A stretch of DNA of 64,000 nucleotides from a virus. This document shows, one piece after another, positions 1 to 64,000 of the stretch. Under the pieces are notes generated by a model. The model saw nothing but the letters and a program-made list of their open reading frames with translations. It made no database searches and had not been told where the DNA came from. How positions within the stretch are numbered: the stretch's first letter is position 1; each line of letters starts with the position of its first letter. The stretch covers positions 32,001 through 96,000 of IMG/VR virus record IMGVR_UViG_3300033149_004566; one strand, 5' to 3'. The translations under genes and the position numbers were made by a program.

Positions 1-53
1 ATGAAACTTTCTTGACTGCATCACCATATCGGAAATTATCGATTTTCTAAAAT

Positions 54-425
54 TCATTTCACATGTGCCCTATTTTCTTTTCTCGGTATCCACGTGACCG
101 TGAACTCTTCAAATGGAAGATCGACGTCCCACGCATCACTGACCTCGCGGGATATTTTTTTAAGCATCTTGAGCTTTTCGTCCTTCGACTTCCACTTGTC
201 ATTGAATTGATTCACGACCAATTTTGAATCACCCATGAGGTGAACTTTTTGATAATTCATGATGTATGCCATCAATACGCCCAAATGCAATGCCAGCCAT
301 TCCGCCTGATTGTTGGTGCCGTACGTTCCATTCAATTCAAAACACTCACCGTCTTCCGACACGGCACAGGCAGTTATCGGGCCGGGATTTTCGGGCCTTG
401 CTCCACCATCAAACCATATTTTCAT
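54..425 (-). CDS. rnhA: Ribonuclease HI family protein
   Basis: WFDGGA..NPG, TNNQAEW, GDSKLVVNQ and WIPRKEN motifs; the last Asp is replaced (NRAH) and the C-terminus is short. Confidence 0.9.
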   Translation of the reverse strand: MKIWFDGGARPENPGPITACAVSEDGECFELNGTYGTNNQAEWLALHLGVLMAYIMNYQKVHLMGDSKLVVNQFNDKWKSKDEKLKMLKKISREVSDAWDVDLPFEEFTVTWIPRKENRAHVK

Positions 426-525
426 TCGGAAAAACCTCTTTTTATATTTTTCATTTATCGGACTCCAACTCCATTTTCTTTTTAAATGAATCCATCAATT
501 TTTCATCTTTCTCGTAATCTTCGCA
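401..525. repeat. Imperfect ~125 bp direct repeat, copy 1
   Basis: ccatcaaaccat..ttcattcgga..tttatatttttcatttatcggactccaactcc.ttttctttttaaatgaatc..ctttctcgtaatc, shared with 1189-1312. Confidence 0.95.
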
Positions 526-621
526 TTCTTCAACCTTTCGGTTGCACTGTATTTCCCAATTACACCTACCGCTCTTTACACATTGTGTGCATAAATATTG
601 TTTTGATTCCAATTTAGTCAT
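451..621 (-). CDS. Small Cys-rich hypothetical protein
   Basis: CxxC...C...C; C-terminus DYEKDEKLxDSFKKKxELESDK shared with 1238-1465; ATGA-coupled start at 621. Confidence 0.6.
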   Translation of the reverse strand: MTKLESKQYLCTQCVKSGRCNWEIQCNRKVEECEDYEKDEKLMDSFKKKMELESDK

Positions 622-1034
622 TTTCTCAACTCGTATAAACACTTTTCACAATAATACCTACTACCATTACCGTCTTCCAAATTCACGCAATATAATACCA
701 ATGTCGGTTCTTCACATTCCTCACACCAGTTAATCGAATTACTCGCACAATAATTTTTAGCCTTATTAAGAAGCATCTCTCTAAGATACACGCTGTCAAT
801 CTCTTTAATTTTCTTCACTGCTTGAAGTGCATCCTTGAGTGTTAATTTACCGCCCAATCCTCTGAATAAATTGTATATCGTGGATATAACCGAGCAGGGA
901 TTATATAATTTACATTTGTAACAATTCACGCTTTTAGTAAAGTTACTTCCAAATGACATGCAAATACAACCAAAATGTAAAAAGATAGATTTACGTATTG
1001 CGTTAAGACCAGACGTGTAACCGATTTTACTCAT
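618..1034 (-). CDS. Cys-rich (Zn-binding) hypothetical protein
   Basis: Several CxxC pairs; coupled to its neighbours. Confidence 0.65.
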   Translation of the reverse strand: MSKIGYTSGLNAIRKSIFLHFGCICMSFGSNFTKSVNCYKCKLYNPCSVISTIYNLFRGLGGKLTLKDALQAVKKIKEIDSVYLREMLLNKAKNYCASNSINWCEECEEPTLVLYCVNLEDGNGSRYYCEKCLYELRK

Positions 1035-1213
1035 TTAACCATCTCCTTCAACTTATATATTATCTCTTCAATAAACAATTCTATATATTCGTGATATTTC
1101 TCTTTTATACAATCACGCAAAAACAATGGATTTAAGATATCATTACTCACGCCAACGGCTCTGGAAATTAAATCCCATAATGAATACTCTCCGCCATCAA
1201 ACCATGTTTTCAT
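1031..1213 (-). CDS. Hypothetical protein starting with an RNase H-like MKTWFDGG N-terminus
   Basis: First 8 codons lie in repeat copy 2. Confidence 0.55.
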   Translation of the reverse strand: MKTWFDGGEYSLWDLISRAVGVSNDILNPLFLRDCIKEKYHEYIELFIEEIIYKLKEMVK

Positions 1214-1312
1214 TCGGAAACCCTCCTTTTATATTTTTCATTTATCGGACTCCAACTCCGTTTTCTTTTTAAATGAATCTATCAGTTTTTCGTCTTTCTC
1301 GTAATCATCGCA
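1189..1312. repeat. Imperfect ~125 bp direct repeat, copy 2
   Basis: See 401-525. Confidence 0.95.
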
Positions 1313-1465
1313 GATGCAAAAAGACTCCACGATGGATTCCGTCAAGGCACACCAGGAAACGCACTCATAATCGGTATTGAAATTGATACACGATCCACAA
1401 CATTCGACAAATTCCATTTCGCCACTTCCTTCCATCATTTTATGAAAAATCCAATAATCAAACAT
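1238..1465 (-). CDS. Small Cys-rich hypothetical protein
   Basis: CCGSC...WC...CDDYE; likely start ATG 1465 after GGGGGTTGTGA. Confidence 0.6.
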   Translation of the reverse strand: MFDYWIFHKMMEGSGEMEFVECCGSCINFNTDYECVSWCALTESIVESFCICDDYEKDEKLIDSFKKKTELESDK

Positions 1466-1466
1466 T

Positions 1467-1934
1467 TCACAACCCCCTACAAAAGACATCACTTCGCAAA
1501 GCCCTCTTGATATAATATGGATATAAATCCCAAAGCCACACGTCGCCATCTTCGTCGTACACGAAAAAATCGTCCTTGCCGGATTTGACAAACTGATGAA
1601 TTGTATTCCAAGTACCGGATCTCATGTTATAACGCCTTATAAAAGCAATGATCCTATCCGACTTTTCCGCTATCAGGCCGTTTCTTTTAAAATACTCCGA
1701 CCTGCTGTAACAATTCGGTGGAGCGCGACCGATCTCATTCTCGTACATCCTACCATTCGGATGAAATATCAAGAATCGAACACCATTCCTACGTGCCCAC
1801 ACGACGGCATGAGAGTCCACGCCAAACGCGCCGCCGGATACCAACACGTCATCTTTATCAAAAATTTCGTCCAGTATTTTACCCACCACCGATTCTGAAA
1901 TGCTTTTCCTATTACCGATCACTCCGACGTGCAT
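1467..1934 (-). CDS. SLOG superfamily (DprA/YspA/DUF2493-like) protein
   Basis: VGVIGNR, LVSGGAFGVD, RNGLIAEKSDRIIAF, SGTWNTI. Confidence 0.85.
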   Translation of the reverse strand: MHVGVIGNRKSISESVVGKILDEIFDKDDVLVSGGAFGVDSHAVVWARRNGVRFLIFHPNGRMYENEIGRAPPNCYSRSEYFKRNGLIAEKSDRIIAFIRRYNMRSGTWNTIHQFVKSGKDDFFVYDEDGDVWLWDLYPYYIKRALRSDVFCRGL

Positions 1935-2071
1935 CCCAACACCAACGGATCTTTTAAATTTTTTTTCATGGTCTCCATAACGGCAAGCACGTCCGAATGA
2001 CATTTCGGACATAATAATTCGTCAAACGCCTTTAATTTTTTTCCGCAGCTCGCGCATTTTTTTTCGGGCAT
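1919..2071 (-). CDS. 50-aa zinc-finger microprotein (not in ORF track)
   Basis: MPEKKCASCGKKLKAFDELLCPKCH... Confidence 0.6.
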   Translation of the reverse strand: MPEKKCASCGKKLKAFDELLCPKCHSDVLAVMETMKKNLKDPLVLGCTSE

Positions 2072-2072
2072 T

Positions 2073-2417
2073 TCACGGCCCCCTACGATAAGCGTCGCTT
2101 CGTAACCACTCTGGAGGTATCAAATTCAACAACGGCTTAATATCGTCCAGCAACTCATCCGATGCCTTATCTTTTAATTCTTCAATAGTTTCATACCGAA
2201 CCGATTTATTTTCTATATCATCCATCGGCCCGTAACAACTGCAATGGTAGAGATCTAAAAGAAACCAGACCAGGCCTTTTTTCATGAGAAGATAACCACT
2301 TCCCTCGTATGGATAACATTCGTAATGATATATTGCCATGTCAGCACCAAATCGCACGATACTTTCTATATCGTCGTCCTCAAAATCGTCGGAATTTTCC
2401 GTTCCAATCAACAACAT
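2073..2417 (-). CDS. Hypothetical viral protein (HCSCYGP motif)
   Basis: YEGSG...HCSCYGP; GGAGTGA SD. Confidence 0.7.
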   Translation of the reverse strand: MLLIGTENSDDFEDDDIESIVRFGADMAIYHYECYPYEGSGYLLMKKGLVWFLLDLYHCSCYGPMDDIENKSVRYETIEELKDKASDELLDDIKPLLNLIPPEWLRSDAYRRGP

Positions 2418-2423
2418 CTTACA

Positions 2424-2615
2424 TCACTCCTTTTTTTTTGAAAAACGCCTCGCGTATTCCGTAAATTCTCCTTTTAACAATTCTGCGAGCTGCGGCTTGA
2501 CGAGCCTGATGATGGCGGCGGCAATCACGAGCTCCGGAAATTTCAACGCAAACTTCACGTCGTTAACATCCACTAAAATCACCACGATCCCTAAAATGCG
2601 TGACACAATACGCAT
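2424..2615 (-). CDS. Hypothetical protein
   Basis: Fits the leftward gene tiling. Confidence 0.5.
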   Translation of the reverse strand: MRIVSRILGIVVILVDVNDVKFALKFPELVIAAAIIRLVKPQLAELLKGEFTEYARRFSKKKE

Positions 2616-2812
2616 TTATTTGGCACTCCCTACACAACAACATCGTACAACTCGCTTTTAACTCTTTATGACATCTAATACAACGCGGAATTAAAACTTC
2701 AAACATTTAAATGCCTCTTTTTTATCCCGTTTTTTAAATAAATAATAAAATGGATTTTTCTCATCCCACGTTAAATCGGTGGGCCCCGGTTTTCTAGATT
2801 TAAATATTTTTT

Positions 2813-3430
2813 TCATCCAATCAACCTCTTGCATTCTTCTATTGCGTCCCTCGGATAGAAAGCCCATGCATCGGCTCCCATCTTTTTAGCACGCTCTTTT
2901 GAGACCGGGCGACCGCCGACAATGACCTTCATGTTTCTCTTTTTGGCGGCTTTCACGACCCTTTCCATCTCATCCAAACACGTCGACAGAAGCGTGGATA
3001 GCGCGAGTATGTCCGCATCGTGTTCCTCCATGGCATCGAGGAATTGTTCTTCCGTGACTTCAACGCCGAGATCGTACACCATAAACCCGGCCCCGATTAG
3101 AAAAGCACTGATGATCGTCTTCCCAATATCATGTATGTCTCCCCTGACAGAGCCAAACACGATTCTTCCAAGTGATGCATTTTTATCGCCCTCTAAAATG
3201 GGCTTGAGCATGTCAATGCCCCTACTGGCACGGTCGCCGGCTATCAATAATTCGGCGAGGAAATATTCCCCGTTTTCGTACATTTCTCCCACCGTGTCAA
3301 GGGCGGAAGACATGACAGATATTAGATCGGAAACGTCGGCACCGTTTTTGAGAGCATCATTTATCAACGACTCCATGCGGTCATCATCATCGATGTCGAT
3401 CACGTTTCGCTTCAATTCATTAATAAACAT
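2813..3430 (-). CDS. Cobalamin-binding corrinoid protein (MtaC/MttC/MetH cap + B12-binding domain)
   Basis: Cap domain VGEMYENGEYFLAELL; DxHxxG motif GDIHDIGK; DLGVEV, LSTLL, VIVGGRPV, GADAW. Confidence 0.95.
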   Translation of the reverse strand: MFINELKRNVIDIDDDDRMESLINDALKNGADVSDLISVMSSALDTVGEMYENGEYFLAELLIAGDRASRGIDMLKPILEGDKNASLGRIVFGSVRGDIHDIGKTIISAFLIGAGFMVYDLGVEVTEEQFLDAMEEHDADILALSTLLSTCLDEMERVVKAAKKRNMKVIVGGRPVSKERAKKMGADAWAFYPRDAIEECKRLIG

Positions 3431-3455
3431 GTTAAATCTACCCCCACGCGTGTAA

Positions 3456-3689
3456 TCAGTTTTCATCATCCTCAATGGGCAAAACAACGTCATTTGAAAA
3501 ACGTTGCAAACATACCATTTCCATGTAAAAATCCAACGATCCGGAATACATGGCGTCGTAATTCGTGTCATTTAAATGCGGGTGCATTATTGACGTCGAA
3601 ATGACCGTCGCTGACACGATTCTTTTTTTAAAAATTATCCTTTTCTCTTCAACGCGATGATACGCGTTATTTAGATACCACATTATCAT
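3456..3689 (-). CDS. Hypothetical protein, probable paralog of 3686-3961
   Basis: MxWY...Y..V.E...F..R start; M.GSL shared. Confidence 0.6.
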   Translation of the reverse strand: MIMWYLNNAYHRVEEKRIIFKKRIVSATVISTSIMHPHLNDTNYDAMYSGSLDFYMEMVCLQRFSNDVVLPIEDDEN

Positions 3690-3961
3690 TCATCCAACTC
3701 TTCTATTTCTTCCCATTCGTCGTCTGCACGCATCCACGCCACCACGTCCTCGATAATTTCTCTTCTCTGACGATACATGTTTCCTAAACTTCCACGCATG
3801 ATGGCCGGACACAACATAGCGTTATCCGACACGTGAGAGCCAGAAAGCACAAACATGATCGATTCATCATTCATGTCGTTCTCGATACCCACGTCCCGAT
3901 CTCCAAAATTCAAGTGGGGTTCATTCACATATTGATATTTTCCGTACTCATACCAAGTCAT
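3686..3961 (-). CDS. Hypothetical protein, probable paralog of 3456-3689
   Basis: ATGA coupling; shared motifs. Confidence 0.65.
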   Translation of the reverse strand: MTWYEYGKYQYVNEPHLNFGDRDVGIENDMNDESIMFVLSGSHVSDNAMLCPAIMRGSLGNMYRQRREIIEDVVAWMRADDEWEEIEELDE

Positions 3962-3965
3962 TAAT

Positions 3966-4118
3966 TCACACGTACACGATTTTATCGTATTTTAGCTGCA
4001 AGTCGTGAATGACGCGACTGCCGAATTTTACATAAAATTCATCGACAACGTATTTCACGTACACCCTGACCTTCCAAACCTTCATGTTGTTTGGCCTAAT
4101 CCATACCACCCTTACCAT
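3966..4118 (-). CDS. 50-aa microprotein, paralog of 4112-4264 (not in ORF track)
   Basis: NNMKVWKVRVYVKYVVDEFYVKFGSRVIHDLQLKYDKIVYV. Confidence 0.65.
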   Translation of the reverse strand: MVRVVWIRPNNMKVWKVRVYVKYVVDEFYVKFGSRVIHDLQLKYDKIVYV

Positions 4119-4264
4119 TCATAATTGCACACGTAAATGATTTTATCATAATCATCCAATTCCAAGTTAGAAATGACACGGCTTTTAAAATTAATATAAC
4201 GTTCCGAAACCAAGTATTTTATGTAGATTCTAATCATCATGTTGTTCAACCCAAACTCCGCCAC
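4112..4264 (-). CDS. 50-aa microprotein, paralog of 3966-4118 (not in ORF track)
   Basis: NNMMIRIYIKYLVSERYINFKSRVISNLELDDYDKIIYV; GTG start. Confidence 0.65.
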   Translation of the reverse strand: MAEFGLNNMMIRIYIKYLVSERYINFKSRVISNLELDDYDKIIYVCNYEW

Positions 4265-4265
4265 A

Positions 4266-4397
4266 TCACATCTCGCCTCTTCTTATAGATACAAAAACGC
4301 GATCTTCGTTTTCATCCACGGTGACCTCACGATCAGAAATCTTGATTTCGCGTTCGCGTACAACGTGAACGTGATAAAAGTTGTCAAAATTTACCAC
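4266..4397 (-). CDS. 43-aa hypothetical microprotein
   Basis: Fills the gap in the tiling; GTG start overlaps the previous stop. Confidence 0.45.
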   Translation of the reverse strand: MVNFDNFYHVHVVREREIKISDREVTVDENEDRVFVSIRRGEM

Positions 4398-4759
4398 GTG
4401 TCTGCGGCACTCCTGATATGTTTATATATCACGTCTTCAAGCGTGTCCACGGCCCGGCTTCCGAAGTCGCAGCTGTCTTCAATCACGTACAACTTGCTCA
4501 GATCTAATACCACCGTGACGCGATACGTGTCCACATACACGCATACGTACTTGAGCCTTTCATAAAAAGACATTCCCAATTCTTCCATGATATCCTGTAA
4601 AGCCATTTGCAAACAGTCTTTCGAGCGCCACTTCACCGACAGGGAAAATTTGACGTATATCTTGCACGCGTTCTTTTCGACGTTGATGGATCTCACGCAC
4701 AGATGCTTGCTGACGCCATCAAAAACCGCAACCATGGCCATTTTCATGTTTTCGTCCAT
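4391..4759 (-). CDS. Hypothetical protein, left-array family A
   Basis: Similar size and helix/strand pattern to 4744-5881 genes. Confidence 0.65.
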   Translation of the reverse strand: MDENMKMAMVAVFDGVSKHLCVRSINVEKNACKIYVKFSLSVKWRSKDCLQMALQDIMEELGMSFYERLKYVCVYVDTYRVTVVLDLSKLYVIEDSCDFGSRAVDTLEDVIYKHIRSAADTW

Positions 4760-5106
4760 AAACCCAACTCATTTATGGCATCATTCACGCATTTCAACAA
4801 CGGCTTTCCGAAGGAATTTACCTCGTGCATGTCGACATCACACTCGAACACGGCATCCACGGCGACCTTAAAAAACAACACGATGGAGACGCTGCCCGAT
4901 CCCGGCATTATCAACATGTCAAAGCGCACGCCAGCGTCGAACAAAAATCTCTTCAGAAAACCGCTGTAATAATGCAGATCCACGCCCTTTACCAAGTCAG
5001 CATTTGTGGTTTGACATCTCACCAACACGACACCGTCCTCGTGCGACAATTCGATGACCGACGCTCCTGTATCTTTCACGTAAGTCTTCATGGTATCGAG
5101 TATCAC
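4744..5106 (-). CDS. Hypothetical protein, left-array family A
   Basis: GVRFDMLIM...VFECDVDMHEV...LLKCVNDA aligns to 5103-5483; GTG start 5106. Confidence 0.65.
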   Translation of the reverse strand: MILDTMKTYVKDTGASVIELSHEDGVVLVRCQTTNADLVKGVDLHYYSGFLKRFLFDAGVRFDMLIMPGSGSVSIVLFFKVAVDAVFECDVDMHEVNSFGKPLLKCVNDAINELGLWTKT

Positions 5107-5483
5107 GGAAAACAATACGACGCCTCCAAGCACGACATTCCGGCAGCATCCGTGATGCACTCAACGATAGTGTTCCTGATGTCGACGACATCGTTTAATT
5201 TCACGCTAAACTCCGGAACCACGCCCGTGTCGGAAATAAAAAACATGGTAGCACTCTCATAAGTACCCACCGTGATCATTTTCATCCTAAAATACACGCC
5301 ATGAATCCACAACTCGTTCTTATAAATTACATTCCATAGCCATTTATCGATGCCGTGCTTCGTGAAAAATGAAATGCCGCCGGCAAAATCATTCACCACG
5401 TGAATTCCAATGCATTTCACGTCCGGATAAGAGATTATTGTTTTCATGATCTTGTTAAACACGTCCATCAATGCCACGTGCAC
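5103..5483 (-). CDS. Hypothetical protein, left-array family A
   Basis: GVYFRMKMI...VPEFSVKLNDV...IVECITDA. Confidence 0.65.
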   Translation of the reverse strand: MHVALMDVFNKIMKTIISYPDVKCIGIHVVNDFAGGISFFTKHGIDKWLWNVIYKNELWIHGVYFRMKMITVGTYESATMFFISDTGVVPEFSVKLNDVVDIRNTIVECITDAAGMSCLEASYCFP

Positions 5484-5881
5484 TCATCCCATTTGATTTT
5501 CGTGACCACGTCATAAAAAACGGACTCGAACACGTGCGCCGTGTCCATTACCATGAGGCGGGCAACGCTATTAATGCAATGACCAATGGCAAGATCCGGC
5601 TCCATCACGACATCGGCTTTCATTGTCACGGACAAGACGACGGCATTTATTTTCTTATCATATTCAAATTTAAACGATATGTTGTCAAGCACTCTCTCAG
5701 AAAGATGTCCAATGATTGCATTCCGGCAATTCATCGGTTCTTTTTCTTTCAAGAAAAATGTTATCGTCATCACGTCCAATTTTTCCCGCAAATTTCCGAC
5801 AATTTCAACGCGTCTCGTCGGACATACCTCGTAGATGAATCTACCGACATCTATCATTGCCTTCATTATTGACAACACCAT
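5468..5881 (-). CDS. Hypothetical protein, left-array family A
   Basis: MKAMIDV start like MAMVAV/VALMDV; VVMEPDL. Confidence 0.65.
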   Translation of the reverse strand: MVLSIMKAMIDVGRFIYEVCPTRRVEIVGNLREKLDVMTITFFLKEKEPMNCRNAIIGHLSERVLDNISFKFEYDKKINAVVLSVTMKADVVMEPDLAIGHCINSVARLMVMDTAHVFESVFYDVVTKIKWDECTWH

Positions 5882-5896
5882 GAATAATAATTGCCT

Positions 5897-6334
5897 TCAT
5901 TCATATATAAATGTTTCGTCCGCCGGCACGAACACGTCGTCAACATTCATGGCGTGCTCGTTGATTATCTTCATGTCTGGAAAGACCGCCATGTCGAGAT
6001 CAAAATTGTAAGGATCGAACCTGATCACGGCATTGATTCCGCACTCTTTCATGCGATGCGATACGAAAGCTGACAGATCCCTGAGAGTGAGCTCGAACCA
6101 TAAATCCAGCACCGCATATTTTGCAAAACTATCCAAATGTTCTATTGCCGTTAATTTATCATTGGATACCAGGACTACGTGCTTGTATTTTATCACGCGC
6201 GCGCTGTCACTTGGATACATGTCGCGATACGTCCGCATGTCAAATTCGGTCACGCGCGCCTTTATCTCGTCGAAAAAATCGTGAATTTTTTTCATGAACT
6301 CTTCATAAATTTTTTTCACGACCCTGCACTGCAA
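5897..6334 (-). CDS. Hypothetical protein, left-array family B
   Basis: YEEFMKKIHDFFDEIKA...HVVLVSNDKLT aligns to 7421-7918. Confidence 0.65.
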   Translation of the reverse strand: MQCRVVKKIYEEFMKKIHDFFDEIKARVTEFDMRTYRDMYPSDSARVIKYKHVVLVSNDKLTAIEHLDSFAKYAVLDLWFELTLRDLSAFVSHRMKECGINAVIRFDPYNFDLDMAVFPDMKIINEHAMNVDDVFVPADETFIYE

Positions 6335-6339
6335 CGACG

Positions 6340-6807
6340 TCAGATTGAACTGCCTGATAATGGTATCAAGCCTCCTTTCAATTCAATTTTTGGCTCTGCA
6401 ATTACAGCGATATTGCGGCTAATTCTCAACAATATCATGCCCAGGCCGGAATCCTTTTGGATGAACCCGTAGTTCGTGTCGCGAAGATATTCACGAATGG
6501 CGCTGAAAAAATTCTCCAACAATTCTTGATATTTTTTACACAGCGCGCGCAACAATCTCATCGATAGATTGCATTGCACGTCGTCCAACTTTTCTCCGCT
6601 GACCAAGCACATGTTTTCATGAGTGACGGCGTGCAATTTTTCTCCGTCATCCGGCTCATATAATAACAGCTTCATCCTGAGGGGTTTTACCCATTCCCGG
6701 GCACGGCGCACGAAATCTCTCACGCTGTCAAATTTCCTTTCGCAAACATCCACTATCTTCTTGATGTCGTCCAAGTTGACATGATAACAGTCCATGAAAT
6801 TGATCAC
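6340..6807 (-). CDS. Hypothetical protein, left-array family B
   Basis: INFMDCYH...KKY..L.E.FF..I....RDTNY.FI.KD.G.G shared with 6828-7268; true start probably GTG 6807. Confidence 0.7.
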   Translation of the reverse strand: MINFMDCYHVNLDDIKKIVDVCERKFDSVRDFVRRAREWVKPLRMKLLLYEPDDGEKLHAVTHENMCLVSGEKLDDVQCNLSMRLLRALCKKYQELLENFFSAIREYLRDTNYGFIQKDSGLGMILLRISRNIAVIAEPKIELKGGLIPLSGSSI

Positions 6808-6827
6808 GAGCAACGGATCGGTCTTAA

Positions 6828-7268
6828 TCACACCATTTCCTCCATGAACTTCGACGGCTCGGGTATTTTCTGGATGTCGCGCATCACTCTCATCACGATT
6901 ATTCCAACGCCAGTATCCTTTATTATGAACGTGTAATTCGTGTCGCGAAACAATTTTTTGATCCGCAGAAAAAACTCTTGCATCATCTTTAAATATTTTT
7001 TGTAGATGGATTCCAGCAACCACGTTGCCCTGTCCATGTACTGCATCGTCATGCCTTCTTGCATGACCAGATACAGCGTGCCGACGCGCACCCGTTCGAT
7101 GCTTGCATGGGGAGGATACGTGCACAGGATGAGAGTGGTTTTTCGCAACCACTGCCGCACGTCATCGAAAAATTTTTTGATGAACTCGAACTCCGCGCGG
7201 CACCTCGCAACCGTGTCCTTGATGTAGTCGTTGTCGTAATGGTAACAGTTCATGAATTTCACGGACAA
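6828..7268 (-). CDS. Hypothetical protein, left-array family B
   Basis: Clear paralog of 6340-6807. Confidence 0.7.
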   Translation of the reverse strand: MSVKFMNCYHYDNDYIKDTVARCRAEFEFIKKFFDDVRQWLRKTTLILCTYPPHASIERVRVGTLYLVMQEGMTMQYMDRATWLLESIYKKYLKMMQEFFLRIKKLFRDTNYTFIIKDTGVGIIVMRVMRDIQKIPEPSKFMEEMV

Positions 7269-7276
7269 TTCCGGGT

Positions 7277-7411
7277 CTACTTTTGGACGATAAATCGCTT
7301 TTCACACTCCTTACAGGTTATGATCAAATGTTTCGGGCCGTCGGACGTTGACGTGACCTCGATGTGGAACGCGTCGCAGCCGCAGTAGGGGCACTTAATT
7401 TTACCACGCAT
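7277..7411 (-). CDS. 44-aa zinc-ribbon microprotein (not in ORF track)
   Basis: MRGKIKCPYCG...ITCKECEKRF. Confidence 0.65.
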   Translation of the reverse strand: MRGKIKCPYCGCDAFHIEVTSTSDGPKHLIITCKECEKRFIVQK

Positions 7412-7420
7412 CACTTTCAA

Positions 7421-7918
7421 TCACGCCACTTCCCACACGTCAATTGCCGCCTCCAACACCACGTGATGATCGATAGATAAGATGACGCTCGGCTCGAAAC
7501 TATATATAAGAAAATCCTGCATGCAGACCAGCCCGCTCGCGTTCATGACGTTATACGTGTCGTACATGCGCGTTGCTATCTTGACATCCAGGCCATAATC
7601 GATGCTCGAAAACGCGCTCTTACACCACCTTCTCTCGTCGTCAGATAGCACTTTATCGCACACCACCACGAAATGATGAAACATCACGGCGTGATCCGGG
7701 TCGAGGCGCTGCACTTCCGAGTATTTTTTCACGTGCACGTCTTCAGGGGGTAACGCCCTTATATCGTCAAATATCTTATTGATATCACGGACGAGCTCGT
7801 CGTAATAATGTCTTGCCATTTTTACCTGACTTTCCGTCAAATCCTTACAAAATAACAATAAACGTCCCTCACATGCGAATTTCCGGCTCTGACACGCGTT
7901 CAAAGTCCCGATTGACAA
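7421..7918 (-). CDS. Hypothetical protein, left-array family B (true start probably near 7860)
   Basis: YYDELVRDINKIFDDIRA...HHFVVVCDKVLS. Confidence 0.65.
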   Translation of the reverse strand: MSIGTLNACQSRKFACEGRLLLFCKDLTESQVKMARHYYDELVRDINKIFDDIRALPPEDVHVKKYSEVQRLDPDHAVMFHHFVVVCDKVLSDDERRWCKSAFSSIDYGLDVKIATRMYDTYNVMNASGLVCMQDFLIYSFEPSVILSIDHHVVLEAAIDVWEVA

Positions 7919-8399
7919 TCATGGTGCACTCATTATCATCATGAAATAAAGTAATGGACTTTAACATCATGTACGACGCGAGATCTTCAATCTGCCCCAG
8001 ATAAATTTCCAGCCTCTCCCGCATTTGATAGCTAGAATTTGTCATGAAACTCGCCAATTTTCCCATGTCCGCTGAAGGGTCGACTTGCAAGAACTTGACC
8101 CAGCGCGTGTAGTAAACGTCGTTAGATGAATTTCCTCGCCACGCCCCACGGAAGCCAAACTCCACGTCAAGCCCGCGCTCTGAAACTTCATATTGAAATT
8201 TTGACATTTCCATGTCCAAGCGTTTCAATATCTCGATAATTGAATTTACGAGCATGTTTTTTTGATGTTGCTCGATATTGCGGCTGAAAATTGTCAACTT
8301 CATTCGGCCAATCTTTCTTCTCAATACATTGCACCCAAACAATTTAAATCGATGCGAGACGTATTCCATCTCTTCTTTAGATGGACAGATCAACAGCAC
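7869..8399 (-). CDS. Hypothetical protein, left-array family B
   Basis: KLTIFS...AW...Y.T..V.F...LFHDDNECT shared with 8390-8836. Confidence 0.65.
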   Translation of the reverse strand: MLLICPSKEEMEYVSHRFKLFGCNVLRRKIGRMKLTIFSRNIEQHQKNMLVNSIIEILKRLDMEMSKFQYEVSERGLDVEFGFRGAWRGNSSNDVYYTRWVKFLQVDPSADMGKLASFMTNSSYQMRERLEIYLGQIEDLASYMMLKSITLFHDDNECTMIVNRDFERVSEPEIRM

Positions 8400-8836
8400 G
8401 ATTCAGCCGCCCCGCTAATGAATACGGTGCATTCATAGTTGTCGTGGAACAACACGTACCCGTCCACATCCAGCTTGTAGGATAGAGAGCCGACGTAGTA
8501 ATCCACGTAATCACGCACGCCATTAGCATTCAGGTCGAGGTACCCGTGATGCATCTGTCCGAACGTGCAATGAAACCTAACGCCATTAGTCCAGTACGTC
8601 TTCGCATTCCAAGACGCGTCGTCTGGAATCTTAATATAAGTAAATTCAGGAAAATAACCCAACTCCATGATGCCTTTCTTGAACGCGGACAACCTTTCAT
8701 CCAATTCTTCCAATTGTTCCGTGCACGTTGCGAGCACGGCGTCATCTATTTCGGCCGCGGAGAAAATCTTCAGCGACACGTTCTCAAAGCATTTTGACAC
8801 GACGTGTCCGGATTCGGTACCGATTTTCGCCTTCAT
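8390..8836 (-). CDS. Hypothetical protein, left-array family B
   Basis: SLKIFS...SW...YWT..VRF...LFHDNYECT; start ATG 8836. Confidence 0.65.
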   Translation of the reverse strand: MKAKIGTESGHVVSKCFENVSLKIFSAAEIDDAVLATCTEQLEELDERLSAFKKGIMELGYFPEFTYIKIPDDASWNAKTYWTNGVRFHCTFGQMHHGYLDLNANGVRDYVDYYVGSLSYKLDVDGYVLFHDNYECTVFISGAAESCC

Positions 8837-8868
8837 TGCGCTGATTTCGGATCGCAGCGGGTTGATGA

Positions 8869-9279
8869 TTACCAGAATTTTAAAGACCTCGCACTGCTTT
8901 TTCTGGTTCGCGGGCTGTCGAAAACGAAGTCGCAGACCAGGTGATTTACCACGCCAAAGAAAGCCGCAACCGGTAGTATTATCAGATAGAAGTGAAGTAA
9001 CACTCCGGCCGCCCACGGGGCCGCGAAGATGAATGCCGCCGCGATTGAGTGGAAGTGTCCCCTGTGCTTGACATGACGCTTTAGGATTTTTCCGATGGGG
9101 GTTCTGGGGTGATCCCAGTCGGGGAATGTAACTCCGATGTAGTATGGGATTAGAGCCGCCATGATTAGAATTGCAAGGATGACATCAGATGGAGAGACCA
9201 CGAAGATTAGAATTGACGTCATTTGTGCAGCGACGGCGGCGAATGCGAGGTGTTCCATTAGATTTCCCATGGCAATCAT
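8869..9279 (-). CDS. Membrane-bound metal-dependent hydrolase (YdjM-like)
   Basis: N-terminal H, PDWDHP, HRGHFHS and HLVCD motifs; TM helices; GGAGG SD. Confidence 0.9.
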   Translation of the reverse strand: MIAMGNLMEHLAFAAVAAQMTSILIFVVSPSDVILAILIMAALIPYYIGVTFPDWDHPRTPIGKILKRHVKHRGHFHSIAAAFIFAAPWAAGVLLHFYLIILPVAAFFGVVNHLVCDFVFDSPRTRKSSARSLKFW

Positions 9280-9296
9280 TCCTCCGATTTTTCATT

Positions 9297-9410
9297 GGTG
9301 CGGATTTCGCACCCGGCTGCAGGCGGTTCTCTGAGAATTTTTTGGCCGGCTGGACGGCATTGTCTCGGGCCCGCCACCCCTAACATGGGCCCGACACGCC
9401 CCGTGACAAT
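9297..9410. other. GC-rich stem-loop cluster, possible structured RNA leader or DNA site
   Basis: GGTGCG/CGCACC (9297-9313); TCGGGCCC/GGGCCCGA (9365-9394); ATTGTC/GACAAT. Confidence 0.4.
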
Positions 9411-9549
9411 TGAAATAGGAATGCTGTAATTTTCCGGATGTTGATCTAGAGAAGATCTTCCGGATCGTATTTTTAGATTCATTCTATCACCATCCATCCC
9501 GTTTAAAACGGGTTGAATTCGTATTTTCCGAAACCCGGGGCTGCGAAAA

Positions 9550-9847
9550 TTTTTTTACGGTATTGGCGAATACCGTATAATCTTCGAGCAGGGAGAGGAT
9601 TTCGGCGCGATCTTTTCTATAAATGGATTTTCTCATTTTTTACGGTATTAACGGTATATAAATACCCCTTAAAAAATATTTTTTTTTTATTTTATAATAA
9701 TATATTCTATATATATATATATTAGTGCCCGTAATCCGTAATTCCTGAAATCGAGGAGAGACGACATTTTGGCCGTATCTCTCCGTAGATTGAAAGTTGC
9801 AAATTTATTACGGGCAATAACGGTAAATCGAGGAGAGACGAGATTTT
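9550..9847. repeat. AT-rich non-coding region with direct and inverted repeats (candidate origin or control region)
   Basis: AAATCGAGGAGAGACGA at 9748 and 9825; TACGGTATT at 9556 and 9641, inverted at 9569; GCCCGTAAT/ATTACGGGC at 9727/9807; near-pure AT at 9669-9724. Confidence 0.6.
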
Positions 9848-9851
9848 TGTC

Positions 9852-10313
9852 CTACCGCGTCATGTTGTCAAAATAGCATGTCTTGTATGCTTCGTTAGGG
9901 ACGTATAGGTCGTCTATTGGGTGGAACGTGATGCATTCCAAATTGCTGAAGTCCGCCATGAACTCGTCGAAGTCGAATTCGGGGTCGAATAGTGCGTTTT
10001 GTTGGATGTCTTTGAGTAGTTCTGACGTGAATGCGCGTTCGGGGTTGATGTTCTTGAATATGTCCCAGTATTTTTCGATGATTTTCTTGTCGTTTTCTGT
10101 TGGTTGCTTGCTGTTGTTGTTTTGCTGTTTTTTATTATTGGTTGTTCGCCGCATGTTTCTTTCAATCCTCGGCTGGTAATAGTGTCGCACGATTGCGCGA
10201 ATTGCATGAGCCCGGCTTTCAAAAACACCGGACTCGATGTCTCTTTGGAGTTCCTCATGGAACGCCTTAAGTAACCGCACCCTAATGTAGGGCCCAAACT
10301 GAGCGTATGTCAA
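9852..10313 (-). CDS. Ribbon-helix-helix (CopG/Arc-like) DNA-binding protein with C-terminal domain
   Basis: IRVRL....EEL...IESGVFESRAHAIRAIVR. Confidence 0.75.
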   Translation of the reverse strand: MTYAQFGPYIRVRLLKAFHEELQRDIESGVFESRAHAIRAIVRHYYQPRIERNMRRTTNNKKQQNNNSKQPTENDKKIIEKYWDIFKNINPERAFTSELLKDIQQNALFDPEFDFDEFMADFSNLECITFHPIDDLYVPNEAYKTCYFDNMTR

Positions 10314-10315
10314 AT

Positions 10316-10370
10316 CTATACCCCAAGTTGGTATAGGGTTATGCCAACTCTATACCCTATTTTGGTACAA
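10316..10370. promoter_or_regulatory. Two tandem imperfect palindromes, candidate operator
   Basis: CTATACC-n7-GGTATAG (10316-10336) and CTATACC-n7-GGTACAA (10350-10370), directly upstream of the RHH gene. Confidence 0.55.
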
Positions 10371-10684
10371 GTTTTTTTATGCCCAATCACATATATAAAT
10401 GTTTCGGTCACCGAAAGATTTATATAGGATGAAATACTATATTACTCTAGGTATGTTAAATTTCTTCGGATATTATTATATTTATAAAAAGCCATCTCTT
10501 CGAGAGCGGTCTGGAGAGCATTCTGATGATCATGGAAGAGACACGGCGAAATTTAAAGGAGGCAAGACATCACGAGTGAATTGATAAAGTGCCCGGAATG
10601 CGGCGAGTCGTATTATCTCGACGAGCTGGTACGGGTTAAATACAAGGATAGAGAGATTGACGTCAGTACTAAATAATTTGGGAG

Positions 10685-11422
10685 ATGCCCGGCGTGTCTA
10701 AATGCAAGGTATGCGATCAGCCGTTCACGGCCGAGATGGAGCGGCTGCGGCTAAAGCTGCCAGTCCTCTCGTATGACCGCGTCCGCGAATGGTTGCGCGT
10801 CAAGCACAACTTTAGCGTGTCCAGAGATACCTTGATACGCCACTTCAGAGAGCATGTCAGAGCTCCCGAAAATAATTCGTGCAAGATCTGTGCCGCAGGC
10901 CTCGCCGATGAAATTGCTAATTTTGTCATGAAAGGGGCCCACCCATCGATCATCGCACGGTTCTGCCGCGAAAAAGGACACGACATAAAGGAGCCTGATG
11001 TTCATTCCCACCTGGAGCACATGGAGGTCGAAGATAATGAAGACCACGTCGTGGCCGCCCGGGTGGTGGAATTAGAGACAAAGAGAGACCTCAGATCACT
11101 AGACGAAATCGAGGAACTCGGAAAATTGATCTATAAACGAATGGACAGGATCAAAAGGCTCGAAGAAAGGGTGGAATCGGTAACGGGCCCCGACTCCAAA
11201 ACGCTAAAAGAAATCGACGCGCTGCAAAAAAACCTGATCGAATACCACAAGCTAAGGCAAAACATCGGGCAGATCGATACCGTGCAAAAAGCACAGCTTA
11301 ACATGGTTCTAATTCAGCAGGTATCAACGCTGCCAAAAGAACGCGTCAGCGATCTCGTCAATCTATTAAAATCTAAACTCGGCATGGAGGATAAAGAAAT
11401 TCCTAAAATATCCGTTAAATAG
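10685..11422 (+). CDS. Putative terminase small subunit with two CxxC...HxxxH Zn/HTH modules
   Basis: CKVC...RHFREH and CKIC...SHLEH plus coiled coil; first large gene of the virion operon. Confidence 0.65.
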   Translation: MPGVSKCKVCDQPFTAEMERLRLKLPVLSYDRVREWLRVKHNFSVSRDTLIRHFREHVRAPENNSCKICAAGLADEIANFVMKGAHPSIIARFCREKGHDIKEPDVHSHLEHMEVEDNEDHVVAARVVELETKRDLRSLDEIEELGKLIYKRMDRIKRLEERVESVTGPDSKTLKEIDALQKNLIEYHKLRQNIGQIDTVQKAQLNMVLIQQVSTLPKERVSDLVNLLKSKLGMEDKEIPKISVK

Positions 11423-11514
11423 GTGCAAACGCGCTTGAAATCGTTTATTTTTATATGGATACCCCCCATGCCCTTTCATGAGAGAAAAATTTTTAAAACA
11501 CGGACGACGAAAAG

Positions 11515-12231
11515 ATGAATAATGAAATTTACCTCAACGAGGCGCTCCGCCTGTATCTTGACGAGTATGACTTCATGACCTGGGGGCCGGAGAAGTGGAA
11601 GAGCCACATCGAGCATGCGAAGCTCAAGGAGCAGCACGGTGCTTTGAAGAAGGCCGCGAGGGAAAGATACACGGCTGCCAAGAAGCAGCGTGAGGAGCTG
11701 CTCAAGGCCAGGTACGGTGGCGTCACGGGCAAGAAGATACATAAGGAGGCGAGGAAGGTTCTCAGGCAGAAGAAAAAGTACCGCAAGGCGTCTGAGAGTG
11801 CCGCCAAGCATGCAGAAAGGATTTCCGGTTTTTCCGGCGCGCTAAAGGCCGCGCAAGAGCTCAAGAATAAGAGAATCGCCAAAAAGCTCGAAAAGAAAGT
11901 GCAAAGGGCGCGGCGAAAGGGCGAGGCCGCCATCAAAAAACACGCGGAGCTATCGCAACAGCGCGCCGCCGCGAGAATTGCGGCCGGAAGATTCAGGAAG
12001 CCGGCCAAGGAAAAAGTCCCAAAATTCAAGCAGTGGCTCGCCGAAAGAAACAAGCCGCCGGTTGCGGGCGCCGCCACGAAGAAAAAAGGACGGTCGAAAA
12101 TATCTGAGTCCACGCGGAGATTTAAACTCATCGGCAAGAACAAGCCGAAGAAGGTCAAGGCGTCATCCGATGACAACTTTGACGCCGAAAAAATCTTGAG
12201 AAGCGTGACACGCCACACGAAGGGCCTGTGA
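11515..12231 (+). CDS. Highly basic Lys/Arg/Ala-rich protein (candidate internal head protein)
   Basis: Composition; N-terminus MNNEIYLNEALRLYLDEY. Confidence 0.7.
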   Translation: MNNEIYLNEALRLYLDEYDFMTWGPEKWKSHIEHAKLKEQHGALKKAARERYTAAKKQREELLKARYGGVTGKKIHKEARKVLRQKKKYRKASESAAKHAERISGFSGALKAAQELKNKRIAKKLEKKVQRARRKGEAAIKKHAELSQQRAAARIAAGRFRKPAKEKVPKFKQWLAERNKPPVAGAATKKKGRSKISESTRRFKLIGKNKPKKVKASSDDNFDAEKILRSVTRHTKGL

Positions 12232-13011
12232 TGAACGTCAAAATCTACGCGAACGAAGCCGTGCAACTCCGCGTCGAGCAATACGGCGGAATCCTGGATC
12301 GCATCCTCGGAAGAACGCCGGAACGGCTCCGAAAAAAAGGCCGAGAAAGAACGGAAAAAACAGGAGTACGCGGCGCACCGGAAAAAAATCCTCGGGCCAT
12401 ATGAAAAAAAAATGAGAGAGTACAGCGAGCGGCTGAGGGCAATCGGCCCCGGAAACGTGACCGGCAAGAAAGCCCTCAAGCGCGCGAGAAAAACCATGAA
12501 AAATGAGAAAAAACTGCAAAAACTCGGTAAAAAGCGCGAGAAAGCCGCCGAAACCCTGCAGAAATGGCAGGCGGCCAGCGAAGCCGCGAGAAACCTCGGC
12601 GGAAGAAAGGGCGAGAAAATCCGGGCGCGAATAAAGAAGGGCACCAAAAAACACCACGAAAAGCATGAGGACATCATCAGAAAACACGTTGGCGCGGTGA
12701 CATCCCATGAGCGCGCCAAGGAAGTTGTTAAAAAGTTTAAAGAGCCCCAGAAGCCGAACGTGCCGTCGTTCGGGCAGTTCAAGGCCGGAAAACCCGCGCC
12801 GGCATCGAAACCGGTGTCGAAAATTGCGAGATCCACGCAGAGACTGCGCGCGGTAGTTCAAAAACCAGTTCAAAAACCAGTTCAAAAACCAGCTCAAGTT
12901 CCGCAGCGGAAGCCGATCCCTCCGGGTTATAAACCCAGGCATTTCAGGACTTACGGCTCGGTCGTTCACAAGCCGAAATATACCGTGAAAGGATTAAACG
13001 TGGGTGATTGA
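12231..13011 (+). CDS. Highly basic protein interrupted by a +1 frame change at an A7 run (12332-12338)
   Basis: TGATG-coupled start MNVKIYANEAVQLRVEQY is paralogous to 11515; continues in the frame of ORF 12412-13011. Confidence 0.65.
12856..12891 (+). repeat. 3x 12-bp tandem repeat GTTCAAAAACCA (VQKP)
   Basis: Seen directly. Confidence 0.95.
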
Positions 13012-13394
13012 TCATGTCCATGGATTACGTCAAGGCGCAGCTGTATTCTTCCATCATAGCGGAGCTCTCGAAGCTCGACATCAACACGTTGACGCAGATC
13101 CTTGCGATCATCCGGCGCATTCCAATACAGGAATTTGAAGCTCCGGAAGTCACCATAGAAGGCGTGACTGCACAAGACGCGTGTAATAGGTCTCTGGACT
13201 ATGCAGACTGCATGGAAGAGTTCCACAGGCGCCTCAGAAAGCAGAGAAAATACCTCATAGAAGAATACGAAAAAGTCTATCCAGAGGCAAAGGCCAAGAA
13301 AAAAAAGAAAAAGGTCACGAGATCAAAAAAGAAACAGGCCGCCCTGACCACGCTGGCAATGCTGGCATCGAGGGCCGCGGCCGCATTTAGGTGA
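13008..13394 (+). CDS. Hypothetical basic protein
   Basis: Coupled ORF with poly-K tail. Confidence 0.65.
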   Translation: MIMSMDYVKAQLYSSIIAELSKLDINTLTQILAIIRRIPIQEFEAPEVTIEGVTAQDACNRSLDYADCMEEFHRRLRKQRKYLIEEYEKVYPEAKAKKKKKKVTRSKKKQAALTTLAMLASRAAAAFR

Positions 13395-14170
13395 AATTAA
13401 TGATAGATAAAGGCGTGAAAAAAATAAACGACGATTACATCGTTAGGCAGCTCGAGCTCAGCCCCGAACTGAAATGGGCCATTCCGAAGCCCGATAAATA
13501 CGAAGAAATCGCGGAAAATTATGGTAGAAAAAATCCGGAGCCCGGCAAGATAATTGCCGTTCAAAGGGAAAGGCCCGTCACGTTGTCAGCGGAAAAACAC
13601 GAATACATGGACGGCGCGGTCGAAAAATTGAATGAAGAGGCCGTCGACTTCATGGACGAAATATACCCGTACATGCTCGAGTCAAAAGTAAAAAAGAAAA
13701 AGTCGTCTCCGGCAAGATCTACGGCCAATCCGTCGGGCATTCCTGCCGTCAAGGCGACGGTCAAGGGGTTCGAGGACGATCCATCCATAGAAGAGTACGG
13801 CTTGTTCGACCTCGTCAGCAGGCTGCGCTTTCGGAGCACTGAGAAAAAAATTAAAAGACGCCGTGAAAAACTCAAGAGCCTGAAAGAAAAACAAAGAGAG
13901 CACGAAAAAGGCACAAAAAAACATGGGAGAATTTCCAGGAGACTACGGAGAACAAAAGAGGAAATCGAGGCCCGCGAGAGAAAACAGGGCGAGCGCATCA
14001 TGAAATATTATAATAAATATAAGAAAAAATACGGCAAGGGAAAAGAAGTAAGCAAGAAAAAAGGTTTTCAAGAATTGGTGCGCAAGTTGGCAAGAGGAGA
14101 AGAGAGTGCCAAGAAACAGGCCGTGACGTCCAAGATTAAAAAACAATATAGGAGTGGCGGCGTTGCCTGA
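13391..14170 (+). CDS. Hypothetical protein with basic C-terminal half
   Basis: Coupled ORF. Confidence 0.7.
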   Translation: MKLMIDKGVKKINDDYIVRQLELSPELKWAIPKPDKYEEIAENYGRKNPEPGKIIAVQRERPVTLSAEKHEYMDGAVEKLNEEAVDFMDEIYPYMLESKVKKKKSSPARSTANPSGIPAVKATVKGFEDDPSIEEYGLFDLVSRLRFRSTEKKIKRRREKLKSLKEKQREHEKGTKKHGRISRRLRRTKEEIEARERKQGERIMKYYNKYKKKYGKGKEVSKKKGFQELVRKLARGEESAKKQAVTSKIKKQYRSGGVA

Positions 14171-14435
14171 AACGTGGATTTTAAATGGTAGGATTGTTAC
14201 CATGCCGGATGATTGGCGCGAAAGAGAGGTGGACACGAGCCTGATGATATACGAGAACGATTACGGCACCGATTACGACATGCCGTGGCTGGAAAAAATC
14301 CACGTGTCCATGTCCGATGACCAGATCTTGCGCGTGATTGAAAACGAGGATCCGGATCTTTTCTCCGTGACTCGGGTCACGAAAGGAAAGATAGACGCCG
14401 ATCCATCAATATTGACCAAAATGAGGGAATTCTAA
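14154..14435 (+). CDS. Hypothetical acidic protein
   Basis: Coupled ORF. Confidence 0.6.
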   Translation: MAALPETWILNGRIVTMPDDWREREVDTSLMIYENDYGTDYDMPWLEKIHVSMSDDQILRVIENEDPDLFSVTRVTKGKIDADPSILTKMREF

Positions 14436-14578
14436 TGACTGTTACAATGACTTTATACAATACTAAAGCTGAATTTGACACGGCTGCTGCCGAAGTTAGT
14501 TCTTCTGACATTGTCAATGCTGGCGTGGCACAGCGATACCCTGGCAAGCTCGTGTATTACTTGGTAGTGAAATCTTAA
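14435..14578 (+). CDS. 47-aa microprotein (not in ORF track)
   Basis: MTVTMTLYNTKAEFDTAAAEV...YYLVVKS; TAATG-coupled at both ends. Confidence 0.7.
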   Translation: MTVTMTLYNTKAEFDTAAAEVSSSDIVNAGVAQRYPGKLVYYLVVKS

Positions 14579-17124
14579 TGACCGAACTGGTTGGAAAGCC
14601 CCCAGAAAAGCGCGATGAGCCCGGGGATTCAAAACAGTGGAATCTCCGCCGGCAAAAGGGACGCCCGGTTCCGTTTTCCGCAGAAATATACGAGCCGCAA
14701 ATGCAATACATTCCCATAGAGGAAATGATGGCGCGGCTCCGGACTAAGGGATACTTCAACAAGGAGCCGAAACGAAAAAAGGATTCCTTGCGCGATTACG
14801 GCGGAAACACCGACGAACGGAGATTTGATGCGAACAAGACCGGGCCGCCGCTGACAAAGAAAAAGCGCGGCGAGGCATGGTCTGATAGATACGTTGCTAA
14901 ATACATGGAAGAAGATGACATCGTTCAATCTGTCGAAGAATACGCGATTTTTGGAAGGGCGGAGAGAAAAAGAAAGGAAGCTAAAGAGCTCTATGCCAGG
15001 CCGGCAAGCTCTCTGGCGCGAAAAAAATTCGAGACATACCTGCAAAAATCAACTCACGTGGCTGGAACCAAGGCTCCATCCATTATAGAGGCTAACAAGC
15101 ATCTGATGACAAAGCTAAAGGGCGAGGGAGGATTCCAAGCCGTTTCGACAAAAAAATTAAAAAAATATCTCGAAGAGCACGCAAAGAGCGTTGAGAGCGC
15201 GTATGCCGGTGCCAAGATAAAGCCGGCAAACATCAAGGAGGGCATCGAAGAGATCCTTCAAATGAAGCGAAATCTACCCCTGGTCACCGGAACTAAAGCC
15301 CAAAAATTAGCAGGGCTTGGGCACAAAATAAAACAAACCGAAGCCGGCGTCAAGGTATCGGGCGGAAAGTTTAGAGACAGGAAGTACATTCCGGAGCCGT
15401 TAAAAAAGAGTGGAATGATTTCATTCGGCCAGGTTGAAGACATGCAGGAGCTCATGTCGAATTACAGCATCGGTAATCTCAAGATAGGTGCGAGGCCTTC
15501 TCTTCCGGAAAACACGATGATGAGCGACATCGTTACTTTCAACAAGGAGGCATTGAAGCGCGGCGAGGCCGTCATGGAAATAAATCCAAAATACAGGTCG
15601 ATGTTGACGAAAACCGAGTTGAAAACCATCACTAGAAAGGCGAAGAGCATTTTTGACCTTAAAAAATTGTCCGTGGAGCTGGAGCGAAAGCCCGAAGTTG
15701 GGGTCTTCTTTGACAAGTACAGGAAAAAAGCGGTCAACAAGATGAAAAATTATTGGAAGGCGCAGTACGACATGTATTTTGAAAGTCGATCCAATTGGAT
15801 AAGCAGCTCCAACGAAGCATTGAGCGGCAGAAATCCGTTGGTTGAGGCGGGCCTTCCGGAAGATTATAAAAGTCCCGGATTCACGACTCCTTTCATGATG
15901 ACCGACTCGTCCGTCAGGCTTGAAGAGTGGTCTCCTTTGACCGGAGATCCGTCTTCCGTGGAAACATACCTCGGATCCGATTGGGAATACGCGCCTCTAG
16001 TGAGCAACATGGTGAAAAATGCCATTAGCATGTTGCCGCAGATGAGTGACGAGGACAGGCAGCGAAACGTCGCCAAGTTCACGGCCGTTGCCATGCAGAT
16101 GTGCGGGATGTATTTCGATCCGGATTATCCGCCCGTTGCATTCTTTCCGAAGTCCGAAAGAAAGCGGGTTGCGGAACTGGACAGGCAGATCGTGGACATC
16201 GAGAAAGTCGTGGCGAGGGATTGGTCAAAGTATCCCGACATGAAGAAAAGATACGACAAATTGAGGGACGAATGGGTCGATTTGTCCAAGAGATATAGAG
16301 AAGCATTGATGAATTCAATGTTGAAAGCGGGAGAGGGTGGCGTTGCTAACGTATTATCATATACCATTGATAGAAACGATCCTCAAATCGTGCAGTGGGA
16401 CGAAATCGTGCAGGGGTTTCGGAGAGTGATGTCGACCAAGGAGAACGAGATGCGGGAGCTCGAATACAAGCTCTTGGGATATATGGATCCGTCCAAGCGC
16501 GATCATCTCAAAAAATTAAAGGACATGAGAAAAAACATTGCCGCAAAGTTGGACATCAAGGATTATCTGAGTTCAAATCCGATCAGTTTTGATGTCAAGA
16601 ATGACGTGATCGAAAACCTCAAGAGAGTTTACGAGGAAACCATGTCGTTTGCCAATCATTTCAACATTGATCCCGACATTGCAAGCGCGGGGTTGGAAAA
16701 ATTGATAGTGAAGAAAAAACGAAGGTTTAGATCTTCAAAATACGAGCCGCTGGATGTAAAAAAGATGTATGAAAGCGTGGCACAGTACGAAGTCGATGAT
16801 AAGGGCAATAAGAAAGAAAATGTCAAGAGCAAAAAAACCGAGACCGCGGAGGAAGATCGTGCCACTACAAGATTAAAAGAACTGGCATTAAAAGCTTCGC
16901 AGACCATACCGAAGCCGATGCCGACCCAGCAATCTTTATTGGACATACAATTATTCCTTCAGCAAAATCCGGTTAGCGATGATCCGGCCGTTAATGAGGA
17001 AGTCTACAAGCACCTCGAAAACCTGGCCGGCATAGCACAGGCCGTTGCACAAAAAACTGGAAACTGTTACGTGATAAAAAGAGTGACGTGTGGCGGCGTT
17101 GAGGGGGGCGTTCAGGCTGAATGA
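14578..17124 (+). CDS. Large hypothetical protein (848 aa)
   Basis: Long open frame; charged and helical; no recognised family. Confidence 0.8.
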   Translation: MTELVGKPPEKRDEPGDSKQWNLRRQKGRPVPFSAEIYEPQMQYIPIEEMMARLRTKGYFNKEPKRKKDSLRDYGGNTDERRFDANKTGPPLTKKKRGEAWSDRYVAKYMEEDDIVQSVEEYAIFGRAERKRKEAKELYARPASSLARKKFETYLQKSTHVAGTKAPSIIEANKHLMTKLKGEGGFQAVSTKKLKKYLEEHAKSVESAYAGAKIKPANIKEGIEEILQMKRNLPLVTGTKAQKLAGLGHKIKQTEAGVKVSGGKFRDRKYIPEPLKKSGMISFGQVEDMQELMSNYSIGNLKIGARPSLPENTMMSDIVTFNKEALKRGEAVMEINPKYRSMLTKTELKTITRKAKSIFDLKKLSVELERKPEVGVFFDKYRKKAVNKMKNYWKAQYDMYFESRSNWISSSNEALSGRNPLVEAGLPEDYKSPGFTTPFMMTDSSVRLEEWSPLTGDPSSVETYLGSDWEYAPLVSNMVKNAISMLPQMSDEDRQRNVAKFTAVAMQMCGMYFDPDYPPVAFFPKSERKRVAELDRQIVDIEKVVARDWSKYPDMKKRYDKLRDEWVDLSKRYREALMNSMLKAGEGGVANVLSYTIDRNDPQIVQWDEIVQGFRRVMSTKENEMRELEYKLLGYMDPSKRDHLKKLKDMRKNIAAKLDIKDYLSSNPISFDVKNDVIENLKRVYEETMSFANHFNIDPDIASAGLEKLIVKKKRRFRSSKYEPLDVKKMYESVAQYEVDDKGNKKENVKSKKTETAEEDRATTRLKELALKASQTIPKPMPTQQSLLDIQLFLQQNPVSDDPAVNEEVYKHLENLAGIAQAVAQKTGNCYVIKRVTCGGVEGGVQAE

Positions 17125-17635
17125 GGCGTTTCCCGATTCTAACATTAAAAAGGTGAAAAAAGAATTAAAAAAAGAAGAGCGCGGTGAAAAAAAATTGAAA
17201 CAACAATTTGTCACTAAAGATAGAAAGGTCATGTTGGGCAAGGAGAGCAAGATTGGGCCAATTTCTGAGGCTCTTGAAGATTTCATTTCAAATCAACAGT
17301 ACGATGAGGCCGCCGAATATAAATTCGTTGATAAAACGCCGGATATTCCGATAAAGTTCATGCCCGGGTTGACATGCAATGCGTCAGACTCTTTCTATTA
17401 TGGAATGGGAGTTTATCCTGGACAGGCGGCTTGTGCCATGTACGAGAGATTCGGCATGTGTGGTAACTGTCCGAATGCCATCATGATGATGTCGCATCCG
17501 CTTAAAAAACCCAGCAGGCCATCGATAAGCAAGCGATATCCCGGCGAGGTTTCGGAGGGAATGATAAAAGTTCCCATGGATGAAATGAATTCCGTAAAGA
17601 ACAGCGGAGGCCGCCAAAAATCAAGAAAAAAATGA
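17090..17635 (+). CDS. Hypothetical protein with Cys cluster
   Basis: C...C...CGNCP. Confidence 0.6.
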   Translation: MAALRGAFRLNEAFPDSNIKKVKKELKKEERGEKKLKQQFVTKDRKVMLGKESKIGPISEALEDFISNQQYDEAAEYKFVDKTPDIPIKFMPGLTCNASDSFYYGMGVYPGQAACAMYERFGMCGNCPNAIMMMSHPLKKPSRPSISKRYPGEVSEGMIKVPMDEMNSVKNSGGRQKSRKK

Positions 17636-17934
17636 AAGAATCCGAATACATGGAGTCCAATCCTGTAATACTCGACATGATACAGCAAGAAATGTGGGTA
17701 AGGGCTAGAAACAATCCCCAGCTCGGAAAAATGATGTACATGGAAAACATCAAGCTTCCGAAAAAAAAAATTTACCTTGAAAGCGGGTTGAGAAGAGAAA
17801 TACCGGTTGACGTGAAGCCCACGTTTAGCAGCCGATTGGATAGGATTTTGGCAAGGGGATTTGCTGGCACGAAATTGGAAGATGACTTTGTAAAATTGTT
17901 CTATGGGGGTAAGTTACCATCGAAGAAAAGTTGA
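17632..17934 (+). CDS. Hypothetical protein
   Basis: ATGA coupling. Confidence 0.6.
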   Translation: MKESEYMESNPVILDMIQQEMWVRARNNPQLGKMMYMENIKLPKKKIYLESGLRREIPVDVKPTFSSRLDRILARGFAGTKLEDDFVKLFYGGKLPSKKS

Positions 17935-18320
17935 TTGAAAAGGGCATGTGCCCTATTAGAGCCCCACATAGAGCTAAAAAAATACGTGCCATGATTTCCG
18001 AGTTTGGATTTCGGATAGGCGACCCCGAGCTCAGATCTCCTTTAACTATGGACTTGCTTTTGAAAAATAGAGAAAAAATTCAAAAACAAATTGCCGAAGA
18101 AACGTCAGAAACTGCTCTGGAAATGCTGAATAAATCTCTAAATAAATTGAATGACAGGATAAAGTATCGCGAGGAAATGTTGCGGACGGTTTTATATCCG
18201 AAGGGTAAAGTTCCTTTCTCGATACAAAAAAAGTTTCCGATGTCGTTCTGGTCTACTAAAGGTGGGTTGAGAAATGTTCAAACGGTTGGTGTGAGAAGGC
18301 GTGGACGTAAGAAGCATTAG
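17931..18320 (+). CDS. Hypothetical protein
   Basis: Coupled ORF. Confidence 0.6.
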   Translation: MIEKGMCPIRAPHRAKKIRAMISEFGFRIGDPELRSPLTMDLLLKNREKIQKQIAEETSETALEMLNKSLNKLNDRIKYREEMLRTVLYPKGKVPFSIQKKFPMSFWSTKGGLRNVQTVGVRRRGRKKH

Positions 18321-19989
18321 TCCGTTTTTGGATGATTTTCTAAAAAAATACGATTTCAAGGGCATGGATGATAACAGAATCATGAAGATGCTCTTGTCGT
18401 CTTTAGATTGGTCTACGTTTGCGGAAACGTGGTTTAGAAACCCAATAGATCCCACGCTACCATTAAAATTGGAAAAGTTTCAGCGCCGCATCATAAATTA
18501 TTTTCAATACGGCAAGTGCAGTAACATAATTGTCAAGTGCCCCCGTCAATTTGGTAAAACCACTCTCATATCGATATTGTGTAATTTAATTGCCATTTTT
18601 GATCCGGGTGCTAAGATAGGCCTATTTTCTACATCACACGACCAGTCCAAGGAGATATTGGGTAAGGTCAGGAAATTCATGAGAACGTCGGCATTTTCTT
18701 ACTTACTTGACGATAAAAGCGTTCAAACGCAAACCGAAATAAATTATAAGGATCCTCGCGGCCTTGGGCATGGGTGCAGGATTAAAGCGTATTCTAGTTC
18801 TGGCAAAACCGTTCGTGGCCCCGATTTGACTTACACGTTTATGGATGAAATGGGCCAAATGGACGACGACTTCGTAAATCAGGTTGTCCGTCCGATGGGA
18901 AGGGCTGTTGGAAAGAAAGAACTCGGGGCAAGCACTCCTTTCGGTACGAGGGGCGAGTTTTGGAACTCACATGAGAAGCCGTATCATTGGGAATGTCAAT
19001 CGTGTCATGCTAAGGGCTTTGATGAACCACACCCTTACACGTGCCCGAAATGCGGCGGTTCAGTTCAGACTCTTGGCCAATATAAAGTGTTTGATGTTTC
19101 ACCTCTTGACGTGTCTTGGATCACGCCCGAAAAACTTGCGGCAGAAGCTGCACGTCTCGGCCCGATTGCAGCGCAACAGGAGCTGTTTGGAGAGTTTATC
19201 CCGGCCGGAGATACTTATTTTAGACACGACTGGATAGTGAATGCCAGGGTTTTCACGCCAGAGCAAAATTCAAGATTTTCATCCATGGGAAAACCGTATT
19301 ATACCTATTATCTTTCCACGGATTATGGTAAACAACGTGATAGAGGCGTGATCATGATAGGCCATTTTCAGGATGACGTGTTGTATCTGGATTGGGTCGA
19401 ATCACATCTAAAAATGCCGTATCCAAGATTTCAAGATAGAATGAAAACTCTTTGTGATAGATATAATGTTTCAGAGGCCATTTTGGATGGGAACGGTGTC
19501 GGAATTGCTCTCATAGATTATCTCCGCGAGGACGTGCAGGTGCCGATTTTTACCAACAAGCCCGATTTGGGCCCCGGATATAAGTACGGTAACAAGGAGA
19601 AATTTCAGATGTTGGAAGCTCTTGCCAACATGTTGATACGGAAGAGAGTTCGTTGGCCGTATCATGAAAATCACTCTGACCCGAGGCAGGAAATGTATGA
19701 GTTATACATGATGGAGCAGGAGCTCATCAATTATTCTTATGAATGGGGAAAATCGTCAATCATAATGGGAACTCAGAGCGAGCACGACGATAGGGTCATG
19801 GCTTTGGCACAGCTCGTTGGGGCAACAATGATGACACATTTTGACGATGTCATGCCGTATGGGGCTTCTGACGTGTCAAGAGATGATCGCGGATGGCCGG
19901 TTTTTGACGAGGTCGGGGAAGAATTTGACGTGATGTGGGTTGATAACACGACGGATCCGGAGTACGAAATATATGACACCATCTTCTGA
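18301..19989 (+). CDS. terL: Terminase large subunit
   Basis: Walker A PRQFGKTT, Walker B TFMDE, motif III ASTP, nuclease STDYGK..D, DGNGVG, HDDRVMA. Confidence 0.97.
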   Translation: MDVRSISPFLDDFLKKYDFKGMDDNRIMKMLLSSLDWSTFAETWFRNPIDPTLPLKLEKFQRRIINYFQYGKCSNIIVKCPRQFGKTTLISILCNLIAIFDPGAKIGLFSTSHDQSKEILGKVRKFMRTSAFSYLLDDKSVQTQTEINYKDPRGLGHGCRIKAYSSSGKTVRGPDLTYTFMDEMGQMDDDFVNQVVRPMGRAVGKKELGASTPFGTRGEFWNSHEKPYHWECQSCHAKGFDEPHPYTCPKCGGSVQTLGQYKVFDVSPLDVSWITPEKLAAEAARLGPIAAQQELFGEFIPAGDTYFRHDWIVNARVFTPEQNSRFSSMGKPYYTYYLSTDYGKQRDRGVIMIGHFQDDVLYLDWVESHLKMPYPRFQDRMKTLCDRYNVSEAILDGNGVGIALIDYLREDVQVPIFTNKPDLGPGYKYGNKEKFQMLEALANMLIRKRVRWPYHENHSDPRQEMYELYMMEQELINYSYEWGKSSIIMGTQSEHDDRVMALAQLVGATMMTHFDDVMPYGASDVSRDDRGWPVFDEVGEEFDVMWVDNTTDPEYEIYDTIF

Positions 19990-20746
19990 CTTGCGGCCGA
20001 AAATATCCCTTTTTACGTTATTGCCTTACGTGATTCAGGAGCATAAAGCCAAGCGTGCCGGCTTACACTACGACTTTCGCGTGAAGCGCGGCGAAAATGA
20101 TTGGGAATCCTGGGCGATAAGAAAGGGATTTCCGAAAAAGCCCGGGATAAAACATCTGGCCGCACCGACGCCGAGTCATGATGAATATTGGGCAAAATTT
20201 AGCGGCGTCATACCCAGGGGTTACGGCTCCGGTAGACAGAAAGTCGTTGAAAGCGGAAAAATAGACGTGATAAGGGAGCGAAAGAAAAAAAATAAATCGA
20301 TTACTTTCAAAAAGGGAAAAGATTATTACACCATGATAAAGTTAAAAAAGGGAAAAAATTGGTTGATTTTTAAAAACGAGTCGGTGAAGTGGCGCAGGAC
20401 GAAGAGCGGGGGCAAATTTCCGAAGATCGATGAGATGGAAAAGGGAATGCCAAAAATGACGAACAAGCAATATAAGGAGTTTTACAAGCGGATGTTGGAC
20501 TTGGGCTTGTTGAATCAATATAAAACGATTGGTAAGCCCATAAAACAGGATCATGGGGGCATACCCATAATAGAAGATGGAATGTCGGCTCTTTCGGCTT
20601 ATCCTACAGCTATAGGGGAAGTGTGTCCGAAATGTGGACACCCGGAAATAAAAACGTGGCAGCGTCAGACTAGATCTGCTGACGAACCGATGACGCAGTT
20701 TTTCAGATGTGTCAGGTGCGGATATACCTGGAGGGAATACGATTGA
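19973..20746 (+). CDS. LigD 3'-phosphoesterase domain fused to TFS/TFIIS C-terminal zinc ribbon
   Basis: YVIQEH.A.RAGLHYDFR...SWA..KG.P..PG.K.LA...H...F.GVIP.GYG.G; C-terminal CPKCG...QTRSADEPMT.FFRC..CGYTWRE. Confidence 0.92.
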   Translation: MTPSSDLRPKISLFTLLPYVIQEHKAKRAGLHYDFRVKRGENDWESWAIRKGFPKKPGIKHLAAPTPSHDEYWAKFSGVIPRGYGSGRQKVVESGKIDVIRERKKKNKSITFKKGKDYYTMIKLKKGKNWLIFKNESVKWRRTKSGGKFPKIDEMEKGMPKMTNKQYKEFYKRMLDLGLLNQYKTIGKPIKQDHGGIPIIEDGMSALSAYPTAIGEVCPKCGHPEIKTWQRQTRSADEPMTQFFRCVRCGYTWREYD

Positions 20747-21054
20747 GCGTGACGTATAACGGTTACACGGCAATACAGCCGAGAGTCATGTTGAAAGAAT
20801 ATATTAAGAGGACAAATAATATTCCAGAAAGACGCGATGATAAATATGATAGAAATCCGAAAGGAAAACATGCTAAATTAAAAACAAAAGAACCGAAGAG
20901 ACCCAAATATGATAAGAGTAATAGTAAGCCCGGACTTACCGATGATCAGATTCGTGGAAACCCGAAGGATTGGAAAAATTATACGATCGTGTTAAAAAAT
21001 GTCAAAAAGATGCCGAAAATGGTTTTTGATCAATATGAGAGGTGTAGGGTTTAA
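20743..21054 (+). CDS. Hypothetical basic protein
   Basis: Coupled to the portal start (TAATG). Confidence 0.55.
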   Translation: MSVTYNGYTAIQPRVMLKEYIKRTNNIPERRDDKYDRNPKGKHAKLKTKEPKRPKYDKSNSKPGLTDDQIRGNPKDWKNYTIVLKNVKKMPKMVFDQYERCRV

Positions 21055-22865
21055 TGGACGACGAATATGACGCATGGATGGACGTGTACAAGCCGGAAAG
21101 AGTTGAAATTGAGAATTATGAAGATATAAATGATCTTTCTAATAGCATCGTGTCCATGGAGGTTGGGTACGAAGTTGCCATAAATATAGAAGATACGGCA
21201 CAGGAAGACGTCAATTGGTATTATCAAACGCAGGACGAAGAAATACGCCGCCTGAAAAGGCATCTCATTAAAAAAACACCGCAAAATTTGAGTTGGGCGT
21301 TTTGGGAAGATGATACTGCACAAGCATTTGCCATGGTTATAACTTATACTATAATAGGTGATGGCATAAGAGTGCGACCGAGAAAGGACGGCTTGAAGAA
21401 AAAGAAAAAAGAAAAATTAGAAAGAATTATAGATGATTTCAATAACAATATCAACGAACGCGGAGAAGACGTGTATGATATAATTCATCAAGCCGTGATA
21501 GGTAACGTGATACATGGAAAACAATTATTTAAAAAGGTGTTTAGAAAAGATCCGTACACTGGAAAGGAATATTTGTCTCTTTATGAAATAGACATGAGAA
21601 CCATATCTGAACTTGTAAATCCCATTCATGGATACAGGAAGTTCGTGCAGGATCATTACATTAATGAAGAATTGCGCGACATTGATAGAAAAACATTCAT
21701 GGAAACGTACGATCCTTTTATAAATCCGGAAGATAAAAAAGTGATTAATATGGGAATTGCGAGGCACAGGGTTCCGGTTTATGATAATGAAGTTCTTTTC
21801 TTTAAATTTTATAAAAAGCCCCCAATGAGATCTATTGTTGATCTAATAGTTTATAAAAAATGGATTTATTATTTCATGAAACAGGCCGCCAAAGTTAGGG
21901 GCGTTCCGCCTCCAGTAATTACCGTTGGCAATCAGCAGAGCCATCCGACTTCACGTGATTATCCAAAGTATCTAAAAAGGGCCGCTCAAATTGGTGGAAA
22001 ATTAAAAAATTGGGATGCCCTTTCGATGCCTTGGAATTGGGCAGTACAGTGGATGGAAGGTGGAAGGCCGTTTGATTTCACGCCACATCTTCAATTTATC
22101 AATAGGAGAATTGTTTTCTCATTGCTCGGTTCGATATCTCTCTTGGAAGGCGCATCTGGAGAGCTTCATGGCCATGTCATAGAAACGGTTTGGCTTCGTG
22201 TAATTTCAGCATTTAGAAGAAAAATAGCTAGGGTGTTAGAAAAGTGCTACAATGAAGTACTCAAGATGAATGGCATCAACGAGGAAGTTGTCATTGAGTG
22301 GACGCCTTTACGTGAGCCCATTAGTAAAGCTGAAATTGCCGCGATATTATCATCGTTATTCCAATTGAATGCTCTGAAGGATGTTAATGAGTTACGTGAA
22401 TTATTTTCAAAGAATGGCATAATAGATTTGTCTCCGATGGATGAAGATGAAGAAGAAAAAGGCTACGCTGGTACCGGAGTTGAAGAATTGATAACGTCGG
22501 TTATGCCGGTACAAATGGAAAATAAAATATTAAAACAAAAACTCGAAGAATTTAGTAAAACTGGCGATTTCAATAGAAAACAAGTTCACGTGAAAAATTT
22601 AAAAAGAAGCCTGTCGATGTTGAACAATTCTTTGGGAACTGAACAGGCAAGACCCGAAAAAGCCGTGAAAAAACCGTCGATAAAAACTCCCATGAATCCA
22701 AAACCGGATTCACTTGGTCATTCATCTTTGAAGATACCATCTTTGAAGGTAAAAAAGGAAGGACAGCAATACATGGAAGCATCATCCGACGATGAAAGCA
22801 CGTGTTATGAGGAAGACGGCGTGAAAAAAGGATATTGCCCGGAGGAAATAAAAAATGGAAAATGA
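21054..22865 (+). CDS. Portal protein
   Basis: Position after TerL; 603 aa; GDGIRV, HG...KK, K..GVP pattern. Confidence 0.85.
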   Translation: MDDEYDAWMDVYKPERVEIENYEDINDLSNSIVSMEVGYEVAINIEDTAQEDVNWYYQTQDEEIRRLKRHLIKKTPQNLSWAFWEDDTAQAFAMVITYTIIGDGIRVRPRKDGLKKKKKEKLERIIDDFNNNINERGEDVYDIIHQAVIGNVIHGKQLFKKVFRKDPYTGKEYLSLYEIDMRTISELVNPIHGYRKFVQDHYINEELRDIDRKTFMETYDPFINPEDKKVINMGIARHRVPVYDNEVLFFKFYKKPPMRSIVDLIVYKKWIYYFMKQAAKVRGVPPPVITVGNQQSHPTSRDYPKYLKRAAQIGGKLKNWDALSMPWNWAVQWMEGGRPFDFTPHLQFINRRIVFSLLGSISLLEGASGELHGHVIETVWLRVISAFRRKIARVLEKCYNEVLKMNGINEEVVIEWTPLREPISKAEIAAILSSLFQLNALKDVNELRELFSKNGIIDLSPMDEDEEEKGYAGTGVEELITSVMPVQMENKILKQKLEEFSKTGDFNRKQVHVKNLKRSLSMLNNSLGTEQARPEKAVKKPSIKTPMNPKPDSLGHSSLKIPSLKVKKEGQQYMEASSDDESTCYEEDGVKKGYCPEEIKNGK

Positions 22866-22992
22866 TGAGGTTTATGCAACCGTTGTAAGATACGCGTGTA
22901 AGACACCGCATAAAAAAATACGATCCAAGGGAAAGGGACGCGGAAAAGCCAGGGGCAAGGGTAAAGGCCCGATTGGTATTCCTATAAAGTAG
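22855..22992 (+). CDS. 45-aa Gly/Lys-rich microprotein (not in ORF track)
   Basis: ...CKTPHKKIRSKGKGRGKARGKGKGPIGIPIK; GGAGG SD. Confidence 0.65.
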   Translation: MENDEVYATVVRYACKTPHKKIRSKGKGRGKARGKGKGPIGIPIK

Positions 22993-23002
22993 AGGTGTTA
23001 AA

Positions 23003-23263
23003 ATGGATTCATCCATATGGTTGATGGAAGTTGTTCGTCTCGAATCTGAAAAATGGAAAGACGAGGATACTGAGCCATCTGAAGGAATGTCTGAAGAGGA
23101 AAAATCTGAAGTTGTAAAAAAAGCGAAAAAAGGTAAAGATATCGGTAAAAAGGGAAAAAAATTTAAAGAAGTGGCTGAAAAAGCGGCAGAAAAGTACGGA
23201 TCTAAAGAAGCCGGTGAAAAAGTTGCTGCTGCCGCAATGTGGAAAAATTTGAAAGGTAAATGA
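23003..23263 (+). CDS. Small Lys/Ala/Glu-rich putative head-associated protein
   Basis: KKAKKGKDIGKKGK.F..VA..A...YGSKEAGEKVAAAAMWK; GAGGTG SD. Confidence 0.7.
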   Translation: MDSSIWLMEVVRLESEKWKDEDTEPSEGMSEEEKSEVVKKAKKGKDIGKKGKKFKEVAEKAAEKYGSKEAGEKVAAAAMWKNLKGK

Positions 23264-23266
23264 TCA

Positions 23267-25525
23267 ATGATACCCGTGTCCGTATTGATGGAACCGCCCA
23301 AGGTGGTAAAAGATCCTTTAAAATCATCGTCATTGATAAAGTCATTCGTGATGATGAATAAAATGAAATTTAAGGGTCTGGTTCCAAAAATAATGGACGC
23401 TATCAGGCAATCCAGGCGCGTTGTTCAGATGGAAACCGGTGCACGATATCTCAAGAGATACATCGATAACATGTTATATAATAGCATTGTCGATCCGCAT
23501 TTATTGGATAGGATGAAGTCATTCGTGGAAAACACGTATATTCAACACTCTAGAATGTTGCAAGAAGAATTGTATAAATTGAAGATGGTTCCCACGACAA
23601 TGGCCGTCATGACTCCTACTGATGAGGACAGGGTAGAGGATAGAAAGGATACTATAGAAAAAATGGCAAGCCTGGAAGCCGAACGCTTGAGTGCGAGGAT
23701 TCATGACATAATAGATAGGGCTTATCATAATGCCGAACCGTTATACAAAATAAAAAAAGAACTACAAAAATCCATAAAAGTTAGCAAGAAAGAATCCGCT
23801 AGAATTGCCAGAACCGAGCTCATAAAAACCATGAACTTGGCCAGGTTGGAACGTATGACTTCATCGGGGATCGAATATTATCAGTGGGTTTCGGCTCCTT
23901 CGTTTGATGAGAGATTGTGTCCTTTATGTGGCGAATTAAATGGAAAAGTAATAAAGTTGGGCAGGTCGTTTTCGGATTTAGTGCGAAACGAATCATCCAA
24001 GAAAATAATGGGAACTAGACAGATCTATTATCCTCCGGCACATCCGAATTGCAGGTGCACTATAAGGCCATCTTATGCTCCGGTAATTACCAGGCCGTTA
24101 AAAGAACCGAAATTTATAAAGAAAATATTCGATAAGTTTCCTGGCTTGAGGCCCAAAACCTTGATAACACAAAAGATCGGCCCGACTTCGATAGATATCA
24201 TACAGGCGGAAGAATTAGAGGACTGGCACGAATTGCACGATTTATATTTAAATGAATCGAAAAGATGGGGTGGCGATCTTCGTAAGCGATTGATATATCA
24301 GGCGATGGAAGCAAAAAATAGGGCAATGAAGGAAGACATAGAATTATTCGAGCGCGATAACTTGGAGGAAATGGAAAAGCCGAAATGGACGCATTATCCT
24401 TTAACAAAAGATGAAATTTATTATCATTATGCGCGAAATTGGGATAAATTGTATCCGGAATTGAAGGGCCGAAGAGTGGCGATCCGTAACCGCAGGGGCG
24501 TCATTTTACGTAATTGGGAGCCCGGTGGAAAGCCCATAGAAATAAAAAATAAAAATGATTTAAAAAAAGTAGTCTATAATAAAAATGCGGTTGAATTGAT
24601 TCCGGAGTTGAGCACCAAAAGGATGAAACCATCAAATACAAGAAGGTTTCTCGTGGATTTAGATTCAAATAGACCGATAGACGAGACGGTTGTCAAAAAA
24701 ACAGTTGAAAAAATGAAAACGCTGCCGGTCAATAATGTTCAGGTTATATTTTCCGGGAAGCGTGGATATCACGTTAGAGGTGATACAAAAAAGAGTTACA
24801 CGTGGAAAAAAGCGAGAAAAATGCTTCGTGAGGCGATGAAGCCTCTATCAGAACAATACAATGATATAATTTTTGATTTATCACCCATGAAAAGACGTGG
24901 AGTTAGTGTATCTCCTTATAGTTTGAGATATTTGCCGACAGAAAGACAGGGCGTTGCACATCACGTGCAATTTGAAGAGTGGTATGAAAAGGGTGCGTTA
25001 GGCACGCGGGACATAATTCCGGAAAAATTAAAATTGCCTAGCGGAAGAAATGCTTTCTTCAGGAAAACGTTTCTTGGCATCCAAAAACGAAAGTTGTATA
25101 CCGAACAGGAATATAAATTGCAGGCGGCTTTACCGATCATATCGGCATTGAAACACGATCTCGATTTATCCGATTCGGTACAAAAAGAAGCGAAAAGGAT
25201 ATTTAAAAAGGCTTATAGTAGCGGGATAACACAGGGTAGAAAAACATCGTCCAATGCCGCGGTATCTGTTTACAATGCCATGAGATCGTTGGGAATGAGC
25301 AGGCCGATAAAAGATTTTCTTCCGCATGCAAATGTAAAGACCGGATCTTTTGTCAGGGCGGTTAAAAAATTTCAGGACGCTTTAAACTTGCCAAAATTTA
25401 AAGTCGGAAAGCGCGCCGACGTGGAAGAGGCAAGAAAGTATTATAAAAGCATGAAACGTACCGGTATAAGCAAGCGTAAAGTTGCAAGAATGTTTGGCGT
25501 GTCTCCGTCGAGTATAGGTGATTAG
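23267..25525 (+). CDS. Polyvalent head morphogenesis protein: MuF (SPP1 gp7) + LigD-type primase-polymerase + TFB cyclin repeat + HTH
   Basis: RIARTE, YQW...DERLCPLC, PPAHPNCRC; YY..NW..L.P.L.GR, VDLD, FSGKRGYHV; L.LS..V..EA..IF.KA......GR......A..VY.A.R. Confidence 0.9.
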   Translation: MIPVSVLMEPPKVVKDPLKSSSLIKSFVMMNKMKFKGLVPKIMDAIRQSRRVVQMETGARYLKRYIDNMLYNSIVDPHLLDRMKSFVENTYIQHSRMLQEELYKLKMVPTTMAVMTPTDEDRVEDRKDTIEKMASLEAERLSARIHDIIDRAYHNAEPLYKIKKELQKSIKVSKKESARIARTELIKTMNLARLERMTSSGIEYYQWVSAPSFDERLCPLCGELNGKVIKLGRSFSDLVRNESSKKIMGTRQIYYPPAHPNCRCTIRPSYAPVITRPLKEPKFIKKIFDKFPGLRPKTLITQKIGPTSIDIIQAEELEDWHELHDLYLNESKRWGGDLRKRLIYQAMEAKNRAMKEDIELFERDNLEEMEKPKWTHYPLTKDEIYYHYARNWDKLYPELKGRRVAIRNRRGVILRNWEPGGKPIEIKNKNDLKKVVYNKNAVELIPELSTKRMKPSNTRRFLVDLDSNRPIDETVVKKTVEKMKTLPVNNVQVIFSGKRGYHVRGDTKKSYTWKKARKMLREAMKPLSEQYNDIIFDLSPMKRRGVSVSPYSLRYLPTERQGVAHHVQFEEWYEKGALGTRDIIPEKLKLPSGRNAFFRKTFLGIQKRKLYTEQEYKLQAALPIISALKHDLDLSDSVQKEAKRIFKKAYSSGITQGRKTSSNAAVSVYNAMRSLGMSRPIKDFLPHANVKTGSFVRAVKKFQDALNLPKFKVGKRADVEEARKYYKSMKRTGISKRKVARMFGVSPSSIGD

Positions 25526-26093
25526 ATTGCCGATAACAGTAAAAATGAGCTCTTTAAAATTAAAAAGGTTGATTCCACAGGCAATATATCATATAAAAAG
25601 CGAAGCCGCGCAAATATTGATGTTTAGCATAATAGAAGTTTTCATGCAACAGGGACTTCCGGATGAACAATGGAAGCAGTTGTCGGCGATAACTGTCGAG
25701 AAAAAACACTCCAGATCTATTTTGATAGATAAGGGATTTTTGATGAACTCCATTACGGTTGGGCCAATCGATGTTGATAAACCCGTGGAAGTTGGAATAT
25801 TTGAAGGGCCCGCTCTCAGGTATGCTTGGATACATGAGTTTGGTGGCACGATTCCGGTTACTGACAGCATTAGAAAATTTTTTATAGCAAAGACCGCAGA
25901 AGAACGAAGACAACGTCCAGGATTGCCTGAAGATTCTTACACGTGGCATCCTTTGAGAAATGATACTAACGTGATATCAATTCCGGCAAGACCCTTTATG
26001 AGGTGGGGCGCCATCATTGCACGTCCTAAAATTAGTAAAATGGCTGAAAGAGTTTGGTATACGATGATTAATCAGGGATTGATAATTAAATGA
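25518..26093 (+). CDS. Virion morphogenesis protein (Mu gpG/P2 S-like)
   Basis: W..LS..T, LID.G.L.NSI, YAWIHEFGG, IPARPFM. Confidence 0.9.
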   Translation: MIRLPITVKMSSLKLKRLIPQAIYHIKSEAAQILMFSIIEVFMQQGLPDEQWKQLSAITVEKKHSRSILIDKGFLMNSITVGPIDVDKPVEVGIFEGPALRYAWIHEFGGTIPVTDSIRKFFIAKTAEERRQRPGLPEDSYTWHPLRNDTNVISIPARPFMRWGAIIARPKISKMAERVWYTMINQGLIIK

Positions 26094-26926
26094 AAACATT
26101 ACCCATTTATACGTTGCAAGACACTCTAAATCCTGAAATTTGGATAGGAGATGGTAAAAATGCAAGATTGCGAAAAAAAATTAAAAATGTCATCATGGAT
26201 TCCGTTCGTAAATCTTTGGATAAATACGGTGGTAAGCCAAAGCGTATCATCATCGTTGGCTCCTCTGTTGCTTATAGATGGCGAAAAGACGGTGATATTG
26301 ACGTACACGTTGAGGGAAAATTTCCCATCAATGACTATGAGGTGGACGAATATAAAATACCCGGATCAAAATTGACTATAGAGGTGGTATTAACCAATCA
26401 AAAATTTCCCAGTACAACGCGCGCTGAGGGCGTTTATAACGTGGTGATGGATAAATGGATTAAAACTCCAGAACGATTTCCGGGCAAGGTTTATTGGGAT
26501 CCATTAATAGAGGAAGCGTCTTCATGGGCTAGAAAGGTGGATCTCGATATGGGCGAATTAAAACGCGATCTTCTCGAATATATTTTATATAAAGAGAATG
26601 GCGGCGACGAGTCTGCCCTTGCAAGAAAAGCCGACGAAATAAAATCCGATTTGAATAGCATTGTTGATACTTGGGATGCTCTAAAAAATGAAAGAACGAA
26701 GGCACTTTCCGGCGATTCCGACGACACGAGGTTTTTTAAAAATCCGAGCAAGTCATCCATGTTGCAACCGGAAAATTTGATATTTAAAATACTGCAGAGA
26801 TTTCAGTACAACGATTTGATGAAGCGCGTGAAACAACTCGTCAGGGATCTTCAGGACGAGACGAATTTTGATGTTATTGAGAGGATAATAACGAGATTTT
26901 TGAAGAAGGAAAGGTGGATTAAATGA
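26090..26926 (+). CDS. Pol-beta superfamily nucleotidyltransferase
   Basis: LNPEIW...IIIVGSS..Y.W...GDIDVHV. Confidence 0.85.
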   Translation: MKTLPIYTLQDTLNPEIWIGDGKNARLRKKIKNVIMDSVRKSLDKYGGKPKRIIIVGSSVAYRWRKDGDIDVHVEGKFPINDYEVDEYKIPGSKLTIEVVLTNQKFPSTTRAEGVYNVVMDKWIKTPERFPGKVYWDPLIEEASSWARKVDLDMGELKRDLLEYILYKENGGDESALARKADEIKSDLNSIVDTWDALKNERTKALSGDSDDTRFFKNPSKSSMLQPENLIFKILQRFQYNDLMKRVKQLVRDLQDETNFDVIERIITRFLKKERWIK

Positions 26927-27402
26927 ATAGGAAAGCCAAACTCATGCTCAAAGGTATGAACGAAAGAAATGCAAAGATTTCCAATGAATTAATGTCAATA
27001 GCCATACCCGGAGAACACGGCACGGGAATACCGGTTCTTCATCCGTATCAAAGATTGAGACATTGGTATTTCAAGAAAAAAATGGAACAGGCCAAAAAAT
27101 TGGCAAAAAAATATAAAGAAGGAACTCCTGAATACAGGGCATACATGGATGCATTTAATGTTGCAGTTGGTAAAACTTTAGCGGCTTATAGAAAGAGCCG
27201 CGATCTGACTTTCCCGATGATGGCCGAGTTTGAAGAATTAAAAGAAAAATTGGAAAGATTTGCGTGTCCTAAAAGTGGTGAACGCAGCGGTTATAACGTT
27301 CATGCTGTTTGTACTGAAAGTGTATGCGGCGACGCAGAAGACGTGGAAAAATGTAGAGAATCTGATAAATATAAGAGATGTACTGAAAAGGTAGGAAAAT
27401 GA
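26923..27402 (+). CDS. Hypothetical protein with Cys-rich C-terminus
   Basis: Coupled ORF. Confidence 0.6.
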   Translation: MNRKAKLMLKGMNERNAKISNELMSIAIPGEHGTGIPVLHPYQRLRHWYFKKKMEQAKKLAKKYKEGTPEYRAYMDAFNVAVGKTLAAYRKSRDLTFPMMAEFEELKEKLERFACPKSGERSGYNVHAVCTESVCGDAEDVEKCRESDKYKRCTEKVGK

Positions 27403-27638
27403 TACGTAAAGCTCGCTCTAAAAGACCGTATAAGCCGTTAGATCTATCAAAACGCTTACAGATAATGTTGATGGCAATGGAAGATTATTCAATATCTTCC
27501 ATATCTAAAGAGTTACGTGTTGCTCGTAATACCGTTAAAAAGTATATTGAGCCAAAAGAGAAGGATAGAACTATGACCGACATTGTAGAAGTGGTCAAGG
27601 TCTTGACAAAAAACAAGAAAAAAACTCCATTAGAATGA
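27399..27638 (+). CDS. Helix-turn-helix protein
   Basis: YSISSISKELRVARNTVKKY. Confidence 0.85.
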   Translation: MIRKARSKRPYKPLDLSKRLQIMLMAMEDYSISSISKELRVARNTVKKYIEPKEKDRTMTDIVEVVKVLTKNKKKTPLE

Positions 27639-27722
27639 CGTACAGGCGATTTTAACCATACTTAAAATGACTTATATGATTAATATTAGAGTTTTACGTT
27701 ATTTTTAGTAATATACACTTGA

Positions 27723-28955
27723 GTGATCTCGATGAAACATGATGAGTTGGAATACTACAATGAGCCAAAAATTACGAGTCTGGAGAGAAAAGGTAACAGT
27801 TTGATATTTGAAACCGTTACTCTCACGGATAAGTACGTGCCTACAAACGTTCTTAAAGAAAATTACAACACAATAGAAAATAAAGAAATGAGATGGCGGC
27901 ATTTACCTCCGGAAGAGAATGCGAGTTCTTTTATAGGGGTGGTAAAAAATGCCAGGCTTGAAGAGATCACTGATAAGTCTGGCGATAAAGTGACGGCGTT
28001 GATTACTAAAAATGAAATCTTTGGTAACACGAAGTCGCAAAAAAAAGCACAATCTCTGATAGAAAAATGTTATGAAAACGGCGAGGGCGTTTGTGGTGTA
28101 AGTGCCGGCTTTGTTAAATTATCTGATGATGATGGTAATGTTGTCGGCATGCATATAAGAGAATTGAGTCTTACACCGAGACCTAAATGTAAGGAATGTG
28201 GTGTGTTGACTCCAGAAGGTGTCGTATTAGAGATGACAGATAAGTTAAAAGAACATTATAAACCAGACATTGGCGACTCGCAAAAACCAAAAGGACACAT
28301 GGAAGGCGGACAAAAAACATCTTCTGCCAAGTCCGACGTTGGAAGCGGAGTCAACGAAGAGTCTGGAAAACAGAAAAATAAAAAGAAAAAATTGAAACCA
28401 TCTTCATATGGCATGGAAGACGATGAAAGTCTTCATGGTGCCATAGGGGTGTACGAAAAGATGAACAAGGTTTTAGAAAATAGGAACATTGAACTCGAAG
28501 TTCTTTCCGAAGAGCTGGTAAGTAGGGTTGAATCTTATGAATCAAAAATAAAGCAATTGGAAGATTTATTGGTTCAGTCTACCGCTTATATTGAAGAGCT
28601 TGAGGATAAGAATGAAAAACTTGCTACGATTCCATTACGTATGAGAATTGCGGAACTAAAAGGCTTGGAAGATCCCGAAGAAATTAAAGAAGTTCTTGAA
28701 CGATATGAAGACAGATCATTCGATTATTTAGTCGATATAGTTGAAGAATTGGAAGATTTGAAATCTGAAGGGCAGGACAAGATTATAGCGGAAGAGTACG
28801 AGGAAAAACAACCCGATAAACAGGTAGCAATTGCCATGGAAGAAGAACAGGTCGTACAATTTGAAGATTTGACGGATCCCAATGACATATTAAAACATGC
28901 CGGTTTTTCGGAATATGAAATACAGCAAATTTCACGGGGAGCATCTGTTAGGTGA
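27723..28955 (+). CDS. Prohead protease / scaffolding protein
   Basis: WRH, GVSAGF, ELSLTPRP.C; acidic coiled-coil C-terminal half; upstream of MCP. Confidence 0.85.
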   Translation: MISMKHDELEYYNEPKITSLERKGNSLIFETVTLTDKYVPTNVLKENYNTIENKEMRWRHLPPEENASSFIGVVKNARLEEITDKSGDKVTALITKNEIFGNTKSQKKAQSLIEKCYENGEGVCGVSAGFVKLSDDDGNVVGMHIRELSLTPRPKCKECGVLTPEGVVLEMTDKLKEHYKPDIGDSQKPKGHMEGGQKTSSAKSDVGSGVNEESGKQKNKKKKLKPSSYGMEDDESLHGAIGVYEKMNKVLENRNIELEVLSEELVSRVESYESKIKQLEDLLVQSTAYIEELEDKNEKLATIPLRMRIAELKGLEDPEEIKEVLERYEDRSFDYLVDIVEELEDLKSEGQDKIIAEEYEEKQPDKQVAIAMEEEQVVQFEDLTDPNDILKHAGFSEYEIQQISRGASVR

Positions 28956-28960
28956 TTTAA

Positions 28961-29389
28961 ATGACAAATGTAAATTACATATTGAAACGAGATTTTCCGA
29001 TCACGTTTGAAGCCACCGCAACAGAAGATTTGGGTATGGATAGTACCGGCAAAACATGGCCGGAAGCACCGGATACGACTGTTGGGTTATTGCTTCAATT
29101 TACAGGCGACGATCAGGTGGGATTGTGCGATCCGTCCAGTGGAACGTACTTTGCTGGAGTTAGTGAAATTCCAGTTTATTCCGGGCAAAAAGCCACGGTT
29201 AGAACATCAGGAATCATTTTGGTTGTTGCTGGCGAAACAATAGTCGCGGGACAACACGTGAAAGTTGACGAATCCACGTCTCAACGAGTTGCAGTAGCAG
29301 GCGCAACGGAAGCCACCAAGATTATTGGTAGAGCAATAACTGGCGGAAACGACGGAGACACGATAAAAATCTTATTGAGAGGTTATTAA
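28961..29389 (+). CDS. Capsid decoration/cement protein (DUF2190-like)
   Basis: FAGV...G..ATV.TSG....AG..I.AG..V...IIGRA. Confidence 0.85.
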   Translation: MTNVNYILKRDFPITFEATATEDLGMDSTGKTWPEAPDTTVGLLLQFTGDDQVGLCDPSSGTYFAGVSEIPVYSGQKATVRTSGIILVVAGETIVAGQHVKVDESTSQRVAVAGATEATKIIGRAITGGNDGDTIKILLRGY

Positions 29390-29390
29390 C

Positions 29391-30329
29391 ATGAGTGTTA
29401 CACATTTAGCTAATACAGCATTACATCCGAGAGTTATTCTTGCAATCGCTGTAAAGCGAGCGCAGGGTGCGATGATCAGTACCGATTTCTTACCGGAACG
29501 TCCAGTAAATAATAAGGTATTTGAATATCGCGAGTACGGTCAAACAGATCGTGAAATCGGAACGTTGGCTCCGGAAGTAAATGAAGGCGATACTACACCA
29601 TTGGACAAACTTGGATACGAGATGCGAGTTAAACGAGCAAAGGAAATACGTTTGGGAACTCTAATTACAGAACAAGCACAAAAGTTCTTGTTTAGAGATG
29701 TGGTTAAAGACCACGTAACATATATTACGGATCGAATTGCTCTTAAACAGGAATCTATGGCATTCGACGAATTATTTGAGGTAAGTTCTGTAACCGGTGC
29801 TTTAAAAACGACTAAAGATCTGACAACGTCATGGGACGAAACCGATGCCGAAATCCTTAACGATTTAGCCGATGCTAAGAAACGGTTTAGGGATATTGCT
29901 CACGTCATTCCGGATTCTTTGGTTGTTGGTAGCGATGGTGAGAATGCTTTACTAAAGTCAGTTGAAATGAAATTATGGAGATATTCCGGGCCTTTCACTC
30001 AAACACCGATCATTGAAGGAACGATTGGTCGTCTTAGGGGATTGGACGTGTGGGTTACGGATGCGGTTAAATTAAAAGATAATACAGATCCTACGGCTGG
30101 ATTAATTCCGATTGTTCAGGATCGCGTTTTGGTCACGCGAAGAGGGCCAGATCTGGGTTTTACTGCTATTGCCGAACCTTTTAATTCGCGACGAATTCCC
30201 AAGCCAGGTCGTCGATCCATCATGCTTCAAATGTTTAAGACATTTTTACCGGTGATCATACGACCCAGGCGCATCTACATAATTAACAATATCAGTTCGT
30301 CTTTATCAACTGATACTGCTTTATCGTAA
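29391..30329 (+). CDS. Major capsid protein (HK97 fold)
   Basis: APEVNEG..P, W......IL.DL..AK, PDSLVV; position in head module. Confidence 0.9.
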   Translation: MSVTHLANTALHPRVILAIAVKRAQGAMISTDFLPERPVNNKVFEYREYGQTDREIGTLAPEVNEGDTTPLDKLGYEMRVKRAKEIRLGTLITEQAQKFLFRDVVKDHVTYITDRIALKQESMAFDELFEVSSVTGALKTTKDLTTSWDETDAEILNDLADAKKRFRDIAHVIPDSLVVGSDGENALLKSVEMKLWRYSGPFTQTPIIEGTIGRLRGLDVWVTDAVKLKDNTDPTAGLIPIVQDRVLVTRRGPDLGFTAIAEPFNSRRIPKPGRRSIMLQMFKTFLPVIIRPRRIYIINNISSSLSTDTALS

Positions 30330-30354
30330 AATGCCACCAGGCATTTATTTTTTT
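30329..30354 (+). terminator. Hairpin + T-tract after MCP
   Basis: AAATGCC-ACCA-GGCATTT followed by ATTTTTTT. Confidence 0.6.
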
Positions 30355-30373
30355 ATATTAAGGAGGCTGTTAT

Positions 30374-31552
30374 ATGAAAAGAATACTTTTTTGTTCCGAT
30401 AGTCCACTTGTAAATAGTGGGTTCGGACACCAATTACACGGTATATTGACGGGATTGAAACAATTATATCCCGGAGCATACGATTTACATTGTATCGGAT
30501 GGCAATACGTTGGCAGGCGATTGAATGTTGACGGATATACATTGTGGTCTAGAAGTGCCATGGGGTTTGGTGTTGACGTTACATCCGATTACTTGAATAT
30601 ATTAAAACCGGATATTTTATTTACTTTGGGCGATTTATGGATGATTGAATGGTTGACAAACGTAGATAGAGATTGTCCTTGGGTCGCTTATTATCCGCTT
30701 GATGGCACGCCGTTGCCGAAAAGATGGGTTGAAATAATTAAAAAAATGGATTATCCGGTAGTTTTTTCAAAATTTGCTTTAAATTTATGTAGAAAAGCCG
30801 GATTACGGCCTTATTACATACCGCATCATGTCGATACAAGCGTTTTCTTTCGCTTACCAGATGAGACAAGATCCAAGTTAAAGGAAAAGTACGGCATTCC
30901 GCCGGATAAAAAGGTAATATTGACGGTTGCACGTCCCAATCCGAGAAAAAAATTGCATCTCGCGTGTAGAGCTCTGGACTTGTTGTATAAAAAAAGACAG
31001 GATTGGGTTTGGTATTATCACGGTGATATGGCTCACGATAAGATGTTGAGCAAGGGAACGTTCAAGGACGAATTGGAATATTCTTTATTCTATAAAAATG
31101 GCGCGTTTAAGAGATCTCATTTTAATTATTTCATGGGCGTGTCGGACGCGCATTTGAACGAAATATATAACATGGCTGACGTTTATTTCATGCCAACTGG
31201 CGGCGAAGGATTTGGATTAACAGTTTTAGAGGCTGGAATGACCGGGTTACCATCCGTTTTAACCGATTATACAACGTCAAGAGAGTTAATTGAGGGCAGA
31301 GGAGAATTGATAAATGTTAGATCTTATTCGCCCGATGGAAACTCCGAAGGCGTGTTAAAGGCCAATATAGATATTTACGATGCGGTAGAAAAACTCGACA
31401 CGATGCTGTCGAATGATGATTTGAGAAAAGAATACGGTTATAAATGTCAGGAAGAATTCATCAAGTATGAAAAAATGCTGATAATGCCGATGTGGCACGA
31501 ATTATTTTCAAAAATAAATTACAATTTGGTGGCTCCGGAATGGCAAGAATAA
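30374..31552 (+). CDS. GT-B glycosyltransferase family 4
   Basis: SDSP...SGFG, ARPNPRK, YNMADV...GEGFGL..LEA. Confidence 0.93.
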   Translation: MKRILFCSDSPLVNSGFGHQLHGILTGLKQLYPGAYDLHCIGWQYVGRRLNVDGYTLWSRSAMGFGVDVTSDYLNILKPDILFTLGDLWMIEWLTNVDRDCPWVAYYPLDGTPLPKRWVEIIKKMDYPVVFSKFALNLCRKAGLRPYYIPHHVDTSVFFRLPDETRSKLKEKYGIPPDKKVILTVARPNPRKKLHLACRALDLLYKKRQDWVWYYHGDMAHDKMLSKGTFKDELEYSLFYKNGAFKRSHFNYFMGVSDAHLNEIYNMADVYFMPTGGEGFGLTVLEAGMTGLPSVLTDYTTSRELIEGRGELINVRSYSPDGNSEGVLKANIDIYDAVEKLDTMLSNDDLRKEYGYKCQEEFIKYEKMLIMPMWHELFSKINYNLVAPEWQE

Positions 31553-32649
31553 ATCTGACATATATGGGACAGGTGGACGATCCATCCGGATATGGTAATG
31601 TTGCAAGAAATTACGTGGAAGAGCTTGCAAGAAGAAAAAATATAATTGATTTGAAAGTAATTCCTATCAATTTCATGCCTAGGTTAAAATGGTCTGAAGA
31701 ACATCGGGATTTATTATTTAAAGATGGCGATAAAAAAGATATTGTAATACATCATATGACTCCTGACAATTGGAAAAGTGCGCCGGGAAGAATAAACATA
31801 GGATATGCTGCGTGGGAAACTAATATGATTCCGAGATATTGGTTGCCGCACTGCATGATGATGGACGAAATATGGACACCGAGCGAATATTCCAGGCAAG
31901 CTTTTATTAATTCTGGCATACCTCCAAAAAAAGTGATAGTGATTCCGCACGGGGTTGACGTCGATAAATTTTCTCCAAATGATATTGCCAAGCTTCAGAT
32001 GTTAAACAAGGAAAATTTTAATTTTCTTTCGGTATTTCAATGGAATTGGAGAAAAGGATACGACGTGTTGTTGAAAGCGTATTTTAGAGAATTTGAAGAC
32101 GATAGAGACGTGTCTTTAATATTAAAGACGTACGGATTTAACGAATCGGCAGCGGAAAATAATAGAATACGAAAAGAGATAATGCATATAAAAGACATGA
32201 CGATCGGCAACAAAAAAGGCCCGAAAGTGATTTTTATTCGAGGATTTTTACCAATGCCGGAGTATCTTTATCGTGCATCTGATTGTTTTGTTTTGCCCGC
32301 AAGATCTGAAGCGTGGGGCGTCACGTATTTGGAAGCCATGGGTTGTGGAGTTCCGGTGATTTCCACTAGATATGGTGGACAATTGGAATTTTTAAATGAT
32401 GACAATTCCATGCTTGTCGAAATCGATGGCGAGGTGCCATGCATGAACATGCACGGTTACAAATGGTACGAGCCAACTATGGTTTGGGCCGAACCGAGCG
32501 TGACAGATCTGATGGAAAAAATGAGATACATGCGTGAAAACGTGTGGCAGCGCGAAAAAATCGTTAAAAAAGGCCTTGAAACTGTAGAAAGATGGTCATG
32601 GAGTAATGCCGTGAATAAAATTATAACTAGATTAAAGAAAATAACGTGA
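31540..32649 (+). CDS. GT-B glycosyltransferase family 4
   Basis: SGYG, WET, RKGYD.LL.AY, DCFVLP.RSEAWG...LEAM. Confidence 0.93.
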   Translation: MARINLTYMGQVDDPSGYGNVARNYVEELARRKNIIDLKVIPINFMPRLKWSEEHRDLLFKDGDKKDIVIHHMTPDNWKSAPGRINIGYAAWETNMIPRYWLPHCMMMDEIWTPSEYSRQAFINSGIPPKKVIVIPHGVDVDKFSPNDIAKLQMLNKENFNFLSVFQWNWRKGYDVLLKAYFREFEDDRDVSLILKTYGFNESAAENNRIRKEIMHIKDMTIGNKKGPKVIFIRGFLPMPEYLYRASDCFVLPARSEAWGVTYLEAMGCGVPVISTRYGGQLEFLNDDNSMLVEIDGEVPCMNMHGYKWYEPTMVWAEPSVTDLMEKMRYMRENVWQREKIVKKGLETVERWSWSNAVNKIITRLKKIT

Positions 32650-32654
32650 TATAA

Positions 32655-33134
32655 ATGGAGCGGGCTTTATTATGTACAACTCCTCGTCCTTATACGGGAA
32701 CTTTTGACATAGATACGGGCGAATTTGATCCTCTTTCTGAACACGTTGAATACATTTCATTGCCTTCTTCTGATTTTAAATTTGGATTCTTAAAAGGGCA
32801 TCAAAGTGAGTCAGCGGCGTGTCTTAAAAGACATCCAACATTTATTATGTTTACTACTGATATAAATTTTGGAAACTCGATGAGTCCTGATGAAAAAGTT
32901 TATTATATTTATGGATACCTCTTTAAGTCGTGGCAATTGAATGGATATTGGTATCAATACGACCAGAAACTCTCACCCGATGAGTTTTATGGAACTGTTG
33001 CGGGTGGAAGTTGGAGGAGCAGGATAAAGTCTTGCTTTATAGAAAATGATAATATAAAGATAACCTGGTATAATCCAGGAACTGCAAACAAGTCGAGAGC
33101 ATATTTTAAGGGGTCGTATTTTGTCTGGAGATAA
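32655..33134 (+). CDS. Hypothetical (possibly structural) protein
   Basis: ORF tiling. Confidence 0.6.
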   Translation: MERALLCTTPRPYTGTFDIDTGEFDPLSEHVEYISLPSSDFKFGFLKGHQSESAACLKRHPTFIMFTTDINFGNSMSPDEKVYYIYGYLFKSWQLNGYWYQYDQKLSPDEFYGTVAGGSWRSRIKSCFIENDNIKITWYNPGTANKSRAYFKGSYFVWR

Positions 33135-34296
33135 GTTAAAAGTATTAATGTTGTTGAGAGAAGACGTGGAAATGCCGTCTGGTGGGATGGGAGTCCATGT
33201 TATAAATATTATCAAGTATCTAAAGAATGACTTTGACATTACTATTGGGTGTCTTGCTTGTGACCAAGTAACGTTAGTCAAGAAATGGAACGATTGTAGG
33301 TTATTAAAAATTGGATGCGAAAATACAATTAATAATACCCTTGAAATGCCGCTCACCGAGGAAATAATTGAATATAATATTCTTATGAAAATTTTTAGCA
33401 CGTTTATGAAAGATTGGAAATTTGATATTATCCATATCCATGATAGTCCATTTTGGTTTTGGGTGTCTAATTTACTTGCACCTTATTATAACTCATCGGT
33501 TGTGATGACGGTTCATCTTTCTTATTTTCTCTCGATTACAGCTCCCGATCCTATGAATTACGCGTTTGAGTTTTATTCTTATCATGTACAAAAAGAAGGA
33601 CAAGCAATAAACTATTGTGATAATTTGGTAACCGTGTCAAAAAAATATGCGAATTCTTTGAAGACTTTATTAATTAATGGAAAAAAAATTCACGTCATTC
33701 CAAATGGCGTGAATTATGACGAATTGAATAAGGTCAAATATGATAAAAAATTAAAAGAAATTTTTACCAATGGAAGAAAACTAGCGGTATTCGTGGGGCG
33801 AACGGTTTGGACAAAAGGAATTGATATGATATTAGACATTGTTTCCGAATTTCCTGATTATAATTTTGTCTTTATTTCTAATATTTCGCCAACACTAGAG
33901 CCAATTGTTCCACTTATAGGAAGGATTATAAAATTAATGGATGAGTATGATAACTTGATTTGGCTTAGAGATGTTGATGATGAAATGAAGTTTAAGATAA
34001 TGAAAGTAGCAGACGTGGGACTTATGCCATCAATTCATGAACCATTTGGAATTGTGGCTTTAGAATGGATGGCACTTGGAATTCCATTAATTGTAAGTAA
34101 TTTAGTTCCACCATGTAATGATGATAATTCTATTTTGATTGAACCAAATTCGGAAGCTTTGGCTGCTGCTTTGAGAAAATTTGATCCAGATACATACCCC
34201 AATTACAAACGACATAATGGAAAAATGAATGCACGTAAACATAGTTGGGATGCAACGGCATCTAAACTAAAAGAGGTTTATGTTAAATGCCGATAG
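33121..34296 (+). CDS. GT-B glycosyltransferase family 4
   Basis: GGMGVHV, HIHD, VIPNGV, FVGR...KGID, MPSIHEPFGIVALE. Confidence 0.93.
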   Translation: MSGDKLKVLMLLREDVEMPSGGMGVHVINIIKYLKNDFDITIGCLACDQVTLVKKWNDCRLLKIGCENTINNTLEMPLTEEIIEYNILMKIFSTFMKDWKFDIIHIHDSPFWFWVSNLLAPYYNSSVVMTVHLSYFLSITAPDPMNYAFEFYSYHVQKEGQAINYCDNLVTVSKKYANSLKTLLINGKKIHVIPNGVNYDELNKVKYDKKLKEIFTNGRKLAVFVGRTVWTKGIDMILDIVSEFPDYNFVFISNISPTLEPIVPLIGRIIKLMDEYDNLIWLRDVDDEMKFKIMKVADVGLMPSIHEPFGIVALEWMALGIPLIVSNLVPPCNDDNSILIEPNSEALAAALRKFDPDTYPNYKRHNGKMNARKHSWDATASKLKEVYVKCR

Positions 34297-34442
34297 GTAA
34301 GATAATTTCAGTTAAGAAAGTTAAATGTGTTTGTGGATTTACTACTATGAATGGATGGATAATAGAAGACGATATTATAAAAAAAATGAGATTTTGTAAA
34401 AATTGCGAGGCAGTGGTTGATAATAATGGAGATTATGTGTAA
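34287..34442 (+). CDS. 51-aa zinc-ribbon microprotein (not in ORF track)
   Basis: KCVCG...FCKNC; GAGG SD. Confidence 0.55.
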   Translation: MPIGKIISVKKVKCVCGFTTMNGWIIEDDIIKKMRFCKNCEAVVDNNGDYV

Positions 34443-34799
34443 ATGACAGACGAAGGACTGATTGAACTAACCGAGTCGATTCAAGTAAATGATAGTTTAA
34501 CGTTAACTCACGTGAGTATTTGTAATATCACTATTGAAGAGTCTAGACCGTGGGCTAACAAGTTGGGCTACTTTGACATTTGGCTTGCGTACGGATATTT
34601 ACGTTCAGATGGACACATGGTAGAGCCAGAATATAACGGTTTAAATATAATAATAAGTGAAAAAGACGAATTATCAGAATTCAATGAATTGTATAATAAA
34701 GTTACAACGTTAAAGTCTATAATGCTCGACGTCAAATTAATAATAGGCCAATTTTTAATCGATAAAGGTTATATTGTAGGAAATCTAATAATGGAGTAA
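34443..34799 (+). CDS. Hypothetical protein
   Basis: ORF tiling. Confidence 0.65.
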   Translation: MTDEGLIELTESIQVNDSLTLTHVSICNITIEESRPWANKLGYFDIWLAYGYLRSDGHMVEPEYNGLNIIISEKDELSEFNELYNKVTTLKSIMLDVKLIIGQFLIDKGYIVGNLIME

Positions 34800-34803
34800 T
34801 TTT

Positions 34804-36021
34804 ATGTCAACAGTAACATATTGGGCAGAATGGAGAGATGCTGATGGAAATCTAATAACAGGACTTAGTCCTTCTATTACTATTTATGAACAGGGCAACC
34901 CATCCCCAGTAGTTAATGACTCCATGACAAGATTTGTTACAACGGCAATTGATGGTGTTTTTTATTATTCTTTTACTGGATTTGACGTGACAAAATTATA
35001 TTATGCTGTTTGTGATGCTGGTTTAACATTGGCTGAATGGAATCGGTATAGAATTCCCAATATGATTCATAATCACATATTTACAAAAATCAAGGACGTT
35101 GAAGTTGACACGCAGAGCATAGAAGGAAAAGTTGATACAATTGATACTATTGTTGATACAATAAAATTAAAGACCGATAATTTACCATTAGATCCAGCAA
35201 GTGAAACTAATGTTGATGCTAATGAAGTAAAAATTGATATAATTAATACAAATGTGGGCTTAATTTTACCAGAAACGAATAAAATTCAAAGCATTCTAGA
35301 TGATACGTCAGCAATCGATTCGCGTCTTCCTTCTGATCCGGCTGATCAGAGCCAAGTCGAAGCGGCAATATCGGCGTCAGAAACTAACATAATAACCGAA
35401 GTAAATGAAAACGAGTCAAAAATAGATATAATTGACGCGATTGTCGATGCCATATTGCCCGAGACCAATAAAATACAGGGCGTTCTTGACGATACTTCTG
35501 CCATTGATGCGAGATTACCATCGGATCCGGCAGATCAAAGTCAGGTAGAAGCCGCAATAACTGCATCGGAAAACAACATACGGGGAGCCGATTCGGATAC
35601 TTTAAAGACTTTATCAGACCAATTAGATATTGCACAAGCCGATTTAGACAATCCGGATCAATATAAGGCCGATGTTTCTCTTCTTGCGCTTGAAGCAACG
35701 TCGCAGATAATAAAAGGACATCTTGAAAACGGTACCTATGGTCTGGATGCTTTGAGAATTTTGATAGAGGCGATAGATACATCGGCCGAAACTAAAGCAA
35801 GGTTTGACGAAATTAAAGGTGCCGGATGGACTGATGAAACGTTAAAATCCATTCGTGACGCCATAGCTACTTGTGGTAGCGTGTGGTCTACCGCAGAGAA
35901 GGATCAGGCATTGCAAGACTTGATCGATTTAAAAGGAGATCTCGGAGATGCGTCTGCGGATGGATCAACAGTATATAAAGAGGCGAAACAGGATGGTTTT
36001 CCATCAATTAGAGATGCTTGA
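34804..36021 (+). CDS. Fibre/whisker-like structural protein with Ig-like N-terminus and 63-aa coiled-coil repeats
   Basis: PETNKIQ..LDDTSAID.RLPSDPADQSQVEAAI twice, 189 nt apart (35269, 35458). Confidence 0.7.
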   Translation: MSTVTYWAEWRDADGNLITGLSPSITIYEQGNPSPVVNDSMTRFVTTAIDGVFYYSFTGFDVTKLYYAVCDAGLTLAEWNRYRIPNMIHNHIFTKIKDVEVDTQSIEGKVDTIDTIVDTIKLKTDNLPLDPASETNVDANEVKIDIINTNVGLILPETNKIQSILDDTSAIDSRLPSDPADQSQVEAAISASETNIITEVNENESKIDIIDAIVDAILPETNKIQGVLDDTSAIDARLPSDPADQSQVEAAITASENNIRGADSDTLKTLSDQLDIAQADLDNPDQYKADVSLLALEATSQIIKGHLENGTYGLDALRILIEAIDTSAETKARFDEIKGAGWTDETLKSIRDAIATCGSVWSTAEKDQALQDLIDLKGDLGDASADGSTVYKEAKQDGFPSIRDA

Positions 36022-36827
36022 AAATGGGTAGAGAAGCTGCACAGCGCGGATCTTCAATCAAATTGGTTGCATATATGCGAGATAGTGGAAACGTTTTACA
36101 AGATGCCGATTCATTACCGTTGGTAGAAATAAGAGATCCAACTGGAACGTCAATAGAATCTGGAAATGCAACCAAGGAAGATGTAGGTATTTATTATTAT
36201 AATTATGACGTGGCATTCGATGCTACTTTAGGAACGTGGAACGATTATTGGACTGCGACTATCAATGGCGTTGATGTTAGCACCACGTTATCTTTTGTTG
36301 TCGTAACACCAAATATATCTGGATACACGCCGAAGTGGACATCAAAAGCCAGAGTTGTTAGGTATACGGATCCACAAATAACTGTTTCCGATATAGATGA
36401 TTTTACCATGGAAGAAGCGGAAACGTTAATGGAAGATATGATGTGGGAATATGGATACGATCCAGATGTAGTGTATAACAACATAAATAGTTATAGGGCT
36501 ACTCGAAGGCTAACAATGGCTGCAACATTTTTTGTAATGCATTATTTGAGGATTCAAGGTAAAATATTTTATCATTCTCACGTTGTAGTGCAATCAGATG
36601 TTGGAGGTGGGATGATGCCGCCACGTCCTTTTGAGCGTGGATTGGGCACGTTTCCTCCACAAGAAGAGCCAACTGGCAACTATTTACAAAAAGGTAGAAG
36701 GGAATTGATGAGATTTGCTGAGGCTAACGATCCTAGATTTGATGAAATGTATGTAGAGAATAATATAGATCCAGTAAAAGAAGCATATGGAGAGATATAT
36801 TACCAAGAGACGGATTGGATTGGATGA
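36018..36827 (+). CDS. Ig/BppU-like domain + putative head-tail adaptor
   Basis: DP.GT...G.YYY.Y....GTW..W; helical C-terminal half; position. Confidence 0.55.
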   Translation: MKMGREAAQRGSSIKLVAYMRDSGNVLQDADSLPLVEIRDPTGTSIESGNATKEDVGIYYYNYDVAFDATLGTWNDYWTATINGVDVSTTLSFVVVTPNISGYTPKWTSKARVVRYTDPQITVSDIDDFTMEEAETLMEDMMWEYGYDPDVVYNNINSYRATRRLTMAATFFVMHYLRIQGKIFYHSHVVVQSDVGGGMMPPRPFERGLGTFPPQEEPTGNYLQKGRRELMRFAEANDPRFDEMYVENNIDPVKEAYGEIYYQETDWIG

Positions 36828-37897
36828 CTCTAACACAAACTCAGAGAGAAGACATACTTTCAGCGGTTCCTACATCTTATGTGATAGATGAAGTTACGTT
36901 TGAGCCGTTAATAGAATATTGGAAATATCCTTTGGGTAGGTATAACACTTTTCCCGTGATAAGATTGTATGTCGTGGCTCAAGGAGTTCCGATGTTAGAG
37001 TTTCACGGTTATAAAATTACAGAAGACATATACGGTGCTGTAAACGTCTGTGAATTACAAGTAGATGTAATGGCCAGGGATTATTTAAAAAGTGATGGGT
37101 CAAAAATACATGGATTCATGATTGTAGAAGAAATAACGAGAAAATTAATTGATTATATAAGGCAAAGGTGGGATTATGACATACCGAATATCGCAATAAA
37201 TTCCATAAATGTAATAACGAATCAAAGCGGAATGATGGCGGTTGGTTATGTTCATAGGCGCGCGTTTACGGTATCATTGAGATATTTAATTACTAACGAC
37301 GTGTTAGATGATTTTAAGAGTGAAAAATTGGAAAAAGTCATTCCAATAATAGGAATGCCGGTAGAAGAGGATTTTTCGGGTGCGGTTAACGATACCCTGA
37401 TTTTTTCCACGTTGTCGGGAAGCGGAGGATCCGTAAATTATTATGACGGATACGTTGAATTAAATTCTATATCCAGTGGATCCGTGTCGTATATGTATTG
37501 GGATTATCCCCTACCGTTTGAATACATGGTAGAAATTGACTTGCGAACTCACGATGGCTCGATGGAAGTAAACATTTGGGACGAAGTGCCGTCCGTGAGT
37601 GCAAGTGACAAGAATAATAAAATATTAACGTTTTTTATGAGTAGTGGATCGGAAGCGTATGAAGTTTATGAATATGACACGTTGATGTCATCCGGAACTT
37701 ACGATCCAGGCGAAGAAAATACAGTTAAGATAATTAAATCAACAGAACATTACCAAATATGGTTAAATGAAGAGCATTTAACAATGATTTCTGGAGCCGA
37801 TGCCACGCAAGTGGAATATGTCGGTTTTGGGGATCCATACGACGACGAAATTTACGGAACGTCGAAAGTGTATAATGTAAAATTTTTGGTGAGATAA
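36815..37897 (+). CDS. Putative tail terminator/completion protein with C-terminal beta-sandwich
   Basis: FPVI, LQVDV; directly upstream of the sheath. Confidence 0.55.
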   Translation: MDWMTLTQTQREDILSAVPTSYVIDEVTFEPLIEYWKYPLGRYNTFPVIRLYVVAQGVPMLEFHGYKITEDIYGAVNVCELQVDVMARDYLKSDGSKIHGFMIVEEITRKLIDYIRQRWDYDIPNIAINSINVITNQSGMMAVGYVHRRAFTVSLRYLITNDVLDDFKSEKLEKVIPIIGMPVEEDFSGAVNDTLIFSTLSGSGGSVNYYDGYVELNSISSGSVSYMYWDYPLPFEYMVEIDLRTHDGSMEVNIWDEVPSVSASDKNNKILTFFMSSGSEAYEVYEYDTLMSSGTYDPGEENTVKIIKSTEHYQIWLNEEHLTMISGADATQVEYVGFGDPYDDEIYGTSKVYNVKFLVR

Positions 37898-38986
37898 ATG
37901 GGTGGATTAGAATACGTCGATGTCTACGTGAATACTGAAGGACTGTATCAGCCATTAACTAGGTCTTACGGAAATATTGGAATTGTTGGAACCTGTTTGT
38001 CTGGCTCCGATAATGAAGTTGAACAATGGACAAGCCCGATAGATGAGGAAGCTGTTCATGCATCTGGTGATTTGGTAAATGCCGTGTCGGATGCATTTGC
38101 TAATGGTGCTTTACGTGTTTTTACTGTAAAGTCGACGTCAGATAGCGAAACTGACATGTATGCGGCTTTATCAAAATTGGCATCTGAAGACGTGCAGCTC
38201 GTGCTGTACGCTGGACAACCGGCAACGGTTGCAAACACTGCGTCTGGAAGCACGTTATACGGATTGTTTAAAACACACGTATTGAATGCGTCTGCAGCTG
38301 GAAGAACAAGGATGGGCATAATAATGTTGGCCAGTGGAGCCGATACATCAGATATGGACACGGTAGTATCTAATATGACGAGTGAACGAATGGTATTGTT
38401 AGCTCATCATTCTAGTAGCGATATAGCTGCTTGTGCTGCTGGAGTGATATCTTATAGAGAGCCTCCAACATCCATGACGTTAAAACCGATAGTGTGTGAA
38501 CAGACAGAAGAATACAGCGACACCGATTTGGCTACGATTGTAGATTTACATATAATTCCTGTCACGGTTCCGTTATATTATAGTGGCAATGGTGAAGTAA
38601 TGGGTAAAAACTTCACGTTGGACGGAAGCGGAACGCGAAAATACATCGATATAGTGAGAACAATTGATGACGTTGTATTTTCATTGAAAGCTGGGTTGAC
38701 CAGCCCGAAGGTCATGGGAAATTTCAGGATGAATCTCGTTGGCATGAGATTGTTGTATTCTGAAGTAGCTGGAATATTAAATTACAAAAAAACGCAAAAA
38801 TACTTGGATGACTACAGGATAAACATACCATTATTGAATCTTCTCGAAAGGACAAACAGAACCGATGCCGAAACTGCGACCATGAATCAGATCATAAACA
38901 GTCTAATAGCAACTGTAGAAGTTGACATAATATATCGTGGAGCTTTGGAATCGTTGATAATTAACGTGAATTTTGTACCAAGTTGA
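37898..38986 (+). CDS. Contractile tail sheath protein
   Basis: IGIVG, AFANGA, YIDIVRTIDDV, LESLIINV. Confidence 0.9.
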   Translation: MGGLEYVDVYVNTEGLYQPLTRSYGNIGIVGTCLSGSDNEVEQWTSPIDEEAVHASGDLVNAVSDAFANGALRVFTVKSTSDSETDMYAALSKLASEDVQLVLYAGQPATVANTASGSTLYGLFKTHVLNASAAGRTRMGIIMLASGADTSDMDTVVSNMTSERMVLLAHHSSSDIAACAAGVISYREPPTSMTLKPIVCEQTEEYSDTDLATIVDLHIIPVTVPLYYSGNGEVMGKNFTLDGSGTRKYIDIVRTIDDVVFSLKAGLTSPKVMGNFRMNLVGMRLLYSEVAGILNYKKTQKYLDDYRINIPLLNLLERTNRTDAETATMNQIINSLIATVEVDIIYRGALESLIINVNFVPS

Positions 38987-38997
38987 GGTGAAAGAAT

Positions 38998-39534
38998 ATG
39001 TCTTTAAGTAACGATTGGAAAACAACTTTGGCGGTCTTTGTAAAAGATGAGAATGGAATGTACATGGTGACACCGATATTATCTGTTGCACCAACTATAG
39101 CCACTCCTGCTGCGCCAATTGATAGTGTTAACATGACAAACATGGGCTACGTGCATGGCCCGACCAGATTTTCTTTTAGGATGGCCGTACAGGCTCTACA
39201 ATTAAAGGACTCGTCTGGCGTGCCGTTGTCCGCACTCGGGGACTCTAACATCACGAATGTGGCATATTTGATGAAAATGCAATTGAACAGGACGGAGTTT
39301 TCTTTAGTATTGGTAGAGCAGGGCGATGATGTTTCTCAGATGGATTGGGTATTTTCACAGGTGATATTTAATAGATGTATAATCATATCTTCAGATGCGC
39401 CTACAGTGCCTCCTCCGGGTGTTGTTCCCACGATAACTTTCAATTGTCTAGCATTGGAATTACAGGCTGCTGCAACAGATCCTGCCGTAGAATTGACGAT
39501 AGAAACAAAATTTCCATTGGATGAATTGTTATAA
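38998..39534 (+). CDS. Tail tube protein
   Basis: Follows the sheath; beta-rich; PTITF..LAL. Confidence 0.75.
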   Translation: MSLSNDWKTTLAVFVKDENGMYMVTPILSVAPTIATPAAPIDSVNMTNMGYVHGPTRFSFRMAVQALQLKDSSGVPLSALGDSNITNVAYLMKMQLNRTEFSLVLVEQGDDVSQMDWVFSQVIFNRCIIISSDAPTVPPPGVVPTITFNCLALELQAAATDPAVELTIETKFPLDELL

Positions 39535-39557
39535 AAATAAAAAAAGGAGGATGAAAA

Positions 39558-40043
39558 ATGAATTCGAGTGAACTTACAAGATTGGAGAGTCTTTTACAAA
39601 AAGGAATCAATCATGAAGAAGAATTTTTCTTGCCGTATTATAAAACGAGTATAAAGATAAGACCGTTATCTAAATTTGAAATTAACATGTGTACAGCAAT
39701 GGCATTGGACGAAATTACGGATCCAGACACTGAATTGTATTTTTTTATGCGTAGTGATGAGCGCAAGGATTTCAAAAAAAGAATAAAGATGAAAGAATAT
39801 ATCAGGGCACAAAACATGTTGAATTTATACATAGTGTATGAATCCTTAAAAAAAATATATCCGAAATTATCGAAAGAGACAGTATCGAGGATAAACGGTC
39901 TTGAAGAAATTGCATCACGAATAATGGACATTTCATCAGCAAAGGAGGATGACGTGGAGTTTTTTCGTGGAGACGCTGAGGGGAGCTCAGCTAAGGATGT
40001 TGGTAATCGAAGCAGGACTAAAATTAGCGTCAAGACCTTGTGA
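39558..40043 (+). CDS. Tail assembly chaperone (G form)
   Basis: IKIRPLS..E; lies between tube and tape measure. Confidence 0.8.
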   Translation: MNSSELTRLESLLQKGINHEEEFFLPYYKTSIKIRPLSKFEINMCTAMALDEITDPDTELYFFMRSDERKDFKKRIKMKEYIRAQNMLNLYIVYESLKKIYPKLSKETVSRINGLEEIASRIMDISSAKEDDVEFFRGDAEGSSAKDVGNRSRTKISVKTL

Positions 40044-40230
40044 ATTATTGGCAAGTCAGATATATCTTTATGAGTTATGGTTGAGTAAAAGGCTGACCAA
40101 AAAACAAAAAGAAGCCATTCGTAATAACGATAGCATAATAACGTCATTTGAAACGAGAGAATCAATGCTCAGAAAAACAAAAAATTTAAGGGAATTGTAT
40201 GTCGGTAGACAAAATCGTCACGGAATTTGA
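39960..40230 (+). CDS. Tail assembly chaperone frameshift extension (GT form, +1 frame)
   Basis: In-frame GAG TTT TTT CGT at 39957-39968; overlapping ORF with P.EL..SQI.LY. Confidence 0.65.
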
Positions 40231-41194
40231 TGTCATAGGTCACGATAAATTGTTGTCCGTTTTAGACGAAGTAGAGCGCGGCGTCGAAAGGATGACTAGC
40301 AATGCTGAGAGACGCTTGGATGATTTAACTGAAAAAATACGGAACATGGGAACCGAATCCGATAAGTCAACACCTCTCATACAAAAAATGGGAAACGCGC
40401 TTTCCAAGGTTGTTAGAAAGTTGAGAGGGGTTAAAAATGTCGGCAATATAAACATAACTACAGGTGGTGCGGATGTATCGGAGTTGGGAAAAACCGAAGA
40501 ATTGGGCGGATTGACTCCGTTATCGTATTCAGGATTTAAATTGACAGAAGAGGAAAAAGAATACATTAAAAAATCCGACATAGAGTTACCAGAAGGCATT
40601 ACGCCGGAGGAATTGTTAAAAACTTTATCCAGCGTGAGGAAGAGATATCAGGAAAGTCAGAAAAATGTGAGCGGGCCAGACGTGTCGATGCTTCCCTTTG
40701 AGGACGTGTTAAAATATGGAGAAAGTGGAACCGAGACAGCGGGCCAAATGCGTAGCACATATGAAGATCTTTTGTACGAGACATTAAAAGAATTTACCAC
40801 TTCTGGAAGCACGTCAGTAACAAGACCCGAAGACGTCGAAGAGTTATTAAAAAAAGGGTTGGAAGTCGAGAGCGCATTGAGAAAAAAAAGAGTTCCCATC
40901 ACTGAAAAAGTTAGAGAAGTCGCCAAGAGTAGCGAAACATACGCTGGAAAACCCTCCGAAGAAGTCGAGGCATGGATGGGGGCTATAATGGGATTTCAAG
41001 AGATAGAAGCGCCGTTCAAAAAAATAGCAAATGAACTCGATAAAAGGGCAAGAGAAAGCAAGAAAGAGGCCGATGAAATATATGAAGCATTGGTCAGAAT
41101 GATAGAAGCCGAAAAAGAGGGCATAAAAAAATTCATAAAAGGAATAACAGAATCATCTGAAGTATTTAGAGATATAAGTGAGAGGCTCGGATGA
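40199..41194 (+). CDS. Putative (short) tape measure protein
   Basis: Position after chaperone; helical and charged. Confidence 0.55.
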   Translation: MSVDKIVTEFDVIGHDKLLSVLDEVERGVERMTSNAERRLDDLTEKIRNMGTESDKSTPLIQKMGNALSKVVRKLRGVKNVGNINITTGGADVSELGKTEELGGLTPLSYSGFKLTEEEKEYIKKSDIELPEGITPEELLKTLSSVRKRYQESQKNVSGPDVSMLPFEDVLKYGESGTETAGQMRSTYEDLLYETLKEFTTSGSTSVTRPEDVEELLKKGLEVESALRKKRVPITEKVREVAKSSETYAGKPSEEVEAWMGAIMGFQEIEAPFKKIANELDKRARESKKEADEIYEALVRMIEAEKEGIKKFIKGITESSEVFRDISERLG

Positions 41195-42117
41195 TGGAGT
41201 CTGACATGGCTGTTTTAATTGGATGGGTTCCGTTATTTTCCGTGGAATATATAGAACACACGCAAGGAACTGCAGTTTCGATATATAAGTCGGATATAGG
41301 ATATTGGGCTCCACAGGCGGTTGAAGACACGGCCGATCAAATAATTTTAAAGGGCGTGTTATATGGTGAAATGTGGCGTACTTGGAAGTTGATGTTGGAA
41401 GCACAGAAGAGCTCAAAAATGGCGTACTGGTTCATATCCAACATGTCACAATTATTTTATTGCGTCATAACGGCCCTGAAGTTTACAAATTCTTCGCAGA
41501 GAAGAAACGTTATAGATGTCGAGATTACCATAAGACAGGTTAAAAAAGTGGCCCAAGCCAGATGGTTGACAATAGCCAGTGCCGTATCGGCCATAGCAAC
41601 ATTCATGACGAGGGGCGCAAATGACATGGCGATAACATTAAATCCGTTTAACTTTACAGATAACGTCGTGAGAATAGCCACGTCTCTTGAAACTTTAGAA
41701 ACAAGAAAAGAATTGGTCGCAGAACTCCAAAAATATGCCTGGAATATATGGTACGCTAAAGAGTGGTTGAGTGCAAATGTTGCAAATACAATTACTGGTG
41801 ACGGAACAATTTATTACACGTTTTTTGAAGAGAATTCTGGCATCTATCCTAGAAATTATGAGATGTTTATAAATAATAGTGCCATTGTTGATATAGGCAC
41901 GATTGATTTTGGATTTTTTGGCAACAAAGACATAAATTACATGCCTCCGGGGACGATGGGTCGAATCATGACGGAAAAAATGGACGAAAACAACGAGCCG
42001 GTGTTGTATTATTTTCTCGCTGTAAACGATTCGGATTCCAATATGGTTAATGGCCAGGCAGTGACGATAACGGGAGTTGTGGGCACCGAGAAAAATCCCA
42101 TTATGGTGGTCGAATGA
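41191..42117 (+). CDS. Putative tube initiator / baseplate protein
   Basis: Tube-like N-terminal domain (I.LKG.L...VIT.L.F...I.IRQV); position. Confidence 0.55.
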   Translation: MMESDMAVLIGWVPLFSVEYIEHTQGTAVSIYKSDIGYWAPQAVEDTADQIILKGVLYGEMWRTWKLMLEAQKSSKMAYWFISNMSQLFYCVITALKFTNSSQRRNVIDVEITIRQVKKVAQARWLTIASAVSAIATFMTRGANDMAITLNPFNFTDNVVRIATSLETLETRKELVAELQKYAWNIWYAKEWLSANVANTITGDGTIYYTFFEENSGIYPRNYEMFINNSAIVDIGTIDFGFFGNKDINYMPPGTMGRIMTEKMDENNEPVLYYFLAVNDSDSNMVNGQAVTITGVVGTEKNPIMVVE

Positions 42118-42476
42118 GCACGAGTTTGGATGATTATTTATCGCAGTTCTCCGTCCTTCCGGTAGATCAAAACGAAAGATTTCCTCAACGTTGGAGCGTG
42201 ACGATAAATGACGAATTATACACGTTTGATGTTAGAGCTAATACGAGCATTATAGATCCGTTGTTTGAGGAGAATCCGAGATTATCCCTGACCGTGTATG
42301 ATTCTAATGATGAGATGTTGTTTACAAATCCTATTGGAGTTGGATACGAGGAAAAGATTTACGACGAAGACGGGATAAAATTTAGGATTTCCGTGCTTAT
42401 TGCCGATATTGCCAGAGAAAACGCGCTTGGAGAAACTGGCAATTTTGGAACGAATTTGGTGGTTGTTGTCAGGTGA
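42114..42476 (+). CDS. Baseplate small protein
   Basis: PQR.SVTIND..Y.F..R.N; position. Confidence 0.6.
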   Translation: MSTSLDDYLSQFSVLPVDQNERFPQRWSVTINDELYTFDVRANTSIIDPLFEENPRLSLTVYDSNDEMLFTNPIGVGYEEKIYDEDGIKFRISVLIADIARENALGETGNFGTNLVVVVR

Positions 42477-44080
42477 TAAATCCTTTAAACGTGGTTTCTA
42501 TACCGCTCAATTTCACTTCTATAAAGGATTTCCATCCCATATTTGAGTTGTATATGAGTGGATCTGGCGTATCCAGATTATGGGTTAGTAATGAAAATGT
42601 AGAAGGAAACATAATAATAGAGCGAGAGATAGATGGAATTACGAGGCTTAAGATGGATCTTTTCAATTTGAGTGAAAGCAAGTTGAATACCGGATTATTA
42701 TTGGTAAATGAATCTGAAAGATGGTATTTAACAATAAAGCTCGGTTTTGAAAGCGACGTGTCTAGACATATTTCATCTGTTGGTGATTTTTGGATAGATT
42801 ACGTGTATATTAATAAATTGGAAGACGGAACCATACATCTTCATATTAAAGGCACTGGATATTTGGATAAATATTTATCGGACGTGACCATAGATAATCC
42901 GATATATTTGGGAGTCATTACTACAAATTCATTCATCACGTTGTTAGGCGGTATATTGTCCGTATTTAATTATCCGAGGGTGAAAAAATATTCCATAGAG
43001 TTGCTGTCAGTTCCTCCGAAAAAATCGGACGAAGCATTGAGATGGAACGGCTCGGATGTTCCCGAAATGACAATACATGTCGGAAGTGTTAAGGCTGATA
43101 AAACTGGAGTGGAAATATCGAACGTGATTCCCATTCTTGGTGAAAGCTTGATCGATTTAATAACAAAATTTATGGTAAATAACGGTCTCAATGATGGCGT
43201 TCATTATTCTATAATAAATCGAAATATATTCATATCCGATAAAATATATGAATTGAGCTTGAGTGGAAAGGTCAATATAGGCAATTACGACATCATAAAC
43301 ATTAATCGAAAAAACATATCCGGAACCTATTATTACGAATTGACGCTTAATGGAAAGCCAGAAATTTTTCCCGGAAAATCAGTAATTTTCAGGTCTAAAA
43401 ATTTAATAGAGTCTGAATTTTCGCTCAATGAGTTGAATCGGGGACAAAAAGATATTTTGAATTTATCAAAAAAAGAAATGATAGTTATCAGTGCATCACA
43501 CGAGTTTAGAGCGAAAGAGGGTTTCTTGACAAAAGTGGTATTGGTTGATAACTCGTTAAAATCAAACGACTTGAAAAAGATATTGATGCATTCTTTATCA
43601 CCGTCTGCTAGGGTTTCTTTCAATATAAGACAACACGTGAATAGAAAATCGGAGATAAATAAAAATCCCTCATCGTATGCACAAATTGCAAACGTGGGAC
43701 AAAATGTATGCGAGTTAAAAGTTCCGAATCAAAAAAACATAATTCCACCACAAAAGTTAAAACGATTGACGAATTATTCTAACGTGTTAAACGTTACTAG
43801 ACTATATCCATTTATGGGAACCAAATTTGGAATGTCGGCTCCTTTAGGTATAGATGATTGGGTGGTATATGATAAGCTTGATGGTGAAAATCCAATTATT
43901 TTGGGTTGTATAAAGAATGAGACACAGACACTTCCATTTGGTGTTACGGAAAGTGATCTATTATCCAAGATAATTTTATATTATGGTAATAATTTGATAA
44001 TGATGGACGAACAGGAAATAACGTTGAAGGTCGGAGTCAGGACTTTTAAATTGACCGCTACCGGAGTTTCCGTGTCATGA
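42473..44080 (+). CDS. Baseplate hub fused to spike OB domain (VgrG-like architecture)
   Basis: L.IKLGF, G.PEI.PG, H.F...GF.T; C-terminal FG...P...DWVV....G..PIILG. Confidence 0.75.
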   Translation: MINPLNVVSIPLNFTSIKDFHPIFELYMSGSGVSRLWVSNENVEGNIIIEREIDGITRLKMDLFNLSESKLNTGLLLVNESERWYLTIKLGFESDVSRHISSVGDFWIDYVYINKLEDGTIHLHIKGTGYLDKYLSDVTIDNPIYLGVITTNSFITLLGGILSVFNYPRVKKYSIELLSVPPKKSDEALRWNGSDVPEMTIHVGSVKADKTGVEISNVIPILGESLIDLITKFMVNNGLNDGVHYSIINRNIFISDKIYELSLSGKVNIGNYDIININRKNISGTYYYELTLNGKPEIFPGKSVIFRSKNLIESEFSLNELNRGQKDILNLSKKEMIVISASHEFRAKEGFLTKVVLVDNSLKSNDLKKILMHSLSPSARVSFNIRQHVNRKSEINKNPSSYAQIANVGQNVCELKVPNQKNIIPPQKLKRLTNYSNVLNVTRLYPFMGTKFGMSAPLGIDDWVVYDKLDGENPIILGCIKNETQTLPFGVTESDLLSKIILYYGNNLIMMDEQEITLKVGVRTFKLTATGVSVS

Positions 44081-44406
44081 GTGCAATTTTGGTTAGGCCG
44101 CGGGGCGGATTTAATGCTAGCAATATTTCGACGTATTTCGTTATGGTTCCACCGATGGTAGCTCTATTAAACGTCACGGACACGTATCATGATAAATTAA
44201 AGGTGAATGACTTGCCGGCCGTATCCATGGTGACAATTCAATGGCAATCAACCGTGCCTCCATACGTGTTTAATTCGACTGTCAATGGATCCAGCATGAC
44301 GGATGTAGATGGAATGAAGATCATTAAAGTTGGAGATATTGGTGTCGGTAACGGCGTGGCCACGGTGATAAATTCACCGATAACTACGGAGTGGGTTTCT
44401 TTATGA
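44077..44406 (+). CDS. PAAR-like spike tip protein
   Basis: LKVND.PA...GSS...VDG..I...GD. Confidence 0.6.
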   Translation: MSAILVRPRGGFNASNISTYFVMVPPMVALLNVTDTYHDKLKVNDLPAVSMVTIQWQSTVPPYVFNSTVNGSSMTDVDGMKIIKVGDIGVGNGVATVINSPITTEWVSL

Positions 44407-44786
44407 GTAATAATTACGGCATAACTTGGAAGCTTGATGATGATTTCGACATCGAGTTTGATGATGACGGTGATGTTAAAATTATAGAAGATGTCGAAAC
44501 AGTATCGCAATCTTTAAGAGTATTATTTATGACACAATTTAAAGAAGATTTATTGGTTCCGGTATATGGTTTTGATAGAGAATCTATATTGGGGGCAGAT
44601 TTAAGATATGATGATCAGGTCAAATTGTTCGAGTTAAACGTGCAACAGGCGGCATATCAGGACGATAGGGTTGCTTACATCGTGGATTTGGTCACTATGA
44701 CCGAAAAAAGAGTTGGAACAATTGACATGAAATTACAATTATTGAATGGCGAGATGATTTCGCTCAGCATAGAGGAAATATTATGA
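44403..44786 (+). CDS. gp25/Mu gp46-like sheath initiator
   Basis: Q.L....T...E....P.YG.D...DDRV. Confidence 0.8.
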   Translation: MSNNYGITWKLDDDFDIEFDDDGDVKIIEDVETVSQSLRVLFMTQFKEDLLVPVYGFDRESILGADLRYDDQVKLFELNVQQAAYQDDRVAYIVDLVTMTEKRVGTIDMKLQLLNGEMISLSIEEIL

Positions 44787-45892
44787 CTGATTATGGCATA
44801 TCTGATGACGGCTTTCTGATCAAGAGTTATGATGTCATTTTGGCCGAAATGATTGCGAGAGCGCAGGAATATTTTGGCGAGAATGTCGATCTCAGGCCGA
44901 CATCGAGTCTTTATAAATTCATTCAAGTCGTGGCATATGAGATTTCCACGCAATGGGAAGCCATGGAAGCATATTGGTCTTCCAGTTTTTTAAAAACGGC
45001 AACTGGTTCGCCTCTAGATTATTTATGTAGTGATCTTGGTATAGAGAGAGAACAACCGGCCGCTGCTACGGGTTTTGTAACGTTTACATTATCTTCTGGA
45101 GCTCCAACCACGGAAGTTCCCGTTGGATCTACGGTTAGAACTAGCAATTATATATATTTTTCCACCGATATTGAAGTAAACATATCATCTGGATCCGCAA
45201 CCGTTCCAGTTACCGCGGTGGAAACCGGATCAAATGGCAACGTAGCGGAGGGATCAATAAACGTGATAGATCCGGAAATTACCAACATAGAATCCGTCAT
45301 AAATAACAGCGCAACGACCGGAGGATTGGATCTGGAAACTGACGTGTCTTTGAGACGGCGGGGACTTAACATACGGAGGTTCAATTACACCGCGTCTAAA
45401 ATTTTAGCGGACGTAGAGGAAGTATCCGGTATAAGACAAGCCAAGATAATTGAAAATTATCCCACGGAATATCAATTCACGTTATACGTGGCTCCTGACG
45501 TAGCTGGCTCGTTATCAAGCGGTAGCGAATATTACAGTCAGGCACTATATGATTCCATAGAAGATGCCGTGAATAACGCCAGGCCAGTATGTTCTGAAAT
45601 AATAATAGACGAAGTTACTCCAGTATCGGTTGAGATAGAAGCCGAAATGATGATTAAAGCCGGAGTTGACGTGTCGACAATAACTAATGGAATTTCCGAT
45701 AGGATAAATAGTTACATCTCCTCGTTGGAAATTGGCGATACCGTGTATCTTTCGCAAATTTCGTGGTGTTTCACGGAAGATAACAGCGTGATTGACGTGT
45801 ATTCCATAAAATTGAACGGCGTTGAATCCAATTTAAATCTATCTCCCGATGAGATAGCAACGTTTGGATCGTTATCCGTAACGGTGATTTGA
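44783..45892 (+). CDS. Baseplate J-like wedge protein
   Basis: ATG..LD, A.G.VTF, A...G..GNV, TGG.D.ETD..LR.R. Confidence 0.95.
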   Translation: MTDYGISDDGFLIKSYDVILAEMIARAQEYFGENVDLRPTSSLYKFIQVVAYEISTQWEAMEAYWSSSFLKTATGSPLDYLCSDLGIEREQPAAATGFVTFTLSSGAPTTEVPVGSTVRTSNYIYFSTDIEVNISSGSATVPVTAVETGSNGNVAEGSINVIDPEITNIESVINNSATTGGLDLETDVSLRRRGLNIRRFNYTASKILADVEEVSGIRQAKIIENYPTEYQFTLYVAPDVAGSLSSGSEYYSQALYDSIEDAVNNARPVCSEIIIDEVTPVSVEIEAEMMIKAGVDVSTITNGISDRINSYISSLEIGDTVYLSQISWCFTEDNSVIDVYSIKLNGVESNLNLSPDEIATFGSLSVTVI

Positions 45893-48834
45893 TGAGCTAC
45901 GAACGAATGCGCGGCGTTTTTACCACGCCGTATTTGAAAACTTTGTTGTTGGATAAGATAGGATCTGTATCGATCGTGTCTAACATTGCATCATATACGT
46001 ACGTGACCACAGTTGACGCGCCGTCTTCGTTGCTTTTAAAGATTTTTCAATTAAATGAAAATGATGTGAAAATCAGGATTTCTTATGATGATGAAAATCT
46101 GATCACTAGAACCGTCGAACACACCATAGAGAGAAACACGCTGGCCGACGAATATTTGTACGTGGATTTGAATGGATATAAAGTAAGAAAAGTAAACGAT
46201 GTTACCATAATAGACGGCACGGCTAATGACGGAACGTGGGAATTTTACACGTTGTCTTGGAATAATAGCAAGTTGTTCATGTTGTGTGCAAATTTTCTTT
46301 CAGAGATGTCGAAAACCAATAGAGATATCATGATGGAAAATTTTATAGATTATGCTACCACGATTGGATTGGAAAGGTGGGGGCAAGATTTAGATGTTGC
46401 CATAGGCGAAGGTTGGTCTGAAGAGATATACAGGACTATACTCAAAGCCATAAGAAGCTTTCACAATCCATCGGTTAATTCGTTGTATGACCTCATAAAT
46501 AGCTTTGAGGACGATGAGTTTTTCCACATTTTTGAGTTACACGATGGCGAATATCAATATAATGGTGGAATTACAAATGGTTGGCTTTTATATGCGACAC
46601 ATGACATGCCGACATCGTTTGAGATACAACGGGTTGTTGGCCAAGAAAATTTGACGGACGAACAATTGAGTTCCATATTGGATTATGTCAGGCCGGTTAA
46701 CACGCATTATTCGATAACACATCCGATACCCGAAGACGCCGATGAGTGGACTGATACCGATTTTAGAGATTATCAAGTTCAGTTAGATCACGATTCTACA
46801 GCAACTCCCATATGTGATACCACGTATAATGTCGGACAGACGATATCAAATGTCAGAACATCTCCTGGGATGGTATTGAGGGTGCGAAAAGTTACAAATT
46901 CATACACTCCTTCGTTTGATTATTACCGGGAATTGAGCTTGACCGAATCAAATGGCGTCGACAGAACTGATGAAGTGATTGTCACAAGCGTGTCTTCAAT
47001 AACATCTGGAAATTGTTATCATGATTCAATTAGAGTATATAATAGATATTCTACAGAAACGGAAATAACATCTCAAGTATTCAATAAGATACACGATACA
47101 TTCGATACTGATCATAATTTTACGAGTTCTACAGATTGGTCAGATCCTACTGGTTGGACTGTATCTGAAACTGTAAATTCATCTGTTCAAGTTTTACCAC
47201 ATTTCATGGGACATAAAAAAGTTGTTGAAATGTATTATGATGGCTCTGGATACATGTCTTTAACCGACACGTTTGCCAGCAGTCAAGTTGACGAAGTTAT
47301 AGAATTTTGGATCAGAATAGACGATGCTACTAATGGTGGATTTGCTGTTAATATAGATTCTAGTTCAACTAACGCAATTTTATTTGCAATATATCAAGGA
47401 AAATGGCAATATTATGATGGCTCGTCGTGGAACGATGTTGGAGAAAACGCATCTAGCGACACGTGGTATCATGTAAAATGTGATTTTGATTGCGATACTG
47501 ATACGTATAGCTTAACGATAAATAATGGAACAACACACGCTTCAATTCCTTTTAGAAATTCAGTATCAAATGTTGATAAAATAACTTTTGATAGACTTTC
47601 TGGTAATAGTTATACGGCTTATGTTGGTGCTGTCGATTACTCTTGGGAAACGGATTATTATGATGGAAGAATAAAATATCTAACGTCGTTTGACGTTGCA
47701 TTTCTTGCTGATGTGTCAGCAAATTCTACAGAATACTATAGGATATATTATCATTCGTCGTCAAAAGGAGATCCAGGATATACGGGAATTAGTAGATCTG
47801 GCAACGAAGTTACCTGTTCGGACAATACCACGTATCTTTTGGAATCTAGTACTACTTCGAGATTGATGGGTAATACACAAGAAGATAAAAACGGCGTGGA
47901 TTGGGCACTATATACTAATTATTTTAATTCGATTCTGAATTTATTTGACAGCAATCAGTCGCCGATTTGGTTGGAAGATGGAGCCGTATTTTGCGAGGGC
48001 GTTTTTTACGAGTCATCAAACGAATATGCCTATTTCACGTTTTACGATAACGATCTGATCAAGGAAACGTGGAAAGCCGATGCAGTACATACGACCGATT
48101 ACGTGCATGATTATGATGTTGGCGGCACGTTTGTTGATTATACGCGTTTATATTACAACAATGATTGGCAATCACATGCCTCTGGAGACGGAAATACCAA
48201 TTACGTGATCCAAACTGGAAAAATATTTTGGGATGACTCCGGCGACAAGGAAATAATTTACGTGTGGCTTTATTCAATAACCGATGAATCAAAAAACGTA
48301 TTGGTATATTCCAATCAAGTAGATCGCGTCATATTAAATATAGGTCATGATGGATCGGACACTCTTTTAGCAAATACGGAATATGAAGTATGGCACGGGT
48401 TTAGAGACGTAGGATCAACGTCTTTTAATTTAAAGAAATCTTATGTGGATGATTTATACACGGAAGTGGTGTCAAATCCGCTCACGCAGAGCTTGACATC
48501 TGAAAATAGTGAGGATACTATCACAGAGTTTTCAACTTCGTTAAAAATTGAAGTTTACGAGTGGGATACCGATTATTCCACCACGATTGCGGCCCCTCTG
48601 GTCACGAGTGGTGAAATCGATTTTAGCGACGTGCAGGTAGATTTTCAAGACATTCAAGTGACGTTTACGGATGTTGACTTGGACGAAACAAAAACTTATC
48701 TGATACACGTGTACACTACTGGTGGCAATGCAACATCTGATCCAGAAGGATATGGAAATTATTATGAAATTAGATACCAGAGTGGAAATCCATATCCATA
48801 TGGATCTGCATATCAAAATGGGAGTGAAATATAA
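45889..48834 (+). CDS. Baseplate wedge/tail protein with lectin (LamG-like) and DUF2341-like domains
   Basis: A...GLERWG...E..YR, RP..T; IEFWIR...WYHV. Confidence 0.7.
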   Translation: MMSYERMRGVFTTPYLKTLLLDKIGSVSIVSNIASYTYVTTVDAPSSLLLKIFQLNENDVKIRISYDDENLITRTVEHTIERNTLADEYLYVDLNGYKVRKVNDVTIIDGTANDGTWEFYTLSWNNSKLFMLCANFLSEMSKTNRDIMMENFIDYATTIGLERWGQDLDVAIGEGWSEEIYRTILKAIRSFHNPSVNSLYDLINSFEDDEFFHIFELHDGEYQYNGGITNGWLLYATHDMPTSFEIQRVVGQENLTDEQLSSILDYVRPVNTHYSITHPIPEDADEWTDTDFRDYQVQLDHDSTATPICDTTYNVGQTISNVRTSPGMVLRVRKVTNSYTPSFDYYRELSLTESNGVDRTDEVIVTSVSSITSGNCYHDSIRVYNRYSTETEITSQVFNKIHDTFDTDHNFTSSTDWSDPTGWTVSETVNSSVQVLPHFMGHKKVVEMYYDGSGYMSLTDTFASSQVDEVIEFWIRIDDATNGGFAVNIDSSSTNAILFAIYQGKWQYYDGSSWNDVGENASSDTWYHVKCDFDCDTDTYSLTINNGTTHASIPFRNSVSNVDKITFDRLSGNSYTAYVGAVDYSWETDYYDGRIKYLTSFDVAFLADVSANSTEYYRIYYHSSSKGDPGYTGISRSGNEVTCSDNTTYLLESSTTSRLMGNTQEDKNGVDWALYTNYFNSILNLFDSNQSPIWLEDGAVFCEGVFYESSNEYAYFTFYDNDLIKETWKADAVHTTDYVHDYDVGGTFVDYTRLYYNNDWQSHASGDGNTNYVIQTGKIFWDDSGDKEIIYVWLYSITDESKNVLVYSNQVDRVILNIGHDGSDTLLANTEYEVWHGFRDVGSTSFNLKKSYVDDLYTEVVSNPLTQSLTSENSEDTITEFSTSLKIEVYEWDTDYSTTIAAPLVTSGEIDFSDVQVDFQDIQVTFTDVDLDETKTYLIHVYTTGGNATSDPEGYGNYYEIRYQSGNPYPYGSAYQNGSEI

Positions 48835-49313
48835 TGGGTGACCTATATTTTAAGTGGCTAGGCATACCATACGGTTGGGATTCTGATATTGGTACACAGA
48901 CAGAAGAATTAGTAAATAATTATATCGGAGATGCTGCTGTAAAATGGATTTTTACTGGTGATGGATTAACGCATTGGTTAGAATATGAAATACCTTCCGG
49001 TTCGGAAGTTAACCTAGCAAGTGGATCCCACACGCAAATGTGGGCAAAAATAAACTCGTCGCACGATATAAATTTTGATGACGTGTACATATATGATTTA
49101 AACGATAATTATTTTAGCAAGACAGCCGGATTGACAATATCTTCTGGATCGTTTCAGGACGTTCACGTGGATTTACGAAATCCGGATATTATGAGCGGTT
49201 CGTTGGATACGACCGCAATACATAGATTTAGAATGAATTTTGATACGGTTAATGGTGTTGAATACACTGTAATTGTAGACATGTTTAGATTTGAAAAGCC
49301 GTGGTCAAAATGA
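48834..49313 (+). CDS. Beta-sandwich (carbohydrate-binding-like) tail protein
   Basis: Beta-rich; W.K...VD..RF. Confidence 0.55.
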   Translation: MGDLYFKWLGIPYGWDSDIGTQTEELVNNYIGDAAVKWIFTGDGLTHWLEYEIPSGSEVNLASGSHTQMWAKINSSHDINFDDVYIYDLNDNYFSKTAGLTISSGSFQDVHVDLRNPDIMSGSLDTTAIHRFRMNFDTVNGVEYTVIVDMFRFEKPWSK

Positions 49314-49410
49314 TGATAATTGATAAGAGAAAATTAAAGGATAAAAAGAAAAAAACATCATACGGTTATACAGCCGAACAAAAAGAAAAATGGATTAAGA
49401 AAAGGCGACA

Positions 49411-50391
49411 ATGATGTCTGATCCCAGTGATGAATATACTATTCATGTAAATCATACTAATACAAATCATTATCCCGTGTATTCTGATCATTTTAATGAT
49501 GTCGTGAGAAGTAGCGGGGGCGATGCACCGTATGGTTTACAAAGAACAGTTGAAATGCGTTCATATGATAAGTTTGGCAATGTTGTCGGAAATACAAGAG
49601 AAGATGGCTCAGATTTAGAACCTGTTAGCGGTACTACTACCACGTTTACAATACTTAGTGGATCGGCTTATATAAAAGGTGTTAGATGTGATTTAGTAGA
49701 GAATGTTCCCATAACAATAGGCCCAAATGGCTATTATACATATTACGCAGAATTACCACCCGAATACGAAGATTCGTCCGATTACGAACCACCATACACT
49801 TTGGATAGCAACAACATATCCTATTATTATGATCCATCATCGTATCCTGATATCGTGGACGTCAATAAATTACCCATTGCTAAGGTTGATGTCGGATCCA
49901 CGTTTAGCGGCACGATGAATGAGTTAATAGATATACGGCAAATGTATTGTAAAGGACATGGAACAGATCAAGTTGTTCAAATCAGGCAATTAAACATTAC
50001 GGAAAGTGCAACGTTTAATGGGGTTAATATCACCGATTATACAGTACCAGTAGGAATGATAGGAATTTTTGACGCATCATGTCCATCTGGATGGACTCAC
50101 GTGTCTGCGTATAATGGAAAGTTTATCAGGGGAGCCGCATCTGCGGGTGCAACGGGCGGATCTGACACTATAGCAGCACATCACCATACAATACCATCAA
50201 TGTCTTATACAGGCAATACAGGAAGCGGCATAGGAACTTTTTCTCTCGTGTTACTTGGAGTGCCATCTGTTGTATTATTGGATCACACGCATTCTATGAA
50301 CCACACGCATTCGGCACAAACATCATCTGATGACGGCGGACACGATAACCGCCCATCATACATAGAAGTAGTGTTTTGCAAGAAGGATTAA
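49411..50391 (+). CDS. Tail fibre with collar domain and His-rich tip, paralog 1
   Basis: PVGMIGIFD..CPSGWT, GKFIRGA, TGGSD, HxH, DNRPSYI.VVFCKKD. Confidence 0.85.
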   Translation: MMSDPSDEYTIHVNHTNTNHYPVYSDHFNDVVRSSGGDAPYGLQRTVEMRSYDKFGNVVGNTREDGSDLEPVSGTTTTFTILSGSAYIKGVRCDLVENVPITIGPNGYYTYYAELPPEYEDSSDYEPPYTLDSNNISYYYDPSSYPDIVDVNKLPIAKVDVGSTFSGTMNELIDIRQMYCKGHGTDQVVQIRQLNITESATFNGVNITDYTVPVGMIGIFDASCPSGWTHVSAYNGKFIRGAASAGATGGSDTIAAHHHTIPSMSYTGNTGSGIGTFSLVLLGVPSVVLLDHTHSMNHTHSAQTSSDDGGHDNRPSYIEVVFCKKD

Positions 50392-50392
50392 A

Positions 50393-51328
50393 ATGGTAGA
50401 TAAATACACCACCAAAATAGAGACACATTTATCATTAATGGACGAAATGATAAATGATGTTAATAGAGATAACGATAAAGTGGGATTACAGCGAGCTATC
50501 GAGAACAGGATATTTGATAAGTTTGGAAACTTGGTGGGAAATACGAGTGAAAATGGAACCGATTTACAATGTGTTATGGATGAATCTATTACCATATCTA
50601 TAAAAAAAGGATGTGGATATATAAATGGTGTTAGATGCGTGTTGGAAAATGACATTTCATTCACTTTGAGTCAAGAAGACGGTTATTATATGATCTATTG
50701 TGAAGCACCGTCTAACGACATTCCACCTTATAATTTGACGTCTGAAAATTTTGGTTATGTCTATGATGAGGCATCGGTTCCGACCACGACTGAAATAGAT
50801 AGATTAATATTATCACGCGCCGTGATACAAAATGGCATAATTACAAGCATACATGATATGAGACAAATGTTTAATAACACGGCTTCTGGAATGATTGTTC
50901 AAGTTAGAAAAATAATAGGTATAGAAACAAGTGTTGCAAACATATTTGGTGACGAGCCATTGAGTGACTATCTAATACCTCCGGGCTTTATAGGAATATT
51001 TGACACCTTGTGTCCAAGTGGATGGACTCGATTGAGCGGTTCTGGAGAGCCGTTTTATAACAGGTTTATAGTGGGATCTTCGTCATATGGAAGCACTGGA
51101 GGCAGTGATTTTATAGATAATCACACGCATGTTGGTACTTATACGTTTACTGGCACTACGTCACAACATGGGGGCATAATAGGTTCGTCTCCTGGAATTC
51201 CATCTGTATTTCAATGGATAATACATTGGCATAATATAGATCACACGCACAATGTTACAACTATAGAGAATGGTGGGCACGACAATAGGCCAAGTTATAT
51301 AAATGTCGTGTTTTGTAAGAAAGATTAA
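50393..51328 (+). CDS. Tail fibre with collar domain and His-rich tip, paralog 2
   Basis: Colinear with 49411-50391. Confidence 0.85.
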   Translation: MVDKYTTKIETHLSLMDEMINDVNRDNDKVGLQRAIENRIFDKFGNLVGNTSENGTDLQCVMDESITISIKKGCGYINGVRCVLENDISFTLSQEDGYYMIYCEAPSNDIPPYNLTSENFGYVYDEASVPTTTEIDRLILSRAVIQNGIITSIHDMRQMFNNTASGMIVQVRKIIGIETSVANIFGDEPLSDYLIPPGFIGIFDTLCPSGWTRLSGSGEPFYNRFIVGSSSYGSTGGSDFIDNHTHVGTYTFTGTTSQHGGIIGSSPGIPSVFQWIIHWHNIDHTHNVTTIENGGHDNRPSYINVVFCKKD

Positions 51329-51342
51329 AAGGAGGTCTTTGT

Positions 51343-51591
51343 ATGCAAGATATCTTGAATTTGAAAAGAAAATGTAAGTACATCAAAACGGATCGTGGCC
51401 CTGAGCCATGTCCAAGAAAAGAAGAGGACATCACGGATGCCACTTGTATTGCTTGTTTGAGCAATTTAAATCTGATAGTACTTACTGATCTTAAAGCAAA
51501 TACATACAATGCTCTTGAAACAATTTCAAACCAGATCAGAAAGATCTGTGGAAGATTAAAGAATATAGAGAGCGCGCTTTATGAAAAGTAA
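51343..51591 (+). CDS. Small Cys-containing hypothetical protein
   Basis: GGAGGT SD. Confidence 0.65.
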   Translation: MQDILNLKRKCKYIKTDRGPEPCPRKEEDITDATCIACLSNLNLIVLTDLKANTYNALETISNQIRKICGRLKNIESALYEK

Positions 51592-51602
51592 ATGGTGAAA
51601 AC

Positions 51603-52157
51603 ATGATTGAAATAGTTCAACTGATTCTTTTGGTATTGTTGAATTGTTCTATAGGAGCTATAACAGCTGGAGTATATCGTTTATGTCAGGAAAATTTAGC
51701 CGATGGTCTTCAAAGATCGGAAGCGGTACGCATTCTTCAACAATCTGGATTTGGCGCACTTTATGGTAGTCTGGTAGTAGTGGTTTTATGGACTGCAATT
51801 GGATGGCTAGTTTTATTTCATCCATGGATGGGCGTGACCATTATTTCTACTATAACTCCCATTTTGGGCGGATCGGATCTGACAATCCTTATAAAAAATA
51901 AGGTAAAACAATTGATCAGGCCGAAAACGGACGATGAGAAAGCCGTGATAATCAAGGAACAACTCGCAGAAATAAAGAATTTACAAGAAACAGTAGAATC
52001 TCTAACGGATCAGGTTGATGACTTGTTAAATGGCAAGAATATAGAATTGAGACCACTTCTTAATGAACCAAACACAACGGATGTCGAAGATAAAGAGGAC
52101 AATGAGTTATTAAAAGCTGCAGAGGCACCCAATGGTGATGAAACGGAAGAACTTTAA
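51603..52157 (+). CDS. Membrane protein (3 TM + coiled coil), holin-like position
   Basis: Hydrophobic segments; GGTGA SD. Confidence 0.65.
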   Translation: MIEIVQLILLVLLNCSIGAITAGVYRLCQENLADGLQRSEAVRILQQSGFGALYGSLVVVVLWTAIGWLVLFHPWMGVTIISTITPILGGSDLTILIKNKVKQLIRPKTDDEKAVIIKEQLAEIKNLQETVESLTDQVDDLLNGKNIELRPLLNEPNTTDVEDKEDNELLKAAEAPNGDETEEL

Positions 52158-52800
52158 AACGTTGGAAAAAATATACACGCGAGTTTTTCTCGCACCATTT
52201 TTTATTTTATCCATCATTACGCTGATGGGTTGCTACTTGCATTATCCCGTGCAAATAGTGTCGTTCATCTGTGCCATGCTCTTATTGGTTGATGTGGAGC
52301 TCTATTACTTGGGAATGACCAAGCGAGATCTAGAGAGAAGATTTGGAATGAGCACCGGTAAGCTGGCATTATCAAAACATGTTTTGAGAAAACAGATATT
52401 CAATTTTATAAGATACGATTTGAGAATTTATATTTTTGCATTATTATCGTTGATATTTTTCATAATTTCATTATACGGCGCGACTTTTATAATACCAATG
52501 ATATATAGTTATGCGCCGTTTCTCATATTTTCCACTACAATACCACAATCTTACAAGTTAAAAAAATTGGGCAATGAGGCTTGTCAAATACAGAAAAAAT
52601 GCCACGAGCAAATAGAAATGATTACTAGAACGTATTCAAAGATGGATGTAGGTAGCAGGAAGTATGCATCCAGAGAAATAAGAAATAAGTCCATGATAGC
52701 AAAAAGACAAGTTGAATTCATTGAAAAAACTACTGCCGGAATGAATTATAAGTTTGAAATATTCAAGTACGTGTTTACTGCAATAGTATTATTATTATGA
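52132..52800 (+). CDS. Multi-TM membrane protein
   Basis: Four to five hydrophobic segments. Confidence 0.65.
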   Translation: MVMKRKNFKTLEKIYTRVFLAPFFILSIITLMGCYLHYPVQIVSFICAMLLLVDVELYYLGMTKRDLERRFGMSTGKLALSKHVLRKQIFNFIRYDLRIYIFALLSLIFFIISLYGATFIIPMIYSYAPFLIFSTTIPQSYKLKKLGNEACQIQKKCHEQIEMITRTYSKMDVGSRKYASREIRNKSMIAKRQVEFIEKTTAGMNYKFEIFKYVFTAIVLLL

Positions 52801-52809
52801 GGTGATGCA

Positions 52810-53742
52810 ATGAAAGAAATAAAAATAATCTGTGGAAATCGTGGAGGTTGCGGAAAAACCAGGTTGATGGTTGCGGAAACAATCTTTCACATTCGCAAGA
52901 ATCAGAAAACGGTGACGTTCGATTGGAATCTTAATAATCCGGATTTTCTCGCCATAATGCATTTCTTTAACAAGGATCACACTGAGATAGACAATAGGAT
53001 AATTTCTACTGAAGTTTTCGTGGACAACACAAAAAAGAGGCTGAAAATATTTTATCCGATGAATGCACATCAATTACAGGACGATGAATTTTGGAAATAT
53101 TTAAAAGGTGTTTTAGATTCGACAAGAAGAGACACCATACTCATTGTTGATACCAGGGTAGATATAACCAGATTGCCGTGCTGGAATGGCGAGTGCGTCA
53201 AGTACATGGAGAGATTTAAGGACATCAAAATAACCATTTATTATATTTGGGGTTGGGTCTATAGATATGATGAGCTCGATCTCATCAAGCAATCGTACGG
53301 ATGGCTGAGAAAATATCTTCCAAATGTCAACTTCGTGCACGTGTGGAACGTAAACGAGCAAAAAAATCCCAAGAAATTGTTCAAGTCAATATACAAAAAA
53401 TACAAGAAATTGTTGTTGAAAAGCACTAAAAGAAGAATTTCAATAAGGACGTTATTGGAATTGATAGAATCTTTAAACTTCTCGCACGATACGGATGAAG
53501 TTGATGCAAACGACATACCTGAAGCGATATGGGAAGAATGTTTTGAAAAGATGATAGACATGGTTTCGGGAAAGCACGCGATTTACAACTGGCTTCTGAT
53601 ACCGGAAAAAATCGACATGTCGTTCAGCACCGATGCAGATATAGCCGGAAATAGAAGCGATATAAGATTATTGGAAAGCAACATGAAAAAGTTTTACAAA
53701 TACGTTTACGATTTTGAAAAAATGCGCGATAAACTGGCCTAG
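52810..53742 (+). CDS. ParA/MinD-like P-loop NTPase (divergent)
   Basis: GNRGGCGKT, TFDWN..NP, ILIVDT. Confidence 0.75.
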   Translation: MKEIKIICGNRGGCGKTRLMVAETIFHIRKNQKTVTFDWNLNNPDFLAIMHFFNKDHTEIDNRIISTEVFVDNTKKRLKIFYPMNAHQLQDDEFWKYLKGVLDSTRRDTILIVDTRVDITRLPCWNGECVKYMERFKDIKITIYYIWGWVYRYDELDLIKQSYGWLRKYLPNVNFVHVWNVNEQKNPKKLFKSIYKKYKKLLLKSTKRRISIRTLLELIESLNFSHDTDEVDANDIPEAIWEECFEKMIDMVSGKHAIYNWLLIPEKIDMSFSTDADIAGNRSDIRLLESNMKKFYKYVYDFEKMRDKLA

Positions 53743-53867
53743 AGTTTGCGATTATTGCGCGGGTTTTGTGCCTCCTTTCCCGCGCGTGTTCCGGACGGAC
53801 TGTCCCGCGGACAGGTTTACGGTTTTATCGTGCCAAAAAAAAATAAAATGTAAAAAGAGTTTGAATA

Positions 53868-53907
53868 AAAAAATTAATAAAAAAAGGCCCGCCTCTCGGC
53901 AGGGCCT
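53868..53907 (-). terminator. Hairpin + U-tract terminator of the leftward operon
   Basis: Minus strand AGGCCCtGCC-GAGA-GGCGGGCCT then TTTTTTATTAATTTTTTT, 2 nt after the stop. Confidence 0.75.
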
Positions 53908-53909
53908 GT

Positions 53910-54263
53910 TCATTCATCCAATTCCAATGCTTCTTCAGGATACCAGAAGTCGTTTTCCAGAAGGTAGAGTCCGTTTGATATCAACACGTCTTTTATTTTA
54001 AATGTCTTTCCGATAAATTTCTCCATTTTGCCGTCTATCCAAATGATTCCATCGTGTAGAAGCACTTTTTTTACTTTTACACTGTCGTTTATTTTAAACA
54101 TTTTTGGCGATTTATCGGTTATTTCCTGACATGTCGACGAACTACTGCTCTTATCGCACGACATGGCGCATTTTATTTTACATAAATGACAACATCTGTA
54201 AGATTTTACGATTTCGTTTTTACAACCATTATTTTTTATATGGATCTTACAATATATATTCAT
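53910..54263 (-). CDS. Cys-rich + SH3/KOW-like protein; stand-alone paralog of the E2 N-terminus
   Basis: YCK.HIK..GC.N.I.KSY.CC..C and I.D.....VL....I.W...W.P.E shared with 61980-63203. Confidence 0.8.
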   Translation of the reverse strand: MNIYCKIHIKNNGCKNEIVKSYRCCHLCKIKCAMSCDKSSSSSTCQEITDKSPKMFKINDSVKVKKVLLHDGIIWIDGKMEKFIGKTFKIKDVLISNGLYLLENDFWYPEEALELDE

Positions 54264-54264
54264 G

Positions 54265-54618
54265 TTACAACCTTCCTAACACGTCTTTTAACGTGTCTGT
54301 TACCGTTAGAGGAATGTTTTTTATTTTTTCTTTACTTTCGGTGTTATCTTTTTTATATTTTACGTGTTTCATTACAATGTACCACATCTGTATTATAAAT
54401 GCGGCCAGATGTGTCAACTTCATGGTATCTCCATTCTCTATCTCTATAAAAGTCTCGAGAAGAGAATTAAGATCTTCTTCAAATTTACTTCCAGAAAAAT
54501 CTCCTGCTGTTATGTGTAGCAGGTAAATCATTTCCATGGTTTCCGCAAAGTTTAATTTCTCGCGGAATAATTTATTTTTTAACTCGTATTTTCTTTTATC
54601 AATATCTACGCTTTTCAT
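54265..54618 (-). CDS. Hypothetical protein
   Basis: ATGA coupling; lacks the array Cys motif. Confidence 0.65.
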   Translation of the reverse strand: MKSVDIDKRKYELKNKLFREKLNFAETMEMIYLLHITAGDFSGSKFEEDLNSLLETFIEIENGDTMKLTHLAAFIIQMWYIVMKHVKYKKDNTESKEKIKNIPLTVTDTLKDVLGRL

Positions 54619-55004
54619 GTTCTATCACGCATTATATTTAATATGTTTCTATCATTATTTATTTTTTTTACCATATATTTAAATATGGTATCTTCGGATA
54701 AGTGTGTTATTATGACCGATGGATTACTTAAGGCACACATGATGTTTTCTTCGGTCGGGTTTTCATCGCAAATGTATGAACAATCCTTGCACGGATTGCA
54801 TGATTTGCAATAATATTCGAGAGCGGCCTTGATAAATAAGTCTATGATTATCGAACCAGTATTTTTCTTGAATCTGGTAATCATCCCGAAAAAATCTCCA
54901 TCTGTTATTCTTTTATTATTCGGTTGTTTACCAGACATCTTACATATTATTAAGTTTCCATATAAATTATAAATGATGACATTTGTTATTTCCACAATTA
55001 TCAT
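54615..55004 (-). CDS. CxxCxxCxxC array member 15
   Basis: YCKSCNPCKDC. Confidence 0.75.
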   Translation of the reverse strand: MIIVEITNVIIYNLYGNLIICKMSGKQPNNKRITDGDFFGMITRFKKNTGSIIIDLFIKAALEYYCKSCNPCKDCSYICDENPTEENIMCALSNPSVIITHLSEDTIFKYMVKKINNDRNILNIMRDRT

Positions 55005-55369
55005 CCTTCTACAGTTCTATAAATTTTGAGCAAGCGTCTTATTTCCGGAATCGTAAGCTCGTCAATAATATCTTCTATCTGGAACTCATCGAGATAGTTT
55101 TCAATGTTTCCCCATGTGTTTTCGACGATCTTTATCAGATCATCATGGTTGCATCTTGCCGGCAGCGTGCATTTTCTACCGGCACATATACGACAGTTTT
55201 TTACATGGGGATTATTATATATTATCGAACACACGTCATATTTGGTCATCAAATTTGTCTTTTCTATTATAAATTTAACGATGTCTGAAATAGCGTCTTG
55301 ATCGTATTCATCTTTTATGAACACTTTTTTTAATATTATGTTGCCAGACAATATTTCCATGCATATCAT
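55001..55369 (-). CDS. Array member 14 (divergent Cys spacing)
   Basis: CRICAGRKCTLPARC; IENYLDEFQIEDIIDELTIPEI. Confidence 0.7.
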   Translation of the reverse strand: MICMEILSGNIILKKVFIKDEYDQDAISDIVKFIIEKTNLMTKYDVCSIIYNNPHVKNCRICAGRKCTLPARCNHDDLIKIVENTWGNIENYLDEFQIEDIIDELTIPEIRRLLKIYRTVEG

Positions 55370-55734
55370 GTATTCATCTCCACCAGATATTTCATGATTA
55401 GATAGTCGAGCGGCAATTTTTCAGTTATTTTGTCCTTTGACACGAACTTCAATATTGATTTCACGTCGTAATATTCTCTTATGACAATACTAAATGGCGT
55501 TGTAGTGTAGTCGATCTCAACCAGATGACAGTCCAGACATTTTTTACAATTAAACCAATAGCATTCTATTTCTCTCATTAGCATATCTCCGTATTTTTTT
55601 TGTATTTTTTTCCAATCATTGAAATCTCTTGACGCTTGCCTGATCTCCAAGTAAACGTAATATCGTTCGGCTTTTACTGAAGTTCTCTCCATGATGGCAT
55701 TTTCTTTGTATATTTTACAAGTTACAACGTTCAT
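55366..55734 (-). CDS. Array member 13
   Basis: CYWFNCKKCLDC. Confidence 0.75.
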   Translation of the reverse strand: MNVVTCKIYKENAIMERTSVKAERYYVYLEIRQASRDFNDWKKIQKKYGDMLMREIECYWFNCKKCLDCHLVEIDYTTTPFSIVIREYYDVKSILKFVSKDKITEKLPLDYLIMKYLVEMNT

Positions 55735-56062
55735 GATAATACTCCAGTAAGATTTTGTTGTCTATACTTTTTAATCTGCGCTGCTCGGGTATTTCGATTA
55801 TTACTGCCGTTGCTCCGATAAAGTAGTACACGATATCGTGTAAAGTTAGTCCGCTGGCGTTAAAATAATTACAATATTCACACTTGTAGCATTCATCGAG
55901 TCTAAGATCACATGAAAGGACGTTTCCTATGATCTTAGATGTTAACAGATGGTGTCTGCGCAATATGATGAAAATTTTTTCCGCAATGACGTTGATATAA
56001 CGCATAACGTTTTTTGATAATATGTTTAAGGAATTCTTGAAGTCTATCACTTCAATTTTCAT
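55715..56062 (-). CDS. Array member 12
   Basis: C......CYKCEYCNYFNA...L.DIVY. Confidence 0.75.
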   Translation of the reverse strand: MKIEVIDFKNSLNILSKNVMRYINVIAEKIFIILRRHHLLTSKIIGNVLSCDLRLDECYKCEYCNYFNASGLTLHDIVYYFIGATAVIIEIPEQRRLKSIDNKILLEYYHERCNL

Positions 56063-56394
56063 CTTATTGCCCCCGTTTTTCTAAGATATGCTTTCTTCAA
56101 TTGTTTTTTAGAGAAACGTTTGAATATGTATTTTAAATCGACATGTTGTAATAATGCCCGCGGAGTGTAAACGGTATATATGATGTCTTCGAGTCCTTCG
56201 TAAAGGTTAATGTTGATGTAATCACAATCATCGCATGCTAACGGGCAGTCATCGCATAAATATTCATATACCGCTTTTTTTATTTCCGGGTTTATTACCG
56301 ATAAAACCCTAATGTTGACTGAAAATACGTCTGTGCTCTTACTAGATGCAGTTATTATATTTTTATAGGTTTCATTTAGAGATATCTTTAACAT
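56059..56394 (-). CDS. Array member 11
   Basis: LCDDCPLACDDCDY...LEDIIY. Confidence 0.78.
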   Translation of the reverse strand: MLKISLNETYKNIITASSKSTDVFSVNIRVLSVINPEIKKAVYEYLCDDCPLACDDCDYININLYEGLEDIIYTVYTPRALLQHVDLKYIFKRFSKKQLKKAYLRKTGAIR

Positions 56395-56692
56395 TATAAT
56401 CGACCATTAAATTAATATCAGATAGATATTTTAATATTAACTCTTTTCCTATGCATGTAAGTAAGATTTCTACGTTAAATATCGCGTATATCATCTTTCT
56501 CAAGCTGAAAAACGAGTTAAAATCGGCTCCATCACAATCGTCACACTTGTCGCAATTTTCACACAATTTTTCATACACTATTTTTTTCATGTCGGTTTTT
56601 GTCATCGTGATAATCAATTGTATTAATTTTATAATGTTGCCAGACGACATTAATCTATTTTTATGTATCTCACAATATATTATTTTTATCAT
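56372..56692 (-). CDS. Array member 10
   Basis: LCENCDKCDDCD...LRKMIY. Confidence 0.78.
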   Translation of the reverse strand: MIKIIYCEIHKNRLMSSGNIIKLIQLIITMTKTDMKKIVYEKLCENCDKCDDCDGADFNSFFSLRKMIYAIFNVEILLTCIGKELILKYLSDINLMVDYNVKDISK

Positions 56693-56987
56693 TATAATCG
56701 ACTATCAAGATTTCATCGTGCAAGTGTTTTAATATTTCCGACTTTCCTATAAAAGAAAGCACGGTTTTTATATTGTATATATCATATATCAATTTTTTCA
56801 GGTCTAAAATAACCCTCATGTTTAATCCATCACATACATCACACATATCACATTCGTTGCAATAATCTGGAATTGCTTTTTTTAATGCATAACGAAGATC
56901 GTAAATGACTGCAAGCCCCTTTAATTCAAAATCGTTTTTTTTGGACTGTAATTTCAAATTTTTATGATACAGGATTATATAATTCAA
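56670..56987 (-). CDS. Array member 9
   Basis: YCNECDMCDVCD...LKKLIY. Confidence 0.78.
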   Translation of the reverse strand: MNYIILYHKNLKLQSKKNDFELKGLAVIYDLRYALKKAIPDYCNECDMCDVCDGLNMRVILDLKKLIYDIYNIKTVLSFIGKSEILKHLHDEILIVDYNDKNNIL

Positions 56988-56988
56988 C

Positions 56989-57300
56989 TCACTCCACTGT
57001 CCTCAATTCCAGTTCGTTTAACAGGTCTCCGGTTTTTAATTTCTCGAGGATGTCTTTCACGTTTATATGTTTTAATACGTTCAAAAAACCAAATACATAA
57101 TATATCATGTAGAAAATAGATTTATTGCGGCTATCCACGAATTCGCATCTCTCACACATGTTACATTTGTTACAATAATCCTGAAATATAGTTATCTTGA
57201 CAGCTGGATGCATGTACATGGGATCGACAATTAATGAGATTGACGAATTGTCTAAGGACATAAATTTCAAGTTTAAATATTTAGTTCTCAATATTTTCAT
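56989..57300 (-). CDS. Array member 8
   Basis: YCNKCNMCERCEF...MIY. Confidence 0.78.
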   Translation of the reverse strand: MKILRTKYLNLKFMSLDNSSISLIVDPMYMHPAVKITIFQDYCNKCNMCERCEFVDSRNKSIFYMIYYVFGFLNVLKHINVKDILEKLKTGDLLNELELRTVE

Positions 57301-57641
57301 ATCGTCGCATCCGTAAGACGATTTAATAAGTAATCAGTGTCAATATTTTTGAGCAGAATTGTTTTCTCTATGCATGTTATTATGTCAAATAATTCAAAAT
57401 AATCGTTTACTATTTGTCTGATTGTCATAAAAGATGCATCAAAATATTCACAGTTATCACATCGCACGCAATAGTTACAAATATTATCCCAGAGCACGTC
57501 GTAATACTCCGTGCTTCCAAAAAATTCACTTGTAATTAACATGTATGATAACAACTTGTATACGCTTGCTCTATCATCAAGACCCACTGATATTTTTTCG
57601 CCACTCATATTTTGCACGATATCGACAAACATAATTTTCAT
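57297..57641 (-). CDS. Array member 7
   Basis: ICNYCVRCDNCEYFDA. Confidence 0.78.
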   Translation of the reverse strand: MKIMFVDIVQNMSGEKISVGLDDRASVYKLLSYMLITSEFFGSTEYYDVLWDNICNYCVRCDNCEYFDASFMTIRQIVNDYFELFDIITCIEKTILLKNIDTDYLLNRLTDATI

Positions 57642-57982
57642 TAACCATGCTCCTCCAAGTGTTGCATTAATTTTTTCGTGCTCAGATATTTTAGCATTGT
57701 TTTTTTATCCACATAATTCATAATTTCATATATATCAAAATATTCGTATATAATATCTCCTAAATACATTGCAGCGGCGTTGAAGTAGTCACAGTCGCTA
57801 CATATTTCACAACTGTCACACACGCCACTAAATTCATCATGTATCATGGAGTACAATTTTTCGCATCTAATTGCATTCAGAAAGAAACCAATATTTTCAC
57901 ATTTGATGACGTTTGACTGCAATCTTTTCAGGTTTCTTACATCCAAATCATGAATTACGGATACGGACATTGCCATTTTCAT
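57641..57982 (-). CDS. Array member 6
   Basis: VCDSCEICSDCDYFNA...LGDIIY. Confidence 0.78.
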   Translation of the reverse strand: MKMAMSVSVIHDLDVRNLKRLQSNVIKCENIGFFLNAIRCEKLYSMIHDEFSGVCDSCEICSDCDYFNAAAMYLGDIIYEYFDIYEIMNYVDKKTMLKYLSTKKLMQHLEEHG

Positions 57983-58347
57983 GCTATCGTCGCCCTTTCA
58001 AAATAAGATTTTAACATGTCGGTGGACACGTGATCGAGCAACACGCGCTTGCTCCATTTTGATGCAATGTGTTTTAAGATCTCATAATCGCCAAATTTAC
58101 TATATATGATGTTATCAAGTGATGGATCGGTTGCATCAAAAAAATTACAGTAAATGCATTTATCACATTTATAACATATATATTTTTTAATAAATTCTCT
58201 ATCGTGTATCATTCTATCTGGATCTGCGATTTTTCTCGACAGATAATATATGATGTCGTCGTCGTCTACATTTAACATATAAAGATAATAATCGGTTTTT
58301 AAGTTTCTTGTTGTCAAAAGCATCCCATCAAACAATAATATTTTCAT
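57979..58347 (-). CDS. Array member 5
   Basis: ICYKCDKCIYCNFFDA...LDNIIY. Confidence 0.78.
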   Translation of the reverse strand: MKILLFDGMLLTTRNLKTDYYLYMLNVDDDDIIYYLSRKIADPDRMIHDREFIKKYICYKCDKCIYCNFFDATDPSLDNIIYSKFGDYEILKHIASKWSKRVLLDHVSTDMLKSYFERATIA

Positions 58348-58657
58348 CCTTTTTCACCAATGCGTTCGTATCGATGTGTTTTAGTATGGCAGTTTTTTCC
58401 ACGTATTTCAATAATTCGTGGCTATCAAACATCAAATATATCATTTCCTCCAAGCTTTTAAATATGGAGTAGTTGATATATTCGCATCCCACGCATGTTT
58501 GACATTGCCCACATTTCACGTGCTTGAAGGTGGCAAGCGCGTCTTCTTCTAACATGGCGTCTTGAAAAGGCTCTAAAAAATACGGATCGATACCGTTATA
58601 TTTACAAAATTTAAAAGATAGATTTTGTTTATCTGTGCAAAATAACAATACTTTCAT
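58328..58657 (-). CDS. Array member 4
   Basis: KCGQCQTCVGCEY...LEEMIY. Confidence 0.78.
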   Translation of the reverse strand: MKVLLFCTDKQNLSFKFCKYNGIDPYFLEPFQDAMLEEDALATFKHVKCGQCQTCVGCEYINYSIFKSLEEMIYLMFDSHELLKYVEKTAILKHIDTNALVKKDENIIV

Positions 58658-58997
58658 TCTTCAACCTCCATAAAGTCCGCAGTGAATCATTTGACAAGTG
58701 CGAAAGCATGTGAATTTTTTTGACGTGGGCTAAAATTAATCTGACTCCGAACACCGAATATATTATTTCTCTTAGAATTTCATTGCCGTCAAAGTATTCG
58801 CATCTATTGCATTTATCACAGTTGCAGCACAGCACTTCGTACAGCTTTTCAAATAACATGTCATTGTTAAAAAATCCCACGCATGATAACGTTTTTTTCA
58901 TGCCATTATGGCCCAATAGATACGATGAATGTTTCCGTATCAGTATTTCAAGAGCAGCTTTATTGTGTATGATGTATTTCAACAATTTAATATTCAT
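58629..58997 (-). CDS. Array member 3
   Basis: LCCNCDKCNRCEYFD...LREIIY. Confidence 0.78.
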   Translation of the reverse strand: MNIKLLKYIIHNKAALEILIRKHSSYLLGHNGMKKTLSCVGFFNNDMLFEKLYEVLCCNCDKCNRCEYFDGNEILREIIYSVFGVRLILAHVKKIHMLSHLSNDSLRTLWRLKNESIVILHR

Positions 58998-59367
58998 GGC
59001 AAGCTGTCCCGTATCTTTGTAATAAAACTTCGTTGGATATTCTATGCATCATTTCTGATGCCGTTAAACCAACATTATTTTTTAGTTCTTCGAGAATATT
59101 TCTTGTATAGTATATGTTTTTTACTACATATTCTAATGGAAACATGTTTACGAGAATTCTGCCCCGTTTACAGATACAAACATTACATAATTTATCACTC
59201 AGCTCTTTTGAAAAATATTTTAATTTTCTATAAACACGTTTTATCGGCCACATGTTTACGTGATCGTTCAATATGAGATGATATTTTGAACGATTATTGT
59301 TATTAAATTCTGTTATTATTGCTTTCATTTTTTCTTTCACCAAAAAAGTGGAGTTATAAAACTCCAC
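58987..59367 (-). CDS. Array member 2 (degenerate, 3 Cys in motif)
   Basis: LCNVCICK...LEYVV..IY. Confidence 0.65.
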   Translation of the reverse strand: MEFYNSTFLVKEKMKAIITEFNNNNRSKYHLILNDHVNMWPIKRVYRKLKYFSKELSDKLCNVCICKRGRILVNMFPLEYVVKNIYYTRNILEELKNNVGLTASEMMHRISNEVLLQRYGTACHEY

Positions 59368-59719
59368 GCCTGATTAACTCGTTTTTTATGTCGTCTATCG
59401 AAAGAAAATCCAACATGTCTTCGACGTCTATGGCATCCAATAGTTCGTCCATTGTAATTCTCCCGTCCATTAGAGTCGTGACGAAGTGGTGGGCGTCGTA
59501 TAATACCTTATCACAGTTTTCACACCTGTCGCAATTTTCACAGAAAACGTCCTCGATCGCTCCGCGTAATACTGACAGCAATTTACTTTCGTCGTCTTCG
59601 AGGACATAATATATATCGTGTATGAATTCCTCCATCTCCTCATATAAAGACAGGTTGTAGATTTTTTTGAATAATTTTTTATCTTTGCCTACCGTGGTGT
59701 TATATATAATCACGTACAC
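59354..59719 (-). CDS. Array member 1 (most acidic)
   Basis: FCENCDRCENCD; MDELLDAIDVEDMLDFLSIDDI. Confidence 0.78.
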   Translation of the reverse strand: MYVIIYNTTVGKDKKLFKKIYNLSLYEEMEEFIHDIYYVLEDDESKLLSVLRGAIEDVFCENCDRCENCDKVLYDAHHFVTTLMDGRITMDELLDAIDVEDMLDFLSIDDIKNELIRRGVL

Positions 59720-60174
59720 TACAGCACCTCAACGTATTCATTGCAATAGAAGCAAAAATACTTCTTTTCTCTTCTATCATACGCGGATTTTTTTCCGCAC
59801 ACGACACACGACCTTTTATGAAGATCTTCCACGCTATCACATGGTATCGGCTCCAATTTTTCAAACAAACTGTCGTCGCGTTTTGATATTCCTTGTACTA
59901 TGTTTACCAACATGTGCCATATTTTTGCTACCTGTATTGGGTCGTATTCATATTTTAATGCGTCGAGCACGTATGCTTGTGTTTTATTTTTTATAATCAC
60001 GTGTCCGAGATATTCTGATTTGGCAATATTCTCCGGCGTGTTCCATGGATGAGACCAGAACAGTATGGCGGATAATCTGACGTCATAATTTCCGCCTTTT
60101 TCAACGTCTCTTTTTTCGCAATACCTGAAAATCTTGTCTATGGTGTTGTAATAATACATGCCTAGGAAATTCAA
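59719..60174 (-). CDS. Hypothetical protein with C-terminal zinc ribbon
   Basis: CVVCG...YFCFYC; coupled to E1 and to array member 1. Confidence 0.75.
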   Translation of the reverse strand: MNFLGMYYYNTIDKIFRYCEKRDVEKGGNYDVRLSAILFWSHPWNTPENIAKSEYLGHVIIKNKTQAYVLDALKYEYDPIQVAKIWHMLVNIVQGISKRDDSLFEKLEPIPCDSVEDLHKRSCVVCGKKSAYDRREKKYFCFYCNEYVEVL

Positions 60175-60845
60175 GACGTGAGCACCATGAAATTTTCTAC
60201 ATCATAATCATATCTGAAATGATTTTTGTCCGCGTTATCACGGATTTCATTAAATATCAGGGCGCAGGCGGTTGCTGCGACTTGATTCAACGTGAAAATT
60301 ATGGTTTGCTGTGTACACGGAATGTCAAGTGTTTTTCTATCTAATGTCTCTGCCCAATTATCGATTTTTTCTGGTGTCACGTAGAACACCGCGCAGAATA
60401 GTCCTCCTGTTCTTGCGTCGATTATAGTTCTCTTGTTTTTTAAAAGGACGTCTTTCACTATTTTTCTAGAGGTCATCGAGTCGACTCCGAGAACGACAAA
60501 GTCGCACTCTTTGAACTCATTCACGTGGTTTTTTCCGAACAATTCGTTGTACTTGATGACTTCAACTCTTCCAGGAGATACTTGCTTGATTCGGTTTTCA
60601 AGAGCGTCTACCTTTGGAAGATCTACTTCGTCCCTGAAGAAGAATTGATTCGGAAGGTTGTGCTCTTCGATCACGTCATCATCAAACAGCACGAATTTTC
60701 CGACGCCCATTTTTGCCAGCATCGTGCATATGATGGAGCCGACAGAGCCACATCCTATCATCATGACGCTTACATCCTGTATTGTTTCGGGATTAATCCA
60801 TCCCGATTGCCTCAAAAAGGTATTTATAATGTTCATCTTTATCAA
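60171..60845 (-). CDS. ThiF/E1-like Ubl-activating enzyme
   Basis: RQ, IGCGSVGS, FDDDVIEEHNLPNQ, PKV, GVDS, IDAR.GG; putative catalytic Cys in IPCTQ. Confidence 0.95.
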   Translation of the reverse strand: MIKMNIINTFLRQSGWINPETIQDVSVMMIGCGSVGSIICTMLAKMGVGKFVLFDDDVIEEHNLPNQFFFRDEVDLPKVDALENRIKQVSPGRVEVIKYNELFGKNHVNEFKECDFVVLGVDSMTSRKIVKDVLLKNKRTIIDARTGGLFCAVFYVTPEKIDNWAETLDRKTLDIPCTQQTIIFTLNQVAATACALIFNEIRDNADKNHFRYDYDVENFMVLTS

Positions 60846-62056
60846 CTATAATAATTGATTCTTTTTCTCGATTTTTTGATTATATAACTTCGTTTATTCA
60901 CGTTGTAATAATTATGATAATCGCTTTTCGCTACGACGACGTCTTTTTTGTCAATCCATTCATATATGCCGTCTATTTTGACTAGATATTTGTCATTGCC
61001 TTCGATTATTATCTCGCCAGGTTTCATCGCATAGTTGTCATTTTTTACAGCACATTTTTTAAGAGATCGTGAGCTGTAAGATTTTTTTATCATTGTTTTT
61101 ACCTTTTCTACGAACTCTATGACTTTCGGATCGTTCATCATGGAATCTGGATCTCCGTAGAATTTTATCTCCTTGCATTTTTTGTGAACGTCTCCAGGAT
61201 AATCTATTTGCACGTGCGACTTCATGGTTGTAAAATTCATGTTTTCAGTGAACGACGTTACTACACTGAGTACGGCCGGCCATCCCATTTTTAGGAATAG
61301 ATCGATCGTTGATTTATCTGTTCCGGATATGAACGTTGACATTGATCCGTGGCTATGCCACGTGCCTATTATTGACTCCTTTTCAAATGGTTTTGTTGGA
61401 GCTTTTATCATTTCGATGTTAGAGATTCCGTAATCCTCCAACGCATCTTTTTCATAGTCAACCGAACCGGACGTTACGCTCTGTTTGATTATCACCAACT
61501 CAGTGATGAGTATTTTCATCAGTTTGCCATCGTCGTATGTTTTTTTACCTATTATTAGGCCTCCAATTTCGCTGTTGCCAAATGACAACGTGAGAAGGGC
61601 TATTTCAGCTGCAACCTGTTCGCTAAAATATACTTCAAAGTCCTGTTTTATTTCTTTCTTTTTCGTATATTTCGCGAGCGTTTTTATCTTCTTCTTTTTT
61701 AGATCTCTCTCCTGCCATAAAGTATAGATTTTGTAGTTCCCAACCCATTTTATACATAAGTCGCGAGCGTCGCACAACTTTTTATTGTCAGTATTTTTAC
61801 ACGTCAGACATTTTTCGTCGTAGCTGTAATCATCTAAATGACGATCGATTTCGTTCTCATATAGATCTACATCGTAAAGCACGTAATATGGGTCATAATG
61901 CTTGTAGTCCTCGTTCTTACAAACTTTACATAGATCGTCATTGCCATTGAGATACCACGCGCATTTTTCGCATATTCTTTCATCCATTTCTACACCCCAT
62001 GCATAGTCCATCTTTATCCAAGGCAAACATTTTTCCGCATGATACACATTCGTCAT
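60842..62056 (-). CDS. JAB/MPN+ metallopeptidase with Cys-rich N-terminal region
   Basis: EIGG...Q.V...V...GTWHSHGSMSTFISGTD (E...HxH...S..D). Confidence 0.93.
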   Translation of the reverse strand: MTNVYHAEKCLPWIKMDYAWGVEMDERICEKCAWYLNGNDDLCKVCKNEDYKHYDPYYVLYDVDLYENEIDRHLDDYSYDEKCLTCKNTDNKKLCDARDLCIKWVGNYKIYTLWQERDLKKKKIKTLAKYTKKKEIKQDFEVYFSEQVAAEIALLTLSFGNSEIGGLIIGKKTYDDGKLMKILITELVIIKQSVTSGSVDYEKDALEDYGISNIEMIKAPTKPFEKESIIGTWHSHGSMSTFISGTDKSTIDLFLKMGWPAVLSVVTSFTENMNFTTMKSHVQIDYPGDVHKKCKEIKFYGDPDSMMNDPKVIEFVEKVKTMIKKSYSSRSLKKCAVKNDNYAMKPGEIIIEGNDKYLVKIDGIYEWIDKKDVVVAKSDYHNYYNVNKRSYIIKKSRKRINYYS

Positions 62057-63203
62057 AGCCGACGACTATTTTACAGAAATCCGTTATATATGAATCTTCT
62101 GGATTGTATGTCACGCACATTTCTCTAATGAGTAGTACCAGGTTAACTATGTCCAACTGTGCAGACGCATTTTTTATGGCAACGCTAAAGCTGCCCATGC
62201 ATATCTTATCTGTACCGATATGTGGCGTGATATACGCATCATACGGGGCAAATGTTGGGCCCTCGTGTTTTACCAACACGGGATCCATTCCGATAGAGCA
62301 AGACCATGTGAACGTTCCGATCGGGATGTATTCCTCGCAATGATCGTTCTCGAAGTATAATTCTAGATCGTGATACACGACGTTTATTCCGTTGTCCACG
62401 ACCTCTACGTCGATGTTATCAAGTTTTTTTAATATTTCCAACGTTTTTGGCAAGTTTAATAGATTTTTATGACAGTTTTTGATGTTTTGTGATATTTCTC
62501 TTTTCTTAACGGCTGATTTGACGTTTGCAAGTAGGTTAAAATTGTACTTGAGAGCAATGTTAAATAACGGCAAGAATTCCGCAATTTTTTTGTCTGTTAA
62601 TTTTATCTCGTCTCCATTGACCACCGTTTCAACAAAGTTTTCTAAGACCGTATTTACGTTCGTTATGGCGTAAAAGTTTTCATCCAGTTTGGACGCTATG
62701 ATTTCGCCCTTCTCATTTACTATGATGGACTTGGCAATGAACGCGTCGCCGACTCTATCCATTAATATGAGGTGCGGGATTTCACCCTTGACGTCCGAGT
62801 TTAGATAATCGTCTATTGTCGACACCAACTTACCACCTTCAAAGTTAAATCTGTTAACGACCTCGTCTGGAAACCACATGTTGTCTTCCGATAAGTTAAC
62901 GAATCCCGGAATCCTGTCGACGACTATTTGAATTTTATTTAATGAATCAATTGCGTCTTCATCCCAATATATGGCTTTTGAAGCCAATACTCTGGTTATA
63001 TATGCCATGTCTCCAATTCTTAATCTTTTATCGTGTTCAAGAGTCTTATGTTCGCATTCGTTGTCGATGCCGATTGCACATCTATACGTTTCACAGTCTT
63101 CGTGGATCACGTCGCAAGCGGCACAGCACTTGTAACTTTTAATTATCTGGTTCGGACATCCGCCCGCTTTTATATGCTTTTTGCAATACATCGATGTTAT
63201 CAT
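61980..63203 (-). CDS. Prokaryotic E2-like (UBC fold) protein with N-terminal Cys/SH3-like module and C-terminal Zn finger
   Basis: TPHIGTDKICMG (PH...C catalytic motif), TYNPEDSY; lies between Ubl and JAB. Confidence 0.75.
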   Translation of the reverse strand: MITSMYCKKHIKAGGCPNQIIKSYKCCAACDVIHEDCETYRCAIGIDNECEHKTLEHDKRLRIGDMAYITRVLASKAIYWDEDAIDSLNKIQIVVDRIPGFVNLSEDNMWFPDEVVNRFNFEGGKLVSTIDDYLNSDVKGEIPHLILMDRVGDAFIAKSIIVNEKGEIIASKLDENFYAITNVNTVLENFVETVVNGDEIKLTDKKIAEFLPLFNIALKYNFNLLANVKSAVKKREISQNIKNCHKNLLNLPKTLEILKKLDNIDVEVVDNGINVVYHDLELYFENDHCEEYIPIGTFTWSCSIGMDPVLVKHEGPTFAPYDAYITPHIGTDKICMGSFSVAIKNASAQLDIVNLVLLIREMCVTYNPEDSYITDFCKIVVGYDECVSCGKMFALDKDGLCMGCRNG

Positions 63204-63218
63204 ACAAAATCACCACGT

Positions 63219-63500
63219 TTATCGAGGTAAAACTGTCATAAAAATGGGAAATAGGGGATTTTTATCATTTGTAATTCTTGTAGATTTGAAAGAAATTATT
63301 CCTTCCGGAATATCTTTTACGAGCGTGCTCTTGTTAATTATTTTTCCAGATATTACCATGGGTTGAGTACCATCTTTTACACTGATCTTTTCATCATCTA
63401 TTAATTGTTCAACGACCTGACTACAGGTCATATCCTCGTCAAATTCGACAGTATAGATGCCAATGCCCCAAATGGCGAAGTTAAGTTTTCTTTTTGTCAT
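63219..63500 (-). CDS. Ubiquitin-like beta-grasp protein, copy B (no Gly at conjugation position)
   Basis: Near-colinear paralog of 63505-63792; ends ...STRITND-KNPLFPIF. Confidence 0.7.
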   Translation of the reverse strand: MTKRKLNFAIWGIGIYTVEFDEDMTCSQVVEQLIDDEKISVKDGTQPMVISGKIINKSTLVKDIPEGIISFKSTRITNDKNPLFPIFMTVLPR

Positions 63501-63504
63501 GTTT

Positions 63505-63792
63505 TCAACTCTTTTGAGGAAAATTATTATAAAAAATAGGGAAAAGGGCTTTTTTGCCCTGTTTGATTTCCGGTGGCGTGAAGCTAATCATTCCTTCTGG
63601 AATGTCTTTCACGAGAGTGCTCACGTCAATCACTCTGCCAGATACTTTCATTACCTGGGCCCCGTCTTCTACACGAAGCTTTCCATCGATAATTAATTGT
63701 TCAACGACCTGACTGCAGGTCATATCCTCGTCAAATTCGGCAGTGTAAAGGCCAACGCCCCAAATGCCGAAGTTAAGTTTTCTTTTGGCCAT
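63505..63792 (-). CDS. Ubiquitin-like beta-grasp protein, copy A (...EIKQG + 16-aa extension)
   Basis: Ub-like pattern: two beta strands, E.D..MT...V...L, SGR.ID...L..D, last strand, G79. Confidence 0.75.
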   Translation of the reverse strand: MAKRKLNFGIWGVGLYTAEFDEDMTCSQVVEQLIIDGKLRVEDGAQVMKVSGRVIDVSTLVKDIPEGMISFTPPEIKQGKKALFPIFYNNFPQKS

Positions 63793-63797
63793 TTTTT

Positions 63798-63998
63798 TCA
63801 ACTCATCGGTTTTATCGTTGCACTGAAAGACGATTTTACAGGCACGTCTTCGAGGTGCAATAAAAATTCTTCATTTTCATTTATTTCGTTATTTCCTTTC
63901 GGATAATCTATCATGATGACACTTTCAATGTCATTCGCTTTTTTATAGATTATCCTGTACGAATTGTTTAAAATGCATCCTTTTTGGTATGCTAATAC
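63798..63998 (-). CDS. Partial hypothetical CDS (start outside the window)
   Basis: Open frame VLAYQKGC...TIKPMS*. Confidence 0.5.
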   Translation of the reverse strand, partial: VLAYQKGCILNNSYRIIYKKANDIESVIMIDYPKGNNEINENEEFLLHLEDVPVKSSFSATIKPMS

Positions 63999-64000
63999 GA

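Follow-up and report, generated by a model that had tools for sequence, protein, structure and literature searches.

The secondary-channel factors of RNA polymerase (RNAP), such as TFS, TFIIS, Gre and DksA, are small regulators. To our knowledge, no factor of this kind carries a separate nucleic-acid-processing enzyme. The LigD-type 3'-phosphoesterase (PE) cooperates with Pol in the NHEJ of Methanocella, and the use of NHEJ for circularization is a precedent set by mycobacteriophages. How a TFS factor sits on the polymerase has been described for TFS4 (PMC8448823). [quoted passage not shown] The N-ribbon of TFS4 is a hydrophobic anchor on jaw and lobe. For the PEs, a preference of CkoPE-type enzymes for single-stranded substrates carrying 3' ribonucleotides was shown, as was the feeble 3'-phosphatase activity of the minimal PE type (PMC3258152). 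The active-site Tyr55 of CkoPE serves mainly the 3'-phosphomonoesterase step, and the Y55A variant keeps 23% of the diesterase activity (PMC3082917).

In the DNA analyzed here, a PE and a TFS module are joined in a single viral protein. The window is a stretch of 64,000 nucleotides (positions 32,001 to 96,000 of the IMG/VR record IMGVR_UViG_3300033149_004566), and its source is an archaeal tailed virus, in all probability the published Asgard "Nidhogg" virus. The Nidhogg preprint devotes one sentence to the gene and labels it 'ATP-dependent DNA ligase (ligD)'. As the fusion protein contains no ligase domain, this label is corrected here. The gene is one intact ORF of 257 aa on the plus strand, running from window position 19973 (ATG) to 20746 (TGA). 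It lies in the following neighborhood:

18301–19989, plus strand: TerL, the terminase large subunit (Pfam TerL_ATPase and Terminase_6N/6C; PHROG 2, E 5e-30)
19973–20746, plus strand: PE-TFS fusion gene (P0001), with GGAG about 10 nt 5' of the ATG
20788–21054, plus strand: small Lys-rich ORF, 88 aa counted from an internal ATG, without a family match
21054–22865, plus strand: Mu-like portal protein (ESM Atlas; structural TM 0.5–0.7)
23267–25525, plus strand: MuF head protein, to which an NHEJ-Pol-like AEP polymerase and a cyclin repeat of TFIIB/TFB are fused (Pfam, 5dmu)

The position between TerL and portal, given in an earlier sequence-only reading, is confirmed, with TerL upstream and the small Lys-rich ORF followed by the Mu-type portal downstream. 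The start of the fusion gene overlaps the end of the TerL gene by 17 nt, and no T-run was seen in the sequence ahead of the portal gene. The portal ORF found no match in Pfam or PHROGs; in the ESM Atlas all ten of its best family-bearing matches are portal families (Portal_Mu clusters, score 0.94). In the MuF-AEP-TFB protein, Pfam places Phage_Mu_F at residues 145–266 (E 1e-14) and the TFIIB repeat at residues 617–703 (E 3e-12). The middle of this protein resembles the Methanocella NHEJ polymerase 5dmu weakly (whole-sequence E 0.38; best stretch i-E 0.99, conditional 5.6e-6), and the DLD and GxRGxH motifs line up. The AEP polymerase shares the MuF gene with the TFIIB repeat, 2.5 kb from the PE-TFS gene, and these two genes of the head module hold the sole TFIIB, TFIIS-ribbon and LigD_N matches of the genome. 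The MuF-AEP-TFB protein is a probable functional partner of the PE-TFS protein, in a pairing known from one virus lineage.

An assembly or frameshift artifact, which the sequence-only reading had itself considered, is excluded by independent copies of the gene. The identical protein is also encoded on a 117,419-bp contig, a variant identical at 255 of 257 positions was found on a third contig (JGI, 3,335-bp), and an ENA contig of 2,818 bp carries an ortholog (P0006) that is 39% identical and has the same order of parts. With the continuous frame and these copies of the same architecture, there is next to no chance that the gene is an assembly chimera, a frameshift product or a decaying pseudogene. 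Besides the fusion and its ortholog and variants, no protein with both domains was found in the searched collections, and the PE-TFS design is nearly without parallel among some 15 billion proteins. In 50,697 phage records of GenBank, tblastn with the fusion as query found no match, an ESM Atlas feature search gave no usable one, and portal and TerL queries retrieved no relatives of the virus among viral contigs. A two-sequence profile scan of viral and metagenome contigs for the P0006 locus returned unrelated PE genes only, namely a phage PE-ligase (L003) and two tandem small PEs (L004).

In the AF2 model (built on a 43-row alignment with the TFS rows left out; a single-sequence run gave pLDDT 43), a confident PE barrel and a confident ribbon are linked by a helical and disordered tether. 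The parts of the protein are:

20024–20380, plus strand: LigD-type 3'-phosphoesterase beta-barrel, residues 18–136 (3p4h/3p43, AF2, Foldseek)
20420–20521, plus strand: helical spacer, residues 150–183, without a family match and partly conserved in P0006
20522–20617, plus strand: TFS-type inter-ribbon linker, residues 184–215, with the strand motif GIPIIE (BLASTP, tblastn)
20618–20743, plus strand: TFS/TFIIS C-terminal C4 zinc ribbon, residues 216–257 (PF01096, 1qyp)
20666–20689, plus strand: acidic catalytic hairpin QTRSADEP, residues 232–239, identical in P0006 (sequence)

The anatomy proposed earlier, a PE domain plus a TFS C-ribbon, holds: both parts score above their Pfam cut-offs and match solved structures. 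LigD_N (PF13298) was found at residues 22–107 (E 7e-16, 58.7 bits; cut-off 31.1), and in a PDB sequence search residues 18–136 matched the archaeal PEs 3p4h (E 5e-18) and 3p43 (E 3e-15). The eight-stranded beta-barrel of the PE fold was modeled with pLDDT >94 over residues 11–135. Foldseek matched it to 3p4h, 3p43 and 3n9b with E-values between 5e-8 and 6e-7 and TM by target length of 0.67–0.80 (0.80 for both 3p4h and 3p43).

Five residues of the PE active site, H24, H32, D34, R36 and H69, correspond to His9, His15, Asp17, Arg19 and His51 of CkoPE (mapping taken from PMC3082917), and these essential positions are invariant or nearly so among 156 related PE domains. The active-site Tyr (CkoPE Tyr55) has been substituted by W73, with Y72 adjacent. 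Of the 156 relatives, 115 have Y in the Tyr55 column and 20 have W; judged from this alignment, Trp for Tyr is a recurrent natural variant. The N-peptide that confers strong 3'-phosphatase activity is absent from the fusion's PE as well. With Trp in place of Tyr and the N-peptide missing, the predicted PE activity may be limited to the diesterase step. The ribbon had been described as catalytically intact, and at the level of sequence this is true; in the PE the same applies to five of the six active-site residues, the exception being the Tyr. The PE domains of P0001 and P0006 are 52% identical and both contain the five essential residues. That these were kept across orthologs of 39% overall identity argues for a catalytic PE.

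The spacer was modeled with helices at residues 152–158, 164–176 and 179–183 (pLDDT 61–75), and the wider segment 137–183 is 32% identical to P0006. The spacer was considered as an equivalent of TFIIS domain II and rejected, as the Foldseek match of spacer plus ribbon to TFIIS was too weak (TM 0.23, rmsd about 12 Å). For the TFS part, homology had been recognized in the ribbon only. The ribbon is indeed homologous, and so is the entire inter-ribbon linker, which had been missed. BLASTP aligned residues 182–256 to the cellular TFS P0110 at 48% identity, covering the whole linker, and in a tblastn search with a 74-residue probe Caldarchaeales TFS matched all of query 1–74 at 50–58% identity. Zn_ribbon_TFIIS (PF01096) was found at residues 218–254 (E 1e-17, 63.9 bits; cut-off 21), and in the PDB sequence search residues 210–257 matched the Thermococcus TFS 1qyp (E 2e-12). 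The protein has no Cys other than C218, C221, C246 and C249, all in the C-ribbon, so that an N-terminal zinc ribbon is absent, as had been noticed before; the corresponding family (Rpb9/RpoM type, PF02150) has no match in the fusion and does match the cellular TFS P0110.

Among 76 cellular TFS, 22 columns are at least 80% conserved. The fusion keeps 21 of them and P0006 keeps 17, having lost the four zinc Cys and one Ala column. The acidic tip is intact, in agreement with the sequence-only reading, which had missed the diverged, Cys-free ortholog that retains the acidic loop. As P0006 loses the zinc Cys yet keeps the other conserved TFS positions except for the Ala, selection in this protein appears to act on the RNAP-facing surface and the catalytic tip. 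The Cys-free ortholog can be regarded as a natural experiment on which part of the ribbon is selected. Regarding the origin of the module, the closest cellular TFS among the matches listed are from Caldarchaeales (TACK) and not from Asgard archaea, in a scan limited by its search patterns. The best 80 cellular matches comprise Caldarchaeales and other TACK, DPANN (e.g., Woesearchaeota) and several euryarchaeal groups. A recent capture from an Asgard TFS is unsupported by these 80 matches of a pattern-limited scan, and a segment of 74 residues is too short to yield a reliable tree.

Overall, we favor, with a rough probability of 45%, the reading in which the PE-TFS protein is a factor that docks on the host RNAP, carries an active 3'-end-processing domain and is paired with the MuF-polymerase-TFB protein. 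A coupling of the PE to RNAP had been offered earlier as an alternative; it fits the conservation pattern best and is our inference. The protein is an intact chimera derived from an archaeal TFS, in which the jaw/lobe-anchoring N-terminal zinc ribbon was swapped for a minimal, Korarchaeum-type LigD PE. The NTP-entry funnel of the host RNAP would be the docking site of the TFS linker and C-ribbon, and the intact Asp-Glu hairpin would reach toward the RNAP active site. Docking would thereby hold a manganese-dependent enzyme, resecting 3' ribonucleosides and removing 3' phosphates, at the jaw/funnel face, where it may process RNA or RNA-primed 3' ends at the transcribing or stalled polymerase. 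The PE-TFS gene would be co-expressed with the head-assembly genes, and its product probably works together with the neighboring MuF-AEP polymerase-TFB protein. We know of no substrate for a PE at RNAP. Any polymerase partner has to be that of the host, as no match to an RNAP beta subunit was found in the virus genome; for the same reason, service to a viral RNA polymerase was ruled out.

Several points weigh against this picture, among them the Trp and the missing N-peptide of the PE, the lack of a known PE substrate at RNAP, and the Caldarchaeales affinity of the closest cellular TFS in the pattern-limited scan. The N-ribbon, which is the jaw/lobe anchor in TFS4, is missing from the fusion. 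Both modules also score under the NCBIfam equivalog cut-offs: the PE passes the Pfam gathering threshold but reaches 60.1 bits against 144 for TIGR02777 (LigD PE equivalog-domain), and the TFS part reaches 51.7 bits against 64.75 for TFS_arch, at model positions 56–101 of 101.

The canonical ribbon and linker would suit a pure modulator of the host RNAP, acting as a TFS substitute by which RNAP is kept running or as a competitor of a TFS4-type inhibitory host paralog, with the PE barrel as replacement anchor or bulky plug. TFS1 and TFS4 compete for one site, and virus infection induces TFS4 (PMC8448823, PMC5715097). Such a role is nevertheless very improbable, as both orthologs contain all five essential PE residues despite their divergence.

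Other roles would place the protein away from RNAP. End repair for genome circularization, as first proposed, is weakened because Ku (PF02735) and ATP-dependent DNA ligase (PF01068) are absent from the 112,862-bp record, and a self-contained NHEJ system is ruled out with both of them missing. An NHEJ-like healing of the viral genome ends (circularization or repair after entry) together with the AEP, in which the TFS ribbon is a mere tether, is unlikely. It could account for the proximity of the PE to a polymerase that weakly resembles the one of Methanocella NHEJ, where PE and Pol belong to one pathway and are studied as such in PMC4797286. The ends of the assembly are 114-bp direct repeats, fusions of a PE with a DNA ligase are frequent among phages, and the mycobacteriophages set a precedent for circularization. 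Apart from the missing Ku and ligase domain, however, a generic tether would not keep all RNAP-facing TFS residues and the DE tip without the zinc ligands, as P0006 does, and the TFB core on the polymerase partner is left unexplained.

The genome also encodes a T4 Rnl1-type RNA ligase (PF09511, E 1.7e-17; L005:1135-2211, minus strand). Together with this ligase, the fusion could form the 3'-end-healing part of a viral RNA repair system that mends RNAs cut by host defense nucleases, and the substrate preference of CkoPE-type enzymes (PMC3258152) would be in line with this. However, some 60 kb separate the fusion from the ligase gene, which is on the opposite strand and in another module, a search of the genome for an AAA_33-type polynucleotide kinase was negative, and the 3'-phosphatase activity of the minimal PE type is feeble. 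The TFS module would moreover be left without a role. The RNA repair function is considered highly improbable.

The head-gene setting raises the question of virion delivery. The fusion had been proposed to be a packaged polyprotein, an idea without direct support: neither Pfam nor PHROGs detected a MuF, portal or other capsid-targeting part in the PE-TFS protein, there is no evidence of cleavage, and the gene position is all that speaks for it. From this position, among head genes and beside the MuF fusion, delivery in the virion is possible. A bolder version, which we regard as distinctly unlikely, sees the PE-TFS and MuF-AEP-TFB proteins as a virus-supplied and possibly virion-delivered pair that seizes host transcription at promoters and funnel. 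The TFB core would set the primase-polymerase at TBP-bound promoters, and the TFS module would set the 3'-end-trimming enzyme on RNAP. RNA made by the polymerase or by the AEP would then be converted so as to supply viral DNA synthesis with primers or processed ends. If true, no earlier case would be known of a nucleic-acid-processing enzyme brought to a cellular RNAP via the site of a secondary-channel factor.

Under the favored reading of a host RNAP-docking factor, a viral TFS with a LigD PE in place of the anchoring ribbon suggests a new viral route to the host RNAP and to nearby RNA or DNA ends. The PE-TFS gene and the gene for the NHEJ-type polymerase-TFB protein give a hint of a device in which transcription is coupled to priming or to repair. 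The virus that encodes them is one of the Asgard archaea, which among known archaea are most closely related to the eukaryotes.

When the fusion is compared to known systems, it shares the inter-ribbon linker, the C4 C-ribbon and QTRSADEP with archaeal TFS (TIGR01384; cf. eukaryotic C11/RPC10 and A12.2), at 48–58% identity over about 70 residues to cellular TFS. Unlike these, it is virus-encoded, and a 136-residue PE barrel and helical spacer replace the N-terminal zinc ribbon. The NCLDV homologs of TFIIS are likewise virus-encoded, and their TFIIS-type ribbon contains the RSADE loop. In contrast to the fusion, they contain TFIIS domain II ahead of the ribbon and work for a polymerase that the virus itself encodes; the similarity between them and the fusion covers the ribbon only (query residues 35–72 of the 74-residue probe).

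The head-gene setting, the adjoining MuF-effector fusion and the host RNAP as likely target recall proteins that are delivered in the virion to take over the host, such as T4 Alt and the MuF-effector 'polyvalent' proteins (PMC5512222), although the PE-TFS protein has no known capsid-targeting part. The main text of PMC5512222 mentions neither a LigD PE nor a TFIIS ribbon. With the stand-alone archaeal PEs (CkoPE 3p4h, MbaPE 3p43 and Methanocella PE 5dmp) the fusion shares the fold, the Mn ligands His/His/Asp and the phosphate-binding Arg and His, and its PE lacks the N-terminal peptide as CkoPE does. It differs from them in the Trp for Tyr, in the attached TFS module and in a virus genome without Ku or ligase. 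Finally, the phage PE-DNA ligase fusions (e.g., L003 9944-11257; an Atlas cluster with 514 members, 96% of them viral) are also viral two-domain proteins with an N-terminal PE. In these, the PE is joined to an ATP-dependent DNA ligase, whereas the PE described here is joined to a transcription-factor module.

The IMG/VR virus record measures 112,862 bp, has an exact 114-bp repeat at both ends and supplies the window with its bases 32001-96000. A closely packed morphogenesis module occupies the plus strand between about 10.7 and 53.7 kb, and the gene joining a LigD-type 3'-phosphoesterase (PE) to an archaeal TFS module lies within it.

The PE-TFS gene and its neighbours (window coordinates)
Upstream of the PE-TFS gene: TerL (Pfam, PHROGs)
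19973-20746, + strand: PE-TFS fusion ORF, 257 residues
Between the PE-TFS and portal genes: Lys-rich ORF, 88 residues
3' of the Lys-rich ORF: Mu-type portal, 603 residues
23267-25525, after the portal: MuF head protein, 752 residues, C-terminal TFIIB cyclin repeat

Between the ATG of the PE-TFS gene and the TerL stop there is a 17-nt overlap, and GGAG precedes this ATG by about 10 nt; inspection of the sequence gave no T-run between this gene and the following ones. The portal protein has no match in Pfam or PHROGs and groups with Mu-type portals in the ESM Atlas. Together with the TerL matches, this bears out the position between TerL and portal that the sequence-only reading had assigned to the gene. 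Several other features of the region can be recorded. Just 5' of the packaging genes lies an 848-residue Lys/Glu-rich ORF (14578-17124; no Pfam match at E <0.1). TerL itself carries a CxxC...CxxC zinc ribbon inserted between its ATPase and nuclease parts (18985-19068), which corresponds to Pfam DUF7129 (residues 229-256; 24.1 bits, under the cut-off of 30). In the head module, directly after a Phage_tail_S-like morphogenesis gene, a 278-residue ORF (26090-26926) weakly resembles nucleotidyltransferases (NTP_transf_2, 18.6 bits, under the cut-off). The segment from the PE barrel to the TFS linker (20381-20521) has a GC3 of 0.72 versus 0.37-0.50 in the remaining gene and its neighbours, a small sample of 47 codons.

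Both Pfam domains score over their gathering thresholds: LigD_N (residues 22-107, E 7e-16) and Zn_ribbon_TFIIS (residues 218-254, E 1e-17). A 117,419-bp contig encodes an identical copy of the protein, and a separate 3,335-bp JGI contig a variant (255/257 identical). When 1.84 billion cluster representatives were scanned exhaustively with HMMER, only one other protein aligned over both domains, namely P0006, an orthologue of 302 residues from ENA with 39% identity (BLASTP). In a profile search covering 5.8 billion clusters, the two Pfam domains again occurred together in the clusters of these two proteins alone. Because of the independent copies and this orthologue, the fusion first noticed from the sequence alone is genuine; it has been kept across deep divergence and is extremely rare. 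That it is an artefact is now barely conceivable.

In a sequence search of solved structures, residues 18-136 match archaeal stand-alone PEs from Korarchaeum (CkoPE, 3p4h) and Methanosarcina (3p43). AlphaFold, run on a 43-row alignment, gives pLDDT >94 over residues 11-135, and Foldseek returns LigD PE structures for this model, with a TM of 0.80 by target length to 3p4h and 3p43. The active site was mapped by HMMER alignment, with CkoPE residues numbered as in Smith et al. (PMC3082917). Viral H24, H32 and D34 take the places of the Mn ligands His9, His15 and Asp17, and R36 and H69 those of the phosphate-binding Arg19 and His51; these five are (near-)invariant among 156 related PE domains. W73, adjacent to Y72, stands opposite the sixth residue, Tyr55; this column holds Tyr in 115 and Trp in 20 of the 156. 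In CkoPE, Y55A leaves 23% of the diesterase activity, and the Tyr is most important in the monoesterase step (PMC3082917). The N-terminal peptide that confers strong 3'-phosphatase activity in bacterial and many archaeal PEs is absent from the viral protein and from CkoPE, a feeble phosphatase that prefers single-stranded substrates (PMC3258152). By analogy, the viral PE is predicted to be a Mn-dependent phosphodiesterase that resects 3'-ribonucleosides and is weak as a phosphatase. That the protein only modulates the polymerase, or competes with inhibitory TFS paralogues, seems rather improbable; the conserved active site speaks against it.

In the solved-structure search, the matches of residues 210-257 are TFS from Thermococcus (1qyp) and the cleavage subunits of Pol III and Pol I. 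The homology extends beyond the ribbon: residues 182-256 align with 37-107 of a cellular two-ribbon TFS (48% identity, BLASTP), and Caldarchaeales TFS matches (50-58% identity) span all of the 74-residue probe, so the inter-ribbon linker is complete. The N-terminal ribbon is the sole TFS part absent; the protein has just four Cys, every one in the C-ribbon. In the TFS4-RNAP structure, the upper jaw gains beta-strands from the N-terminal part of the linker; the C-terminal part packs on the C-ribbon, which lies within the funnel and contacts the rim helices (PMC8448823). Among 76 cellular TFS extracted from fetched loci and aligned, 22 columns are at least 80% conserved. The viral fusion keeps 21 of them and P0006 17, the latter lacking the four zinc cysteines and one Ala column that is changed in the viral protein too. 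P0006 has no cysteine at all, with QTRSADEP and TWREY unaltered. A ribbon that has lost its metal site and kept its polymerase-facing residues and catalytic tip is not easily understood as a generic zinc-finger tether. Another type of TFS without the N-ribbon is seen in P0134 and P0157, 107-residue TFS-like proteins encoded on two ENA contigs (1,842 bp and 776 bp, respectively), which pass the TFS_arch cut-off (73.5 bits) and have a helical, cysteine-free N-terminus in place of the N-ribbon.

The whole virus record holds no match to Ku, ATP-dependent DNA ligase, RtcB, RNAP beta subunit, TBP or AAA_33 kinase. NHEJ-like healing of the viral genome ends is unlikely: Ku and ligase are missing, and the ribbon conservation pattern also speaks against it. 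Near the other genome end, outside the window, lies a gene for a T4 Rnl1-family RNA ligase (PF09511, E 1.7e-17; minus strand, 111652-112731 of the record; 1132-2211 of its piece L005). RNA repair together with this ligase is a still weaker candidate than pure modulation, as the ligase gene is far away, the search for a kinase gave no match and nothing would be left for the TFS module to do.

The only TFIIS-ribbon, TFIIB and LigD_N matches of the genome fall in two genes 2.5 kb apart that flank the portal. The second, encoding the MuF protein, also carries an AEP: its middle weakly resembles the Methanocella NHEJ polymerase (5dmu), with the DLD and GxRGxH motifs aligned. The pair comprises a PE joined to TFS and an NHEJ-type polymerase joined to TFB on a MuF anchor, the latter mirroring the PE-TFS design of a LigD-type domain plus a basal transcription factor fragment. 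Our preferred reading, at a probability of roughly 0.45, is that the protein docks on the host RNA polymerase through its TFS linker and ribbon. The PE, which an 80-residue tether would keep close to the jaw and funnel, could act there on RNA or RNA-primed 3' ends, and would do so jointly with the AEP-TFB protein. MuF fusions are regarded as effectors that enter together with the DNA, and the packaged T4 protein Alt modifies host polymerase (PMC5512222); the main text of that survey mentions neither LigD nor TFIIS. From its position among the head genes, the PE-TFS protein may possibly be packaged in the virion as well, although it has no known anchor.

The virus is very probably Nidhogg, tied to Helarchaeota through CRISPR spacers. 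The gene was previously noticed in the Nidhogg work, without analysis, as 'ATP-dependent DNA ligase (ligD)', a label that is wrong because the protein has no ligase domain. The searched literature yielded no paper combining LigD, phosphoesterase and TFIIS. An unrelated 113.6-kb viral contig (L003) encodes a 437-aa PE-ATP-dependent DNA ligase fusion (9944-11257), next to two long ORFs that by eye look like intein-interrupted RNA-polymerase-like genes. TFIIS-type ribbons in IMG/VR are almost all NCLDV TFIIS, matching the PE-TFS protein in the ribbon alone. Phages commonly carry PE domains, but in fusion with DNA ligase, whereas here the PE is joined to a TFS module.

Follow-up and report, generated by a model that had tools for sequence, protein, structure and literature searches.

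A predicted minor head protein of a probable archaeal tailed virus joins a LigD-type primase-polymerase to a TFB core

We describe a viral protein in which a MuF-type minor head module (aa 1-~345) is followed in the same polypeptide by a LigD/NHEJ-type archaeo-eukaryotic primase-polymerase (AEP; aa ~371-556) and by the core of the archaeal basal transcription factor TFB (aa ~607-752). The gene lies at 23267-25525 on the plus strand of the window, the whole stretch of 64,000 nucleotides that was analysed (positions 32,001 to 96,000 of IMG/VR record IMGVR_UViG_3300033149_004566), and is part of the head operon. We consider the chances about even that this is an archaeal "polyvalent" MuF-cargo protein, which would be packaged in the virion and ejected together with the DNA.

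Results

The gene is one open frame of 752 aa without stops, and the preliminary description was right in placing MuF, AEP/LigD polymerase, TFB cyclin fold and helix-turn-helix (HTH) within it, coordinates included. The word polyprotein, also used there, is unproven: no sign of cleavage was seen, and searches of Pfam, NCBIfam and PHROGs gave no peptidase domain in the fusion protein. The MuF module (23267..24301, plus strand) has its Pfam core at aa 145-266 (nt 23699-24064), where Phage_Mu_F (PF04233) matched with E 1.2e-14 and 55.5 bits (cut-off 29.6). The SPP1 gp7 domain of NCBIfam (TIGR01641) matched with E 3.2e-15 and 56.4 bits (cut-off 39.65), as did at least 10 PHROG head-morphogenesis families, and a cysteine knuckle formed by C218, C221, C262 and C264 is invariant in the three homologues. 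In an ESM Atlas structure search aa ~5-345 (5-344/351) aligned to MuF minor capsid proteins bearing C-terminal toxins, including Ntox50, ADP-ribosyltransferase and others. MuF with C-terminal cargo is an established architecture of packaged and ejected effectors (PMC5512222), and both this survey and the Atlas neighbours agree with the earlier statement that MuF proteins are packaged, ejected and able to bear C-terminal effectors.

The genes surrounding the fusion gene, all on the plus strand, run in the order TerL, PE-TFS, small ORF, Mu-like portal, small ORF, fusion gene, Neck1-like. The terminase large subunit (18301..19989; Pfam TerL_ATPase; PHROG 2, E 4.6e-30) is followed by the PE-TFS gene (19940..20746, with a database version that begins at Met12, nt 19973), in which a LigD 3'-phosphoesterase is joined to the C-terminal Zn ribbon of TFS/TFIIS. 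Matches to Pfam (LigD_N, E 8e-16; Zn_ribbon_TFIIS, E 1.2e-17) and NCBIfam (LigD_PE, TFS_arch) confirm that a second LigD module sits on a transcription factor fragment in this neighbourhood, as had been proposed; its acidic hairpin RSADEP is intact, and this fusion was seen in this virus only. The probable Mu-like portal protein (21054..22865) had no sequence match in Pfam, PHROG or PDB and was assigned from its Atlas structure (feature score 0.94; TM ~0.5-0.56 to Portal_Mu clusters); its C-terminal part is 63% identical to the ORF that precedes the homologous fusion gene in L083. Downstream, a Neck1 or tail-completion-like gene (25518..26093; PHROG 26, E 9.6e-16; Pfam Phage_tail_S) overlaps the stop of the fusion gene by 8 nt, and its product is 49% identical to that of the gene which follows the homologous fusion in L084. 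The fusion gene is translationally coupled to the portal and neck genes. Next comes a possible Pol-beta-type nucleotidyltransferase (26090..26926), for which the NTP_transf_2 match is weak (E 0.0025, below the cut-off), as it is in a 53% identical relative (L084:1403-2878; E 0.003, also below the cut-off).

Homology and this gene position point to virion association of the fusion protein. They could also be taken to mean that MuF functions in head morphogenesis while the C-terminal domains act in the producing cell or the capsid, for instance by trimming the end of the DNA or keeping it in place at the portal while the genome is packaged or afterwards, and are not delivered; we think this unlikely. 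Such a role in assembly would suit a gene in a late operon, the resemblance of other head-module genes (PE-TFS and the nucleotidyltransferase-like ORF) to nucleic-acid enzymes, and the behaviour of SPP1 gp7, which binds both DNA and portal. Against this, a fold that binds TBP and promoters would have no obvious role inside a capsid, and where MuF proteins carry an enzyme at their C-terminus, the usual interpretation is that of a delivered effector (PMC5512222; the Atlas neighbours).

The polymerase module (24377..24934, plus strand) was recognised by profile and by motifs. On the window protein alone the Pfam family LigD_Prim-Pol (PF21686) scored 20.1 bits (E 5e-4), below its cut-off of 27.4, and on the homologues P0003 and P0005 it scored 27.1 and 28.3 bits. 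The relatives recovered with HMMER are clear LigD_Prim-Pol proteins, several of them with ligase and PE domains too, and a 15-sequence profile compared with PDB had as its best match the NHEJ polymerase 5DMU (E 1.5e-14), followed by 2FAO, 2IRU, 5OP0 and 6SA0, with 5DMU, 2FAO and 2IRU spanning E 1.5e-14 to 1.8e-8. Motif I (DLD, aa 464-466, nt 24656-24664), motif II (SGKRGYH, aa 496-502, nt 24752-24772) and motif III (the D537 region, then S552/R554), all on the plus strand, align with those of LigD polymerases, and D464/D466, S496-G497-K-R499-G500-Y-H502, D537, S552 and R554 are invariant in the three homologues. An AEP/LigD polymerase had been proposed from DLD and SGKRGYH, and the 5DMU match and the invariance of these motifs in all three homologues agree with this. 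From its motifs, the polymerase appears to be catalytically intact and is apparently active. Of two lysines that presumably line the 5'-phosphate pocket, one is not conserved in the three homologues, by reading of the alignment. The stand-alone NHEJ polymerase of the archaeon Methanocella paludicola (5DMU) and the bacterial LigD polymerase (2FAO, 2IRU) belong to the same AEP sub-family and share with the window polymerase the three catalytic motifs and an N-terminal segment resembling TK-[DE]-[IL]-x-x-YY. Unlike them, the window polymerase is neither beside nor fused to Ku or DNA ligase, and instead lies inside a predicted virion protein with a TFB core attached. It is the best-conserved segment of the fusion, with 43-46% identity and 55 of 186 residues invariant among the three homologues, compared with 25-26% identity in the TFB part.

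Between polymerase and TFB core lies a poorly conserved and probably flexible linker (24935..25084, plus strand; aa ~557-606), in which three of 50 residues are invariant among the three homologues and no cysteine is present. Its pLDDT is 22-32 in a full-length AlphaFold model, which was built from 3 sequences, is poor overall (pLDDT 53.8) and was used solely for the pattern of confidence across linker and TFB core. Comparison of the linker with archaeal TFBs by hhalign gave no match to the TFB N-terminal region. The TFB/TFIIB cyclin repeat 1 follows at 25085..25390 (aa ~607-708) and a remnant of repeat 2 at 25391..25525 (aa 709-752 and the stop), both on the plus strand. The Pfam TFIIB repeat (PF00382) matched aa 617-703 with E 3e-12, the Pyrococcus TFB core (1D3U/1AIS) matched with E 9e-10, and hhalign against 19 archaeal TFBs gave a probability of 99.6% and E 7.7e-25 over template columns 104-298 of 320. 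An AlphaFold model of the TFB core alone reached pLDDT 91.7, and its best Foldseek matches were all TFIIB/TFB. The TFB cyclin fold that had been read from the sequence is thereby well founded, and the segment-by-segment homology check suggested at the same time, carried out with the profile against PDB and with hhalign, matched both the AEP and the TFB segments.

Repeat 1 retains the G-R loop and the Y...R positions that are near-invariant in the family (G657, R658, Y669 and R673). Repeat 2, in contrast, has lost its first two helices, seen as a gap in the hhalign alignment, and keeps the last three (residues 126-141, 145-152 and 156-159 of the 161-aa segment in the model), including the terminal HTH. 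The HTH of the preliminary description is thus present but is not a separate module, and the candidate of an independent terminal domain was rejected since hhalign places it as the last three helices of cyclin repeat 2. In TFB it is this terminal HTH that reads the BRE. Here the recognition helix is short and does not show the TFB consensus, and with repeat 2 truncated as well, sequence-specific reading of the BRE is doubtful; P0003 and P0005 are longer in repeat 2, and in P0005 Pfam recognises two TFIIB stretches. The protein is devoid of Zn ribbon, B-reader and B-linker, the hhalign match beginning at template column 104 of 320, so that it could not recruit RNA polymerase by the known route, while tethering or competing would be possible. 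We suggest that the TFB core binds DNA, probably at TATA/BRE-like sites together with host TBP.

A core of this kind might act mainly as a decoy, competing with host TFB for TBP-promoter complexes and, for want of the RNAP-recruiting part, blocking initiation, with host shut-off or a switch-off of early genes as the outcome, mainly late in infection, when expression of the late operon is high, and with the polymerase as an unrelated repair function. We regard this as improbable. MuF copies per virion are few, going by SPP1 gp7, and could not titrate cellular TBP on entry. Moreover, no other TFB or TBP was found encoded by the virus, so a general block would hit viral promoters too, and conservation is lowest in the TFB part of the protein. 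A decoy would nonetheless account for the retention of the DNA- and TBP-binding core alone, with its near-invariant residues; the adjoining PE-TFS protein would likewise target the RNA polymerase machinery, and archaeal virus particles are known to carry a transcription regulator that inhibits globally, RIP (ORF145) of ATV (PMC5569661).

The order of the domains allows yet another reading, which we consider distinctly unlikely, in which the polymerase has taken the place of the N-terminal part through which TFB recruits RNAP. Together, the TFB core and host TBP would then position the polymerase at TATA/BRE-like sites for RNA or DNA synthesis without host RNA polymerase, and the primers or short transcripts would start the first round of replication. 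AEP superfamily enzymes can prime de novo; LigD-type polymerases, on the other hand, are distributive gap-fillers, and we know of none that serves as an origin primase. The place of the polymerase, N-terminal to the TFB core on a ~50-aa linker, is the usual place of Zn ribbon, B-reader and B-linker, no other segment is as strongly constrained as the polymerase, and PrimPol domains occur as transferred cargo (PMC5512222), all of which would suit a promoter-directed primase. The truncation of the second cyclin repeat in the window protein argues against it, as do a candidate for a separate primase in the genome and the lack of a virus-specific promoter or origin motif among intergenic k-mers.

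The virus genome comprises 112,862 bp (112.9 kb). A PriS/PriL-like candidate ORF adjoins PolB, on weak evidence, and the genome probably has a separate replicative primase; the fusion polymerase is therefore probably not the replicative primase, and we rejected it as the only primase of the virus on the same evidence. A screen of intergenic 8-mers gave A/T-rich words only and no virus-specific promoter or origin motif. Neither DNA ligase (PF01068) nor Ku (PF02735) was found in the whole genome, and as such a complete NHEJ pathway is not encoded. This extends to the entire genome what had been noted for the window, that ligase and Ku are missing, with the correction that an Rnl1-type RNA ligase is present outside the window, so that the repair set is not strictly ligase-less. 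The terminase is of the ATPase type that matches T4-like models. A T4-like terminase is compatible with headful packaging, in which case circularisation by recombination would need no end-joining.

The sequence was recovered from marine sediment, in two samples belonging to one study, and probably belongs to an uncultured tailed virus of Asgard-type archaea, probably the published Helarchaeota "Nidhogg" virus. The circular/DTR assembly and the PolB, ERCC4, RNA ligase and E1-like genes match those of the Nidhogg viruses (Rambo et al., bioRxiv 10.1101/2021.07.29.454249), and the same preprint mentions a 'ligD with TFS-II-like zinc finger' and a 'PrimPol'. There, PrimPol, minor head protein and ligD-TFS gene are given separately, under replication, whereas we find MuF, polymerase and TFB in one protein, and neither TFIIB/TFB nor MuF occurs in its text. 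The preprint also describes the PE-TFS gene as an ATP-dependent DNA ligase, whereas we found no ligase domain in it.

The architecture is rare. Among 1.84 billion representative proteins it was found in only two other clusters (three clusters in all), one of which holds a relative ~38% identical to the window protein and syntenic with it, with the same gene order in L083/L084. MuF patterns retrieved from IMG/VR plain MuF genes only, polymerase/TFB patterns had no match in IMG/VR or GTDB genomes and in JGI metagenomes returned only the two halves of P0003, portal-based scans of IMG/VR gave no kin, and GenBank phages match the MuF part only.

Discussion

Polyvalent proteins have been defined as those in which a single polypeptide combines at least two effector or early-function domains that are unrelated to each other, from phages of the portal-terminase type and in the context of virion genes (Iyer et al. 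2017, PMC5512222). The definition fits a head-operon protein in which MuF, LigD polymerase and TFB core form one polypeptide. As in other MuF-effector and polyvalent phage proteins, including SPP1 gp7 and Mu gpF, the MuF module is N-terminal and the portal gene adjoins, and the same polypeptide carries unrelated enzymatic or DNA-binding cargo (PMC5512222). In contrast to those proteins, the cargo is a LigD-type polymerase with the core of a basal archaeal transcription factor, and no processing peptidase domain was seen. The survey reported Primpol cargo in conjugative elements of Firmicutes and Fusobacteria only, and a paucity of polyvalent proteins in archaea, whereas the present example is a virus head protein with an archaeal host.

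If the protein is indeed such a polyvalent MuF-cargo protein, the MuF module would place a few copies in the capsid at the portal, from where they would exit with the DNA at infection, a step for which SPP1 gp7 and the MuF-effectors are the precedents. The primase-polymerase might then act on the linear genome as it enters, extending ends or filling gaps and nicks by a few (ribo)nucleotides, while trimming and sealing could come from the separately encoded PE-TFS protein, from the Rnl1-type RNA ligase of the virus or from a ligase of the host. The TFB core, on its ~50-aa flexible linker, would bind DNA with host TBP and thereby either tether the enzyme to the viral genome or occupy promoter complexes. 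Points against this reading are the missing Ku and DNA ligase, a terminase type compatible with headful packaging, the truncated repeat 2 with its short recognition helix, and the LigD_Prim-Pol score of the window protein, which lies under the Pfam cut-off. The preliminary description had pictured an injected kit for end repair and transcription hijack; the pairing with PE-TFS and the MuF-cargo precedent favour this, while a working initiation factor is not to be expected with the RNAP-recruiting parts missing.

Stand-alone viral homologues of TFB are known from some rudiviruses, PBV300 and the Asgard virus JinchiV1 (PMC13700489). Archaeal TFB and eukaryotic TFIIB share with the protein described here a homologous cyclin-fold core, with the G-R loop and the Y/R positions in repeat 1 and the terminal HTH in repeat 2. 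Unlike them and the stand-alone viral TFBs, it lacks Zn ribbon, B-reader and B-linker, and its repeat 2 is shortened; unlike the viral forms, it also shares its polypeptide with a polymerase and a head protein and is encoded in a structural operon, and no fusion of this kind is reported among the viral TFBs described in the literature searched. The vRNAP of coliphage N4 and RIP/ORF145 of ATV share the concept of a transcription-directed protein in the particle that acts before viral gene expression. However, the N4 protein is a complete RNA polymerase and ATV RIP binds the DNA channel of RNAP, whereas here an initiation-factor core is combined with a repair-type polymerase and would be delivered by analogy.

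Almost nothing is known of the first minutes of host takeover by archaeal tailed viruses, and the polyvalent effectors injected by phages have so far had no characterised archaeal counterpart. Here two modules that lend themselves to assay, an NHEJ-type polymerase and a TFB core, are attached to a head anchor, in a virus of a host lineage of special interest, whose machineries for transcription and repair are similar to the eukaryotic ones. It is very unlikely, in our view, that the protein is a self-contained initiation device, a virion-delivered and promoter-targeted primase-polymerase in which the TFB core docks with host TBP on TATA/BRE-like DNA and the AEP stands in for RNA polymerase, so that nucleic-acid synthesis on the incoming genome begins ahead of the recruitment of any host polymerase; were this so, an Asgard-archaeal virus would encode a natural chimera between basal transcription and priming machineries. 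Should the protein be packaged, it would be the first core of a basal transcription factor in a virion, within the literature searched, and would add to the hints, such as PE-TFS here, of LigD-type end-processing enzymes in the head modules of archaeal tailed viruses. A design that keeps the TFB core alone offers a natural dominant-negative or tethering variant with which archaeal transcription initiation may be dissected.

Results

The gene at 23267-25525 (+) is one open frame of 752 aa which, as the preliminary description had proposed, joins a MuF module, a LigD-type polymerase and a TFB fragment, and the matches to these three domains are each significant on their own. PF04233 (Pfam) spans residues 145-266 (E 1.2e-14, over cut-off), and the MuF part is also matched by the SPP1 gp7 domain and by many PHROG head-morphogenesis families. 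In ESM Atlas's own model, residues ~5-345 align with MuF minor capsid proteins, and these Atlas neighbours bear C-terminal toxins (Ntox50, MPTase, Gln-amidase, ADP-ribosyltransferase); because the alignment to MuF-toxin proteins extends over this region, the model indicates that the anchor is the entire N-terminal ~345 residues and that the cargo begins beyond it.

The polymerase segment alone scores 20.1 bits against LigD_Prim-Pol of Pfam (cut-off 27.4), and as a single sequence it matches the NHEJ polymerase 5DMU at E 0.39. HMMER, run exhaustively over 1.84 billion representative proteins, returned ~35 relatives of the segment, and a profile of 15 polymerase sequences retrieved 5DMU as the best match in the PDB (E 1.5e-14), followed by 2FAO, 2IRU, 5OP0 and 6SA0. 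LigD_Prim-Pol was present in 24 of the 25 scanned relatives outside the fusion (E ≤ 0.01), with a DNA ligase also in two, PE in four and both in two; the polymerase of the fusion protein is without the usual partners of its sub-family. One relative of the polymerase domain, P0011, is fused to DUF5661. DLD (464-466), SGKRGYH (496-502), D537, S552 and R554 are invariant in all three full-architecture homologues, and inspection of the polymerase segment found no Cys knuckle of replicative-primase type. On profile and motifs, we assign the polymerase to the LigD-polymerase sub-family.

PF00382 matches residues 617-703 (E 3e-12), and the Pyrococcus TFB core 1D3U/1AIS is matched at E 9e-10. Profile-profile comparison with 19 archaeal TFBs (probability 99.6%, E 7.7e-25) is confined to the two-repeat core (template columns 104-298 of 320). 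An AlphaFold model of residues 592-752 from a 41-row alignment (pLDDT 91.7) has as its best PDB matches TFIIB/TFB chains in pre-initiation complexes, together with 1D3U and 1AIS. In the window protein, repeat 2 lacks helices 1-2, and its last three helices align to the C-terminal helices of TFB, which include the helix-turn-helix reading BRE. No match to a Zn ribbon, B-reader or B-linker was found. With two defining parts absent and one truncated, the protein is not a TFB. The absence of these elements also makes recruitment of RNA polymerase by the known route impossible, so that the transcription hijack suggested in the preliminary description is conceivable as tethering or competition, but not as initiation. 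The ~50-residue linker between polymerase and TFB core is unconserved (3/50 residues invariant among three homologues), with pLDDT of 22-32 in a full-length model that is itself poor overall.

The three-domain fusion recurs in two further clusters, P0003 (828 aa, 36-38% identical to the window protein, depending on alignment) and P0005 (795 aa, 31-34%); no others were found among the 1.84 billion representatives, IMG/VR, GTDB genomes or GenBank phages. Both retain more of TFB repeat 2, P0005 with two Pfam TFIIB stretches. The P0003 gene is divided between two short JGI contigs, L083 and L084, and its neighbours resemble those in the window (63% identity for the C-part of the portal, 49% for the neck protein and 53% for the NTase-like gene that follows). 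Identity among homologues is 43-46% in the polymerase, 37-40% in the MuF core and 25-26% in the TFB repeat, so that constraint is strongest on the enzyme.

The fusion gene sits within a series of abutting or overlapping + strand genes. These include TerL (18301-19989; Pfam TerL_ATPase, PHROG 2 E 4.6e-30), the PE-TFS fusion (19940-20746), a 115-aa ORF (+), and a 603-aa Mu-type portal candidate (21054-22865; ESM Atlas feature score 0.94, TM ~0.5-0.56) with no sequence-family match in Pfam, PHROG or PDB searches. A highly charged 86-aa ORF (23003-23263, +) lies just 5' of the fusion gene, and a Neck1/tail-completion-like gene (+; PHROG 26 E 9.6e-16) overlaps the fusion stop by 8 nt on its 3' side. 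Overlapping the portal stop codon is a 45-aa ORF (22855-22992, +) with a Lys/Gly/Arg-rich, KGKGRGKARGKGKG-like C-terminal tail; it may encode a small basic protein, DNA-binding or internal, or extend the portal by frameshift. After the neck gene, the ORF at 26090-26926 (+) weakly matches Pol-beta nucleotidyltransferases (E ~0.003), as does, independently, its 53%-identical relative at L084:1403-2878 (E ~0.003), which has an N-terminal extension of ~210 aa; judged by sequence, a third nucleic-acid enzyme of the head operon is possible. The structural operon also holds a 79-aa homeodomain-like HTH protein (27399-27638, +; HTH_23 E 4.7e-5).

The PE-TFS gene, a LigD 3'-phosphoesterase fused to a TFS/TFIIS Zn ribbon, proved as real as first described (LigD_N E 8e-16; Zn_ribbon_TFIIS E 1.2e-17), and at the sensitivity used the fusion was found in this virus only. 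Its canonical acidic hairpin, RSADEP, and all four ribbon cysteines are kept, and for this reason it could be an active cleavage factor that inserts into the secondary channel of RNA polymerase and carries a 3'-phosphoesterase. Pfam, NCBIfam and PF01068 searches detected no ligase domain in it. The earlier statement that the window lacks ligase and Ku can be extended to the whole genome for Ku and ATP-dependent DNA ligase, neither of which profile search found in the entire 112,862 bp, but not for an Rnl1-type RNA ligase outside the window (PF09511 E 1.7e-17; genome G000:C1:111652-112731 (-), L087:16152-17231). No other ligase-superfamily gene was found in the virus, and this one could seal the ribonucleotide-tailed nicks that a LigD-type polymerase and PE leave. 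Also outside the window, a 349-aa ORF adjoins PolB (genome G000:C1:9526-10575 (-), L085) and weakly matches PriS (E 0.005) and PriL (E 1.4e-4). By sequence it is probably a replicative primase in fused form, distinct from the polymerase of the head protein, which is therefore probably not the replicative primase.

Discussion

The window spans bases 32001-96000 of the IMG/VR virus record (112,862 bp, 114-bp terminal repeat), which further encodes PolB, anaerobic ribonucleotide reductase, glycosyltransferases and an ERCC4/XPF nuclease. Two marine-sediment samples, both from one study, contain the virus DNA, and an identical fusion protein lies on a 117,419-bp contig. The Helarchaeota Nidhogg genomes are closed circles from two samples (bioRxiv 10.1101/2021.07.29.454249), and their listed PolB, ERCC4, RNA ligase, "ligD with TFS-II-like zinc finger", PrimPol and minor head protein are all found here. 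A search of TROVE gave no match. This is a probable Nidhogg virus, its genome probably already published, and the 79-aa HTH protein may be the "homeodomain protein" mentioned there. The MuF-polymerase-TFB architecture is not described in that preprint, from whose text "TFIIB" and "MuF" are absent; it handles PrimPol as a replication gene and labels the PE-TFS gene an ATP-dependent ligase, whereas we detect no such domain (bioRxiv 10.1101/2021.07.29.454249).

Polyvalent MuF-cargo proteins, an established kind, are head-anchored polypeptides whose cargo, effectors or enzymes of early function, enters the cell together with the DNA (PMC5512222). The fusion protein falls within this definition and would work alike in its proposed role; it is not a TFB, and it belongs to the LigD-polymerase sub-family but lacks the usual partners. 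We regard it as a variant of this kind. In the 2017 survey, polyvalent proteins were scarce in archaea, and Primpol cargo occurred only in conjugative elements of Firmicutes and Fusobacteria (PMC5512222). In the literature searched, virus-encoded TFBs are known only as separate genes, in contrast to the core fused here into a head protein.

What goes beyond the identity of the domains, their intact motifs, their conservation and the position of the gene is inference. In a bolder reading, the protein could be a promoter-directed primase, since the polymerase, on its flexible linker, sits where TFB carries its RNAP-recruiting N-terminus. A decoy role of the TFB core is possible late in infection, during late operon expression. 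MuF proteins are expected in low copy number, a few per virion, which disfavours a decoy acting on entry by stoichiometric host shut-off and favours a catalytic or site-bound role at that stage. Most likely, by analogy, the fusion protein would be a pilot ejected with the DNA and carrying two cargo parts: the short-patch LigD-type polymerase would act where the incoming genome has ends, gaps or nicks, and the TFB core would keep it on DNA, in the simplest case at TATA/BRE-like sites with host TBP.

Follow-up and report, generated by a model that had tools for sequence, protein, structure and literature searches.

A virus-encoded cassette of ubiquitin-like proteins, an E2-like protein, a JAB peptidase and a minimal E1, a candidate protein-conjugation set

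Gene content and organisation of the cassette

The DNA analysed here, referred to as the window, is a stretch of 64,000 nucleotides within a virus record of 112,862 bp, the source of which is a marine sediment metagenome. The carrier is a large tailed virus, the hosts of which are probably Asgard archaea. Five tightly packed genes on the minus strand (60171-63801) encode two ubiquitin-like proteins, referred to as Ubl-a and Ubl-b, an E2 candidate, named here E2L, a JAB peptidase and an E1. The original prediction had described these five open reading frames as a Ubl/E2/JAB/E1 cassette with intact catalytic residues, and the frames were recovered at the same coordinates and strand; each motif it had listed, namely GxGxxG, DxDxxExxNLxxQ and the Cys in IPCTQ of the E1, E...HSH...S..D of the JAB and PH-x6-C of the E2 candidate, was found on translation. 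The genes are spaced by -4 to +15 nt, with the exception of a 77-nt overlap between E2L and JAB, which is reduced to 8 nt if Met24 is the start of the JAB. An overview of the features is given in Table 1.

Table 1. Genes, domains and residues of the cassette, with positions in the window.
Feature	Position	Strand	Basis or remark
Minimal E1, one ThiF-type adenylation domain, 224 aa	60171-60845	-	Pfam ThiF
E1 GxGxxG motif, GCGSVG	60738-60755	-	translation
E1 DxDxxExxNLxxQ motif, DDDVIEEHNLPNQ	60645-60683	-	translation
E1 Cys177 in IPCTQ, candidate thioester cysteine	60315-60317	-	translation, 27/27 invariant
JAB/JAMM metallopeptidase, 404 aa, N-terminal Cys clusters	60842-62056	-	PADLOC JAB, JAMM residues
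JAB JAMM motif HSH-x7-S-xx-D, HSHGSMSTFISGTD	61316-61357	-	translation
E2L, 407 aa	61980-63203	-	N-terminal Cys-rich/SH3-like module, helical linker, UBC-like core, C-terminal zinc ribbon
E2L N-terminal module, residues 1-125, candidate target-binding part	62829-63203	-	stand-alone paralogue and L007 E2L
E2L UBC-like core, residues 243-397	62013-62477	-	hhalign against UBC proteins
E2L active-site segment P327-H328-x6-C335, PHIGTDKIC	62199-62225	-	translation and family alignment
E2L C-terminal CxxC...CxxC zinc ribbon	61992-62048	-	Cys386, Cys389, Cys401, Cys404
Stand-alone paralogue of E2L N-terminal module	53910-54263	-	far end of Cys4 gene array
Ubl-a, pro-form of SAMP2/MoaD-like beta-grasp modifier	63505-63792	-	Atlas model neighbours and family profile
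Ubl-a Gly82 (Gly79 counted from ATG), predicted mature C-terminus	63556-63558	-	alignment, codon confirmed
Ubl-a 16-residue C-terminal tail KKALFPIFYNNFPQKS, predicted to be cut off	63508-63555	-	no tail in L007/L006 Ubls
Ubl-b, tandem paralogue of Ubl-a	63219-63500	-	65% identity, E 7e-45
Ubl-b Asp79, in Gly column	63264-63266	-	alignment and translation

The E1 and the JAB peptidase

Pfam ThiF (PF00899) matches the E1 with an E-value of 3.7e-32 and a score of 111.8 bits, the cut-off being 28.1, and PADLOC models of the Cap2-type E1-E2 match the E1 part with E-values down to 4.6e-19. All 27 members of the E1 family agree at 16 positions; Cys177 is among them, as are Gly31, Gly33, Gly36, Asp55, Asp57, His62, Asn63, Asn66 and Gln67, and also Lys78, Asp122, Arg127 and Arg145, while Arg12 is common to 26 of the 27. 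The roles of these residues in nucleotide binding and adenylation are presumably those of their counterparts in MoeB and ThiF. In the JAB, the residues Glu163, His234, His236, Ser244 and Asp247 are invariant throughout the family (26/26), and the best PADLOC JAB model was PDLC00890 (E 3.7e-9). A profile search against the ThiF, Prok-JAB and Prok-E2 families, suggested along with the original prediction, was successful in part: ThiF lies above its cut-off, the JAB stays below that of Pfam Prok-JAB (21.0 vs 25 bits, E 3.2e-4), and the Prok-E2 families gave no match.

The genes are linked beyond this virus. In the 28 viral loci anchored on an E1, the E1 has the JAB as a same-strand neighbour in 27 and E2L in 23, and the complete cassette also occurs in a Thermoanaerobaculia MAG and in the loci L006 and L007.

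The two ubiquitin-like proteins

Counted from the ATG, Ubl-a has 95 aa; with the upstream TTG (63801) as the start it would have 98. Its ESM Atlas model has a pTM of 0.58, and all ten of the nearest structure rows in the Atlas are ubiquitin-like or beta-grasp clusters, with TM values of 0.58-0.67 across residues 4 to about 80. The profile built from 22 sequences of the Ubl family was compared with the PDB and matched SAMP2 best (5lda_B, E 1.1e-4), together with PF1061 (1.2e-4) and MoaD (1vjk, 1.6e-4); the matches to these three proteins span E-values of 1.1e-4 to 4.6e-4. Pfam matches to single family members are weak (SAMP2 in 4 of 22, ThiS in 3 of 22). These results support the assignment of both Ubls to beta-grasp proteins of the SAMP2/MoaD kind.

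The C-terminal end of both Ubls is a residue other than Gly, which corrects the original prediction. The column of Gly82 in the alignment is the exact last residue of the Ubls of L007 and L006, and among 20 related loci, 16 have a small upstream Ubl ORF that ends in Gly or in Gly followed by 1-3 residues. Since the Gly of Ubl-a is internal and followed by a tail of 16 residues, Ubl-a would need processing, and cleavage after Gly82 is assumed here from the alignment. Such a proteolytic maturation step had been missed in the original prediction. Judging from its translation, Ubl-b cannot expose a Gly. A tail motif, LFPIF, is common to both proteins, and the dN/dS of the tail is 0.46. The pairwise dN/dS of 0.32 between Ubl-a and Ubl-b indicates that both copies are under constraint.

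E2L, a remote homologue of UBC enzymes

E2L is invisible to the common domain libraries: it has no match in Pfam, PADLOC, PHROGs or NCBIfam, UQ_con and Prok-E2 HMMs gave none for E2L at E≤1 and none for five family members at E≤10, and PF00179 and PF14461 yielded 0 matches when run against all six reading frames of the genome. The relatives of E2L comprise P0004, P0005, P0006 and 22 proteins from viral loci, and the family alignment contains 23 sequences. Its sole invariant columns are His328 and Cys335; Pro327 and Gly337 are kept in at least 90% of the members. Upstream of the Cys, E2L of the window reads T-P-H and the family consensus H-P-H, as compared with the HPN triad of UBC enzymes; this triad was not found before the Cys in E2L, where the invariant His occupies the position of the UBC Asn. 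The four Cys residues of the zinc ribbon are invariant across E2L of the window, P0004 and P0005. The N-terminal module shares 32% identity with the stand-alone protein (E 1e-17) and is found in the E2L of L007 as well (phmmer E 2.3e-16).

An hhalign comparison of 23 E2L cores with 23 PF00179 proteins (all 23 matching PF00179) resulted in a probability of 92.6%, an E-value of 4.7e-7 and a score of 46.0 over 123 columns, in a register that pairs G-x-F of E2L with GGxF of UBC, T/H-P-H...C with HPN...C and YNPxD with PNPxD. In 60 shuffles, the score did not exceed 15.6 and the probability 0.8%, with E-values of 0.07 or worse; the reversed alignment scored 13.6, and no unrelated alignment exceeded 20.5. 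About half of the score is supplied by the active-site segment, and after removal of the HPH..CxG segment a score of 24.1 was obtained (E 0.0026, probability 11.6%). Taken alone, the N-terminal part is not significant. Searches of the PDB with the E2L profile point in the same direction, as all eight matches in one search and, in a second search, 55 of the 60 among the matches listed are E2 enzymes, which taken singly are not significant (best E2 at E 0.11, below titin as the top match at 0.036). For E2L the model in the Atlas itself is of low confidence (pLDDT 0.57), and no E2 was found among the ten structure neighbours of this poor model (TM at most 0.33). As far as profile comparison can tell, E2L is supported as a remote but well-controlled homologue of UBC, and the putative carrier enzyme of the cassette would belong to a family carried by viruses and missed by standard domain libraries.

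Proposed function and alternative explanations

The original identification of the four parts holds with differences in certainty: the E1 and the JAB are securely identified, the Ubls belong to the beta-grasp proteins and the E2 candidate is a remote UBC homologue. On balance, the cassette is probably a virus-encoded Ubl/E2-like/JAB/minimal E1 set for protein conjugation, of a conserved viral type. Protein conjugation had originally been preferred to cofactor synthesis, as sulfur-relay genes were not nearby. This absence extends to the whole 112,862-bp record, in which Rhodanese, ThiG, MoaE and Aminotran_5 gave 0 matches each at E≤1. Conjugation is favoured over sulfur transfer because E2L accompanies the E1 in 23 of the 28 viral loci, because the sulfur-relay genes are absent from the genome, and because the best solved match of the Ubl profile is SAMP2, a protein-conjugated modifier. 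The preference is upheld. What the sequences show directly is which genes are present, that their motifs are intact, that each part has homologues and that the linkage is conserved; conjugation with all its chemical steps, the cleavage site, the target and the purpose for the virus are what we infer from these features. Counter-defence, host takeover and superinfection exclusion, put forward in the original prediction, would be speculative candidates for this purpose.

In the proposed course of events, Ubl-a would be synthesised as a precursor, from which the JAMM peptidase would cut the tail of 16 residues and expose Gly82. The single-domain E1, which probably dimerises as ThiF, MoeB and UBA5 do, would then adenylate this Gly and load it on the invariant Cys177, from where the Ubl may be handed on to Cys335 in the UBC-like core of E2L. 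Without an E3 partner, E2L may pick the target through its N-terminal Cys-rich/SH3-like module and the C-terminal zinc ribbon. The JAB might also undo the modification, and Ubl-b, with an Asp at the Gly position, could be a non-activatable partner or a regulator.

The E1, Ubl and JAB could also form a working system for modification without an E2, as UbaA, the SAMPs and JAMM1 do in archaea. In that case the 407-aa E2L would not act as a thioester carrier but as an adaptor or a substrate, or it would be an unrelated His/Cys zinc protein. No E2 is known to be involved in archaeal sampylation, so that E2L may be dispensable for conjugation. SAMP2 as the best solved match of the Ubl profile fits this explanation, as do the match of the single-domain E1 to the SAMP-activating E1 model, which is far below the cut-off (54.6 vs 450 bits), the failure of all four domain libraries to detect E2L, and the five of 28 E1 loci in which no E2L was seen. 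It is nevertheless rather unlikely, since E2L is adjacent to the E1 in the other 23 loci and its sole invariant His and Cys align with the active site of UBC, neither of which an adaptor needs.

A decidedly improbable alternative to the tagging of host proteins is that the targets are proteins of the virus itself, modified during assembly or replication, or that the tailed Ubls act non-covalently, comparable to TAPI and TAPK, the Ubl and JAB that form a pair in the assembly of the lambda tail. The LFPIF motif conserved in both tails, the tail dN/dS given above and the lack of the Gly in Ubl-b are in line with it, and phage pairs of Ubl and JAB without E1 or E2 are described in the accessible text of PMC1779556. 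However, an E1 whose adenylation residues are intact and whose Cys is invariant has no role in a purely non-covalent scheme, and the cassette is not located among the head and tail genes in the window. Very improbable, finally, is a sulfur carrier system, in which the E1 would make a Ubl thiocarboxylate for cofactor, tRNA or DNA thiolation, the JAB would mature the carrier (as in CysO/Mec and QbsE/QbsD) and the Cys of E2L would relay a persulfide: among named models, ThiF and MoeB come closest to the E1, the Ubl is ThiS/MoaD-like and a Gly with a short tail next to a JAB gene is a known sulfur-carrier pattern (Iyer et al., 2006, PMC1779556, in the accessible text), but these ThiF and MoeB matches are all far under the curated cut-offs, the genome as searched above has no Rhodanese, ThiG, MoaE or cysteine desulfurase, and E2L aligned with UBC, not rhodanese.

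Comparison with known systems

Like archaeal sampylation (SAMP1-3, UbaA, JAMM1), the putative conjugation cassette has an archaeal setting and combines an E1 of one domain with a JAMM peptidase and with a Ubl whose best solved match is SAMP2; it differs in the low score of its E1 against the UbaA model, given above, and in the 16-residue tail of its Ubl. Sets of Ubl, E2-like protein, JAB and E1 on mobile elements are also represented by the PRTRC (ParB-related, ThiF-related) cassettes of plasmids and ICEs. From these, the cassette differs in that the E1 alone matches, and weakly so (PRTRC_ThiF, 32.9 bits vs a cut-off of 144.75), and the NCBIfam PRTRC models gave no match for the JAB, E2L or the Ubls at E≤0.1. 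Among the operon classes of Iyer et al. (2006; PMC1779556), the accessible text describes classes 6b-6d as such sets on mobile elements.

The best-scoring named models for both the E1 and the JAB are those of type II CBASS Cap2/Cap3 and 6A-MBL cap2_3 (E1 against NCBIfam 6A-MBL_cap2_3, E 6.3e-17), although the scores are far under the curated cut-off (61.4 vs 320 bits). In these systems E2 and E1 are fused, in 6A together with the JAB, and the C-terminus of a CD-NTase is activated instead of a Ubl, whereas the genes are separate here and a Ubl is present. No CD-NTase was found by PADLOC among the six proteins scanned. The Cap2 fusion of E2 and E1 that belongs to type II CBASS was not found, E2L and the E1 being separate genes.

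As in Bil (BilA-D), the bacterial ISG15-like anti-phage system, Ubl, E2, JAB and E1 are separate genes and there is no E3, and the Bil E2 is thought to choose the target itself, according to the accessible text of PMC11601596. Bil, however, is a host-encoded defence and the cassette here is viral; its Ubl is one SAMP2/MoaD-like beta-grasp domain, E2L is not recognised by Pfam or PADLOC models, and the 224-aa E1 with its one ThiF domain lacks the E1 feature given for Bil in the same text.

The virus is very probably the Nidhogg virus of Helarchaeota (Rambo et al.; bioRxiv 10.1101/2021.07.29.454249), and an identical protein was found on a further contig. The main text of this preprint describes three ThiF/E1-like homologues, and three ThiF matches are present in the record analysed here. 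The main text reports only these E1-like genes, which were proposed to harness the E2 and Ubl of the host, and the term JAB has 0 occurrences in it, while the supplements (fig. S3, data S6-S7) may list more. Compared with this main text, the present analysis adds that the virus carries Ubls, an E2-like protein and a JAB of its own.

Viral setting and organisation of the cassette

The five minus-strand genes of the cassette encode two ubiquitin-like proteins (Ubl-a and Ubl-b), an E2-like protein (E2L, the E2 candidate), a JAB protein and an E1, the positions of which are listed in the table together with those of related features. Together, the genes occupy positions 60171-63801, the upper limit being that of an alternative TTG start of Ubl-a. 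They are spaced by -4 to +15 nt, with the exception of a 77-nt overlap of the E2L and JAB genes, which shrinks to 8 nt if the JAB protein starts at Met24. The genes flanking the cassette, namely the zinc-ribbon ORF downstream of E1 and two upstream genes encoding proteins of 154 aa and 224 aa, lack relatives among the remaining loci described below, and since they are not conserved with the cassette, the unit was defined as Ubl, E2L, JAB and E1. The 154-aa protein does match the related locus L007 weakly over 15 residues (E-value 0.002), but these flanking genes are not counted as parts of the cassette.

The virus record comprises 112,862 bp with direct terminal repeats, and the window corresponds to its bases 32001-96000, with the minus strand as the coding strand from ~54 kb to the window end. 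Among the proteins encoded in the window are a large terminase, a head protein of the MuF type and a baseplate wedge protein, so that the virus is a tailed one. It is very probably “Nidhogg”, a virus of Helarchaeota (Asgard). Exactly three ThiF matches were found in the record, and both complete circular Nidhogg genomes and three ThiF/E1-like homologues are described in the preprint by Rambo et al. (bioRxiv 10.1101/2021.07.29.454249). The stretch was contained in only two public DNA runs, both marine sediment metagenomes, which may represent the source sample, and no RNA run was among those listed as containing it. The window yielded no tRNA, its positions 53000-64000 yielded no Rfam family, and a blastn search of the cassette against phage records gave no match.

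Positions of the cassette genes, neighbouring genes and related gene sets (window positions unless stated otherwise)
Feature	Position	Strand	Length	Remark
Ubl-a	63505-63792	minus		ORF, from ATG
Ubl-b	63219-63500	minus		ORF
E2L	61980-63203	minus	407 aa	ORF
JAB protein	60842-62056	minus	404 aa	ORF
E1	60171-60845	minus	224 aa	ORF
Zinc-ribbon ORF	59719-60174		151 aa	downstream neighbour of E1
Cys-cluster paralogues	54615-59719	minus	roughly 105-129 aa each	~14-15 genes, back to back
Stand-alone paralogue of E2L N-terminus	53910-54263			closes the array
Second ubiquitin-type cluster	genome 96893-103191 (L004:1893-8191)	same as cassette		outside window
Tandem paralogues	genome 105932-109020	same as second cluster	~142-169 aa each	seven genes, outside window
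Thermoanaerobaculia cassette	L158:3668-6926			contig CAZTIW010000002.1
Flavobacterium phage FpV4 set	L037 1119-5130			
Bacteroides phage PhiCrAssBcn3 set	L038 839-5193			
HExxH...H proteins	L010:2477-2926; L016:2839-3240			just upstream of Ubl gene
ParB-like protein	L006:4842-5462			64-kb virus

Adjacent to the cassette, just past the zinc-ribbon ORF, an array of paralogues begins, each of which carries a CxxCxxCxxC cluster. The array is closed by a stand-alone gene whose product is paralogous to the first 125 residues of E2L (E-value 1e-17).

E1 and JAB proteins

The original prediction had named nucleotide-binding and catalytic motifs in the E1, the JAB protein and the E2 candidate, all of which were confirmed by translation. 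In profile searches, the E1 matched the Pfam ThiF family with an E-value of 3.7e-32, and the E2 candidate had no Pfam match. The JAB protein reached 21.0 bits against Prok-JAB, under the cut-off of 25, but E-values down to 3.7e-9 were obtained for it against the JAB models of PADLOC. The nearest named models for the E1 are ThiF, MoeB, the Cap2-type E1 and UbaA, all far below the curated cut-offs. In the E1 family, compared over 27 distinct sequences, the invariant positions include the glycine loop as well as Asp55, Asp57, His62, Asn63, Asn66, Gln67, Lys78, Asp122, Arg127, Arg145 and Cys177, and invariance likewise applies to Glu163, His234, His236, Ser244 and Asp247 across 26 JABs. A 322-aa protein of L007 showed no clear relation to the JAB protein.

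E2L as a remote UBC homologue

E2L, like both Ubls, has no match in Pfam, PADLOC, PHROGs or NCBIfam. A homologous-protein search with E2L found an identical copy on another contig and recovered only the protein itself, phmmer gave 0 matches in the PDB, and the ESM Atlas model of the whole protein was poor, with no E2 among its structure neighbours. A profile search with one alignment of the E2 candidate (A3) yielded just two proteins because the alignment was poor. In a HMMER search of 1.84 billion representative proteins, five matches were obtained, of which three were usable relatives: P0004 (198 aa, 42% identity to E2L residues 207-401), P0005 (a full-length relative with 29% identity) and P0006 (733 aa, GC-rich, with two copies of the E2L core). 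P0007, a repeat protein matching residues 152-210 (E-value 2.2e-4), was dropped as probably spurious. Scans of IMG/VR and of metagenomes added a 64-kb virus with this core (L005/L006) and P0005's own contig (L007), respectively, and a contig scan with P0006 found no relative. P0006, a protein of bacterial appearance, lies on a Logan contig of 4,055 bp and contains a dense Cys-rich region after each of its two cores. No E2L of the HPH type was found among 74 phage records matching the E1.

In the alignment of 23 E2L cores, only the columns of His328 and Cys335 are invariant, and Pro327 and Gly337 are each shared by 90% or more of the sequences. A five-sequence E2L profile gave eight matches among all PDB sequences, every one of them a UBC E2 enzyme aligned at the catalytic Cys (E-values 0.56-1.6). 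With the 23-sequence profile, 65 matches were obtained at E-values up to 10, and 55 of the 60 listed are E2 enzymes, the best of them among the matches listed at 0.11; the other five are titin, which tops the list at 0.036, and viral VP2. None of these PDB matches is significant on its own.

For a profile-profile comparison, a degenerate DNA pattern of the active site was used to collect true E2 genes from contigs of giant viruses, and 23 of them were aligned, all of which match PF00179. The E2L and UBC alignments matched with a probability of 92.6%, an E-value of 4.7e-7 and a score of 46.0 over 123 aligned columns. In this register, G-x-F, HPH...C and YNPxD of E2L fall on GGxF, HPN...C and PNPxD of UBC, which places the invariant His of E2L at the position of the Asn in HPN. 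After 60 column shuffles of the E2L alignment, the score reached at most 15.6 (mean 10.7, SD 1.9) and the probability at most 0.8%; the reversed alignment scored 13.6, and the E1 and Ubl alignments scored 20.5 and 10.1 against UBC. Deletion of the HPH..CxG segment lowered the score to 24.1 (probability 11.6%, E-value 0.0026, 115 columns) with the register unchanged, and the C-terminal part alone scored 22.7, the N-terminal part alone a non-significant 12.7. Since the shuffled, reversed and unrelated controls stay low while the deletion lowers the score, the homology between E2L and UBC is judged from these alignments to be real, but it leans on the active site. E2L represents a putative carrier family defined by an invariant His and Cys and by remote UBC homology, and absent from the four domain libraries.

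Conserved linkage and other cassettes

An E1-anchored scan with the E1 alignment, in which E2L and JAB were located with local HMMs, yielded 28 viral loci, with the near-duplicate pairs L034/L035, L025/L032 and L028/L029 counted separately. In 23 of them, E2L is encoded next to the E1 and in the same orientation, the remainder being L009, L011, L014, L015 and L036, of which L011 is cut by the contig end, and a JAB gene is present in 27. The order E2L-JAB-E1, as in the window, and the order E2L-E1-JAB occur in 11 loci each, and E2L-E1 in one. The gene order of the window also recurs in a complete cassette on a bacterial 255-kb contig (68% GC) of a Thermoanaerobaculia MAG. This cassette, which may be a prophage, comprises a Ubl that ends in GG followed by the residues TAA, an E2L of 423 aa, a JAB of 269 aa and an E1 of 221 aa.

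Two loci encode, just upstream of the Ubl, small HExxH...H proteins that appear SprT/WLM-like by eye. In the 64-kb virus, a protein that appears ParB-like by eye is encoded three genes upstream of the Ubl, which is reminiscent of PRTRC cassettes and their ParB/ThiF pairing. Two culturable phages, FpV4 and PhiCrAssBcn3, carry a set in the same order next to primase and uracil-DNA glycosylase genes. Its first protein has an N-terminal Ubl-like part, a Gly and then a long extension, the middle protein (420-444 aa) contains a YMHSH...C-x-G motif, and a JAMM protein and an E1 annotated as “thiamine biosynthesis protein” complete the set. Comparison of the middle protein with E2L and UBC showed no link (hhalign probability 7% and 0.3%).

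The same virus has a second ubiquitin-type cluster, 4 kb from the cassette. Its genes encode a vWA-like protein of 536 aa, an ATPase of the AAA_5 type, two proteins with a ThiF domain (364 and 384 aa) and a JAB of 259 aa, and two further small ORFs belong to it. No match to the E2L, Ubl or JAB profiles of the cassette was found in it, and one E1 alone matches (E-value 9.8e-7). The seven tandem paralogues upstream of this cluster contain paired Cys motifs.

Ubiquitin-like proteins and the proposed pathway

Ubl-a and Ubl-b share 65% identity with a dN/dS of 0.32, and a Ubl homologue search returned these two paralogues only. For the ESM Atlas model of Ubl-a (pTM 0.58), the ten structure rows closest to it all represent clusters of the ubiquitin-like or beta-grasp kind, including TUG-UBL1, DDI1, RAD23, TmoB, YukD and ThiS, with TM 0.58-0.67 over residues 4 to ~80. 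Related Ubls were found in L007, where an 80-aa homologue is encoded just upstream of E2L, and in L006 (91 aa). For 20 further loci, the closest small ORF upstream of E2L that resembled ThiS was chosen by eye; in L019, this upstream DNA is absent. Single Ubl members match Pfam weakly (SAMP2 in 4 of 22, ThiS in 3 of 22). A profile of 22 Ubls matched SAMP2 (E-values 1.1e-4, 3.0e-4 and 4.6e-4), PF1061 (1.2e-4) and MoaD (1.6e-4) in the PDB, in each case reaching to the C-terminus. The resemblance to SAMP2 bears on a sampylation-like action, in which the Ubl would be attached independently of an E2; considered next to the linkage of E2L with E1 and the invariant Cys335, this appears unlikely.

The Ubls of L007 and L006 terminate at the Gly aligned with Gly82 of Ubl-a, and 16 of the 20 chosen ORFs end in Gly or Gly plus 1-3 residues. 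Ubl-a continues for 16 residues past Gly82, Ubl-b has an Asp in the column of this Gly, and the tails of both share an LFPIF motif. The four other ORFs end in KSAN, KNN or KNA and belong to the viral loci L021, L023, L024 and L033, which may constitute a subgroup whose end chemistry differs; the E2Ls of these loci are long and carry many CxxC zinc-ribbon repeats past the core. A non-covalent or assembly role of the Ubls or the cassette is improbable. A sulfur carrier, for which likeness to ThiS and MoaD might speak, is more doubtful still, and the absence of sulfur-relay genes asserted in the original prediction was upheld for the whole virus record, in which no rhodanese, ThiG, MoaE or cysteine desulfurase was found.

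The observed gene content, residue conservation, homology and linkage are best accounted for by a self-contained conjugation pathway, the chemical steps of which are all predicted from the protein families. In this pathway, the JAB protein would mature Ubl-a at Gly82, after which the E1 would adenylate Ubl-a and may hold it on Cys177, and E2L would then carry it on Cys335. Because an E3 is lacking, the target would be chosen by the accessory modules of E2L itself, and the JAB protein may also reverse the mark.

Comparison with known systems

Prokaryotic ubiquitin-like conjugation has been characterised as a tool of the host, as in CBASS, Bil, Bub and sampylation. A complete kit owned by a virus would reverse this picture and raises the question of what viruses tag and to what end, and the E2L family offers a means of tracing such kits in viral data. 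Asgard archaea are, among prokaryotes, most closely related to eukaryotes, so that a cassette in an Asgard virus bears on the interplay between viruses and ubiquitin systems before eukaryotes arose. A possible, tentative joint reading is that ubiquitin-type conjugation has a separate and widespread branch that belongs to tailed viruses of bacteria and archaea, with a SAMP2-like Ubl, a UBC-derived H-P-H...C carrier unseen by domain libraries, a JAMM peptidase and a minimal E1. In the Asgard virus, this branch would have taken an elaborated form, with two Ubls, one of them non-activatable, a long cleavable tail, an E2 to which a duplicated binding module is fused, beside a 15-gene array, and the second E1/JAB cluster. 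If this is true, such a virus could place tags of its own on a host in which a eukaryote-like ubiquitin system is already present.

In the part of the literature covered, no virus-encoded Ubl/E2/JAB/E1 cassette is described beyond the Nidhogg preprint, the main text of which reports E1 genes only and proposes the use of host partners (Rambo et al., bioRxiv 10.1101/2021.07.29.454249). For each of the named systems tested, the cassette stays below the curated thresholds; the Cap2/Cap3-type models score best for its E1 and JAB protein. Its architecture is the same as that of the Bil systems, from which it differs in its minimal E1, its SAMP2-like Ubl and its previously unrecognised E2 family.
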